Part shown: piece after piece, positions 1 through 64,000 of the stretch
Numbering within the stretch: the stretch's first letter is position 1
Layout of the letters: every line of letters starts with the position of its first letter
Assembly: GCA_951406725.2 (NCBI GenBank)
Contig: OX597843.1
Location: 13,144,001-13,208,000 of the forward strand
Length of the DNA: 64,000 nt
Direction of reading: 5' to 3'
Origin: Octopus vulgaris
Taxonomy: Eukaryota
Notes under the pieces: generated by a model
Databases searched by the model: none
The model's input: only the letters and a program-made list of their open reading frames with translations
What the model was told of the DNA's origin: nothing
Made by a program: the position numbers and the translations under genes

Positions 1-298
1 GGGGTCGATTAATTAAGTACCAGTTACGCACTGGGGTCGATGTAATCGACTTAATCCCTTTGTCTGTCCTTATTTTGTGCCCTCTGTGTTTAGCCCCTTG
101 TGGGTAGTAAAGAAATAGATATTTCGTCCGCCGTTATGTTCTGAGTTCAAATTCCGCCGAGGTCGACTTTACCTTTCATCCTTTCGGGGTCGATTAATTA
201 AGTACCAGTTACGCACTGGGGTCGATGTAATCGACTTAATCCCTTTGTCTGTCCTTGTTTGTGCCCTCTGTGTTTAGCCCATTGTGGGTAGTAAAGAA

Positions 299-300
<2 letters not shown>
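1..300 (+). mobile_element. Tandemly duplicated SINE body (186-bp period), 'family B'
   Basis: GGGGTCGATTAATTAAGTACCAGTTACGCACTGGGGTCGATG occurs at 1 and 187; same family at 20442, 36454, 40890 and 51520. Confidence 0.75.
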
Positions 301-344
<44 letters not shown>

Positions 345-345
<1 letters not shown>

Positions 346-567
346 CATTTGTTTGTCTGTGTTTGTCCTCCCAACATTGCTTGACAACCAATGCTGGTGT
401 GTTTACATCCCCATAACCTAGCGGTTTGACAAAAGAGACCGATAGAATAAGTACTAGGCTTACAAAGAATAAGTCCTGGGGTCGATTTGCTCAACAAAAG
501 GCGGTGCTCCAGCATTGCCACAGTCAAATGACTGAAACAAGTAAAAGAGTATAAGTGAGAGTAAAGA
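345..567 (+). mobile_element. 3' half of SINE family A
   Basis: Ends GCTCCAGCAT..CAGTCAAATGACTGAAACAAGTAAAAGAGT, as in the full copies elsewhere in the window. Confidence 0.8.
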
Positions 568-616
568 GTATATATTATGTATGTATATTTACACATAAGA
601 ATATATATATATACAT

Positions 617-795
617 ATTTCCTCCGTCTTCCCTTCTTTGGATCTTTCCTTTTCCTATGTTTCTGATGAAGAGCCTCTGCTCGAAACGTTAAACCCTCCT
701 TCTTCCCTTCTTTCCTGAGCGTCCAATAATACTATATTTGTTCCACGTCCTCGCGTTGTTGTGTTTTCTCGTGTTTTCACGTTTGGATTAACTAC
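617..795 (+). mobile_element. Short (TA)n-embedded element carrying a minimal HHR
   Basis: Flanked by TA repeats; related copy on the minus strand at 60505-60753. Confidence 0.65.
659..694 (+). ncRNA. Minimal type I hammerhead ribozyme motif
   Basis: GTTT-CTGATGA-A-GAGC(CTCT)GCTC-GAAA-CGT-T-AAAC: stem I GTTT/AAAC, extra A after A9, loopless palindromic stem III. Confidence 0.65.
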
Positions 796-3216
<2,421 letters not shown>

Positions 3217-4082
3217 AACAGTAGCAGTGTATCTCAGCACATCTTCAGTTGAGTGGGTGTGCACTATTGCTTATATCATCCTCATCTTTTAGCATCCATT
3301 GTCCTTGCTGGCATGGGTTGGACAGTTTGACCAGGGCTGGCACACTGGAGGGCTGCACCACACTCCAGTCTCATTTGGCATGGTTTTCTATGGCTGGATG
3401 CCCTTCTTAATGCCAACCACTCCAAAGGTGTAATGGGTGCTTTTACATACCCATAGCGTGACACTGGTATCTGCTGTGACTGCAATTTTGTTCACCTTGA
3501 TGGGTCTTCTTCTCGAGCATGACATTAAGCCAAAGGTCTCAGTCACTGCCACCATGAGGCTCAACACTTGAATGGAATACAGCCACTTTCCTTCTGTAAG
3601 GCCCAACACTCATAAGGGACTCAGCAACTTGGCTTCCATGAGGCCCAATCCTCGGAAGGAACTCAGCCACTTTGCCCCTGTGAGGCCCAACGCTCAAGAG
3701 GTGTTCTTTATGCGCCACCAGCATGGGTGCTCCTCGATTGATGGGTCCTCTCAAGCAGAGCACATCGCCAAAGGCCTCGAGCACCAGTCATTGCCTCTGT
3801 GAGGCTCAAAGTTTGAAGGTCATGCTTCACCACCTCATCCCATGTCTTCCTGGGTCTACATCTATAAAACAAACGATAATGACTGGAATGGAATACTTGG
3901 GAAACAATCGTTTCAACACATCCTGCCCTGATCCCTCACAGGTGGGAAGCTATACAGCTAGTTGTGGTGCATCCCTCGGACCAGAAGTATCTCATCAGAT
4001 GATGTAATAATGGGTATCTCATTAAATGAACTCTCTTTCAATTGGATTTAATACCACATGTTGTTAGTGTCTGTAGGTTTAA

Positions 4083-4302
4083 CTCTTTAGTGTTCAAATT
4101 TCTCTATTAAATGTAATACTTTTTCACTCAAATTGTTTTGAATTAATCATGCATTATCTTACAGCTTTGAGGTTTCAATGATGTGAATATTTATTTTTTG
4201 AATGTCAATGTAGGTTAGGTTTGAGGGGCTAAATATGGCCAGTTTGATTATAAGACATATAGAATATTTGGGCCAGATATGGCCGGTTTAAACACTAAAG
4301 GG
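4083..4302. mobile_element. piggyBac-like MITE
   Basis: TTAA|CTCTTTAGTGTT...AACACTAAAGGG|TTAA; degenerate relatives at about 63130-63660. Confidence 0.65.
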
Positions 4303-4363
4303 TTAATTGGTTACTAACAACATGCTGTATCAAATCCAAGCAAAACAGAATTCATTTAACGAG

Positions 4364-5410
4364 ATCATCATCATCATTGTTCGACCGTGGTCGAGACAAT
4401 GGAATTTACCATGCTAAGCCAGACTTCACGGTCCATCATAGCATTACGGAGGTCCTGTTGCTGGATGCCTGTACTCCTGGAGATTACATCAGGGTAGGAG
4501 AGTGTGCGCCCTCTGGTATTGCGAGTAGATGGCTTCCAGAGGAGAAGAGTAGAAATTACTTTTTTTTCAGCTCTGCAACAATGTCCAGCAAACTGGACTC
4601 TCCTACCTTTCACAAGAGATGACACAGGTGGTAGTTTCCCATATATTTGTACTTTGGTTGGATGACGCTTCCACGAGAGATTTTGAGCTCTCGTAAGGAG
4701 GCAAGTGTAGGTTCCATCCAACTGCCTCTCAAAGAGTGTGCGCCCTCTGGTATCGCGAGTAGATGGCTTCCAGAGGAGAAGAGTATAAATTGCCTCTTTT
4801 TCAGCTCTACAACAATGTCCAGCAAACTGGACTCTCCTACCTTTCACAAGAGATGACACAGGTGGTAGTTTCCCATATATTTGCATTTTGGTTGGATGAC
4901 GCTTCCACGAGAGATTTTGAGCTCTCATAAGGAGGCGAGTGTAGGTTCCATCCAACTGCCTCTCGAAGAGTGTGCGCCCTCTGGTATCGCGAGTAGATGG
5001 CTTCCAGAGGAGAAGAGTAGAAATTACCTCGTTTTCAGCTCTACAACAATGTCCAGCAAACTGGACTCTCCTACCTTTCACAAGAGATGACACAGGTGGT
5101 AGTTTCCCATATATTTGCATTTTGGTTGGATGACTCTTCCACGAGAGATTTTGAGCTCTCATAAGGAGGCGAGTGTAGGTTCCATCCAACCGCCTCTCAA
5201 GCTTCTTTGAAAACGTCTCGGTTTCTGAGCCATATAGTAGAATTGGTTCGACTGTGGCTTTGAAGATTTCAAGTTTGAAGTCTCTACTTAGATTTGATGA
5301 CCAGATCTTATGCATGTCATTACAGGCTGACCAGGCCATACCCTTTCTAGTTAGAAAGTCTTTTCCAGATGATGATATGTATGACCCAAGATATTTGTAA
5401 TCAGAAACGA
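4364..5410 (-). mobile_element. RTE-like non-LTR retrotransposon 3' fragment with internal 234-bp triplication
   Basis: Peptide IFKATVEPILLYGSET..LDGTYTRLL..RVQFAGHC..DREVW is typical of the post-RT region of RTE-type LINEs; (TGA)n tail at 4364-4376. Confidence 0.85.
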
Positions 5411-6182
5411 GATGCCCCTTATTACATCACCTGATGCGATACTTCTCTGAGGGATGCACTACAACTAGTTGTATAGCTTCCCACCTGATGAAACACTTCT
5501 GCACTGTGGGATACTTAAGATATCTTGTAGAGCTGGATTTAGTCTATTCACCTGTATAGTTAATCAGGTTATTCAGGAAGGTGTAATCCCTTGTGACTGG
5601 TGCAGCAATGTGCAATATGCAGCTATGACACGGGCAAGGGAGATGCCTTTAGTAGAAATAATTAGCTGAATGAATCGATCCCAGGACTTATTTTTAAAGC
5701 CTCTGTCTCTGTCGTCTTTCAAAAGCTTGGGTTGTAGATAGATCTATCTCATCTGTCCGCTCCCGTCTCTGCTGCGATTGTCTGCTGTCTCTCCTGTTTC
5801 ACTTGGTTTTATAATATTTGTGGCAGCTAGAAAAACAGACATACCGCAGCAGGGTTAGTACCTAAATAGGTCAACGCTTGTCCAGTTGAACTTAGCCTTA
5901 CATGGCTGAGGTCGCAGGTCACAGGGAGATGACCAATCACTATTTGACAGAACAAAGCAAATCTGTTGGTTGCCGTGGTTTGGGCAACCGAGGATTCTTG
6001 GATTCGGTTTCGAATCTAGGCTTAGAGAAGGAAGTGCTAATTCTTACACTTGGTACCTATTCTATCGGTCTCTTTTGCCAAACCGCTAAGTTATGGGGAC
6101 ACAAACACACTAACACTGGTTGTCAAGTGATTGTGGAGTGACAAACAGACACAAAGACACATACACACATTGGAATTTTTTT

Positions 6183-6566
6183 GGAAGCACTCCGTCGGTT
6201 ACGACGACAAGGGTTCCGGTTGATCCGAATCAACGGAACAGCCTGCTTGTGAAATTAACGTGTAAGTGGCTGAGCACTCCACAGACACGTGTACCCTTAA
6301 CGCAGTTCTCGGGGATATTCAGCGTGACACAGAGAGTGACAAGACCGGCCCTTTGAAATACAGGTACAACAGAAACAGGAAGTAAGAGTGAGAGAAAGTT
6401 GTGGTGAAAGAGTACAGCAGGGATCACCACCATCCCCTGCCGGAGCTTCGTGGAGCTTTTAGGTGTTTTCGCTCAATAAACACTCACAACGCCCGGTCTG
6501 GGAATCGAAACCGCGATCCTACGACTGCAAGTCCGCTGCCCTAACCACTGGGCCATTGCGCCTCCA
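6183..6566 (-). mobile_element. tRNA-derived SINE family C
   Basis: Minus-strand head GGCGCAATGGCCCAGTGGTTAGGGCAGCGG..GGTTTCGATTCCC (Pol III A/B boxes); copies at 26080-26476, partial at 25395-25530 and 47562-47725. Confidence 0.8.
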
Positions 6567-6856
6567 CGACATACATACATACATCGGAAGTATATCCACT
6601 CCTCAGAGAAAAGGATGAATTTCAGTACAGTAATATGTCACACATTTATAATAACATTTAAAATATAGAATTAAACACAGAAGTTATCCCTAAAATGCAT
6701 TAGAATATAATCAACAAATTTATTCCTACAACTTATATAACCCCTACCAACTTCTCATGGTACTTTGAGGTTCTAAGAGAACATCAATTGTGGAAACAGC
6801 GCTCTAATGTTTGGAGAAAATATTCGGTAATGGAAGCATAAATACAACAGTCCTTG

Positions 6857-7088
6857 CTATCTATCTATCTATCTATCCATCTGTCTGTTTGTCTATCTAT
6901 CTATCTATCTATCCGTTTGTCTATCTATCTATCTATCTGTCTGTCTGTTTGTCTATCTATCTATCTATCTATCTTTTTCTATCTATCTATCTATCTATCT
7001 ATCTGTCTATCTGTCTGTCTCTCTATCTGTCTGTCTATTTATCTATCTATCTATCTACCTAACTATCTGTCTGTCTGTCTATCTACCC

Positions 7089-7144
<56 letters not shown>

Positions 7145-7157
7145 GTCTGTCTGTCTA

Positions 7158-7206
<49 letters not shown>

Positions 7207-7221
7207 TTATCTAACCATCCA

Positions 7222-7255
<34 letters not shown>
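6857..7255. repeat. (ATCT/GTCT)n microsatellite
   Basis: Directly visible. Confidence 0.95.
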
Positions 7256-7257
<2 letters not shown>

Positions 7258-7789
7258 CACCAATAAAAGTTACAAAGCTCATTCAGGGATAGCAAAATCC
7301 TATGAAAGTACTGGTTAATTACCTATACAAAGAATATTGAACTTCACAGTTAATACTCAACTGCAAGGTAACTAATATAAACCGAGGTTTATATATATTT
7401 ATTTATTGTAATAAGATGAGGAAGATAAAGAGATTATTAATAAATTATTATTCATTAATTAAAAAATCTCTCTCTCTCTCTCCGTAGACATATCGTATAT
7501 TTATATATTTATATGTAAGCAAAATATGAACCACTGCATGAATCCACCCTTCCCAAAAAAAGTCATACTAAAAATGACTATACCCATTGACCCACCACTC
7601 GATGTGATAACATAAATATTGGAAGGCAACACATGAAATATGTATGTATCTATGTATACACACACACACACACGCATATATATATATACTAGCATTAAAG
7701 ACCCGTCGTTGCCGGGTCATAGTGCTAGTGCATGTATATATGTGTATATATATGTGTACATATTACATGTACATCTATATATATACATC

Positions 7790-10700
7790 TACATGTAAAA
7801 TACAAAATACAAAGTTATATCTTGATATCGCTAGTGATAACAATACTCAAAATATATAACAGACTGGAATTGTTAGCCCGTCTCTTGTAATTTCGATCAA
7901 TTGTATCTTGTCCTCCCTTTTGTATACAAGTGTGGCTACAATCCAGCCTACCTCTACTTCTTGAGCGGGGGTGCATTTTAAATTCTTTTCCGGGACGTCC
8001 TACGCCCCAGATATAAAGGTAAAAATAAAATATTTCCACTTTGCAAGTTCGAGTCGAGTACTCCCTTGCACGCTCCGTTGACTCGAACCTTGCTTCTATT
8101 GTGATGAATTTACCGCCTCTGATTAGATACCTTTCATAGTCGCACCAAGACACTTTTCGAAGGTGCTTTCCTCCATGTTGTTTTATTATTACCCACAAGG
8201 GGCGAACACAGATGGGACAATACAATCTGATGATGGGGTCAGACAAACGAATGGGTTTTTACAATAAATCGGGTTTAAAAATTTTCATGAATAACAATAA
8301 ATGGACAGAAATCGAGTGATAGGACAGACCGGAAGACATTACGGGTGGAGTGGGTGCGGGTTTAGCTCGGACCCCACGAGCCCCGCCTCCCCACTGATAC
8401 TTTTGGTTGCACTTGGTATTACATTTATGTTGTAACTTTCATTCGCAACTTCCGTGCTACATCCTTCCATCGTTCTTCATACGCTCTCCTAGTCAGGCAT
8501 ATTCTCTCCAGCCCTATCTTCCTTTTCAGGTGAAAGATGAAATAATTCATCAAACCAGGGCCGGAGATGAACTTGCCTGACTGTAAACCTTTCATTCTCG
8601 TCTTCCATATCACCTCTTTCGCGATTGCTACTACAACGAGAAAACGAAACTTACCTTCATTCACAAGGAAATCCGGTGGGTCAATTTTTGTAATCGACTC
8701 AGTCGACAGCTGTACTCTTCGTGTACCTGACAACAGGTGTTCGGCATAAACCCACACCTCAGACACGTCCGGACAATGAACAATCGCGTGCGGGACGGTT
8801 TCCCTATCCCGCCCGCATCTTGGACATATCGGACTGTCTTGGCCACCGTGCCTTGCGAGTTTATCCCGAACAGGTAGAGCTCCTCTGTAGCATTGCCATG
8901 CCAGAGACTTCTGGAAGTTGTCCAGTGTCCTTGGCTCGAACGTACGTCGGAACAGACTGGCCAGCTGATTATCGTCGAGACCTAGGGTTTCCCCCAAGGT
9001 ATCTTCACATTCCGCCTCTACCAACCCTCTATAGAAGAAAGTGGTGGAACCCCCACCGCAGGCGTTGCCCGAGCGACGGAATAGCAGGAGAGCCTTGCGA
9101 CACTCCGTGTACCAAGTACCAAGTTTCGATCTACGATTCAGCCAGGTTTCCCATCCACCGAAACTAGTGAACTTGGGAAACATCAGTTTTGCTAGCGAAG
9201 ACCACACCCGTTCACCATCCAGGTAGAGCCACAGATGTCTTAACCTCAGCGCATGTCTGCGCATCATCAGCCAAGGCATCCCTAGCCCACCCTTTAACGG
9301 TTGTTGACAGCAAGTAGAGCGTTTCACAAGTGGTTTCCCGCCCTTCCACAAGAAGTAGAAGAGCTGTCTTTCCAACTTGATCAACCACGAATCAGGGCAA
9401 GGAACGACGGAAAGGCGGTAGGTGATAACCGATGCGATAAACACATTGGCCACCTCCGCCCTCCCTTTCAGGGATAGCCACCGCCAAGACCAGGTCTTGG
9501 CTACTGCAGCCACCTTGCTCGTTACCTCGCCCCAATTCTTCTCTATTTGGAGGTCTGGACCGAACCAGACCCCTAGCAGTTTAATCGGACCCTCCGTCCA
9601 ACGTCCCACGACGCTGTCAGGAGGCATCGACTTGCCTCTCCAGGTGCCGAGTTGCAAGCCGACTGACTTTTCGCGATTAACTTTTGCTCCTGTCACCGTC
9701 TCGTACACCTCTATGGCCTTGCCTACTTTACATAGGTGGTCCATTTCGGTTACGATGATGGTGATGTCATCCGCGTACGCTGACACTGATTTTCCATTAC
9801 CTGGCTGTCTCGGGATGCCGCTCAGTTTTCGCAGTAATGGCTCAAGAGCCATCACGTACAAAAGCGGGGAGAGCGGACACCCTTGACGAACCGAGCGTTT
9901 GATTTTGAACGGCTTCGACAAGAAGCCGTTCACCCGAACTACCGAGTCGATGTTATCATAAATTTCGATAATCCACCTGAGGAATCCAAGGCTCAGCCCG
10001 AACTGTGCCAGGGCAGATACCAGGTAACGATGGTCGACCCTATCAAAAGCTTTAGATTGGTCTAAATGGACCAGTGCCCCACCCTTGCCAGAATCACTAT
10101 TAAACCCCTCTATAGTGTACCGCATTAGATGGAGATTATCCTGAATGGATCTGCCCGGAACGGCACATGTCTGTGCCCCTCCGATCAGACCATCCGCGAC
10201 ACGCGCCAATCTTTTCGATAACACTTTGGCCAAAATCTTCAACTCTGTGTTTAGCAGAGTGATGGGCCTGAAATTATCAATGCACTCCCCCTTGCTCGGG
10301 TCCTTTCTGACGAGAGTCACTACTCCCCGGCGCACAGATCTGGGTATAAGCCCGTTCTGCTGCCAGTTCGCGTAGACCTCCGCCAGTAGGTGCCCGAACA
10401 AGTCTGGCATACTCTTATATAACTCATAGGGTAGACCATCCAAACCCGGCGCCTTGCCCGCGCCGCAGTCCGCCATTGCCTCAACCACCTCCTCAGGCGT
10501 GATTGGCCCTTCACAGCCCTCCGCATCTCGCCCCGATAAGCGCGGCAGACCGTCGAGTAGGTCCGTAAAGGCCCTCCCCTATCCAGTCCGCCGCACTCAC
10601 CGAAAAGCTGAGCGAAGTGCTCCTGAAAGGCCTCACACATCTCCTCGGGTTCGTTTATCAACTCACCTTGTTGGTTCGTCAAAGATCGAATCGTGGCATC

Positions 10701-11087
10701 GTTACCATGCTGAGCTTCCACCACTCGGGCCCATCTCACGGCGTTGATTCCTTCACATCCCATATGACGGATTCTAGCCCTGACAATGCAGCCCATGTGT
10801 TTGGCCTCGAGGTGCTGGTTTAACACCAGTCTCTTGGCCGCCACCTGAGCCGCAGAGCCAGTTTTCATGGCTTCCTCTAATCCCTTAACTAGAGTAGTTT
10901 CCCTTCTAGCCTCTCTAGCCACTACTCCTATGCTATATCTTATAGACTCAAACTTGATGGCTCGTTTGAGGGCGTACCACCATTTGTTATTAATGATGGT
11001 ACCAGATAGTGCCCTCTGAATTATATTCCTAATCCGGTCTTTGTACTCCTTAATCGCCAAAAGGGACGTATTAAGTTTCCAGTAACT
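7790..11087 (-). mobile_element. 5'-truncated L1/Tx1-clade LINE (ORF2 remnant plus putative 3' UTR)
   Basis: GC-richer block; starts at the YWKLN motif that ends the AP-endonuclease domain; 3' boundary approximate. Confidence 0.85.
8425..11087 (-). pseudogene. LINE ORF2 reverse transcriptase with C-terminal zinc finger; one frameshift near 10575-10585; endonuclease missing
   Basis: KAPGLDGLP, FRPITLLNTELKILAK, LDQSKAFDRVDH, VRQGCPLSPLLY, YADD, CPRC..ETVPHAIVHC. Confidence 0.92.
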
Positions 11088-11572
11088 TACTACATATAAT
11101 TCAATTGTTATTATTATTTTTATTGTTAAAGTGAAAGCATCTGACATAAAATAGAGAAACGTTTTGTTTCACTTTTAACACGTAATACTGAAATAGTGGA
11201 GAAGATATGATATTGCTATGGGCTTGCTCTAGGCAAGAAGTTGAACATTTTTTTTGCCCATGAAACTACATTTGAATGGAATTAGTTGTGTAGTTCTCAA
11301 GTTTTAGGGAATCATAGTGGAGAAGATATGATATTGCTGTGGGCTTGCCCTAGGCAAAAAGTTCAAAATTGTGTAGTTCTCAAGTTTTAGGGAAACACAC
11401 AGACAGACAGACAGACAAACAAACAGACACACATTCTCAGTTTTATATATATAAAGATATATATATATTGGTAAAAAATGGTAAGATAACAAAAGAAAGA
11501 AAGAGACCTCAATATTATGTAAATAGAGGAAATTTATCTGTAAAATAATAGGTGACAATTATTCGGTAGCCA

Positions 11573-11635
11573 AGATAAAACTCTGAGTTTCGGATGCTGA
11601 GGTGGAAACCCACAACACCATCTCTTCGGTTATCT
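11573..11635 (-). ncRNA. Type I HHR-like motif (U4C variant)
   Basis: AGATAA-CCGAAGA-GATG..CATC-C-GAAA-CTCAGAG-TT-TTATCT, inside a TA-flanked element at about 11468-11705. Confidence 0.55.
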
Positions 11636-11711
11636 GGCAATCTGAAAAACGCTATGAAAAAAAACCGTTATACAAAGGGAAATTACTGTGTTATAGTCTG
11701 CTACTTATATA

Positions 11712-11764
<53 letters not shown>

Positions 11765-12584
11765 CCTTTCATATACCCTTTCCTTTCTACAAAGTTGTAC
11801 TCCTCTCAAACTCTATTGCTTACTCCTATTTTGCTCTTGTTATTACTCTTCTTATATTCTCTTAAATAAGAATCATGTACTATACCTACTGGTAACCGAT
11901 TCCTATGAACATGTGTATATGTATATATATATATATATAAATATATGTAATAGAAATATGTTACAAAAAGAAAATAGAAACTACACATGGTAATGTAAGG
12001 GGAAAGTAAGAAAAATCAACAAAAATGCACATTGTAAATCAAAAAAAGTAAAGGCTTTTTATGAAAATTAATGAAAGATATATACAATTAGATGAACCGA
12101 GGTAGGAATAAAAGTAATAAAAGTCATTATATATATATATATATATATATATACATTTATAACAATAAGGGTTTTGCAACAAGTTGCTTGGCCACGGTGT
12201 TGAATGGCTGTTGTGTTTTTAAATAAAAATAAAACACAAACGCACTTTTCTCCTTGGTGTGACAATTATGTAAGGTGGGCGAGATAAATGAAGTCTTTTA
12301 TTAGTTACTGTGGTCAATACAAAACTAGTTTCACAATTAATGTATAAAAGACTAGCGAAAAGGTTGCAATACGCAACAAAAATTTTAGGAAAATAAAAAT
12401 AAGAAATAAGTGGAAATTTTACAGCTGAGTGTGTTAAATTATAGGGCACAAAAAGAAAATGATTCTCCCCAGACACAACAGAATATGCTTCAACACACAA
12501 ACTCATATAAAGAATCTTGCAAACCAAATCCAAAAGCGAAATATAAATAAATCAATTTCAAATATACATATATCTTTATATATA

Positions 12585-12755
12585 GTGAGAATTTACAAAA
12601 AAAAAAAGACAAAGATGGGTGTGTAAACAACAAACAGATGTATTAGCTTAATGCTTGGGAAGTGAGAAAGTCTTTTACGTTTTGAGCTTATGCTCTTCGA
12701 CAGAAAGGAACACAGAAATAAATAGGGAGAGAAAATAAAAACGGTTTAGTGGCTA
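12585..12755 (-). mobile_element. Short element with a decayed minimal HHR (12672-12707)
   Basis: CTTT-CTGTCGA-A-GAGC(ATAA)GCTC-AAAA-CGT-A-AAAG; G12 is mutated. Confidence 0.5.
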
Positions 12756-13134
12756 TAGGTGCAGGCATGGCTGTGTGGTAAGAAGCTTGCTTCCCAACTA
12801 TATGGTTCCAGGTACAGTTTCCACTGTCTGGCACCTCAGGCAAGGCTGTTTGTGGAAGGCCAGCAGTCGCCCATGCATATCAGCCTTCCCTCTCAGCGCC
12901 ACCAATGTTATCCAAGGGAAAGGCAAAGGGGCCGATACAGCTTGGCACCTGTGACGTCGAAACTCATTTCTACAGCTGAGTGAACTGGAGGAATGTGAAA
13001 TAAAGTGTCTTGCTCAAGAACACAACACACAGCCTGGTCTGGGAATTAAACTCATTATCTCACAATTGTAAGCTTGACACTCTAACCACTGAGCCATGCA
13101 CCTTCACACACACACACACACATATATATATATG

Positions 13135-13326
13135 ATAGATCGTTAGCCACTACACACATTGTTTTCTCTCCTTTTTTTTTCTCTCCTTGTTTTTTCTGTG
13201 TCCCTTTCTGTAGAAGAGCGTAGGCTCGAAATGTAAAAGACTTTTTCAATTCCTGAGCATTATACTAATACATCTGTTTTGTACACCACCTGTCTTCGTC
13301 TTTTGTTTTTTTTCGTAAACTCTCCC

Positions 13327-13327
<1 letters not shown>
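13135..13327 (+). mobile_element. Short element with a minimal HHR-like motif (13204-13239)
   Basis: CTTT-CTGTAGA-A-GAGC(GTAG)GCTC-GAAA-TGT-A-AAAG; TA-flanked. Confidence 0.55.
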
Positions 13328-13416
<89 letters not shown>

Positions 13417-14666
13417 CAGGGTGCATAAAGTATTTGAGGACATACCATTTTTTGGCTCATTGCTGCATTTTTAGCTTACTCTGTATAATCTTTGTTTCAG
13501 AAAATAATAATGCCAGACCCTCAGCTTACTCAAGAAATGAAGAGGTATGCTGTTATTGTGGTTATAAGGGGTGAGCAAAGTAATTTAGAAATATCTTGAT
13601 TTTTAAAAGTTGCCAGATCTTTCATCAACAGAGTTTGTAAGGAGCTACAGACTGAAGATGGAAATGTATCACTAGTATCAAAGCATAAAAAAAGCATTCT
13701 AAATACTCTGAAATTATTAGAACATCTGAATTTATCCAGCAAGTTTAACAGACCATTGATGACAATCCCAGAAAGTCCATGAGGTCCATTGCAAAAGATC
13801 TCCATTTGTCAGAAATGTTGTCCACAAAGACATCAGATATAAGTCTTATAAGATGAGGAAAGGTCAATTTGTCAGAAAAAAGCAAAAGAAAATCTCTACA
13901 TCAGACCTAAAAGGCCCTTAAACAAAATGAAAAATCCAGCAGAAGAAGATTTGATTTGGTTTTTCTCAAACGAGAAAATTTTCAACCAAGATCAAAAAGT
14001 TAACAGATGAAATGACAGATGTACAGACCCTTCTGAAGTTCCAAGTGTTATGCATACAAAATTTCCTGCAACTGTTATGGTATTAGGGGTTGTCAGCAAT
14101 GAAGGACATGTGATGCCTCTTTACTTCTTCCCACAAAGCCTTACAGGTAACTCTGCTGTCTACATTGAGGTCCTGGAAATAATTGTTAAGCCCTGGATAG
14201 ACAGCGTATGCAATGGAAGGCCATATGTGTTTCAGTAAGGCTCTGCACTATCACACATGGCTCTAGTAACAGAGGAACAGATGGCTGAAAATCTTCATGA
14301 TCACATAACCCCCTAACATTTGGCCTCCTAATTCCTCAGATCTCAATCCAATGGACTTATATGTGGAGCATTGTTGAGAGAGAGGTCAATGAACATGCCC
14401 ATAACACCAAAGATTCTTTGAAAGCTGCCATAGTCAGAGTAATGCCCAAAATGAACCAGGACCACTTGATTCAAGCATGTAGATGATTTAGATCTCATAT
14501 AGAAACAGTTGTTGAAGCTGAAGGTGACTTTAATGAATAACATTATAGAAAAGAAGGTTTTACTTTTATCCTCATAGCATTTTTTGAGAAATGAAGTTAT
14601 TATCTGTTATTATATATCTGTTTCTTTATAAACAAAAATCTCTCCTCAAATATCTTACGCACTCTG
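13417..14666 (+). mobile_element. Full-length decayed Tc1/mariner-superfamily transposon (DD37D/maT-like)
   Basis: TA|CAGGGTGCATAAAGTATTTGAGGA ... TCCTCAAATATCTTACGCACTCTG|TA imperfect TIRs; transposase remnants FSNEK, VMVLGVVSNEG, YVFQ*, WPPNSSDLNP with stops and frameshifts. Confidence 0.88.
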
Positions 14667-14702
14667 TATATACTGTGTCTATTATATGTGTGTGCCACAG
14701 TA

Positions 14703-15943
14703 GCCACAGTAATCTTCAAAGCCACAGTCAAACCAATTCTACTATATGGCTCAGAAATCTGGACGTTATCAAAGAAGCTTGAGAGGCGGTTGGATGGGAC
14801 CTACACTCGCCTCCTTATGAGAGCTCAAAATCTCTCGTGGAAGCGCCATCCAACCAAAATGCAAATATATGGGAAACTACCACCTGTGTCATCTCTTGTG
14901 AAAGGTAGGAGAGTCCAGTTTGCTGGACATTGTTGTAGAGCTGAAAACAAGGCAATTTCTACTCTTCTCCTCTGGAAGCCATCTACTCGTGATACCAGAG
15001 GGCGCACACTCTTCGAGAGGCAGTTGGATGGAACCTACACTCGCCTCCTTATGAGAGCTCAAAATCTCTCGTGGAAGAGTCATCCAACCAAAATGCAAAT
15101 ATATGGGGAAACTACCACCTGTGTCATCTCTTGTGAAAGGTAGGAGAGTCCAGTTTGCTGGACATGGTTGTAGAGCTGAAAACGAGGTAATTTCTACTCT
15201 TCTCCTCTGGAAGCCATCTACTCGCAATACCAGAGGGCGCACACTCTCCTACCCTGATGTAATCTCCAGGGATACAGGCATCCAGCAACAGGACCTCCGT
15301 AATGCCATGATGGACCGTGAAGTCTGGCGTAGCATGGTAAATTCCATTGTCTCGACCATGATCGCAATACCAGAGGGCGCACACTCTCCTACCCTGATGT
15401 AATCTCCAGGGATACAGGCATCCAGCAACAGGACCTCCGTAATGCCATGATGGACCGTGAAGTCTGGCGTAGCATGGTAAATTCCATTGTCTCGACCATG
15501 ATCGCAATACCAGAGGGCGCACACTCTCCTACCCTGATGTAATCTCCAGGGATACAGGCATCCAGCAACAGGACCTCCGTAATGCCATGATGGACCGTGA
15601 AGTCTGGCGTAGCATGGTAAATTCCATTGTCTCGACCATGATCGCAATACCAGAGGGCGCACACTCTCCTACCCTGATGTAATCTCCAGGGATACAGGCA
15701 TCCAGCAACAGGACCTCCGTAATGCCATGATGGACCGTGAAGTCTGGCGTAGCATGGTAAATTCCATTGTCTCGACCATGATCGCAATACCAGAGGGCGC
15801 ACACTCTCCTACCCTGATGTAATCTCCAGGGATACAGGCATCCAGCAACAGGACCTCCGTAATGCCATGATGGACCGTGAAGTCTGGCGTAGCATGGTAA
15901 ATTCCATTGTCTCGACCACGGTCGAACAATGATGATGATGATG
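14703..15943 (+). mobile_element. RTE-like LINE 3' fragment with 234-bp duplication and five tandem 140-bp 3' ends
   Basis: Same family as 4364-5410; 140-bp units start at 15222, 15362, 15502, 15642 and 15782; (ATG)n tail. Confidence 0.88.
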
Positions 15944-16589
15944 TGTGTGTATATAGATATATATATGATGTATATAGATATGTGTATATAGATATATATA
16001 TGATGTATATAGATATGTGTATATAGATATATATATGATGTGTGTGTATATAGATATATATATATAACAAGCTGGCCTTCGTGCCGATGGCACATTAAGC
16101 ACACCATTCAAGTGTGATCATTACCGTGTCGCCTTACTGGCACTTGTGCTGGTGGCACGTGAAACATTCGAGCGAGGACGTCGCCAGTGCCGCTGGACTG
16201 GCTCCTGTGCAGGTGGCAGGTAAGAAGCACCATTTGGGCGTGGCCGTTGCCAGTACCACCAATGATGATGATGATGTATATATTTATACACACACGCACA
16301 TGATGCAGGTGTGTATGTGTATACAATCAAAGGAAAAGAGCACACAATACGTTATGTAAAGATAATATTTGTAGACAGGAAGTTGTTGAGTCAGGCATCC
16401 ATTACTCAGAGACTTGTAAGAATGAACGCAAAGTGTCTTATCAATGAGATGGGCATGGGTGAGAGGTGCATGAATACACACACACACAAACACACACATA
16501 TATATGTATATGTATGCATGTGTTTATATAAACTAGATAGAAGATTTTAAAACCCATTCTTGGACTTACAGCTTGTACATATACTTGCA

Positions 16590-16617
16590 TTTATGTATAT
16601 ATATATACATACATACA

Positions 16618-16653
<36 letters not shown>

Positions 16654-16741
16654 TCATCATCATCATCATCATCATCATCGTTTAACGTCCGATGATGATG
16701 ATGATGATGATGATATATATATGTATGATGATGATACATAC

Positions 16742-16819
<78 letters not shown>

Positions 16820-16896
16820 ATGTATGCATGTACATATATATAATGTATACATGTGTACATGTATGTATGCATGTTTTGTTCACATATCTGTGTGTG

Positions 16897-16934
<38 letters not shown>

Positions 16935-17400
16935 TGTGTGTATATGTATGTATGCATTTGCTAAAGTAAAGAATTATTTAGGGGAAGGAAGAAGGAATTG
17001 GCAAACATCATTATCATCATCACCATCATCAACATCATCTTCATCAACAACAAGAACAAAAAAAAAAAATCTGGGAAAAGTCGAAGAAAGAAATAAAGAG
17101 GAAAGGAAGAAAGAAAGAGAGAAAGAAGGAAAGTAAGGAAGGAAGGAAAGAAAGAAAGAAAGAAAGAAGGGAATGATATGAAGACCGACAGTTATGTGTG
17201 AGTCAGTGACTTTAGGGAGTGTGTGTGTGTGTGTGTGTGTGTGATGATATTCCTCTCCATCCATCACCCCGAAGGTGTATTGATCTCTGATTAATGGTGG
17301 TGGTGGTGGTGGTGGTGGTGGTGGGCTGGGGTGGAAGGGAGCAGAGGCAGACAGAGGGAGAAATATGAGAAAAATGATGCAGAAGGTGATACGGTTGTAG

Positions 17401-17445
<45 letters not shown>

Positions 17446-17591
17446 GAAGGAGGAAGAGGAGGAGGGTGGTGGAGATGGTGGTGGCAATGATAATTAGAAT
17501 GGCCAGGGATATGACGTGGATATGGTGATGATGATGGTGATGATGATGATGATTATGACGATGACGATGTTGGCAATGACGATGATGATGT

Positions 17592-17627
<36 letters not shown>

Positions 17628-18130
17628 CGATGACGGTGTTGGCGATGACGATGATGATGTTGTTGATGATGATGATGTTGATGATGATGTTGATGATGAT
17701 GATGATGATGACGATGATGATGGCGATGACTATGTTGGCGATGACGATGATGATGTTGATGATGACGATGATGATGTTGATGATGATGACGATTATAATG
17801 ATTATAATGATTATGATGATGATGATGATATTGATGAGGGTGGTGATGATGACAGGAGATAGTGTATCTTTGTGAAGTTGGTGGTAGTGATGGTGGTGGT
17901 GGTGGTGGTGGTAGTGTTAATGTTAATTAAAATGGTAGTGATGATGATGATGATGATGACGAGATGTAGATGAAAATGATGGCAACAAAATGAAAGCTGG
18001 TGTTAATATTTCCGATAACAATAACAGCAACAATGAGGGGATGCTGATGCTGATGATGATGATGCAGATGGTGAGGGTATTGCAGTCGCTACACACACAC
18101 ACGTATATGCATGCATATATATATATACAC

Positions 18131-18183
<53 letters not shown>

Positions 18184-18290
18184 TATGTACATATTTATAG
18201 AAGTGTGTGTGTGTGTGCATGCATGTAGATATATGCATATGTATATATGCATACATATATATATACACACATATATATATACATATATAC

Positions 18291-18344
<54 letters not shown>

Positions 18345-18432
18345 GGACACATACATATATACATATATATACACATATACATACACATATATATATATAC
18401 ATACATATATATATATATACATATTTGTACAT

Positions 18433-18464
<32 letters not shown>

Positions 18465-19576
18465 ACGTACACATACATACATATACATACACATTTACAT
18501 ACACATATATGCATACCTACATATATACATATACATACACACATATATACATATACACACTCACATATACATAAATGTACATATACAAACATATATACAT
18601 ATCTATGTATATATGTATATATGTATATATACATATATACATATATACATATATATATATATAATATATATATATATATATGCACATGCATATATGTATA
18701 AATATATACATACATACATACATACATATACATACACACATATATATATTTGTGTGTGTGTGTACACTCTTACAGACAGAGAGAAGCAGACAGCCAGACA
18801 GACAGAGGGTGTGAAATTAGGAAATAAATGGAAGAAGCAGACGACCATTAAATTGTTTGATGTTTGGTGTTTGTTGAGTCATGTTTATGTTGGGACATGG
18901 AAGAGAGAGAGTGGGAGGGAGAGATAGAGGGAGAGAGAGAGATATGTAAGGACTGAGAGAGAGGAAGAAGGAGAGAGAGAGAGAGAGAGATAGGACTGAA
19001 TGAGGGGAGAAGGGAAGGGAGATGACTGAAAGAGGGTGGGAGTGAGAGGGAGTTATATAAGGACTCAGAGAGGGTGGGAAGGAGGGGGCAGAGATAGGGA
19101 CTGAGAGAGAGGAGGAGGGAGAGATATATAGAGAGAGAGATATGTAAGGACTGAGAGAGGGGAAGAAGGAGAGAAAGAGAGATAGGACTGAAAGAGAGGA
19201 GGAGGAAGAGAAAGAGAGAGAGGTGGAAAGTGTCAGAGTAAAGAGGAGTGAATGAAGTCTCTGAGGGAGGGAAAGTGAGAGAGAGAGAAAGAGACAGAGA
19301 GTAAGGTAGACTGGGAGGGAGAGAGAAAGGGAGCTAAGGACTGAGAGAGTGTGGGAGGAAGTGAGAGTGAGAGGAGAGATGGCAGGATATAGAGGCTGAG
19401 AGAGGGGGAATGTAAGACTGAAGGGGAGGAATGAAATCTGTGAGGGAGGGAAAGTGAGAGAGGGACACAATGAAGGAGGTGTGAAACGGAGGGATATAGA
19501 GAAGGAGTGGATGTATATATACATACATATATACATACATATATATATATATATATACATACATACATATATATAT

Positions 19577-19609
<33 letters not shown>

Positions 19610-19650
19610 TATATATACATACATATATATATATACATACATATATATAT

Positions 19651-19725
<75 letters not shown>

Positions 19726-19730
19726 GACAT
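16590..19730. repeat. Compound microsatellites: (TACA)n, (TG)n, (ATG)n, (TA)n and GA-rich
   Basis: Directly visible. Confidence 0.9.
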
Positions 19731-19871
19731 GCATGAAGTAAATAGACACCTTTAATTTAAAAAATTTCTGATCTAAGAGTCTTGATATGTTTTCAGTGGT
19801 GTAGAATTTACAAAGTAATTATTCTTATTCATTCCAGGTGCCATTATATTAAACATTTGCAAAGAGTAACC

Positions 19872-21059
19872 ATGCCATGCACAAAAAATTCAGCAGAACT
19901 GTCAGATTTTCAAAGAGGTCGTATTGTTGGGCAATCTGAGGCTGGTCTTAGCCAGTGAAAAATTGCTGAAAATCTTCAAATTCCTCTTGCTACTGTTAAT
20001 AGAATTATAGTGCAATTCAAAAGCCAAGGAAAAGAATCAACAGATTCTCGTCCCAGTCAACCTGGGCCCTCGGAAAAGAAGCTTTGCTGCTTGAAGAGAA
20101 CTGTGGAAAACGAACCCCGTTCGAAGGCTTCTGACATTGCAAAACAGCTAGAAGTTAGTCCAAGAACGTGTGTTACATATCTGCATAAACTTGGGTATTA
20201 TGGACGAGCAGCTAGAAGTAGACCCCTCCTTCAACCAATTAATATCATGAAAAGAAAGAAATGGGCTGAGGAGATGCCAGAAAAATCCAGTTCATTTTGG
20301 GATAGAGTAATTTTCTCAGATGAATCCAGATTTCTATTATTTTCAGACAGTGGATGTGTTTGGGTCTGGAGGCTTCCCAATCAAGAATTTGATTTGAAAC
20401 GGCTCCAACCAACCGTGAAACATGGCGGAATATTTGTAATATTAAGGTGGCAAGCTGGCAGAAACATTAGCATGGTGGACGAAATGCTTAGCCGTATTTC
20501 GTCTGCCGTTACGTTCTGAGTTCAAATTGCGCCGAGGTCGACTTTGCCTTTCATCCTTTCAGGGTCGATAAATTAAGTACCAGTTATGCACTGGGGTCGA
20601 CGTAATCAACTTAATACCTTTGTCTGTCCTTGTTTGTCCCCTCTATGTTTAGCCCCTTGTGGGTAATAAAGAAATAGGTATTTCAATTGCCGTTACGTTC
20701 TGAGTTCAAATTCTGCCGAGGTCAACTTTGCCTTTCATCCTTTCGGGGTCGATAACTTAAGTACCAGTTACGCACTGGGGTCGACGTAATCGACTTAATA
20801 CCTTTGTCTGTCCTTGTTTGTCCCCTCTATGTTTAGCCCCTTGTGGGTAATAAAGAAATAGGTATATTTGTAATGGAATGGGGAGCTGTCACCAGCAATG
20901 GTGACAGCTCTCCTTACCATAACAAATATAATGTTGTTCTGAGATGATGTTGGAACCATAAACTCTGAAAAATACATCAAAATACTTAAGCAAGGACTAC
21001 TTCTGATGTGTTCACATGATAACATAACGAAAAATGAGTTTTCATTCCTGGAAGATGGG
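19872..21059 (+). pseudogene. Tc1-family transposase pseudogene interrupted by a SINE; possible C-terminal remnant near 23921-23965
   Basis: ELSDFQRGRIVG HTH start, [19 protein letters not shown], resumes as WGAVT..GTINSEKYIKIL; in-frame stop near 19956. Confidence 0.85.
20441..20863 (+). mobile_element. SINE family B with duplicated body and 11-bp target-site duplication
   Basis: TSD ATATTTGTAAT at 20430-20440 and 20864-20874. Confidence 0.85.
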
Positions 21060-21349
21060 TAGATGGATTTGGTAGACGGAAACTGAAAGAAGCCTGTCAT
21101 ATATATATATATATATATATAATTAATCAATATAGGGTGGCAAAAAAAATTTTGTAGAATTCTTTTGCCACCAGCGGCCTAGTAGGAAAAAATTAAAATA
21201 GTCATAGACCATTTTTAAGTTCAACATCAACAATAAAGGAACGGCCATAATAGGCCATTCACCCACTAGAAATAACAGCCAAAGCTTCAACCGCAAATAA
21301 AAGTTAATTCAGTAAACCAGGAGAAAATTTAAAAAACATTTACCCTGTA

Positions 21350-21456
21350 ATTTCTTATACGATATACCGTTTCATCTGCTGATTAATGGTAAACTAACCT
21401 GATTAAATTAAATCAAGCCAATCTTCCACAGGCCCTCAGATTCTTCAGTAAGAAAT
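21350..21456 (-). ncRNA. Type I hammerhead ribozyme (inverted copy)
   Basis: Reverse complement of 21907-22013. Confidence 0.85.
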
Positions 21457-21906
21457 AGCCCAAGACGGAACAGATATTTTCACGAGGCATTTCCGACGTT
21501 GCCAAGTTTATATCTGACCTAAAATTTTCAAATCGTCGCAAATTTTCTCCTGGTTTACTGAATTAACTTTTATTTGCGGTTGAAGCTTTGGCTGTTATTT
21601 CTAGTGGGTGAATGGCCTATTATGGCCGTTCCTTTATTGTTGATGTTGAACTTAAAAATGGTCTATGACTATTTTAATTTTTTCCTACTAGGCCGCTGGT
21701 GGCAAAAGAATTCTACAAAATTTTTTTTGCCACCCTATATTGATTAATTATGAATTTTCTGGTTAATTCCGTAATGGAATCGACGGCTTATATTTATTTG
21801 CTGCCGATAAATTTGGCGCGAGTGCGACGATTTGAAAATTTTAGGTCAGATATAAACTTGGCAACGTCGGAAATGCCTCGTGAAAATATCTGTTCCGTCT
21901 TGGGCT

Positions 21907-22013
21907 ATTTCTTACTGAAGAATCTGAGGGCCTGTGGAAGATTGGCTTGATTTAATTTAATCAGGTTAGTTTACCATTAATCAGCAGATGAAACGGTATA
22001 TCGTATAAGAAAT
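21907..22013 (+). ncRNA. Type I hammerhead ribozyme, copy 1
   Basis: ATTTCTTA-CTGAAGA-ATCTG..CAGAT-GAAA-CGG(TATA)TCG-TA-TAAGAAAT; predicted cleavage after GUA at 22005. Confidence 0.87.
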
Positions 22014-22398
22014 TACAGGGTAAATGTTTTTAAATTTTCTCCTGGTTTACTGAATTAACTTTTATTTGCGGTTGAAGCTTTGGCTGTTATTTCTAGTGGG
22101 TGAATGGCCTATTATGGCCGTTCCTTTATTGTTGATGTTGAACTTAAAAATGGTCTATGACTATTTTAATTTTTTCCTACTAGGCCGCTGGTGGCAAAAG
22201 AATTCTACAAAATTTTTTTTGCCACCCTATATTGATTAATTATGAATTTTCTGGTTAATTCCGTAATGGAATCGACGGCTTATATTTATTTGCTGCCGAT
22301 AAATTTGGCGCGAGTGCGACGATTTGAAAATTTTAGGTCAGATATAAACTTGGCAACGTCGGAAATGCCTCGTGAAAATATCTGTTCCGTCTTGGGCT

Positions 22399-22505
22399 AT
22401 TTCTTACTGAAGAATCTGAGGGCCTGTGGAAGATTGGCTTGATTTAATTTAATCAGGTTAGTTTACCATTAATCAGCAGATGAAACGGTATATCGTATAA
22501 GAAAT
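22399..22505 (+). ncRNA. Type I hammerhead ribozyme, copy 2
   Basis: Identical to copy 1; predicted cleavage after 22497. Confidence 0.87.
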
Positions 22506-22891
22506 TACAGGGTAAATGTTTTTTAAATTTTCTCCTGGTTTACTGAATTAACTTTTATTTGCGGTTGAAGCTTTGGCTGTTATTTCTAGTGGGTGAATGG
22601 CCTATTATGGCCGTTCCTTTATTGTTGATGTTGAACTTAAAAATGGTCTATGACTATTTTAATTTTTTCCTACTAGGCCGCTGGTGGCAAAAGAATTCTA
22701 CAAAATTTTTTTTGCCACCCTATATTGATTAATTATGAATTTTCTGGTTAATTCCGTAATGGAATCGACGGCTTATATTTATTTGCTGCCGATAAATTTG
22801 GCGCGAGTGCGACGATTTGAAAATTTTAGGTCAGATATAAACTTGGCAACGTCGGAAATGCCTCGTGAAAATATCTGTTCCGTCTTGGGCT

Positions 22892-22998
22892 ATTTCTTAC
22901 TGAAGAATCTGAGGGCCTGTGGAAGATTGGCTTGATTTAATTTAATCAGGTTAGTTTACCATTAATCAGCAGATGAAACGGTATATCGTATAAGAAAT
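22892..22998 (+). ncRNA. Type I hammerhead ribozyme, copy 3
   Basis: Identical to copy 1; predicted cleavage after 22990. Confidence 0.87.
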
Positions 22999-23141
22999 TA
23001 CAGGGTAAATGTTTTTTAAATTTTCTCCTGGTTTACTGAATTAACTTTTATTTGCGGTTGAAGCTTTGGCTGTTATTTCTAGTGGGTGAATGGCCTATTA
23101 TGGCCGTTCCTTTATTGTTGATATATATATATATATATATA

Positions 23142-23675
23142 AGCGCAGGAGTGGCTGTGTGGTAAGTAGCTTGCTAACCAGCCACATGGTTCCAGGTTCA
23201 GTCCCACTGCGTGGCATCTTGGGCAAGTGTCTTCTGCTATAGCCCCGGGCCAACCAATACCTTGTGAGTGGATTTGGTAGACGGAAACTGAAAGAAGCCT
23301 GTCATATATATATATATATAAGCGCAGGAGTGGCTGTGTGGTAAGTAGCTTGCTAACAAGCCACATGGTTCCGGGTTCAGTCCCACTGCGTGGCATCTTC
23401 GGCAAGTGTCTTCTGCTATAGCCCCGGGCCGACCAATGCCTTGTGAGTGGATTTGGTAGACAGAAAGTGAAAGAAGCCTGTTGTATATATGTATATATAT
23501 ATATAGGCGCAGGAGTGGCTGTGTGGTAAGTAGCTTGCTAACCAACCACATGGTTCCGGGTTCAATCCACTGCGTGGCATCTTGGGCAAGTATCTTCTGC
23601 TATAGGCCCGAGCCGACCAATGCCTTGTGAGTGGATTTGGTAGACGGAAACTGAAAGAAGCCTGTCGTATATATG

Positions 23676-23706
<31 letters not shown>

Positions 23707-23920
23707 TTGTGTGTGTGTGTTTGTCCCCCTAGCATTGCTTGACAACCGATGCTGGTGTGTTTACGTCCCCGTTACTTAGCGGTTCGGCAAAAAGAGACCG
23801 ATAGAATAAGTACTGGGCTTACAAAGAATAAGTCCCGGGGTTGATTTGGTTTGACTAAAGGCAGTGCTCCAGCATGGCCGCAGTCAAATGACTGAAACAA
23901 GTAAAAGAGTAAAAGAGTAA
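23142..23920 (+). mobile_element. SINE family A: three tandem tRNA-like heads plus one tail
   Basis: Heads GCGCAGGAGTGGCTGTGTGGTAAG..GGTTCAGTCCC at about 23142, 23321 and 23505; (GTAAAAGA)n tail. Confidence 0.85.
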
Positions 23921-24299
23921 AGAGAGAAATTCCAAAAGAGACAATCGCAAATCTCATCAGGACTAACGAATGTGGTCCTACCCATCGATTGCGTTACAAT
24001 TGTTTGCTTTGTGCATCAAATAAAGGATCTTGAAAATGGAGTCCAAGATACTCTATGCCAGAATAAAAGACAAGTTGGTCACAGATGGAACAACTTTCAT
24101 TGAAGATCTGCTGGATCAAGACAGAACCTGGGGCTAAAGAACAGCAACAAAGGTTAATGATTTTTAGAAAACAAATGAACACCACAACACCTCGTAATCT
24201 TGTGTTGCAAGGGAAGAAAATGAGGTCATGTGATTAATCATGTGATTAATCATGAAGGAAAAAACCAATTTTTAGTTGAGTCATTCTTGATGTCGGTGA

Positions 24300-24375
24300 G
24301 TGAGATGGATGGATGGATGGATCAATAGACAGAGATGTATAAAGATAGATGGATAGATGGATGGATGGATGGATG

Positions 24376-24407
<32 letters not shown>

Positions 24408-24487
24408 AGAAAGAGACAGAGAGACATACATACATGCATAGAAAGATAGTTGGATGGATGGATGGACAGATAGATAGAGAGAGAGTG

Positions 24488-24572
<85 letters not shown>

Positions 24573-24585
24573 GATAGATAGATAT

Positions 24586-24646
<61 letters not shown>

Positions 24647-24667
24647 GAGAGAGTGAGATAGATAGAT

Positions 24668-24750
<83 letters not shown>

Positions 24751-24770
24751 CAGACAGATAGACAGATGGC

Positions 24771-24821
<51 letters not shown>

Positions 24822-25110
24822 GTAGATAGTGAGATAGAGATAGATAGATAGCTAGATAGATAGATAGAGAGATAGATAGACAGACAGAGAGAGAGACATA
24901 TATACATGCATGCATAGAAAAATAGATAGAGACAGACAGACAGATAGATAACTAGAGAGAGAGAGAGGCATACATACATACATGCATAGATAGATAGATA
25001 GACAGATAGATAGATAGATAGATAGATCGATTGATGGATGGAGGGGTGGATAGATTAATAGATAAATAGATGGAAGATAAATAGACAGACAGACAGATAG
25101 ACAGAATGTA
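24300..25110. repeat. (GATA/GGAT)n microsatellite
   Basis: Directly visible. Confidence 0.95.
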
Positions 25111-25162
25111 TGAAATAGATATAACAAGCTCAAGAGGGGGATTCAACAAGAAAGAGAATGGC

Positions 25163-25198
<36 letters not shown>

Positions 25199-25809
25199 GT
25201 ATAACTGTATGGCTAAGGTGCTTGCTTTGCATCCATATGATTTGCGGTTCAGTCCCACTGCATGGCACCTTGGACAAGCGTCTTCTGCAATAGCTCAGAG
25301 CTGCCCCAATGTTTTGTGAGGGAATGAATTTGGTAGATGGAAATTGTGTAGAAGCTTGACATTTATATATATACATATACAGCAGGGGTCGCAACCACCT
25401 CCTGCCAGAGCGTCATGGAGCTTTTAGGTGTTTTCACTCAATAAACACTCACAAAACCCGGTCTGGGAATCGAAACCGCGATCCTACGACCGTGAGTCCG
25501 CTGCCCTAACCATTAGGCCACTGCATCGCCATATATATATATATATATCATCATCCTCATTTAACGTCTGTTTTCCATGCTGGCATGGGTTGGATGGTTT
25601 GACCAGAGCAGGCAACCTGGAAAGTTGCACCAGACTCCAGTCTGATTTGCTATGGGTTCTACGACTCGGCGCCCTTCCTAGTGCCAACCACTTTACAGAG
25701 TGTGCTGGGTGCTTTTACGTGGAACAGCACAAGTGCTCATATGTGGCACCAGCATGAGTGCTTTGCATGTGACGCCAGCACAGGACTTTGACAGGTTGCT
25801 AGTATACCG

Positions 25810-26045
25810 AAAGAGAAGTTAGGCATAAGAGGAATTATATGCAGAGAGTAAGAGAGGAGACTGCGCTGGTTTGGTGATGTGATGCGGACGGATGCGGACA
25901 GCTCCATAAAGAAGTGCCAGTCTTTCAAAGTCGATGGAACTTGTAGAAGAGGCTGACCCAGAAAGACATGGGATGAAGTACTGCAGGATGACTTCAAGAT
26001 GCTGAACCTTTCAGATAAGATGACAAAGGACTGAGATACCTGATA
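25810..26045 (+). mobile_element. Decayed RTE-clade LINE 3' fragment (second family)
   Basis: RRLRWFGDVMR..G.PRKTWDE motif; related remnant at about 31460-31840. Confidence 0.7.
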
Positions 26046-26079
26046 CTTGATGAAGAGGTTGTGTATATATAAATATGGG

Positions 26080-26476
26080 GAAGCACTCCGTCGGTTACAA
26101 CGACGAGGGTTCCGGTTGATCCGAATCAACGGAACAGCCTGCTCGTGAAATTAACGTGTAAGTGGCTGAGCACTCCACAGACACGTGCACCCTTAACGTA
26201 GTTCTTGGGGATATTCAGCGTGACACAGAGAGTGACAAGGCCGGCCCTTTGAAATACAGGTTTGAAATACGGGTACAACAGAAACAGGAAGTAAGAGTGA
26301 GAGAAAGTTGTGGTGAAAGAGTACAGCAGGGATCACCACCATCCCCTGCCGGAGCCTCGTGGAGCTTTTAGGTGTTTTCGCTCAATAAACACACACAAAC
26401 GCCCGGTCTGGGAATCGAAACCGCGATCCTACGACCGCGAGTCCGCTGCCCTAACCACTGGGCCATTGCGCCTCCA
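26080..26476 (-). mobile_element. tRNA-derived SINE family C
   Basis: Near-identical to 6183-6566. Confidence 0.82.
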
Positions 26477-26480
26477 TGGT

Positions 26481-26515
<35 letters not shown>

Positions 26516-26517
<2 letters not shown>

Positions 26518-26727
26518 CGGGAAGGTTTATGAAAATAAACAAAAGACGAAGGCAGGTGGAGTACAAACAAACAAATGTATTAGTATGGCGCTCAGGAATA
26601 GAAATAGAAAAAGTCTTTTACGTTTCGAGCCTACGCTCTTTGACAGAAAGATACACAGAAAAGAAACAAGGAGAGAAAGAAGGAGAGAAAAAAAATGCGT
26701 GTAGGAGCTAACAGTCCAACATGGCGT
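26516..26727 (-). mobile_element. Short TA-embedded element with a minimal HHR-like motif (26614-26651, G8 mutated)
   Basis: TCTTT-CTGTCAA-A-GAGC(GTAG)GCTC-GAAA-CGT-A-AAAGA. Confidence 0.55.
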
Positions 26728-26909
26728 TATATATATATATATATATATATAGGGGGAAAATAAGAAAAATCAACGAAAATGCACATTGTAAATAAAAAAA
26801 GAAAAGGCTTTTTATGAAAGGTAACGACAGATATATACATTTAGATGGACTGAGGTAGTAATAAAAGTCATAAAAGTCATTATTATGAGATGATTAAAAA
26901 GTCAGAAAG

Positions 26910-26952
26910 CAAAGCATACCATGGTTTCGTCCATAAGCTATTCATTGCTTTG
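26910..26952 (-). ncRNA. Minimal HHR-like motif with an A3-U8 core variant
   Basis: CAAAGCA-ATGAATA-G(CTTATGGA)C-GAAA-CCATGG-TA-TGCTTTG. Confidence 0.55.
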
Positions 26953-27095
26953 AATATATATATATATATACATACATACATATATATATGTTAATAGTAA
27001 TGGTAAGACAACAAAAGGATGAAAGAGACCTCGGTATTATGTAAATAGAGGAAATTATCTGTAAATGTAATATGTGACAATTATTCGGTTGCCAT

Positions 27096-27156
27096 AATAA
27101 AACTCCGAGTTTCGGATATCGGTGCGGAAGCTTGCTCTGGCATCTCTTCAGTTATC
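27096..27156 (-). ncRNA. Type I HHR-like motif
   Basis: GATAA-CTGAAGA-GATG..TATC-C-GAAA-CTCGGAG-TT-TTATT; paralog of 11573-11635. Confidence 0.6.
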
Positions 27157-27323
27157 AAGACAATCAAAATATATATATTGGCGTTAGGAAAGGCATCCAG
27201 CTGTAGAAACACTGCCAGATCTGACTGGGCCTGGTGCAGCCTTCTGGCTTCCCAGACCCCAGTTGAACCGTCCAACCCATGCTAGCATGGAAAGCAGATG
27301 TTAAACAATGATGATGATGATGA

Positions 27324-27353
<30 letters not shown>

Positions 27354-27356
<3 letters not shown>

Positions 27357-27525
27357 CGCAGGAGTGGCTGTGTGGTAAGTAGCTTGCTAACCAACCACAT
27401 GGTTCTGGGTTCAGTCCCACTGCGTGGCATCTTGGGCAAGTGTCTTCTGCTATAGCCCCGGGCCAACCAATGCCTTGTGAGTGGATTTGGTAGATGGAAA
27501 CTGAAAGAAGCCTGTCGTATATATG

Positions 27526-27586
<61 letters not shown>

Positions 27587-27800
27587 TTGTGTGTCTGTGT
27601 TTGTCCCCCTGGCATTGCTTGACAACCGATGCTGGGGTGTTTACGTCCCCGTCACTTAGCGGTTCGGCAAAAGAGACCGATAGAATAAGTACTGGGCTTA
27701 CAAAGAATAAGTCCCGGGGTTGATTTGATCGACTAAAGGCGGTGCTCCAGCATGGCCGCAGTCAAATGACTGAAACAAGTAAAAGAGTAAAAGAGTAAAG
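27354..27800 (+). mobile_element. Full SINE family A (tRNA-like head, internal (TA)n/(TG)n, tail)
   Basis: A box TGGCTGTGTGG, B box GGTTCAGTCCC, (GTAAAAGA)n end. Confidence 0.88.
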
Positions 27801-28284
27801 ATATATATATATATATATATGTATAACTATATATATGTATAACTATATATATGTATAACTATATATATGTATAACTATATATACTATATACTAGCTGAGT
27901 ATCCCGTCGTTGTTGGGTAACTTTCACAATACTATGCCTTGGTATATCCACATAAGCTGAATTTTCTCTTTTCTTATGAGGATTTTTCAAATTTTTTTGT
28001 TCATCACACCCTTGCAAATGATGGGGGAGGGAAGCTTCTTATGATAAAAACATTTTCAAAACTTCTGGACTGAGCTTGCCCAATTTTTCTTTTTTATACA
28101 CACTACACAATTAAGATCAATAAGAAATACCTTTACGGTAAAAAAAAAAAAAATTAATTTATGAATTTCAAACCCCACTTCCCCACTCAATACCAATTTG
28201 GGCCAATACTTTTTTTTTTTTTTGCACTGTGCACTTAAAACGATGGGAGAAGCCTTAAAGATTAAAAAAGAAAAATTAAGGAAT

Positions 28285-28457
28285 GGAGTGGCTGTGTGGT
28301 AAGTAGCTTGCTAACCAACCACATTGTCCCGGGTTCAGTCCCACTGCATGGTATCTTGGGCAAGTGTCTTCTGCTATAGCCCCGGGCCAACCAATGCCTT
28401 GTGAGTGGATTTGGTAGACGGAAACTGAAAGAAGCCTGTCGTATATATGTATAAATA

Positions 28458-28495
<38 letters not shown>

Positions 28496-28714
28496 GTGTG
28501 TATGTGTTTGTGTGTCTGTGTTTGTCCCCCTAGCATTGCTTGACAACCGATGCAGGTGTGTTTATGTCCCCGTCACTTAGCGGTTCGGCAAAAAGAGGCC
28601 GATAGAATAAGTACTGGGCTTACAAAAGAATAAGTCCCGGGGTCGATTTGCTCGACTAAAAGGCGGTGCTCCAGCATGGCCGCAGTCAAATGACTGAAAC
28701 AAGTAAAAGAGTAA
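28285..28714 (+). mobile_element. SINE family A
   Basis: Same structure as 27354-27800. Confidence 0.85.
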
Positions 28715-29079
28715 ATCATTCATTACCATTGCAATCCTGTCTTCCTTTGTTTTCAAACAGAAAAAAATGAAACAGAATTTAAATACAATAGTGAAATTAT
28801 AAAAAGAAATTTAATTAACACATTTTATGGAGTGATGCTGTGGCGGTCCATTGCTGGGATTTAAGCAACTACAACAGAAAAAAATTGTTATGCAAGTCTT
28901 TAACCCCCACCATGCGTCAAGGGAGTCATAAATTGTGTTTTACATACTCCGTTACCCTAAAGGAATTCGTTGTGGACATACATACACACAGACAAACACA
29001 TACATGCTCAGTGTGAGTGATATAGTTTTGTAGAGGGTAGGAAAGTTTACTATGAGAAAATGAAAGGGATAAACAAATA

Positions 29080-29812
29080 GAAAGAAGGAGAGAAGGGAGA
29101 GGGGGAGAGAAGGGAGAGAGAGGAGGGGAGAGAAGAGGGGGGAGGGGGGAGAAGGGAGGGGGGAAGGGATAGGGGGAGATGAGGGAGAGAGAGGAGGGGA
29201 GAGAAGAGAGAGGGGGAGAGAAGAGAGAGGGGGAGAGAAGATAGAAGCGAAAAGAGAGAGAGAAGAAAGGGATGGGAGGGGAGAGAAAAGAGAGAGAAGG
29301 GAGAGAGAGAGAAGAAAGGGAGGGAGGGGAGAGAAAAGAGAGAGAAGGAGAGTGAGAGAGAGAAAATGAGAGAGAGAAAGAAGAGAGAGAGGGAGAGAGA
29401 GACAAGAGAGAAGAGAAAGAGAAATATAGAGAGAAGAAATAGAGAAAAGAGAGAAGGGAGAGAGAGAGAGAGAGAGAGAGAAGAGAAAAATGAGAAGGAG
29501 AGAAAGAGAAGTGAGAGAGAAAAGAGAGAGGGGAGATAGAGAGAAGAGAGAGAGAGAAAAGAGAGAAGGGAGAGATAGAGACAGAGAAGAGAGAGAGGAG
29601 AGGGAAGAGAGAGATACAGAGAAGAGAGACAGAGAGAGAAGAGAGAGAGAGAGAAAAGAGAGAAGGGATAGATAGAGACAGAGAAGAGAGAGAGAGGAGA
29701 GGGAAGAGAGAGATACAGAGAAGAGAGACAGAGAGAGAAGAGAGAGAGAGAAAAGAGAAGAGAGAAGAGGTAGAGGAAAGAAGAAAGAGAGAGAGAGAGA
29801 GAGAGAGAAGAG
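29080..29812. repeat. GA-rich polypurine tract
   Basis: Directly visible. Confidence 0.95.
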
Positions 29813-30074
29813 ATCTTTACTGTTACTGTCAGCGATTTTGAAATTTTTAAATTAGGTAAAACTTTTCAAATTTGGTAGATTGATGTACACCAGCTCGAAA
29901 ACGTATTACACTGTGAGACACAGGACATGCAGTGAAGGGTTTCATAGGGGTTTTGGAATTAAGGGGCAACTTCTGGTTGCTGTGAAACCTTTTTACAAAT
30001 GCTCAGCAGTTTGTGTTTCATTAAACAGTGTTATGTCAAAATCTCTCCGCAGGGTTCTGCATTGTCACCTTGCC

Positions 30075-31432
30075 TTTACTCTTTTACTTGTTTCAGTCAT
30101 TTGACTGTGGCCATGCTGGAGCACCGCCTTTAGTCGAGCAAATCGACCCCGGGACTTATTCTTTGTAAGCCCAGTACTTATTCTATCGGTCTCTTTTACC
30201 AAACCACTAAGTTACGGGGACATAAACACACCAGCATCGGTTGTCAAGCGATGCTGGGGGGACAAACACAAACACACACACGCATATATATATATGTATA
30301 TACACATATACAACGGGCTTCTTTCAGTTTCCGTCTACCAAATCCACTTATGAGGCTTTGGTCAGCCTAAGGCTATAGTAGGAGACACTTGCCCAAGGTG
30401 CCACGCAGTGGGACTGAACCCGGAACCATGTGGTTGGTAATCAAGCTACTTACCACACAGCCACTCCTGCACCTATACATATATATACATATACATACAT
30501 ACGACGGGCTTCTTCCAGTTTCCGTCTACCAAATCCACTCACAAGGCTTTGGTCGGCCCGAGGCTATAGTAGAAGACACTTGCACAAGGTGCCACGCAGT
30601 GAGACTGAACCCGGAACCATGTGGTGTGTAATCAAGCTACTTACCACACAGCCACTCCTGCACTTATACATATATATACACATATACATACATACGACGG
30701 GCTTCTTCCAGTTTCCGTCTACCAAATCCACTCACAAGGCTTTGGTCGGCCCGAGGCTATAGTAGAAGACACTTGCCCAAGGTGCCACGTAGTGGGACTG
30801 AACCCGGAACCATGTGGTTGGTAATCAAGCTACTTACCACACAGCCACTCCTGCACCTATACATATATATACACATATACATACATACGACGGGCTTCTT
30901 CCAGTTTCCGTCTACCAAATCCACTCACAAGGCTTTGGTCAGCCCGAGGCTATAGTAGAAGACACTTGCACAAGGTGCCACGTAGTGGGACTGAACCCGG
31001 AACCATGTGGTTGGTAATCAAGCTACTTACCACACAGCCACTCCTGCACCTATACATATATATACATATACATACATACGACGGGCTTCTTCCAGTTTCC
31101 GTCTACCAAATCCACTCACAAGGCTTTGGTCGGCCCGAGGCTATAGTAGAAGACACTTGCACAAGGTGCCACGTAGTGGGACTGAACCCGGAACCATGTG
31201 GTTGGTAATCAAGCTACTTACCACACAGCCACTCCTGCACCTATACATATATATACATATACATACATACGACAGGCTTCTTCCAGTTTCCGTCTACCAA
31301 ATCCACTCACAAGGCTTTGGTCGGCCCGAGGCTATAGTAGAAGACACTTGCACAAGGTGCCACGCAGTGGGACTGAACCCGGAACCATGTGGTTGGTAAT
31401 CAAGCTACTTACCTCACAGCCACTCCTACACC
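30075..31432 (-). mobile_element. SINE family A tail with six tandem 191-193-bp heads
   Basis: Unit CGGGCTTCTTCCAGTTTCCGTCTACC..CAGCCACTCCTGCACC is repeated. Confidence 0.88.
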
Positions 31433-32449
31433 TATATAATGTTTGATGTATGGGTGTGAACAGCCATGCAACATGGCAACAAAATATGAGCTGTGACAGC
31501 TGAGGACATGCATAGGCTTGAAAGAAATGAAGCTAGTATGATCCACTGGACGTGTAATGTCAGTGCGTAAGCACCCCGGGAGAAAAGTTGGATTTAAGAA
31601 GCATCAGATGTGGTGTGCAAGAGAGATGACTGCGCTGCTGTGGTCATGTGTTGTGTATGGATGAGGACAGCTGTGTGAAGAAGTGCCACACCCTAACAGT
31701 GGAGGGAACCTGTGGAAGAGGTAGATCCAGGAAGACCTGGGATGAGATGGTGCAGTCAGAACCTTCAAATGCTGGATCTAACAGAGGCAAGGACAAGAGA
31801 CTAAGACCTTTGGAGATATGCTGTGATTGAGAAGACCTGGCATGGGTTGGACAGTTTGACTGTGGATGGGAGACCCAGATTGCTGCACCAGGCTCCAATT
31901 TGACCTGGCAGTGTTTCTACAGTTGGATGCCCTTCCTAAAGCCAACCACTCTGGGAGTGTAGTGGGTACTTTTACGTGCCACCAGCATGAGGGCCAGTCA
32001 GGCGGTACTGGCAACGACCACGCTCAAAAGTTGTTACATGCTACTTGCATGGGAGCCAATCCAGCGGCACTGGCAACGACTGTGGGATGACGTCAGCAGC
32101 TGGACGTCAGCAGCTGGGTGCGTTGACCGGAAGCTGGGGCAACTGGAAGGGGCAGCTGTCAGGCGTGCGCAGGCAGCGGTGAATTGGGCCTTTCCAATGT
32201 GGGTCGTCCAGGTGACAAGACGTGTGAGGACGTTGCTAAGGGTTTGGGTGAGCAGCTGCTATCTTTAGTGTTCAGGTCGAGGCTGTGTCGAAGGATTAGT
32301 TACTACCGAAGGGTTTCCATCACGAGGAAGAGAAGGTAGGTGCCATTATATTCAAATCGCGCACACACCACAACGACCTTGCTCGAATGGCGCTTTTTAC
32401 ATGCCACTGCCAAGATGCTTCTTACGTGCCACCAGCATGGTGCTTTTTA

Positions 32450-32677
32450 ATGATGACGTCATATCATCTGTTGATGACTTTTTTCAGCAATAGGATAAAA
32501 GCTTCTTCACCAAAGAGATGCAAATGAGATGCAAATGAGATGCAAGCAGAGCAACACTGATAGAAGAAGTGTGTGGACTGCAAGGGGGGGGGGTCCATGC
32601 TGGAAAATGAACCTCATTTGGTCACATTCCATGAGAGTATCCTGATCAACATACACACTTTCCAGCCAACCCTCATA
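32450..32677 (+). mobile_element. mariner 3' remnant
   Basis: Remnant DKSFFTK..KKCVDCKG..EK* and TIR-like ACTTTCCAGCCAACCCTCA|TA. Confidence 0.55.
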
Positions 32678-32789
32678 AGTTTTTCAGGGCCACATTTGTG
32701 AGTGACGGAGGGCAGGATGCTGAAGAGGATGCTTTATTTGCATGCGCTAGAACAGTATTGCACCAGCTCAATCACATGGTGTTTGAAAA

Positions 32790-33510
32790 AAAGACAGGAT
32801 GGTCTCAGCTGGAATGTCTTTCATCATAGGTCTGTAGATTAAGGCTGACTTGGGACTAAACACCAAGAAAGGACACATTAGATAATGTAGTCCTAGATAC
32901 ACTATGCCTGAAATAAAAGTTAGGACAGTCACAGCCAGAACATCATTAATCATAAGTCTGCTGGACCAGGACTGACCAGGGGCTAAACAACAAGGAAGGA
33001 CACATTAGATAATGTAGTCCTAGATACACTATGCCTGAATAAAGGACAGGATGATCACAGCTGGAACGTCTCTGATCATAGGTCTGTTGGATCAGAACTG
33101 ACCTGGGGTTAAATGACAACAGCAAAAAAGGACATGTTAGATCACGTAATCCTAGATACACTATGCCAGAATAAAAGACAGGATGGTCACAGCTGGAACA
33201 GATTTGATCATAGGTCTGCTGCATCAGGACTGACCTGGGGCTAAACAACAAGGAAGGACACATTAGATACTGTAGTCCTAGATACACTATGCCTGAATAA
33301 AAGACAGGATTGTCATACCTGGGACGTCTTTGATCATAGGTCTGCCACATCAGGACTGACCTGTGGCTAAACAACAATGAGGAAGGACACATTAGATAGT
33401 GTAGTCCCAGATACACTATGCCTGAATCAAAAACAGGATGGCCACAGCTGGAATGTCTTTGATCATGGGTCTGCTGGACCAGGTCTGACCTAGGGTTAAA
33501 CAATAATCTT
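32790..33510. repeat. Minisatellite, about 120-bp unit x 6
   Basis: Recurring GGACACATTAGATAATGTAGTCCTAGATACACTATGCCTGAATA. Confidence 0.85.
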
Positions 33511-33984
33511 AGCAACAACAACAACACTGACACCACTCAACGTGTGACTCACACCACCCCTCTCAACACGGAGGGGGAGACTGCCATTCTGCACCACTTC
33601 CCCCCTACTTTCTCCATCCCCACCTTTTCCACTCTCCCCATAATGCCCCTCCCCTCAACATACAACATATACTGATAACACCCCTTCCTCCCCCCCATCA
33701 TTTAACACTCCATCTGACTCACCCTCAATCACTCCAAACCACTCACACACACACACACACACACACACAAACATTCACATACACATATATGCATACACTC
33801 ACACACACGCATGCATATGCATACATAAATACATACAAACATGCATGCATACATACATACACACACATGAACATGTATACATACATGAACATGTATACAT
33901 ACATGCATGCATATATGCACACACATAAAAACATACATGCATACATGCATAGGTACGCACATAAATATACACACACAAACACTA

Positions 33985-34019
<35 letters not shown>

Positions 34020-34025
34020 TATATA

Positions 34026-34431
34026 TACTCTTTTACTTGTTTCAGTCATTTGACTGCGGCCATGCTGGAGCACCGCCTTTAATCGAGCAACTCGACCCCA
34101 GGACTTATTCTTTGTAAGTCTAGTACTTATTCTATCGGTCTCTTTTGCCGAACCGCTAAGTTACGGGGACATAAACACACCAGCATCGGTTGTCAAGCAA
34201 TGCTAGGGGGACAAACACAGACACACAAACATACACACGCATATATATATATATATACACATATATACGACGGGCTTCTTTCAGTTTCCGTCTACCAAAT
34301 CCACTCACAAGGCATTGGTCGGCCCGGGGCTATAGTAGAAGACACTTGCCCAAGGTGCCACGCAGTGGGACTGAACCCGGAACCATGTGGTTGGTAAACA
34401 AGCTACTTACCACACAGCCACTCCTGCGCCT
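34026..34431 (-). mobile_element. SINE family A
   Basis: Full copy, reverse orientation. Confidence 0.87.
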
Positions 34432-34712
34432 ATATAAATATAAATATAACTATATATACACACATATATATATATATATATATATACACATACATACATG
34501 CACATATATATATATATATACTTACACGCGCACACATATATATGCATGCACTCACACACACATATATACGCACACGCACATATATACATATGCATGTGCA
34601 CATACACATACACATATGCATACATTCATACGGACATACATATACATACATGGCACACACAAACACTGACACAAACCTTCAAATATACATAAACTCACAC
34701 TCAAACATACAT

Positions 34713-35710
34713 ATGGTGGTGGTGGTGGTGGTGGTGGTGGTGGTGGTGGTGGTGGTCGTGGTGGTAGTGGTGAAGGTGGTGGTCGTGGTGGTAGTGGTGA
34801 AGGTGGTGGTGGTAGTGGTGAAGGTGGTGGTGGTGGTGGTGGCAGTGGTGGTGGTGGTGGTGCAGGTGGTGGTAGTGGTGAAGGTAGTGGTCGTGGTGGT
34901 GGTGGTGGTGGTGGTGGTGGTGGTGGTGGTGGTGGTGGTGGTGGTGGCAGTGGTGGTGGTGGTGGTGCAGGTGGTGGTGGTGGTGGTGCAGGTGGTGGTG
35001 GTGGTTGTAGTGGTGGTGGTGGTTGTGGTGAAGGTGGTGGTGAAGGTGGTGGTGGTGGCAGTGGTAGTGGTGGTGCAGGTGGTGGTGGTGGCAGTGGTGG
35101 TGGTGAAGGTGGTGGTGGTGGTGATGGTGGTGGTGGTTTTGATGGTGGTGAAGGTGATGGTGAAGAAGGTGGTGATGATGGTAGTGATGGTGGTGGTGGT
35201 GATGGTGGTGGTGAAGGTGGTGGTGGTGGCAGTGGTGGTGGTGGTGGCAGTGGTGGTGGTGGTGCAGGTGGTGGTGGTGGTGGTAGTGGTAGTGGTGGTG
35301 GTGGCAGTGGTGGTGGTGGTGCAGGTGGTGGTGGTGGCAGTGGTGGTGGTGGTGGTGGTGGTGGTGGTGGTGGTGGTGTTGATGGTGGTGAAGGTGATGG
35401 TGAAGAAGGTGGTGATGATGGTAGTGATGGTGGTGGTGGTGAAGGTGGTAGTGGTGGTGATGGTGGTGGTGAAGGTGATGGTGGTGGTGAAGAAGGTGGT
35501 GATGAGGGTAGTGATGGTGGTGGTGAAGGATGTGGTGGTGGTGGTGAAGGTGGTAGTGGTGGTGATGGTGGTGGTGGTGGTGGTGGTGATGGTGGTGGTG
35601 GTGGTGATGGTGGTGGTGAAGGTGATGGTGAAGAAGGTGGTGATGAGGGTAGTGATGGTGGTGGTGGTGGTGGTATCAGTGTTGGCAGTGGTGATGGTAG
35701 TGGTTGTGAT
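34713..35710. repeat. (GTG)n trinucleotide tract
   Basis: Directly visible. Confidence 0.95.
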
Positions 35711-35889
35711 GAAATGATTTCTGCTCACATGCCTTCCCACGACCCCACACCATTACATCACCACCACCACCACCAACAACAACAACACAACCACAACCAC
35801 AGCCACCACAACGCCAAGCCCCACTAACACTACCTCCACTCCCTACCACCACAGCAACCATTAACTCTTTCTGTAGGTCCCTCTGATCG

Positions 35890-36141
35890 CTCACCGGGGA
35901 CAATCTTTCCTAGGACCGGAAATAAATTAATTTTCTTATATGATAACGGCTTCCGGTAACGAGAAAGATAAAAAAGCCTTTGCGTAAAAAAAGTTTTTAA
36001 AAAAAATAATACATAAAAAATAAAGAAAAGTAAAAAAAGTTATACATTTCCATAGCAACCTTGTTTTGTTCCCTACCCTGGGCCTTTTATAGTTCTATAA
36101 ATTTCTTCATGGATTTTTAATAGCAGGGTCCAATGACGTCA
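35890..36141. promoter_or_regulatory. Candidate promoter/enhancer motif cluster
   Basis: Two ETS-like CCGGAA sites, RFX X-box-like ATTTCCATAGCAAC, CCAAT overlapping CRE TGACGTCA. Confidence 0.35.
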
Positions 36142-36453
36142 TCCCTTTTTTTCCATCCTTTTATAATTTTAATGGGTTTGAGTCAGAGAAAGACATACAG
36201 CTTGTGTGACCCCTTTTTGTTTGTAGTGTGGAGAGGGATGGAAGGGTGGAGTTGCCATTAGGCCAGAGAAGTAGCCCCTAATGTTTGTAACAGAGTGGAC
36301 TGTGTTAAAGTCATCTGAGGTGGGGAGGAGCCAGCTTGTGGTGGGGTAGCAGGGATCGTGTTTGCATTTGTGGTGTAAGACAGGGTGATGGGCAAAGTTT
36401 GCCATTATAAGGGCAGGTATGGTATCACCTTCAATAGGATCCTTGAAACAGTA

Positions 36454-36675
36454 TTTCTTTATTACCCACAAGGGGCTAAACATAGAGGGGACAAACAAGA
36501 ACAGACAAAGGGTTGAAGTCGATTACATCGACCCCCAGTGCGTAACTGGTACTTAATTTATCAACCCCGAAAGGATGAAAGGCAAAGTCGACCTCGGCGG
36601 AATTTGAACTCAGAACGTAACAGCAGACGAAATACCGCTAAGCATTTCACCCAGCGCGCTAACATGTCTGCCAGC
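36454..36675 (-). mobile_element. SINE family B with 14-bp target-site duplication
   Basis: TSD TCCTTGAAACAGTA at 36440-36453 and 36676-36689. Confidence 0.85.
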
Positions 36676-36984
36676 TCCTTGAAACAGTAGTTAAAATCTC
36701 TCTCAAGTCATGCTCCTTACTGTTTTGAAATAGGAAGGATACATTCCATGATGTAATTTTTCTAAATTTAATTGTTTTCCATACTTACAGTTGAAAAAGT
36801 CTCAATGTCTGAAACTGGCACTGAAATGTTTTTTATAAAATTATTTTAGCATTTTCGTTTTTCTTTCTTGACACAGATTGTCCCGTACAGCCAGCTGGAG
36901 ACAATGTCTCCTGGGGCTAAATTACAGCAACATTCGTCCTAAACCAGGACTGCCATGTTATGTTGGCAAAAATCTGTATTCCAA

Positions 36985-37572
36985 AGTACTGTACTGTATG
37001 TTTTTCTTTTCATGCCCAGGATATTAATCGTCTGGAAGCTGTTCAGCGATGTGCAACCAAAAGAATACCCTCCATCAGGCATTTGCCATATTATGAACAC
37101 CTTACTCCCCTGGGCATGGATACATTGAAACTCCAACATCTGGCAGCTGACTTGGCAGACACCCATAAAATTATCATCCATCGTACAAACAATAACTCTG
37201 AGCACCTTTTCAAACTCCACCCATCTAACACCCGTGGACATATTTACAAAGTGAGAAAACAGCACAGCTCCCATGACTTGAGGAAACATTTTTTCCCGCT
37301 GAGAGTTGCTGAAGCATGGAACAAACTGCCGGCATCAGTTGTTAGTTGTCAGAGCACTGCATCCTTCAAAACTTCCATGCTTTCTGAGATTCGCCAACAC
37401 TACACCTGATTTTCTCCCCTCCATACACACACAAGCATATATCTGACTCATACACTGTTCACTTCCCAGACATTTGTACATTACTGCATATACTTTATAC
37501 GCACTTTCTGACAAGTTGTGGTGCACCTGAGCACTGTATACAATAATTTCATTATTATTTTTTATTATTATT
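36985..37572 (+). mobile_element. CR1-group LINE 3' fragment
   Basis: LEAVQRCATKRI..TRGHIYKV..RKHFFPLRVAEAWNKLP; (ATT)n tail. Confidence 0.85.
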
Positions 37573-37654
37573 TTATATATATGGTACGGATGGTGCTTTT
37601 TTTATGTGCCACCGGCACAGGTATCATAATATCAATGGAAATAGTAGTTGTGAT

Positions 37655-38333
37655 ACTTGTGCCGGTGGCACATAAAAAGCACCATCCGAACGTGGGCGTT
37701 GCCAGCTCCGCCTCGACTGGCTCCAGTGCCGGTGGCACATAAAAAAGCACCATCTGAACGTGGCTGTTGCCAGCGCCGCCTTGGCTGGCTTCCGTGCCGG
37801 TGGCACGTCAAAAGCTCCAACCAATCGTGGCCGATGCCAGACCCCACTGGCACCTGTGCAGGTGGCACGTAAAAAGCACCCACTACGCTTGCGGAGTGGT
37901 TGGCGTTAGGAAGGGCATCCAGCTGTAGAAACTCTGCCAGATCAGACTGGAGCCTGGTGCAGCCCCTGGCTTCCCAGACCCCAGTTGAACCGTCCAACCC
38001 ATGCTAGCATGGAAAGCACCCACTATACTCATGGAGTGGTTGGCGTTAGGAAGGGCATCAGCTGTAGAAACACTGCCAGATCAGACTGGAGCCTGGTGCA
38101 GCCCCTGGCTTCCCAGACCCCAGTTGAACCGTCCAACCCACGCTAGCATGGAAAGCACCCACTATACTCATGGAGTGGTTGGCGTTAGGAAGGGCATCCA
38201 GCTGTAGAAACTCTGCCAGATCAGACTGGAGCCTGGTGCAGCAGCCCCTGGCTTCCCAGACCCCGGTTGAACTGTCCAACCCGTGCTAGCGCGGAAAACG
38301 GACGTTAAACGATGATGATGACGATGATGATGA
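37655..38333 (+). mobile_element. SINE/LINE-tail family with (GAT)n end, 3' part triplicated
   Basis: GGAGTGGTTGGCGTTAGGAAGGGCATCCAGCTGTAGAAAC x3; relatives near 3290, 25545, 27175, 46860 and 50095. Confidence 0.75.
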
Positions 38334-38655
38334 TATTTATTTTATTATAAATGCAAAACAACACCACGGAGGAATTGGCATAAGCTTAAATAATAAACCG
38401 CGACAGGTGAACCCTGATAGGTGAACTGTGATATGGCGAAGGATTACTGTACACGTGTTGCTTTAACTATATTTGTCTTGATTTCAACTTCTGATTCACC
38501 CTCATTGGGCAAAGAAACGGAAGTTCCACTTAATTCATTTGAGTGGAATGTGAGGCATCTGATGAGATGGATGTGTTCTATACCCATGAAACTTAAAGTA
38601 ATGCGGAGCTGAGTCAAAATGCTATTAAGTACACATACATATACATACATACACA

Positions 38656-39076
38656 TAGGCGCAGGAGTGGCTGTGTGGTAAGTAGCTTGTTTACCAACCA
38701 CACGGTTCCGGGTTCAGTCCACTGCGTGGCACCTTGGGCAAGTGTCTTCTACTATAGCCTCGGGCCGACCAAAGCCTTGTGAGTAGATTTGTTAGACAGA
38801 AACTGAAAAGAAGCCCGTCGTGTATATGTATATATATATATATATGCATGCGTGTGTTTGTGTGTCTGTGTTTGTCCCACTAGCATTGCTTGACAACTAA
38901 TGCTGGTGTGTTTATGTCCCCGTTACTTAGCGGTTCGGCAAAAGAGACCGATAGAATAAGTACTGGGCTTACAAAAGAATAAGTCCCGGGGTCGAGTTGC
39001 TCAATTAAAGGCAGTGCTCCAGCATGGCCGCAGTCAAATGACTGAAACAAGTAAAAGAGTAAAAGAGTAAAGAGTA
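38656..39076 (+). mobile_element. SINE family A
   Basis: Full copy. Confidence 0.85.
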
Positions 39077-39664
39077 TACATTCTATCTCTAAGTACAGTA
39101 TTTTGATGGCGTGGTGCCTTCATCAGTGATATTATTTTGTTTAAATTGGTTGGTTATAATGACGAGAGTTTCAGCCGGTCTGATCAATGGAACAGCTTGT
39201 TTGTGAAATTAACATGCAAGTGGCTGAGCACTCCACAGACATGCATACCCTTAATGTAGTTCTCAGGGAGATTCAGCGTGGACACAGAATGTGACAAGGC
39301 TGGCCCTGTTTGAATTACAGGTACAACAATCAGGGTTCCAGTTGATCCGATCAAGGGAACAGCCAGCCGCTCATGAAGTTAATGTGCAAGTGGCTGAGTA
39401 CTTCACAGACACTCATACTCTTAAAATAGTCCTCAGGGAGACTCAGAATGACACAGAGTGTGACAGGGCTGGCCCCCCTTTGAATAACAGGTACAATTAA
39501 TTTTTGCCAGCCAAGTGGACTAGAATAACATGAAATAAAGTGTCTTGCTCAAGGTCATAATACACCACCAGGAATTGAACTCACTGCTTTATGATCATGA
39601 ACTCAATACCCCTAACCACTAAGCCACATGCATTTCCTTTAGTTGAACTACAGTATTACTGTTG

Positions 39665-40885
<1,221 letters not shown>

Positions 40886-41609
40886 TCATTAAGGTAGCGA
40901 GCTGGCATAATCGTTAGCATGCCAGATTAAATTCATCCGTCTTCATGTTCTGAGTTCAAATTCCACCGGAGTTGACTTTGCCTTTTATCCTTTCAGAGTC
41001 GATAAACTAAGTACCAGTTACGCAATGGGGTCGATGTAATCGACTCATCTCCTCCCCCCAAATTTCAAGCCCTGTGCCTATAAGAGAAAGGATTATTGCT
41101 GTTGTTTGATCCTTTCGGGGGTCGATAAATTCAGTACCAGTGAAAGTCTGGGGATCGATGTCGCCTCCCCCAGATCTTCAGGCTTTGTGTCAAATTCCAC
41201 CGGGGTCGACTATGCCTTTTATCTTTCAGGGTCGGTAAACTAAGTACCAGTTATGCATTGGGGTCGATGCAATCAACTCTTCCCCTCCCCAAAATTTCAA
41301 GCCTTGTGCCTATAAGAGAAAGGATTATTGCTGTTGTTTAATCCTTTCGGGGGTCAATAAATTCAGTACCAGTGAAAGTCTGGGGGTCGATGAAATGACT
41401 GGTCCCCTCCTCCAGATCTTCAGGCTTTGTGTCTATAACAGAAAGGATTATTGTTGTTGTTTGTGTTGTAGTTCTTAGTGTAGTTACAGCAAACTGTTGA
41501 TGTTGTTACAGTTGCTGTTCTATCTGTTGTTGTTGTCATTCTTGCTGTTATTACTCTCGTTGTGGTTTTTGGCTGTTGTTGTTGTTGTTTTGATGTTGTT
41601 GGTCTTCTG

Positions 41610-42361
41610 GTTCTTCTTTCTATCCTTCTTCTTCTTCCAATTATTTTCCTTCTTCTTCTTCTTCTTCCAATTCTTCTTCTTCTTCTAACTTTTCTTCTTC
41701 TCTTCTTCTTTTTCTTCTTCTTCTTCTTCCAATTCTTCTTCTTTTTCTTCTAACTTTCCTTCTTCTTCTCTTCATCTAACTTTCCTTCTTCTTCTTCTTT
41801 TTCTTCTTCTTCCAATTCTTCTTCTTCTAACTTTCCTTCTTTTTCTTATTCTTCTTCTTTTTCTTCTAACTTTCCTTCTTTTTTTTCTTCTTCTTCTTCT
41901 AACTTTCCTTCTTTTTCTTATTCTTCTCCTTCTTCTTCTTCCAATTCTTCTCCTTCTTCTTCTAACTTTCCTTCTTTTTCTTCTTCTTCTCTTCTTCTTC
42001 TTTTTCTTCTTTTTCTTCCAATTCTTCTTCTTCTTCTTCTTCCAATTCTTCTTCTTTTTTGTCTTCTTTTCCTTCTTCATCTTCTTCCAATTCTTCTCTT
42101 TCTTCTTCTTTTTCTTCTTCTTTTTCTTCTTCTTCTTCTTCTTCTTCTTCTCCTCCTCCTCCTCCTGCAGCTATTGTTGTTGCTGCTGCTGCAGTCATTT
42201 TTATTGTGGTTTTTCTTTCTGCTGTTGTTGTCTGTTTCATCGCCACCATTATTATTATTATTATTATTATTATTATCATTATTATTATTATCATTATCAT
42301 TATTATTATTGTTATTATTACTAATATTATTATTATTATTATTATTATTATCATTATTATT

Positions 42362-42414
<53 letters not shown>

Positions 42415-42424
42415 CATTATTATT

Positions 42425-42471
<47 letters not shown>

Positions 42472-42503
42472 CATTATTATTATTATTATTATCATTATTA
42501 TTA

Positions 42504-42544
<41 letters not shown>

Positions 42545-42774
42545 TATTATTATTATCGCCACCATTATTATTATTATTATTATCATTATTATTATTATTA
42601 TCATCATTATTATTATTATTATTACTATCATTATTATTATTATTATTACTATCATTATTATCATTATTATTATTATTATTATTATTATCATTATTATTAT
42701 TATTATCATTATTATTATTATTATCATCATTATTATTATTATTATTACTATCATTATTATTATTATTATTACTA

Positions 42775-42817
<43 letters not shown>

Positions 42818-43200
42818 CATTATTATTATCATCATTATTATTATTATTATTACTATCATTATTATTATTATTATTACTATCATTATTATTATTATTATCA
42901 TTATTATTATTATTATCATTATTATTATTATTATCATTATTATTATTATTATCATCATTATTATTATTATTATTACTATCATTATTATTATTATTATTAC
43001 TATCATTATTATTATTATTATCATTATTATTATTATTATCATTATTATTATTATTATCATTATTATTATTATTATCATCATTATTATTATTATTATTACT
43101 ATCATTATTATTATTATTATTACTATCATTATTATTATTATTATCATTATTATTATTATTATCATTATTATTATTATTATCATTATTATTATTATTATCA

Positions 43201-43243
<43 letters not shown>

Positions 43244-44690
43244 TATTATTATCATTATTATTATTATTATTATCATTTGCGTTGTTTTCCCTTATTGTTG
43301 TCCACTGTGGATACTTTGTCACTGAAATTGCTGTCAATGAGTCACGTATATGAGTATTTCGACTCTCAATCTGTCGGTGCAAAGACACACACACACACAA
43401 TCACACACACAAACACTTGCATGCACACACACACACATGTGCACATACAATCACACACACACATTTGCACACACATGCACATACAGACACACATACATAA
43501 ACACACACTTGCGTGCACACACACATACATACACACATGCTCGTGTGCACGCACAAACACACATACACACACATACACAGGTAGGTAAACACATACGCAC
43601 ACAAAACACACAAAGATCTCACACACACACACACAAACACATACACACACTCACACATGCACAGACACACACACACAGGTAGGTAAACGCACACGCACAC
43701 AAGACACACACAAAATCTCACACACACACACACCTGCCACATTTCCCCCACCCCCAAACCTTATTCCACCTCCTCCTACTTCTCCTCTCCCCTTGATCAG
43801 GTCCATCCCCCACCCTCCCACCACTGTCCCCTTCGTCAACGCCACACTTCTCCACTAAAGCCAGCCCTTATCAATCCACCGAACCCCTCATAGCTTCCCC
43901 TACTATTACCCCCACACACACACACATGCTTCGAACTCCACACCCCACCCACCACCACAAACCCTTAGGGCACCCCCCCGCCCACCACCACCACCACCAC
44001 CACCACCACTACCATTGCCTCAGTTTCCACCGCCGCCGCCACCTTTTAGGTCTCCATCTGCCAACTCTACCCACATGGCTCTAGTACCTTCTTTTACACA
44101 TCACCACCACCACCACAACTACCACTACTACAACTATTACTACCACCATCTCCACTACTACTACTACTACTACTACTGCAACCACCACTGCCATTACTAC
44201 GTCTACTACAACTAGTACTACCACCACTACTACAACTACTACCACCATTACTACTACTGCAACCACCACCACTACTACTACGACTACTACTACTACTACC
44301 ATTATTACTACTACTACCACCATTACTACTACTACTACTGCAACCACCACCATAACTACGACTACTACTACTAGTACTACCACCACTACTACAACTACTA
44401 CCACCAATACTACTACTGCAACCACCACCACCACTACTACTACGACTACTACTACCACCATTACTACTACTACTACCACCATTAGTACCACTACTACTGC
44501 AACCACCGCCATCATTACTACGACTACTACTACTACCACCACTACAACGACTACTACCATTACTACTACTACTACTACTACCACCATCATTACTACTACT
44601 ACTACTTCTACCACTACCACCACTAGTACTACTATTGCTACCATTACCACCACCATCATCATTACCACAGCTACCACCACCCAACATGCT
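41610..44690. repeat. (CTT)n, (ATT/ATC)n, (CA)n and (ACT/ACC)n tracts
   Basis: Directly visible. Confidence 0.93.
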
Positions 44691-45004
44691 TGACATAGCA
44701 GCCCCCAAAACCCCTCAAATCACAACACTATTTCCTTCATTAATCAAATAATGGAGGGTCACTTTAAATAATGTAGTCCTAGATACACAATGCCTGCAAA
44801 GATATGCATTTATAAGTACAACAAAGTGATGGTCATACATGGATTGCATTCGATCATATGTCACCTGGTAGTGTAAATAAGATTGGTCATCATGTGGCCA
44901 GTCCATATGCTAGAAATGGGAGTGAGATATCCCTCAATACCACCCAATTGGGTTGTGAAAATAAAATGGTGCATTAAATAATGTAATCCTAGATGTACTT
45001 GTCC

Positions 45005-45349
45005 AGAGACCACTATGTGGTCCCTAGAGCTCTCAGAAATACCAGCCAAATCTTCTTCAAATCACACCTTACTGTCTTATCTATGAGCCAATAAGGGAGA
45101 CCTCTACATGGTAGCTAGACCTGGCAGAAATAGCAGCCAAATCTCCCTCAAATCACATCCTACTCTCTTATGTATGCATGAGCCAATGAGGGAGACCTCT
45201 ACATGGTAGCTAGTCCAGGCAGAAATAGCAGCCAAATCTCCCTCAAATCACACCCTACTCTCTTATGTATGTATGAGCCAATGAGGGAGACCTCTACATA
45301 GTAGAGATAGCAGCCATATCTCCCTCAAATCACACCCTACTGTCTTATG

Positions 45350-45395
<46 letters not shown>

Positions 45396-45478
45396 GACCA
45401 ATGAGGGAGACCTCTACTTGGTAGCTAGACCTGGCAGAAATAGCAGCCAAACCTACCTCAAATCACACCATACTGTCT

Positions 45479-45514
<36 letters not shown>

Positions 45515-45915
45515 TATGTATGGACCAATGAGGGAGACCTCTACATGGTAGCTAGACCTGGTAGAAATAGCAGCCAAACCTACCTCAAATCACACCATAC
45601 TGTCTTATATATATATATGTATGGACCAATGAGGGAGACCTCTACTTGGTAGCTAGACCTGGCAGAAATAGCAGCCAAATCTCCCTCAAATCACACCCTA
45701 CAGACTTATGTATGTATGAGCCAATGAGGGAGACCTCAACATAGTAGCTAGACATGGTAGAGATAGCAGCCAAATCTCCCTCAAATCACACCAGTCTGTC
45801 TTATTTATGCATATATGTATATATGAGCCAATGAGGGAGACCCCTATTTGGTAGCTAGACCTGGAAGAAATAGCAGCCAAATCTCCTTCAAATCACACCC
45901 TACTGTCTTATGTAT
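45005..45915. repeat. Minisatellite, about 100-bp unit with variable (TA)n spacer
   Basis: Recurring CCAATGAGGGAGACCTCTACATGGTAGCTAGACCTGGCAGAAATAGCAGCCAAATCTCCCTCAAATCACACC. Confidence 0.85.
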
Positions 45916-46392
45916 GACATCACCACCATCAAGAATACCACCACCACCACCACCACCACCTCCACAGCTACCAATACTATGCATTTAGTCATAAACCCAC
46001 CGCCACCACCCCATCTACACCCTCTAACGTAGACAAGGGGTCTGCCAGTCTATGTAATGCTACATCTTGGTGTCCCCTATCGCACGCCCTTCTTCTTCCC
46101 CCCCCCTCCCCCGCGAGCATTCCCCACCTCGCCTCCCGACCCCTCTGCAGCTCTCGTTACTGAGATCGATCAAATAGGGATATAGATTTGAGTAAAATGA
46201 TATCATCAATGATTGAATGTTGGCGCACAGATGCACACGCATGCAAGTGTATGCATATGCACAAATGTGCATATATATATATATACTCACATACATGCAC
46301 ACACATACGCATACACACGTACATGTACTCATGCACACAGTCTCTCTCTCTCTCTCTCTTTTCTCTTTTGTATCTCTCTTTTTCTATGTATA

Positions 46393-46478
<86 letters not shown>

Positions 46479-47744
46479 TATACATATGTATATGTATATG
46501 TATATATGTATATATGTGTTATATATATATATATATATATATACACATAGGCGCAGAAGTGGCTGTCTGGTACGTAGCTTGCTTACGAACCACATGGTTC
46601 CGGGTTCATCCCCACTGCGTGGCACCTTGGGCAACTGTCTTCTATATGTATGCATATTTATATATATACACATGCATACATATATATGTGTATATATATT
46701 TATATGTGTGTGTGTGTATATATGTGTATATATATATATACACACATACATATATATATGTGTGTGTGTGTGTCTGTCTGTCTGTCTATCTATCTCAGGC
46801 CAAGTGAAGCCATAATCATGGCCATTGCCAGTGTCATGCAAATGGCACCCATACCAGTGACACACAAAGGGCACCCACTACACTCTGTGGAGTGGTTGTC
46901 ATCAGGAAGGGCATCCAGTCATAGAAACCAAAGCCAAAATCAGACTGGAGCCTGGTACAGGTCTCCTGCTTACCTGTTCCAATCAACTGTCTAACCCATG
47001 CCAGCATGGAATATGGACGCTAAATGATGATGATGATAATATATGTATGTGTATTGTTTTTCCCTGTCCTGTCTTTTACTGTTTATATCTTTGTACTGTC
47101 GTTACTGTCCTGTTTTTTTACCATTTTTTTACTATTTTTTACCCTTCTGCGAAAAGATCTCAGAATTTTAATTGATTTGCTTTTCGCAGGAAGGAAAGTT
47201 TCTTGTCGAAGATACGTCTCGCTTTTATCCTTCGAAACGTAGAGTAGATGAAACCATAGCGACTGAAGAAGGGTTTTTTTCTTTGTGTTAATTGTCCTGT
47301 ACTCCATTTTTTGTTTTTTTTAAAAAAATGTCCAGTTCCTTTCGTTTGTGTCTATGTTTTCGTTTCTCTTTGTGTTCGACGTCCCTTTGGTGTCCTGTAC
47401 TCATATATGCGTGTATATGTACATGTAGAGGTAGGTACGTACATATATGTTTATATATATGCATATGTTTTATTTAATTTATTAATATATATTTTTTTTT
47501 TTTTTTTTTCTGTACTTGTTTCAGTCATTTGACTGCGGCCATGCTGGAGCACCGCCTTTTAGAGTGGTGAAAGAGTACAGCAGGGATCACCACCTCCTGC
47601 CGGAGCCTCGTGGAGCTTTTAGGTGTTTTCGCTCAATAAACACACACAACGCCCGGTCTGGGAATCGAAACCGCGATCCTCCGACTGCAAGTCCGCTGCC
47701 CTAACCACTAGGCCATTGCGCCTCCCATATATATATATATATAT

Positions 47745-47954
47745 AACGGGAAGGTTTACAAAAATAAACAAAAGACGAAGGCAGGTGGAGTACAAACAAG
47801 CAAATGTATTAGTATGGCGCTCAGGAATAGAAATAGAACAAGTCTTTTACGTTTCGAGCCTACGCTCTTCAACAGAAAGATACACAGAAAAGAAACAAGG
47901 AGAGAAACAAGGAGAGAAAAAATGCATGTAGGAGCTAACGGTCCATCATGGCGT
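47745..47954 (-). mobile_element. Short TA-embedded element with a minimal HHR-like motif (47843-47880)
   Basis: TCTTT-CTGTTGA-A-GAGC(GTAG)GCTC-GAAA-CGT-A-AAAGA. Confidence 0.6.
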
Positions 47955-47989
47955 ATGTGTGTGTATATATATATATATATACATACACA

Positions 47990-48030
<41 letters not shown>

Positions 48031-49205
48031 GTATAAGTTAAATATAGAGATATTGTATTGACAATCCAATAATTTGTTTATATTACAATATTACATTAAA
48101 CGCTATGAATATAATATGCAACATAATATAATATTATATAAATAATTATAAAACCGTAAAAGGCCAACAAATTGTTTCAACTTACATATATATTTTTTCT
48201 GATATACATAATCACAGTCCCGTCATATATATGTCACTTTGGGGTCCTTGGTTCAGAAAGACGAAATCCTGTGTGAATGGACGGCTGGATTGTAAAAAAA
48301 AAAAAACATAATATTTAATATAATACTATAATATAAATAAATTATTGAATATCTCTCTATTCAATTTATCTTTATTATTGAATTATACCAATATTTATAT
48401 GCTATCCAACTGAAGTACTAATGAATTGGATGTTTAGCACACTCCTTTGAACGATTTCTTTTCCTCAAAAGATATACAAGCAAAACGCCCCCTAATCCAA
48501 TGGACGGTGCTGAGTTGTCAAACATTTAAACCAAATTTTCTCAAAACAACTTGTCCGACCGTCCCATAGTCTTCCCCTTTGAGAAACACTGATTTAACCT
48601 AAGAAATAAAGATAGACTTTTTTTTCTATTCCAAAGAAAAGCAAATTTAATCACACAAATATGCAACCAAAGAGTTTAAAGTACCAGTAATGATAAGGCT
48701 GTTGACTGGGGGAACACAAACATGGTTGAAACAGTAAGCTTGGCAGGAAAGAAACATGCCTTTAAGCAGAAAAAAAATAACAAAAAATGGAAGGTGCAGT
48801 TATGCACAGGTTGACAGAAGAAAAGCAGGACAAAAACGATGCATGCAAATGGGTTAGCTGGAGGTAAACCTAGATGGAAAAGCATGATGAATTTATGAGA
48901 ACGTACCTGGGACAATAATAAGTTTATCCGATAAAACATGTAGGAAACTGCATGTTCATTTTTCTCGCATACGCATGGTATCGATAGCAACAGCTGATGT
49001 ACTTGCACGTACAAATGCACGTTCCCACGGCTTTATAGATCGCATTCTCACCTGGAATCGATTTTTGTAATTTTTTCAAGACTTATACACCCCCTGATAC
49101 TGTCGGTATCTATATATCAAATTTGAGCGCAATCGGATGGAGGATGCCCGAGATTCTTGAAGACACACACACACAGACAGACTGAATGGATTTTATATAA
49201 TATAT

Positions 49206-49321
<116 letters not shown>

Positions 49322-49337
49322 TTCAAATATATATATA

Positions 49338-49610
49338 CTAGCACTATGACCCGGCAACACTGGGTCATAGTGCTAGTGCATGCATATACAGCTGCGTGCG
49401 CACATACACGCGAGTACTGTCCAAATCTCCAACCAATCACATACAGCTAGCTGGCATTCAATTGGCGTATCAAGTTTCGGGCATTTTGATTGGGTTTTGG
49501 ATAGAAAATTCACAAAAAAGTCACTTCTATTGATTTTTTAATTGGACCACCCTTGGACGGTTTTGAATGACCATAGAAAGTGCGAGCCCTCTAACTGAAA
49601 AATTGTGGAT
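49338..49610 (-). mobile_element. Helitron-like 3' end
   Basis: CTAGCACTATGACCC..GGGTCATAGTGCTAG hairpin ending CTAG|T; similar ends at 7689 and 27891. Confidence 0.5.
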
Positions 49611-49617
49611 TTGTATA

Positions 49618-49655
<38 letters not shown>

Positions 49656-50601
49656 TTTCAGCTTCGCCTCGTATTGCATATTATTTCTCCATACGGATTT
49701 TTTTTTGTTTTTTTTTTTTCAATGGCGGCCCATTTCCGCGGGGTTCCACTATTTCCCTTCTCTCTCTCTCTCCCTCTTTTACGCTGTCTGCCATCCCCCC
49801 TCTTCCTTTGCTAAGAGCATTTTTAAGCCAGCCCGTCATATTCCCGGTGCACCCGCCCTTGCCCACCCCCACCACCAATACCGGATATCTCTATATTTTT
49901 GCTCCATCTATACCGGATGTCGCTTCTCCCACCACCATTATAGGTGTCTACTCTTCGAACCCCCTCTTCAATACGCTATTTCACCATGCATTACCCCTCT
50001 CTTGATATCCTACGTTCTACTTGCCTAGAACCTGTCATCATTTCTCTGAACCACCCCTCCCCACTGGTGCTCCCCTATATTTCTACCCCTCCCCACATAA
50101 AAAGCACCATCCGAACGTGGCCGATGCCAGACCCCTCTGGCACCTGTGCAGGTGGCACGTAAAATACACCCACTACACTCGCGGAGTGGTTGGCGTTAGG
50201 AAGGGCATCCAGCTGTAGAAACACTGCCAGACTAGACTGGAGCCTGGGGCAGTCCCTAGCTCCCCAGACCCCGGTCGAAACCGTCCAACCCGTGCTAGCG
50301 CGGAAAACGGACGTTAAACGATGATGATGATGATGATGATCACACACACACAGACATTTTGCCGTTTCTATATATATATATATAGAGATATAATAAATGT
50401 GAATGAGAAGTTGCCTGAGGGCTATAAACAATATCACACACACATATACAAGGCATTTGTTTTGTCTATTTGTGGGCAGGCTGTGATTGTAGGTGTCAGA
50501 GGATATATTCTCATCAATTCACCTGGCATTGAAACATCTGGAAATCACAGACAAGCAAGACAACTCACGCCAGGTCCCATTACAGGAGTGATAGATATTA
50601 A

Positions 50602-51080
50602 CCCTTTTGTTACCATATTTCTGTTGAGATACTCTGTATTTCTTTCAATTAATTTTAAATATTTTAAAATATAACAAAGAATTTAGTAAAATTATTTAGT
50701 TATCAATCAGCTAGTGTTAGGAACATAAATTGTGACTTAGGTTTGGTGGAAGATTTTAATTCAAAACTTATTGAAAACAAGACATTTGTACGACAGAACC
50801 AGAGCTGGTTTCAGCTAGGTTGGTATCAAAAGGGTTTAAAATATCATGGTGACTTTAACCCTTTTGTTACCATATTTCTGTTGAGATGCTCTGTGTTTCT
50901 TTCAATTAATTTTGAATATAGCAAAGAAATTAGTAAAATAACTTAGTTATCATTCAGCTAATGTTGGGAACATAAATTGTGACTAAGGTTTTGTGGAAAA
51001 TTTTAATTCAAAACTTATTGAAAACAAGACATTTGTACTCATAGCCAGAGGCGGTTTCAGGTGGGTTGGTAACAAAAGGG
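50602..51080. mobile_element. Two adjacent piggyBac-like MITEs (50602-50834, 50859-51080)
   Basis: TTAA|CCCTTTTGTTACCA ... TGGTAACAAAAGGG|TTAA. Confidence 0.75.
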
Positions 51081-52443
51081 TTAATGTTTCGTCAACTTTG
51101 TGACTAGTCAATACCACATACCAAAAATGAGGCCAGATGCAAGCTAGATCACCTTCTATGATACTATGCAAAATGGTGTAAGAATCATCTGCTGGTTAGC
51201 CTTGTTTTGGATATGCAGGATTGACAAGTTACAAAGGGGACAAAACATCAATGTTTATTGCTCCCATAATGGGACCTGATGTGGGTTAGGGGCAAAGTTT
51301 GGCATATGGGCTTTGATTGTAATAAAGACTTCTTTCTTTGTTAGTTTTTCTAACCTAGTAAAGGACATCAGCAGAAGAATCTCTTAGGGGTATTATTCTC
51401 ACAATTATGAGGCCATGAGTTCAATTCCCAGTGATGCGCTATATCCTTGAGCAAGACACTTAATATCACATTGCTCTAGTCCACTCAGCTGAAAAAAAGA
51501 GTTGTGCCATATTTTTGTCTTTATTGTCCACAGGGGGCTAAACATAGAGGGAACAAACAAGGACAGACGACAGGATTAAGTCGATTACCTCGACCCCAGT
51601 GCATCATTGGTACTTATTTAATTGACCCCAAAAGGATGAAAGGCAAAGTCGACCTCGGCAGAATTTGAACTCAGTACGTAATCTATTTCTTTACTACCCA
51701 CAAAGTGCTAAACACAGAGGCGATGAACAAGGACAGACAAACGGATTAAATTGATTATATCGACCCTAGTGCATAACTGGTACTTAATTTATTGACCCCA
51801 AAAGGATGAAAGGCAAAGTCGACCTCGGTGGAATTTGAACTCAGAAAGTAATGGCAGATGAAATACCGCTAATCATTTTGCTTGGCGTGCTACATTTCTG
51901 CCATCTCGCCGACTTATTTCAAAGGGACCAGCCTTGTCACATCCTGTGTCACACTGAATCTCTTTGAGAACCACATTAAGAGTACACGTGTCTGTGGAGT
52001 GCTCAGCCACTTGCATATTAATTTCACAAGCAGGCTGTTCCCTTGATCAGATCAAAAGGAACCCTCATCATTGTTACTGATATAGTACCAGTCATCGCAG
52101 AATATCCTGCACCAGAGATTCTCAGGCAATCCCTTTTACCGTTTTCCTTCCTCTGTTCTCCACATCATCACAGTAGTGGCTGATGTTAAATAAAATGTGA
52201 CCTTCCTGACAAAACCTCCACAGAAACATGATGTCTTGCAGAGACTGGGATAGTCTTCACACGAAGAATTTCCTCACTTGTAATTCTATCTGCTGAGGAG
52301 ACATAGAATAACATGTAGACTTTACTGGTGGAATCAGTCCAGCTTTTATAAAGATAAAAAAGATAAATGTATGCATGTGTGTGTGTACACACACACATAT
52401 ATATACACACACATACATACATATATATGTGTGTGCATACATA

Positions 52444-52493
<50 letters not shown>

Positions 52494-52744
52494 CCTTCGA
52501 AACGTAGAGTAGATGAAACCATAGCGACTGAAGAAGGGATTTTTTCTTTGTGTTAAATGTCCTGTACTCTATTTTTTTGTTGTTTAAAAAAATGTCCAGT
52601 TCCTTTGGTTTGTGTCTATGTTTTCGTTTTCATTGTGTTCGACGTCTTTTTGGTGTCCTGTACTCATATATGCGTGTATATGTACATGTAGAGGTAGGTA
52701 CGTACATATATGTTTATATATATGCATATGTTTTATTTAATTTA

Positions 52745-52797
<53 letters not shown>

Positions 52798-53242
52798 ACC
52801 TTGTGTGTCTGTGTGTGTGTCTGTGTGTTTAACTTCCCAGCACATCTCCTCCTAGCCAACAAATCGTAGAACCACCTAAAATGGGTCACTTAAAGTTTAG
52901 GCGAATGAAAATTGAACTGTGCTATTTCTGTTCCGAAATTCATCTCGCAAGTGCAAAAATCGATAATGTGTTTGTTTAGGCCTTATCCCATGCATTCAAT
53001 AGTGAACTTTACTCAGTCAGCTGTTTGACATGAACTGTGTTCACCATGCGTGCAAGCATGCGTAAATTGCATGAAAAATAAAAAATCAAGATATAAAAAC
53101 AAATCACCGTAAACATTGTAGAAATTCGGCAAAGAAATGAATTTTCGGGATGTAGCCTAGAGGGTTTTTTCGTATTAATCATTTGGACTTTGTGAACACA
53201 TACCAATTGTTTTCATAACATTTTTAACGCTTTGAATTAAAT

Positions 53243-53604
53243 ACTCTTTACTCTTTTACTTGTTTCAGTCATTTGACTGCGGCCATGCTGGAGCACCACC
53301 TTTAATTGAGCAACTCGAACCCAGGACTTATTCTTATGTAAGCCCATTACTTATTCTATCGGTCTCTTTTGCCGAACCGCTAAGTAACGGGGACATAAAC
53401 ACACCAGCATCGGTTGTCAAGCGATGTTACAAACACAGACACACAAACACATGCATATATATATATACATATATACGACGGGCTTCTTTCAGTTTCCGTC
53501 TACCAAATCCACTCAGAAGGCTTTGGTCGGCCCGAGGCTATAGTAGGAGACACTTGCCCAAGGTGCCACGCAGTGGGACTGAACCAGGAACCATGTGGTT
53601 GGTA
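53243..53604 (-). mobile_element. SINE family A, 5'-truncated
   Basis: Matches the other copies. Confidence 0.82.
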
Positions 53605-53849
53605 GTGACCATTTTGCGTTGAGTTTGCAGTTTGAATCACTTTAACCAAATTTTAGCAGGCCGGATGTTTCATCATCCCGATACATCGCCAGCGACTCCC
53701 TGAAACTCTCCCCTGAAATCCCCGTTGAGAAATCTATATATATAAAACTCAACTTGTGTGTCTGTGTGTGTGTCTGTGTGTTTAACTTTTGGATCTACCA
53801 AGTTTCATTATTAAGGATGGAAAGTAGTGCGTAACAAATCTATATATAT

Positions 53850-54257
53850 AGGCGCAGGAGTGGCTGTGTGGTAAGTAGCTTGCTAACCAACCACATGGTT
53901 CTGGGTTCAGTCCCACTGCGTGGCATCTTGGGCAAGTGTATTCTGCTATAGCCCCGGGCCGACCAATGCCTTGTGAGTGGATTTGGTAGACGGAAACTGA
54001 AAGAAGCCTGTCGTATATATGTATATATATATAAGTGTGTGTGTATATGTTTGTGTGTTTGTCCCCCCAGCATTGCTTGACAACCGATGCTGGTGTGTTT
54101 ACGTCCCCGTCACTTAGCGGTTCGGCAAAAGAGACCGATAGAATAAGTACTGGGCTTACAAAGAATAAGTCCCGGGGTCGATTTGCTCGACTAAAGGTGG
54201 TGCTCCAGCATGGCCGCAGTCAAATGACTGAAACAAGTAAAAGAGTAAAAAGAGAGT
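53850..54257 (+). mobile_element. SINE family A
   Basis: Full copy. Confidence 0.87.
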
Positions 54258-54771
54258 ATATAAAGCTGAAGTTGTTTGTGTGTGGCAGGTTTGGTAGCCT
54301 TCAACTAACACTATCTCCTCCGAGACCCTGCGGTGCAAGTTGACCAAAATTGAGAGTATGATAGAAGAAGGCTTACTCTTCATTCTGTAGAAGATAAAAT
54401 TCAAATCGGACCATGTTAACACCAAAAATTATTTACATCACAAAGGTGCTTTTTTTACTATAAAAATCCCTATTTTTTACGATTTTTGACTGCTGTGTCA
54501 CCATTTTTCGGTGTATTTCAACAGGAAAAATGTTCACTTAAAGAGAATTACAAGCTACATAATGCAAAATTTTTACTTTTCAAAAATTCCAATTATAAAG
54601 GGCTGAAACAAACCTGAGCAACACCATGCGATACTGCTACTATATATATATATTGTGTTTAATTTTTTTTTTATGTCCTGTACCCATATATGCATGTATA
54701 TATACATATATATGTACATACATATATGTATGTATATATGCATATAACTATATCTCTATATATATCTATAT

Positions 54772-55186
54772 TACTCTTTTACTCTTTTACTTGTTTCAGT
54801 CATTTGACTGCGGCCATGCTGGAGCACCGCCTTTAGTCAAGCAAATCGACCCCGGGACTTATTCTTTGTAAGCCTAGTACTTATTCTATCGGTCTCTTTT
54901 GCCGAACCGCTAAGTGACGGGGACGTAAACACACCAGCATCGGTTGTCAAGCAATGCTAGGGGGACAAACACAGACACACAAACATATACACGCACATAC
55001 ATATATATATATACATATATACGACAGGCTTCTTTCAGTTTCCGTCTACCAAATCTACTCACAAGGCATTGGTCGGCCCTGGGGCTATAGCAGAAGACAC
55101 TTGCCCAAGAAGCCACGCAGTGGGACTGAACCCGGAACCATGTGGTTGGTTAGCAAGCTACTTACCACACAGCCACTCCTGCGCCT
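54772..55186 (-). mobile_element. SINE family A
   Basis: Full copy. Confidence 0.87.
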
Positions 55187-55438
55187 ATTATATATATATA
55201 TACGTACATATATGCATCGTCAATTAGAGTCTGACGAGCTATCCATGCGGCTTAGTCTTTTATGAATGTGAAACCATTGGTCAGTTTATGATCGGACAGA
55301 CTTAACTCCATATAAGTATATATATATATATATACATACACATACATACATATATCATATGTACATGTCTGTGTATACGTATATGTATATATTTATACAT
55401 ACATATATATACAAACATACATACGTATATATACAGCA

Positions 55439-55478
<40 letters not shown>

Positions 55479-55689
55479 CACACACAGGCATAGATACACA
55501 CATCCACATGGGTGTTATTGACATGTTTTGCAAACAATTCATATGGTATTGTTAAATATAATGTATAATATCGCTATTATATATATGATCGTGCATGTGT
55601 ATGGAATATATATGTGTTAATGAATATTTATGTATTCATATACATATACATACATTTATATACATGCATATATAATTATATATCATATA

Positions 55690-56875
<1,186 letters not shown>

Positions 56876-57099
56876 CTGTAAACAGCTAAATCTCTCTGGT
56901 TACATCGTAATTGTCCAGTTCAGGGGAAAACAAACAGAACATGACTGGACAAGCGGTTGATTATGAAACGCTGTGTCCAGCGGGGGTTTAGAAACACACA
57001 CACACACACAAATATATACACACTCGCAAATAAATACGCACCCACAAAGATACTAATATACACGCACACATGCTCAAGTGTACGTGTTGAAAACCCATA

Positions 57100-57161
<62 letters not shown>

Positions 57162-57412
57162 TATGTATGTATGTATAAATATATATATATATATAGATAT
57201 ATATATATATACATATATATATGTAAGTATGTATGTACATATATATGCAAACACACATATATGTATATATATATATATGTGTATATATATAAGTACATAT
57301 ACATAGATATATATTCACACACATGCATATATGTAATGTATACAGGCACACACACACACACAGATATATACATATATACATATACATATATACATATACA
57401 TATATATATATG

Positions 57413-57460
<48 letters not shown>

Positions 57461-57787
57461 CATATATATATACATATATATATGTATATATATATATAAA
57501 TGTATGTATTTGCGTATATACATATTCATATATGTATATTTACATATATGAGTATATAAATTTATTTATATATATATGTGTGTGTGTGTGTGAGTGTGTG
57601 TGAGTGTGTGTGTGTGTGTGTGTGTGCACATGTCTATGTCTGTGTGTGCATGTGCATATGTGTGTTTGTGGGGGGGGTCTGTTTACCCTTATGGTAAATG
57701 CTTCTGTAATTCTAGGATTCTTTTTCAGTATAAATCCATCATTTTTACATTTAGGTATTCGCCCGACCTTCCCAAGTATATATGCCT

Positions 57788-57821
<34 letters not shown>

Positions 57822-58319
57822 TACGTGTATGCTTATATATATTATGTATATGTGTACATTATATATACATATATATATATATACATAAACACACACACAC
57901 ACACATATGAACACATACATGAATGCATACACCCTAATACACAGACATAGCCAGACATGCCCACACATACAAATACACATATACTCATATGAACAGCCTC
58001 CTCACAAACACATACATACACACACATACATACAAATACACATATACACATATGAACAGCCTCCTCCACAGACACACACTCACACTCACATACACATACA
58101 AATATACATATACACATATGTACAGCATCCTCTGCACACATACACACACACAGACCCACACACACACACATACAAATATGCATATACACATAGGTACAGT
58201 TTCATCTGCACACATACACACACATATAAATACACATATATACAGCTTCCTCCACAAACACACACTCGCACTCACACACACAGACACACACACATGCTTA
58301 CAAATATACACATACACAT

Positions 58320-58751
58320 AGGCGCAGGCGTGGCTGTGTGGTAAGTAGCTTGTTTACCAACCACATGGTTCCAGGTTCAGTCCCACTGTGTGGCATCTTG
58401 GGCAAGTGTCTTTTGCTATAGCCCCGGGCCGACCAATGCCTTGTGAGTGGATTTGGTAGACGGAAACTGAAAGAAGCCCGTCGTATATATGTATATATAT
58501 ATATGTATGTGTGTGTGTGTGTGTGTATATGCTTGTGTGTCTGTGTTTGTCACTCTGGCATTGCTTGACAACCGATGCTTGTGTGTTTACGTCCCCGTTA
58601 CTTAGCGGTTTGGCAAAAAAGACCGATAGAATAAGTACTGGGCTTACAAAAGAATAAGTCCCGGGGTCGAGTTGCTCGATTAAAGGCGGTGCTCCAGCAT
58701 GGCCGCAGTCAAATGACTGAAACAAGTAAAAGAGTAAAAGAGTAAAAGAGT
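58320..58751 (+). mobile_element. SINE family A
   Basis: Full copy; ATACACATAT-like sequence on both sides. Confidence 0.87.
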
Positions 58752-58854
58752 ATACACATATATACAGCTTCCTCCACAAACACACACTCGCACTCACACA
58801 CACACACACACACACGCATACAAATATACATATACACATAGGTACAGCCTCGTC

Positions 58855-58889
<35 letters not shown>

Positions 58890-59094
58890 AGTCACTGGTG
58901 ACGTGTGTAGGCCAACCTGGCAAATTTTTTGTACTGATTAAACCGTTTACTTGCTTCACTGCCCAATTAATAATGGTCGGTAATTAGAGATTCAAAGACA
59001 ACAACAACAACAACAACAACAAGGCAAACACTATTAGCTGCCGCAATAAGTACATCAGCAACAACAACAACAGCAATTACTCTTCCACTTACAG

Positions 59095-60120
59095 CTGCTA
59101 CTACTACTACTTTACTACTACTACTGCTACTACTACAACTACTACTACTACTGTTACTACTATTACTACTACTACTACTACTATTACTACTACTGTTATT
59201 ACTACTACTACTACTACTACTACTATTACTACTACTGTTATTACTACTACTACTACTTTACTACTACTACTGCTACTACTACAACTACTACTACTACTGT
59301 TACTACTATTACTACTACTGTTATTACTACTACTACTACTACTACTACTATTACTACTACTGTTATTACTACTACTACTACTGTTACTACTATTACTACT
59401 ACTGTTATTACTACTACTACTACTACTACTACTATTACTACTACTGTTATTACTACTACTACTGCTACTACTACAACTACTACTACTACTGTTACTACTA
59501 CTGCTGCTGCTGCTACTACTACTACTATAACTACTACTACTACTACTACTACTACTAATGCCGCTGCTACTGCTGCGACTACTACTACTACTACTGTTAC
59601 TACTACTCCTAGTGCTGTTGCTACTACTACTATTAATACTACTATTACTACTACTAGTGCTGCTACTGCTACTACCATTACTACTACCATTACTACTACT
59701 AGTATAGTGAAAATAACAACAGAAAGTCATCAATAGCTGTAAATCATCATCATCATCATCATGGTCACTGCCATCATCGACATCACCATCTTCATTACTG
59801 TCATCATCATCACCATCATCCTCTAACCCTCATCACCCACGCCAGCAAAATGGTCATCGTCATCATTGTCATCATCATTACCACCACCATCATCATCATC
59901 ATCGTCATGGCCATCATCACCATCATCATCATCATCATCATCATCGTCATGGCCATCATCATCATCATCATCATCACCATCACCATCACAATCATCATCA
60001 TCATCATCATCATCACAATCATCATCATCACAATCATCATCATCATCATCATCGCTACCACAATCCTGGCCACCACCACCATCATCTTCTTTCTCATCAT
60101 CATCAAACCCCATCACCACA
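59095..60120. repeat. (ACT)n and (CAT)n tracts
   Basis: Directly visible. Confidence 0.95.
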
Positions 60121-60457
60121 GTGATCTCCTTATTTGACCAGCCATTTCGCTGTCAAACTCCCACATAACGCCACCACCATCACCACCAACACCAACAACA
60201 ACAACAACAGCCCCTGAATCTAACAAATATCTAGCCATCATAACCTGCATTCAATCATTTACTGTGCAAATATATTATTGTCATAAATATACAGGCACAG
60301 GAGTGGCTGTGTGGTAAGGTAGCTTGCTTAACAGCTACATGGTTCCGGGTTCAGTCCCACTGCGTGGCACCTTGGGCAAGTGTCTTCTGCTATAGCCCCG
60401 GGCCAACCAATGCCTTGTGAATGGATTTGGTAGACGGAAACTGAAAGAATCCTGTCG

Positions 60458-60507
<50 letters not shown>

Positions 60508-60752
60508 GTTAATCCAAACAAGAAAACACAGAAAAAAACAGAAAAAAACACACCAACGCGAGGACGTGGAACAATTAAAGTATTATTTGATGCTCAGGAA
60601 AGAAGGGAAGGAGGGTTTAACGTTTCGAGTGTTTAACGTTTCGAGCGTTTAACGTTTCGAGCTCTTCGTCGGAAACAAGGAGAAGGAAAGATCCCGAGAA
60701 GGAAGACAGAGGAAAAAAATATTTTTGCTGGTGGTGCTCAAGAGATCACATG

Positions 60753-60798
<46 letters not shown>

Positions 60799-60807
60799 CA
60801 CATGTTG

Positions 60808-60846
<39 letters not shown>

Positions 60847-61084
60847 TTAACGATTGAGGATAAAATCTTTAAAAGAAATTATTAGTAGTCAGCGTGAAAA
60901 ACCTCGTAAGAGAAAAAATCCGTAAATTCTTCCTCTTTGAAAATATTCATTTATATTATATTGAGGGTACTACTATTCGTAGATACCAACACGCTAAGAG
61001 GGACCAATGCGGTCAAAACTACTAAAATAAACAAAATTTTACCGAATGCAAAACTTCAAAACACATCATTTTAAAAAGAATTCA

Positions 61085-61148
61085 GTTACATATCACATGT
61101 GATTTCGCATTTAATGCAGAATATGCATTTCATGTTCGTCAGTGCAAC
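61085..61148 (-). ncRNA. Type I hammerhead ribozyme
   Basis: GTTGCA-CTGACGA-ACAT..ATGC-GAAA-TCACATGTGA-TA-TGTAAC; palindromic stem III, AUA site. Confidence 0.72.
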
Positions 61149-61489
61149 AAACTCAAGAAATATAAGAAAAAACATAACATTACAAACTCGATAGCCAACC
61201 GTAGAATTCGTTGTAGCTTGTACGAATGTTTATCCTTACATATCTATGAAAATGGCGGGCTAATGCTTTCGCAATGCATTTCGGTAACAAACTGCCTAGT
61301 TGGAATAAAAATTCAGTATTGAACTATGAATTTTTATTCCGACTAGGCAATTTGTTACCGAAATGCATTGCGAAAAAGCCCGCCATTTTCATAGATATGT
61401 AAGGATAAACATTCGTACAAGCTACAACGAATTCTACGGTTGGCTATCGAGTTTGTAATGTTATGTTTTTTCTTATATTTCTTGAGTTT

Positions 61490-61553
61490 GTTGCACTGAC
61501 GAACATGAAATGCATATTCTGCATTAAATGCGAAATCACATGTGATATATAAC
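61490..61553 (+). ncRNA. Type I hammerhead ribozyme (one stem I mismatch)
   Basis: Same as 61085-61148 but the 3' stem I strand is TATAAC. Confidence 0.68.
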
Positions 61554-61674
61554 TGAATTCTTTTAAAATGATGTGTTTTGAAGTTTTGCATTCGGTAAAA
61601 TTTTGTTTATTTTTAGTAGTTTTGACCGCATTGGTCCCTCTTAGCGTGTTGGTATCTACGAATAGTAGTACCCT

Positions 61675-61734
<60 letters not shown>

Positions 61735-61942
61735 TTGTGTGTCTGTGTTTGTCCCCCTAGCATTGCTTGACAACCAATTCAGCAAAAGAGACCAATAGAA
61801 TAAGTACTGGGCTTACAAAGAATAAGTCCCGGGGTCGATTTGCTCGACTAAAGGCGGTGCTCCAGCATGGCCACAGTCAAATGACTGAAACAAGTAAAAG
61901 AGTAAAAGAGTAAATACATATATACATACATACACATACATT

Positions 61943-64000
61943 CTTTTACATGATTCAGTCATCTGACTGTGGCCATGCTGGAGCACCACCTTTAGTCGAA
62001 CAAATCGCCCCCCACAGCTTATTCTTTGTAAACCTAGTACCTATTCTATCGTTCTCTTAAGCTGAACTGCTAAGTTACAGGGTTGTAAACACACCAACAT
62101 CAGTTGTCAGGCAATGGCAGAGGGACAAATACAGACACACATGCATAAATACATATATGTATGACAGGCTTCTTTCAGTTTCCGTCAACCAAATCCACTC
62201 AAAAGGCTTTGGTTGGCCCGAGGCTATAGTAGAAGACACTTGCCCAAGGTACCACACAGTGGGACAGAACCCAGAACCATGTGGTAGGAAAGCCAGCTTC
62301 TTTCTATTGACAGACAACAAATATGAGACCTCAGACTAGGACAGATCCCACTAAGTGAACATGTAGATATTTATGCAAATAAAGTAAGTTACCCAAATTC
62401 CAAGTTTTCCTGTTTTACTTTTGTTCAGTCAATACCACAGACCAAGCATGGATTAACAAATAATATATATTTATAGAAGAATACAAACCAAGACTAAATA
62501 ACTATTAATGAACCACATTCACCAAAAACTATTCATACACAAACTTATTCTGCCATTTGACTGTCATGTGTAATAATTAGAAATAACACATTTCTAAATC
62601 TCTCAAAGAGATTTATGCAGTAGCAGCATGATAGGCACTGGAGTGGCTGTGTGGTAAGTAGCTTGCTTACCAACCACATGGTTCTGGGTTCAGTCTCACT
62701 GCAAGGCACCTTGGGCAAGTGTCTTCTACTATAGCGTCGGGGCGACCAAAGCTTTGTGAGTGGCTTTGGTAGACGGAAACTGAAAGAAACCCATCGTATA
62801 TATGTATATGTGTATGTATATGTCTGTGTGTCTGTGTTTGTCCCCTCAACATCGCTTGACGACCGATGCTGGTGTGTTTATGTCTCCGTAACTTAGTGGT
62901 TTAGCAAAAGAGACCGATAGAATAAGTACTAGGCTTGCAAAGAATAAGTCCTGGGGTCAGTTTGCTCAACTAAAGGTGGTGCTCCAGCATGGCCACAGTC
63001 AAATGATTGAAACCAGTAGCAGAGAGTAAAAGAGTATGTTGTCAAAAAGAGTATGAAACACCAACAGGAAACGGTGTTTCCTAGGGTTAAATAACGGTAG
63101 CATTCTTCCCTTTCATGGGACTGTCACATTAAGTTAACAACATACTATCAAGTGTAATACTTATTTATTCAAATTGTTTTGAATTAATCATGCATTATCT
63201 TGTAGCTTTGAGATTTCAATAATGTGATTGTCCAGTTTTAGAATAACATTGTAGGATAGGTGTGAGCGGTCAGATACGGATGGCTTAATCCCTCAGTTTT
63301 CAGATCACTTTGTCGAATGTAATTCTTATCTATTCACATTGTTTTGAATTAATCATCCATTATCTCATAGCTTTGAGATGCTGATGTGATTGTTTATTTT
63401 TAGAATGACATTGTAGGGTAGGTGTGAGAGGCTGGATCTGGCCTTGTTTTAATTAATCCTGCATTATCTCATAGCTTTGAGATGTTGATGTGATTGTTTA
63501 TTTTTAGAATGACATTGTAGAGTAAGTGTGAAAGGTCGGATCTTGTCAGTTTGTGCATAGAACATGTAGAATATTTGGGCTGGATATTGCCGGCTTAACC
63601 CTTAATCATTCAGATTACTCTCCCTAATGTAATGCTTCTTTATCCCCATTATTTTGAATTACTGTGGCTATGTGGTAAGTAGCTTGCTTACCAACCACAT
63701 GGTTCTGGGTTCAGTCCCACTGTGTGGCACCTTGGGCAAAGTGTCTTCTACTATAGCCTCAGGCTGACCAAAGCCTTGTGAGTGGATTTGGTAGACGGAA
63801 ACTGAAAGAAGCCTGTCATATATATGTATATGTATATATGTGTGTGTGTGTGTTTGTGTGTCTGTGTTTGTCCACCCAACATCATTTAACAACCGATGCC
63901 GGTGTGTTTACATCCCTATAACTTATCGGTTCAGCAAAAGAGACCAATAGAATAAGTTCTAGGCTTACAAAGAATATGTCCTGTGGTCGATTTGCTTGAC
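61943..64000. mobile_element. Older SINE family A copies (61943-62298 minus, 62633-63035 plus, 63664-64000 plus) and decayed MITEs
   Basis: Similarity to the other copies in the window. Confidence 0.75.

Follow-up and report, generated by a model that had tools for sequence, protein, structure and literature searches.

Non-LTR retrozymes are known in animals as short, AT-rich and non-coding units that stand in tandem, each with a type I hammerhead ribozyme, and are dispersed as multimers, with circular RNAs proposed as intermediates and PLEs (Penelope-like elements) as their origin (PMC7229834; bioRxiv 10.64898/2026.07.22.740005). According to the available sections of the latter account, monomers range from 51 to 972 bp, the tie to PLEs consists of distribution and terminal likeness, and the support for mobilisation in animals is co-occurrence and sequence likeness; eight of nine predicted Xenopus retrozymes gave no cleavage in vitro (bioRxiv 10.64898/2026.07.22.740005). 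PLEs themselves are described with an inverted, 5'-truncated copy, a tail of 30-40 nt that is often found at one end only, and (TA)n targeting (PMC8557442, PMC3846280). Purified Poseidon protein cleaves and extends both strands, with internal starts at two sites bounding the tail, and the enzyme has been modelled as a dimer for which the hammerhead was dispensable in vitro (PMC11167929). How inverted, tailed PLE insertions originate is stated as unresolved in the available parts of two of these studies (PMC8557442, PMC11167929).

The DNA analysed here, called the window, is a stretch of 64,000 nt from Octopus vulgaris (contig OX597843.1). In it, an inverted arm of 422 nt (21119..21540, minus strand; locus L069) is joined head-to-head to a forward array of 3.2 units (21540..23122, plus strand; 492, 493, 493 and 105 nt), as a first-pass annotation made from the sequence had noticed. 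When the 493-nt unit is numbered with position 1 at window position 22032, the inverted arm is 100% complementary over its 422 nt, or 0.86 unit, to unit 284-493 plus 1-212. The arms meet at 21540, where TCGTCGCA passes into AATTTTCTCC and both share one A, a 1-nt microhomology. We call the outer end of the inverted arm the distal site D and that of the array, at unit 105, the proximal site P; the P arm is 1584 nt and the D arm 422 nt. Both outer ends merge into TA repeats where the unit itself reads AT or ATA, in line with the first-pass annotation: the left end runs into (AT)11A (21099..21121), the last 3 nt of which, ATA, are common to the D end, and the right end runs into (AT)10 (23121..23140), the first 2 nt of which, AT, are common to the P end.

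The insertion target is a spacer in a tandem of a 179-nt repeat which we take to be SINE-like. A 3' fragment of this repeat (family D13 in our repeat comparison) precedes the left tract at 21060..21098 (plus strand), and the tandem with its (TA)n spacers continues at 23141..23689 (plus strand). In the next spacer, 23295-23325, the same two flanks are linked by (AT)8 without an insert; there are 11 and 10 TA repeats around the insertion against 8 in this neighbour, a target-site duplication is unreadable inside (TA)n, and no allele lacking the insert was found. Upstream, window 19840-21060 holds broken transposase frames, presumably of the Tc1/mariner type judging from their translation, split by a 184-nt tandem (20504-20865) and by the SINE-like array into which the retrozyme is inserted. 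The head-to-head junction of the window locus is known from the assembly alone, as no bridging contig was found among the matches listed in four public runs. Four runs compared over the locus gave short repeat contigs only, and in two of the four compared over the junction contigs stop there, with the normal continuation of the unit; both comparisons are silent on absence, strand or expression, and the presence of the unit in two runs guessed to be RNA does not imply expression.

Copies were searched for in the whole genome (2.8 Gb, 227 contigs) and compared in four sets: the 39 best-scoring loci, including the window locus and one duplicated pair; 33 further loci, the first ones listed on contigs C1 and C2; 20 D-anchored loci; and 40 P-anchored loci. 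Inversions and TA flanks were found again at more than 100 loci, as the first-pass annotation had expected. The observed inversion is not a product of chance, since the architecture recurs genome-wide with differing inner junctions. L043 and L044, about 63 kb apart on C11, show the same insertion with the same flanks twice and are a local or an assembly duplicate.

The unit has 35% GC and a longest stop-to-stop frame of 68 aa; it is without an RT (reverse transcriptase) or GIY-YIG ORF, and such ORFs are present elsewhere in the genome. A descriptor search placed a type I hammerhead at unit 368-474 with a predicted cut after 466, and matched 0 of 1000 shuffled units, which bears out the hammerhead first noticed in the inverted arm. 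In the array the motif lies at 21907..22013, 22399..22505 and 22892..22998 (plus strand, units 1 to 3; cuts predicted by the descriptor after 22005, 22497 and 22990), and in the inverted arm, as mapped from the unit alignment, at 21350..21456 (minus strand; cut predicted between 21358 and 21357). Its parts are an 8-bp stem I, a CUGAAGA core, a 5-bp stem II with a 58-nt insert, GAAA, a 12-nt self-complementary stem III and GUA, and the fold is 1.7 kcal/mol above that of minimum energy. Stem III alone barely folds, and with a second copy it pairs 12/12 (-13.6 kcal/mol), a pattern expected for dimeric hammerheads according to the available text of an earlier study (PMC4209133). About 228-254 copies, which as relatives do not give independent counts, have an almost unchanged core, the exception being N7, a position free to vary (198 A, 21 T, 7 G, 2 C). 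In older subfamilies and in sister family B (64% identical) the fold is kept, with stems that are changed yet paired and with 12/12 self-complementarity, and covariation of the ribozyme was found in three related groups. Searches of the window, the locus and a copy from an older subfamily against Rfam gave no hammerhead, likely due to the long stem II insert.

The predicted cut site is free of scars in 295/295 copies. A 28-mer of the unit has 795 exact matches in the genome (control, 0), and arms reach 9.4 units in dispersed copies. Tandem units with a predicted type I hammerhead, a short AT-rich non-coding monomer within the published size range, and dispersed multimers are all present, and because the type I hammerhead shows covariation across sister families we assign the unit to the non-LTR retrozymes, with hundreds of young copies in this genome.

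The outer ends of the copies fall at unit 103-107 (P) or 201-213 (D). P (unit 105) and D (unit 205-212) are about 107 nt apart, and the 107-nt 'tail' between them (unit 106-212; window 22137..22243, plus strand) lies within a structure conserved with covariation in sister families. D opposite P was called at 52 of 72 loci and P+P or D+D at none (p=4e-16 against 50:50), the remaining 20 being single-armed, non-TA or unclassified. The same picture came from a census that took in every exact P end on C1 and C2, 64 in total: 54 lie opposite D (three of these very short), none opposite P, and 10 are single or unresolved. Among the D-anchored loci, judged by eye, 13/20 are inverted, all with an end in the P region (101-110), and 7/20 are single-armed. 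An apparent P+P locus on C4 was rejected, since its outermost ends are D and P and the other P junctions are internal copies. In the compound locus L273:897-5723 (G000:C4:46281396-46286222) each arm has an internal P end followed by 26 nt of its own right flank, as if the site had been re-transcribed and then re-inserted.

On the forward strand genome-wide, P joined to TA has 412 matches and D joined to TA 563 (the reverse-strand count for D, 1154, includes overlapping matches); the surplus of D goes back, at the 20 loci inspected, to single-arm copies and to older subfamilies that lack the exact P pattern. A control site that matches TA over 5 nt has 0 junctions with (TA)n genome-wide, and of the 93 AT/TA positions in the unit only those in two narrow windows serve as ends. 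Microhomology sets only the last 1-7 nt inside the P and D windows; in older subfamilies P is at 101 or 110 and its fine position follows the AT register. The first-pass annotation had proposed that both ends of a break in the TA tract primed reverse transcription by microhomology. The (TA)n targeting and the priming from both sides of the target stand, but microhomology as the chooser of the ends does not.

The rule extends to relatives. In sister family B, 10/10 distinct loci with both ends called (from 30 rows) are P+D; one exception was seen by eye, a copy of a third, diverged sister family in L058 that is D-like at both ends. Five families have similar folds in the P-D region, where 14/41 pairs show two-sided changes, a count from few sequences. 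About 40 nt upstream of P, at unit 52-65, lies the motif GGCTGYTATTTCT, which is common to many otherwise different TA-associated repeats (window 45006-45916; L077, L096, L116, L119, L192, L208, L209) and is possibly a common RT-binding signal.

The two arms of a locus carry the same haplotype. In 55 two-armed loci they differ at 24/14,922 shared sites (0.16%), compared with 1.08% for shuffled arms (minimum 0.81% in 1000 shuffles), and seven private variants, at six loci, are present in both arms. Many haplotypes are active and the arms of one locus almost never mix them. Of the rare variants, 22 are fixed in all or all-but-one of the copies covering them at a locus and four recur in only some of the array units. 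The first-pass annotation had also suggested that read-through transcripts would form long dsRNA, a possible ADAR or small-RNA substrate. Such a transcript from the flank could pair over up to 422 bp, but transcription of the arms themselves would diverge and give RNA of a single sense; the rare variants showed no excess of A>G (13 vs 9 T>C, p=0.13), i.e. no ADAR signature, and the suggestion gained nothing from these data.

Arm length is linked to the predicted cut. In the census, the ends of first-pass arms fall within unit 463-493 in 20/55 P arms and 16/38 D arms at risk, compared with a background per 31 nt elsewhere of 4.9% (P) and 4.3% (D); about 39% of arms hence stop just 3' of the predicted cut where about 5% would be background, in a 31-nt window picked after inspection of the P-anchored loci. 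An earlier set, for which the ribozyme 28-mer was required and which is biased to arms crossing the site, gave 13/116 vs 8 expected (p=0.057), an excess that is not significant. On later passes of the cut only 4/44 ends in the census fall there (Fisher p=2.6e-4 vs the first pass), and at later cut sites in the pooled set 15/162 do (9.3% vs 4.0% background, p=0.002). The arms of one locus tend to behave alike: among 51 loci at the first cut, both arms are short in 23, both cross in 19, and 9 are discordant (p=3.5e-6), the window locus being of the crossing kind. We read this as templates that were mostly cut linear monomers, with some linear multimers and with circles or uncut transcripts. Not all long arms can come from monomeric circles, because of the excess at later cuts and the four variants found in only some units. 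A possible alternative to run-off at the ribozyme would be a promoter at the same place as the predicted cut.

Inserts are present at 11 of 45 simple inner junctions; of the 34 without them, 24 have at least 2 nt of microhomology (18% by chance). Repeated T/A blocks that correspond to unit 486-4 of the template occur at 8/64 census junctions, with a length of about 240 nt in L261; in L261, L247, L263 and L264 the blocks lie between the arms and match the template just 3' of the predicted cut. This suggests realignment of the cDNA end near the 5' end of the RNA, reminiscent of telomerase, and alternatively the blocks may be polymerase fill-in between two cDNA ends. Clustering of inner ends near two hairpins was weak (p about 0.03, uncorrected) and was dropped. 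Other junctions are more singular: in L265 a different repeat family switches into the unit at a common TATTTCT motif, and at two separate loci (L032:4090-4122 and L033:4812-4842) nearly the same inverted piece of 31-33 nt (unit 61 to 29-31) lies between the arms.

An inverted, 5'-truncated copy, a tail at one end and a (TA)n target are features of non-autonomous PLEs, and the Penelope-like character seen in the first-pass annotation is borne out; the same features also occur in RT/GIY-YIG elements of this genome. Two young families of such elements encode proteins of 781 and 775 aa (47% identical); they too target (TA)n, and their tails measure 40 and 33 nt. The one-of-each pairing of ends recurs in their inverted copies L105 and L107 (the ends of L102 lie between the sites) and in 4/4 inverted PLE loci among further matches. 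Three TA-targeting PLE families were seen (L100-L116, L189-L200, L201-L212); the 781-aa and 775-aa families each have an upstream ORF, the 775-aa family has, by eye, a minimal hammerhead-like motif with a CCGAAGA core, and the third family, older and more distant, has a hammerhead-like motif and a tail of about 53 nt. The first-pass annotation had looked to autonomous PLEs sharing hammerhead-bearing termini with the unit; none with common terminal sequence was found among 50 GIY-YIG-selected and 24 further PLE loci, the scoring having covered 150 of 6136 GIY-YIG candidates. Partner candidates from blastn, nhmmer and a five-family profile run over the GIY-YIG and PLE loci matched only where separate retrozyme insertions lie, and an old PLE beside a family-B arm in L185 was set aside as target rather than partner (87-92% to its relatives).

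One locus joins the two kinds of element. At L183:1180-3700 (G000:C13:22938680-22941200), duplicated as L184, a family-B arm with a P end is head-to-head with a 5'-truncated arm of the 775-aa PLE family with a D end, between (TA)n tracts and with no TA between the arms. No second chimera of this kind was seen among the 27 distinct family-B loci, and the 112 loci (72+40) of family A, the unit's own, showed no junction with a PLE arm.

Taken together, our results make it probable that the window locus is one insertion of a non-coding hammerhead retroelement, produced in trans by a dimer of a PLE RT/GIY-YIG protein that made one cDNA at each site from the same RNA. Self-cleavage, expression and circles in cells are predictions of the model, and the Penelope-like enzyme is inferred. 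Self-cleavage of tandem transcripts, probably by hammerheads acting as dimers, would yield linear monomers along with circles and some linear multimers. A dimeric Penelope-like enzyme would cut both strands of a (TA)n tract and bind the structured P-D region, so that each 3' end of the target primes at one of the two sites, with 1-3 nt of AT pairing fixing the exact start base. If the RNA has been cleaved, synthesis of both cDNAs would end by run-off close to the cut, so that the arms would not exceed about 132 and 239 nt and would sometimes carry slippage repeats; with a circle or an uncut multimer as template, synthesis would continue past the cut and yield multi-unit arms such as those in the window. 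The two cDNA 3' ends would finally be joined by microhomology or short inserts and filled in. Against this reading stand the lack of shared termini in the PLE loci sampled, a tail of 107 nt where 30-40 nt is printed, the exception in L058, the excess of ends at later cuts, the earlier set of arms without a significant excess, the Xenopus retrozymes that gave no cleavage, and the chimera in L183, which points to two RNAs.

The latter is the core of the nearest rival, in which the same dimer uses the same two sites but each subunit carries its own RNA and the arms agree by descent from one source locus. The joining of a family-B arm at P to a PLE arm at D would follow directly from this, short arms that copy the same stretch of RNA twice are easily accommodated, and so are the nine discordant loci among 51. 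It would however have to explain why a single chimera is found in the 27 family-B loci and none in the 112 of family A, why arms almost never mix haplotypes when many are active, and why they stop at or pass the cut together, and we consider it unlikely. Single priming followed by fold-back self-priming, with the inverted arm copied from the first and the tail formed at resolution, has been modelled for PLEs (PMC3846280, PMC8557442). A few palindromic junctions (L055, L123, L137, L241, L244) and some variants mirrored across the junction (L048) are what it predicts. Inner ends lie within 15 nt of each other in only 5/45 simple junctions, though (2.8 expected), and either arm may be the longer one, which is impossible if one arm is copied from the other; because of these two findings fold-back is not the main route, as which the arm lengths largely exclude it, and as an explanation of this locus we hold it to be very improbable.

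That a chance break in the TA tract was patched by any reverse transcriptase at any AT or ATA of an RNA would fit the 1-3 nt which both ends have in common with the tract, and the shift of P to 101 or 110 with the AT register in older subfamilies. The use of two narrow windows out of 93 positions, the strict pairing and the 5-nt match that was used 0 times, where P was used 412 times, make it hard to credit at all. Hardest to uphold is an artefact of assembly or of long-read fold-back, or a satellite rearrangement at the DNA level: a bridging contig is indeed missing among the matches listed for the four runs, but at more than 100 loci the inner junctions vary and are mostly non-palindromic, the outer ends are fixed and asymmetric, and the inner ends track the ribozyme site. 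The first-pass annotation had also named twin priming. In LINE-1 twin priming one of the two ends corresponds to the poly(A) tail and the other lies at an internal site that varies, and there is mostly no overlap between the arms. Both target ends prime there as well, 3' ends face outward and junctions show microhomology; in the octopus copies, however, neither start varies, both are internal and the two arms cover overlapping parts of the template, so that twin priming of the L1 type does not describe them.

The octopus unit is close to two known kinds of element. It resembles metazoan non-LTR retrozymes in that its tandem units are short, AT-rich and non-coding and each carry a type I hammerhead, in its dispersed multimers and in the proposed circular intermediate and PLE origin (PMC7229834; bioRxiv 10.64898/2026.07.22.740005), and differs in the 58-nt insert of stem II and the 12-nt self-complementary stem III. 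Insertion ends, inverted arms and target were analysed for the octopus unit, no such analysis being found in the available parts of those accounts, and its end junctions are direct evidence of the PLE route. With EN+ PLEs (pLTR and tail) it has in common the inverted, 5'-truncated head-to-head copy, the tail at one end, an AT-rich or (TA)n target, a hammerhead upstream of the ends and two RT start sites bounding the tail (PMC8557442, PMC3846280, PMC11167929, in the parts available). Unlike these, the octopus unit is without an ORF, its tail is 107 nt rather than 30-40 and is strictly paired one of each, which is more than optional. The predicted cut is also recorded in its arm lengths; in the available descriptions of an anole element, cleavage could be dispensed with in vitro and did not show in RNA-seq. 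In the literature searched, which leaves most subscription work including that on early Penelope outside, we found no strict one-of-each pairing, no run-off at a ribozyme cut and no octopus retrozyme. The element and its inversion are of known kinds; what exceeds the descriptions found is how strictly the ends are asymmetric, how long the tail is and how arm length is tied to the ribozyme.

A young 493-nt family with hundreds of near-identical insertions makes the rules sharp: of two starts each arm uses a different one, both arms share a template, and stops fall at the predicted cut. These rules constrain the mechanism of insertion, lend themselves to tests in which a small RNA is combined with intact PLE proteins from this genome, and would give the hammerhead a role in vivo that was unseen in the single in vitro study. 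We give about even chances to the more general view that PLE integration is an asymmetric double priming, with each subunit of the dimer bound to a different start site on one RNA and the hammerhead deciding between a cut linear and a circular template. If so, every two-armed insertion would have exactly one tailed and one untailed end, cut RNA would give short arms with telomerase-like slippage at the 5' end, and circles would give multi-unit rolling arms. The family would then be a natural record of the whole cycle, and direct junction evidence that PLE enzymes integrate the retrozyme circles of animals.

Follow-up and report, generated by a model that had tools for sequence, protein, structure and literature searches.

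The insertion at 21119-23122 of the 64-kb Octopus vulgaris sequence analyzed here (the window) is probably a single non-coding retrozyme copy, written from RNA by the machinery of a Penelope-like element (PLE) that starts at two fixed sites, A and B, in a cycle that would include hammerhead cleavage, a circle, and a dimer. The insertion consists of two head-to-head arms, most examined relatives elsewhere in the genome combine one A end with one B end, many of their arms stop at the predicted cut, and the two arms of a locus share their alleles; cleavage, the circle, the dimer, the use of a single template, and the identity of the helper are the parts of the cycle to which these footprints would point.

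Anatomy of the insertion and its hammerheads

A reading of the sequence alone, made before this analysis, had described a tandem array of about 3.2 units of 492/493 nt, each with a complete type I hammerhead. TRF recovered the array at 21540-23122 (period 493, 3.2 copies, 99% matches), and the right end at 23122 held; the direct arm, however, starts at 21540, and what had been taken for a simple array is part of a two-armed, head-to-head insertion that begins at 21119 and lies inside (TA)n. From left to right, the layout comprises (TA)n, a reversed arm of 0.86 unit, a forward arm of 3.21 units, and (TA)n again. The inverted arm (21119-21540, minus strand, 422 nt; locus L069) is 100% complementary to the direct arm, with its outer end at unit position 239 (site B) and its inner end at 311, while the direct arm (21540-23122, plus strand) has its inner end at unit position 28, i.e., it begins 27 nt past a cut, has its outer end at 132 (site A), and has one base in common with the inverted arm. 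Site B (21119-21172, minus strand) comprises a predicted 13-bp GC-clamped hairpin (unit 186-222) and a 17-nt AU-rich strand, and site A (23088-23122, plus strand) comprises a predicted 8-bp GC-clamped hairpin (unit 98-119) and a 13-nt U-rich strand; both are putative reverse transcription starts. The (TA)n target occupies 21099-21121 on the left, where a few A/T bases overlap with the arm end, and 23121-23141 on the right, a target-site duplication not being delimitable within such a microsatellite. The insertion splits the TA spacer between two units of a 179-bp host repeat of putatively SINE-like nature: the 3' part of one unit, broken at its (TA)n spacer, lies at 21060-21098 (plus strand), the same sequence closes an intact 179-bp unit at ~23270-23305, and the host tandem, as seen in the sequence and the tandem repeat search, extends over 23142-23689 (plus strand), with an intact version of the same junction recurring next door.

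Three identical type I hammerhead motifs were found on the plus strand by pattern, with the stems originally described, at 21907-22013, 22399-22505, and 22892-22998 (predicted cuts after 22005, 22497, and 22990); a fourth, in the inverted arm (21350-21456, minus strand, predicted cut after 21358), had been missed. The spans between the plus-strand cuts would give monomers of 492 nt (22006-22497) and 493 nt (22498-22990, the reference unit, with unit position 1 at 22498), which differ, as first noted, by one base in a T-run, here placed at unit position 22. Each motif has an 8-bp stem I, the core CUGAAGA, a 5-bp stem II with a 58-nt extension, GAAA, a 4-bp stem III (one G-U pair) with a palindromic tetraloop, and GUA. 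The Rfam cmscan of 20000-25000 (E<=1) gave no hammerhead or other ribozyme match, probably because of the long stem II insert. The minus strand of the unit contains no hammerhead core, i.e., the ribozymes are not present in both polarities.

The monomer pairs with itself more strongly than shuffled sequences do (z = -4.6 linear, -3.8 circular). The active hammerhead fold lies 2.2 kcal/mol above the circular minimum free energy, with stem I pair probabilities of <=0.08, and the minimum free energy fold of the isolated motif pairs part of the core elsewhere; cleavage may therefore be incomplete or depend on a partner or protein, as has been reported for PLE hammerheads (PMC11167929). Conservation of the core among genomic copies, proposed earlier as a check, was found: across 247 copies, N7 varies in 24 and every other position in <=1, and older subfamilies carry all four bases at N7 and only GUA or GUC as the cut triplet. 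The ribozyme core is under constraint, the degree of conservation being inflated because loci and motifs were chosen by identity or by core pattern. In the covariation analysis, 98% of cells are paired and compensatory changes occur in two pairs (one in stem I, one in stem II), a number reached in 69 of 500 shuffles with loci partly chosen by motif; the first pair of stem II is mismatched in 3 of 20 haplotypes. Covariation would lend the predicted fold at most modest support.

The reference unit carries no sign of coding (longest stop-free frames, 61 and 68 aa; zero Pfam matches over the cutoff) and no LTR features, ARAGORN returned nothing relevant, and an RT/GIY-YIG open reading frame was found neither within the element nor within the 64-kb window. 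Elsewhere in the window, head-to-tail tandems are common among retroelement ends: tandem copies resembling a LINE 3' coding end occur at 14781-15918 and 4377-5426, and the LINE-like tandems include 235-nt x2, 140-nt x5 (100% identity), and 234-nt x3. A 717-aa open frame on the minus strand (8428-10578) resembles, by reading, a non-LTR reverse transcriptase; a 32-bp inverted repeat (20863-20930, 88%) has miRNA-like Rfam scores below threshold; and a lone hammerhead-like core at 38559, without a clear stem I, is probably a chance or decayed motif.

A dispersed family with two fixed outer ends

The genome searched comprises 2.8 Gb in 227 contigs. The hammerhead motif pattern matched 878 times against 0 for the reversed control, so the motif is not a chance one; exact junctions of the A end with (TA)n number 480 genome-wide and those of the B end 614 on the forward strand only, the reverse count being inflated by overlapping matches. 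Taken together, these counts imply roughly a thousand insertions. Subfamilies span 100% to about 85% identity, and the window copy is 99-100% identical to copies on many chromosomes, which bears out the recent origin proposed in the sequence-only reading; its assignment to tandem type I repeats of the metazoan non-LTR retrozyme kind is likewise sustained by four hammerheads and a non-coding, dispersed family. The assembly artifact it had considered is unlikely, because the same layout recurs at dispersed loci with differing inner junctions.

We examined 126 loci, of which 38 were best scoring, 28 were taken by position among the hammerhead matches, 20 were picked by a B end, and 40 were picked by an A end. 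L044 (same flanks as L043) and second elements in L133 and L199 were excluded before counting, and the variant analysis left out homopolymer-edge positions and 8 nt at arm edges. L043 and L044 lie 63 kb apart and share both the insertion and its flanks, with one copy having a complex insertion in one unit; they represent a segmental duplication or an assembly duplicate. A 57-nt family insertion between TA runs at L149:3200-3256, ending at site A, shows that very short copies exist and escape hammerhead searches.

Counted from the base after the cut, the outer ends of the 126 loci fall at ~132 (A) or at ~228-243 (B). One A end is combined with one B end in 89 of the 126 (30/38 best-scoring, 18/28 positional, 13/20 B-picked, and 28/40 A-picked loci), and A+A or B+B occurs in none; the remaining 37 have a single detected arm or one unclassified end, and in several of these a second arm, too short to align, was recognized by eye. 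Site A is exact, at position 132 in 55 of 59 ends, and (TA)n directly abuts both ends in 55 of 66 loci. Both sites lie 13-17 A/U-rich bases past a predicted GC-clamped hairpin, and the spacing between them amounts to a tail of ~107 nt. Inner junctions vary by locus and mostly show a 1- to 4-nt overlap or short filler. By analogy, the A+B ends are the two-start "tail" footprint of PLEs, and the other features of a PLE-type insertion, namely, a tandem with an inverted truncated copy, a one-ended tail, and a microsatellite target, are present as well. The connection to PLEs that the sequence-only reading had named for the class is supported as well.

L036 and L037 carry a near-identical extra piece of 31-33 nt (unit 88 to 56-58) between their arms. 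At unit position 218, within hairpin B, the same C>G change is found in 14 of 332 copies at 11 loci, mostly in single units, and is possibly a reverse transcription error hotspot.

The stretch is contained in 20 sequencing runs, none of them recorded as RNA, and the unit is covered by contigs from four runs that we presume, as a guess, to be RNA. One 523-nt contig consists of one unit plus 30 nt, for which a circle and a tandem would look alike; the flanking control in the presumed-RNA contigs is mostly high-copy repeat and uninformative. One presumed-RNA run, without matched DNA, shows T>C and A>G clusters, six of which have no counterpart among about 255 genomic copies. These contigs carry no weight in the interpretation. 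Fixation of A-to-I editing in insertions was considered as a separate candidate, with A>G in 7 of 16 private fixed alleles of the first 66 loci (p = 6e-4), and was rejected after it failed to replicate (0/3 in 40 new loci; overall, 3/15 versus 9/100, p = 0.19).

Inner ends, alleles, and the RNA template

The inner ends of the arms cluster at the predicted cut. With a stop window of unit 490-30, set after the A-picked data had been viewed, 30 of the 85 arms reaching their first cut in the 60 end-picked loci stop within it (hazard ratio [HR] 9.4, p = 5e-13), the hazard ratio being 9.9 in the 40 A-picked loci and 8.1 in the 20 B-picked loci (p = 3e-4). Over all sets, the cut bin has 4.5 stops per 1,000 nt versus 0.5-2.2 in the other bins, the 29-nt bin just past the cut is at background (1.0), and a weaker second peak (2.2) is located at hairpin B (unit 200-228). 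No significant excess was seen in the 28 hammerhead-picked loci (HR 1.8, p = 0.15), in line with their ascertainment, and these loci are not independent support. Uniform inner ends, as expected of a "template without a 5' end," had been suggested by the first 66 loci (n = 108, Kolmogorov-Smirnov p = 0.35); that candidate was reversed by the end-picked loci, the apparent uniformity having been produced by a narrow window and by the choice of loci on score or on an intact hammerhead. Later arrivals at the cut stop less often than first arrivals (6/41 versus 30/85, p = 0.02), and stops at the cut are still 3- to 4-fold enriched on later passes (top-score set, pass 3+, HR 3.9, p = 0.001); linear multimers therefore fit as well as circles.

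The two arms of a locus behave alike. Among 28 A+B loci, 8 have both arms ending at the cut and 3 have just one arm ending there (p = 1.2e-4), arms that stop there often have A/T filler at the junction, and family alleles are present in both arms in 253 of 280 cases. On the simplest reading, a share of the templates were linear RNAs with a hammerhead-made 5' end, and one molecule, or molecules of one kind, served as the template for both arms; judged from these genomic footprints, the hammerhead RNA likely cuts itself in the animal. The sequence-only reading had taken the mid-unit ends of the array as the mark of a reverse-transcribed circular or multimeric RNA. Reverse transcription stands, but the ends are fixed at ~132 and ~239 and are not free permutations of a circle, and the many family copies that end at the cut on the inner side speak for templates that were cleaved and linear, in addition to circular ones.

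Arms reach 9 and 14 units; an arm exceeds one unit in 20 of the 60 end-picked loci, and both arms do so in 26 of 48 two-armed loci of the best-scoring and positional sets. In 47 of 66 loci, a total of 63 alleles are fixed in every copy of the locus, and 15 fixed alleles are private to one locus among 106, although unsampled relatives may share them. Because a new allele is fixed in all units, a monomer must become a multimer, and arms of up to 14 units with locus-wide alleles point to such a step, likely by way of a circle; a circle somewhere in the replication cycle is, on this pattern, a reasonably probable intermediate. Across 264 passes over the cut, there is no deletion scar apart from one arm start: 29 passes differ within <=5 nt of the cut, through 24 subfamily substitutions, 4 single substitutions, and that arm start, and the 39 loci checked for insertions at the cut yielded one single-base case. 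Mixed units, found in 12 of 66 and 6 of 40 loci, are not something that one monomer circle can give. At L134 (2723-3291), a 241-nt deletion unit (unit 393 to 140) recurs in one arm, retaining the hammerhead and site A but not site B, and the opposite arm is of full length; a single monomer template gives no explanation of these arms, and the deletion unit may represent a mini-circle or a later duplication. As a spreading subfamily it was rejected, its junction being found twice, at L134 only. Oligomeric circles, sought in periodic variants, were not supported (L068, p = 0.22; L047, p = 0.26; L133, p = 0.03, with the period chosen after looking).

These observations bear on an account that dispenses with the circle, in which PLE machinery copies cleaved monomers and partly cleaved linear multimers and the arrays grow by exact end-to-end jumps between templates or by tandem duplication of the DNA once inserted. 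The enrichment of stops at the cut from the third pass onward fits this account, as do the start of the window's 3.2-unit arm 27 nt past a cut, the existence of mixed arrays, some with variants common to adjacent copies, and the finding that the main PLE substrate in vitro is unprocessed RNA (PMC11167929). Linear copying alone, however, shortens arrays, yet subfamilies 7-15% apart keep multi-unit arms; moreover, the cut crossings are clean, DNA-level homogenization looks slow because singletons outnumber mixed variants 137 to 18, and circles have been demonstrated for coral, mussel, and axolotl retrozymes (PMC7229834). We therefore consider growth without a circle unlikely, if still a serious contender.

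A different objection concerns the stops themselves, which would also arise if the hammerhead were inactive in vivo, the templates were uncut read-through RNAs, and the reverse transcriptase stalled on the folded motif or on the A/T-rich sequence immediately following it. Unit 1-30 of the stop window indeed holds stem I and a self-complementary A/T stretch favoring junctions, hairpin B has its own weaker stop peak (unit 200-228), and most tested Xenopus elements did not cleave (Li et al. 2026). Such stalling is nevertheless improbable, given that the stop excess ends sharply at the cut, with none at the long stem II hairpin beyond it; that first arrivals stop more often than later ones and the arms stop together; and that the core is conserved except at N7, where all four bases occur, and in the triplet, which is GUA or GUC only. 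We see hardly any room for the view that the units, rather than being an independent RNA parasite, arose as a DNA satellite expanding in situ or as 5'-truncated terminal repeats (pLTRs) from an autonomous PLE: Xenopus retrozymes are related to pLTRs (Li et al. 2026), and truncation, tandem arrangement, and inversion are frequent among PLE insertions (PMC8557442), but tblastn revealed no coding sequence next to the unit at the 60 end-picked loci, the arms continue unit after unit, and dispersed loci have the same two ends, each with its own inner junction, and units that are 99-100% identical across chromosomes.

In the reading that we prefer, a retrozyme copied by PLE machinery from sites A and B, (i) tandem copies would be transcribed, and their hammerheads would process a fraction of the RNA to monomers and short multimers, with likely ligation of some monomers into circles; (ii) a PLE protein, predicted to act as a dimer, would bind one RNA at the hairpin sites A (unit ~132) and B (~239), nick both (TA)n strands, and prime one cDNA from each site; (iii) the two cDNAs would run 3' to 5' along the RNA and stop at its cleaved 5' end or, alternatively, roll past the cut on a circle or an uncut multimer; and (iv) the two cDNAs would be joined head to head via 1- to 4-nt microhomology or A/T filler.

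Relation to Penelope-like elements and known retrozymes

The same genome holds an intact PLE family with a 781-aa RT + GIY-YIG frame in 16 of 150 scored matches, a linker (CxxxxCxxC) of the Neptune/Nematis type, a (TA)n target, and, in three inverted copies, a 40-nt tail confined to one end; a pattern search of this family gave no canonical hammerhead. The copy at L103:245-5456 (family at L100-L115) is young, with overlapping frames of 479 aa and 781 aa (RT + GIY-YIG), and its pLTR is rich in CCAAT- and TGACGT-like boxes. A second PLE family (L073, L118, L150, L155) has a tail of about 34 nt and, by eye, a hammerhead-like motif in its 3' repeat, the core or triplet of which is changed in each copy read. 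Comparison of the unit with 52 GIY-YIG loci, a small part of 6,136 first-look candidates, revealed no common sequence, the sole unit match being a separate 57-nt family insertion; L149 was accordingly rejected as a PLE chimera, its 57-nt piece being an independent short insertion that lies about 1 kb away from the PLE fragment. Beside the 20 B-picked, 40 A-picked, and 20 other-hammerhead loci, no PLE/RT frame was found (tblastn for the 60 end-picked loci). Other type I hammerhead-like matches number 5,725 genome-wide versus 405 in the control and belong to many families (e.g., L160, L164, L166, L177, and L178), several of which form arrays with units of about 545, 560, and 568 nt; these arrays have head-to-head arms, and their ends follow a CCCT/AT-rich motif resembling that of the 493-nt family. 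In three two-armed loci of other hammerhead families, the unequal ends lie about 87-89 nt apart.

By genomic definition, the family is a non-LTR retrozyme, for which cleavage and a circle are predicted here. It resembles metazoan non-LTR retrozymes in its non-coding, low-GC tandem units with a type I hammerhead in each, its dispersed, multicopy nature, the presence of PLEs in the same genome, and its strongly self-paired monomer. The unit had been thought long for the class; it lies well inside the reported range of 51-972 bp (Li et al. 2026, bioRxiv 10.64898/2026.07.22.740005), and other families in this genome have units of about 545-568 nt. Cleavage and circles have been demonstrated for the retrozymes of Cervera and de la Pena (2020, PMC7229834), who had already proposed rolling-circle reverse transcription as a retrozyme model, whereas both are predictions for the octopus family; of 9 Xenopus retrozymes assayed, 8 failed to cleave (Li et al. 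2026). The octopus family is set apart by its head-to-head insertions with two fixed ends, the words "inverted" and "target site" being missing from the accessible text of PMC7229834, and by a hammerhead with a 58-nt stem II extension and a 4-bp stem III. "Octopus" has 0 occurrences in that text and is absent from the accessible part of the study by Li, Clavereau and Pollet (2026), which sampled vertebrates, three insects, and one coral; in the open-access literature, we found no octopus retrozyme, no A+B rule, and no run-off at the cut.

The family works like a non-autonomous PLE passenger. PLE insertions form partial tandems with an inverted truncated copy, favor (TA)n, and often have a tail at one end (Craig et al. 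2021, PMC8557442; see also Cervera and de la Pena 2014, PMC4209133), and in vitro two internal reverse transcription starts define the tail, both strands are nicked, and a dimer is predicted (Frangieh et al. 2024, PMC11167929). With these EN+ PLEs the octopus family shares the partial tandems, the inverted truncated copy, the (TA)n target, a tail restricted to one end, and a pair of internal reverse transcription starts on the downstream side of the hammerhead; it differs in having no ORF, in a tail of ~107 nt rather than 30-40, and in that both arms can be multimers. Frangieh et al. (PMC11167929) found cleavage dispensable for the PLE in vitro and detected no RNA-seq ends at the cut, whereas genomic copies of the octopus family stop there. 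The family has no sequence match to the sampled PLEs of its own genome. In L1 twin priming, too, both target strands prime cDNA and head-to-head arms are joined by short microhomology; there, each cDNA represents a different part of one RNA, and the position of the second start varies freely. In the octopus family, by contrast, the starts lie at fixed positions, and the sequences of the two cDNAs overlap.

Retrozymes as a class, one-ended tails, and two reverse transcription starts were known before, and the value added here lies in the mechanistic footprints, which are countable because the unit is short and young, so that both ends and every pass can be read. How PLEs make tandem and inverted insertions and what their hammerheads do are questions left open by Craig et al. 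(2021, PMC8557442), and the family bears on both. It is conceivable, though we hold this only tentatively, that the family is a fossil record of PLE insertion itself, with a dimer, one hammerhead-processed RNA, and two polymerases in file that run off or roll; if true, one model would cover the tandem, inverted, and one-sided-tail structures of PLEs, and the family would provide genomic evidence for hammerhead cutting in vivo as well as a 493-nt minimal substrate with which to test the model. For the existing in vitro PLE system (PMC11167929), the family yields three predictions: strict pairing of one A end with one B end, run-off at the cut, and coupling between the arms.
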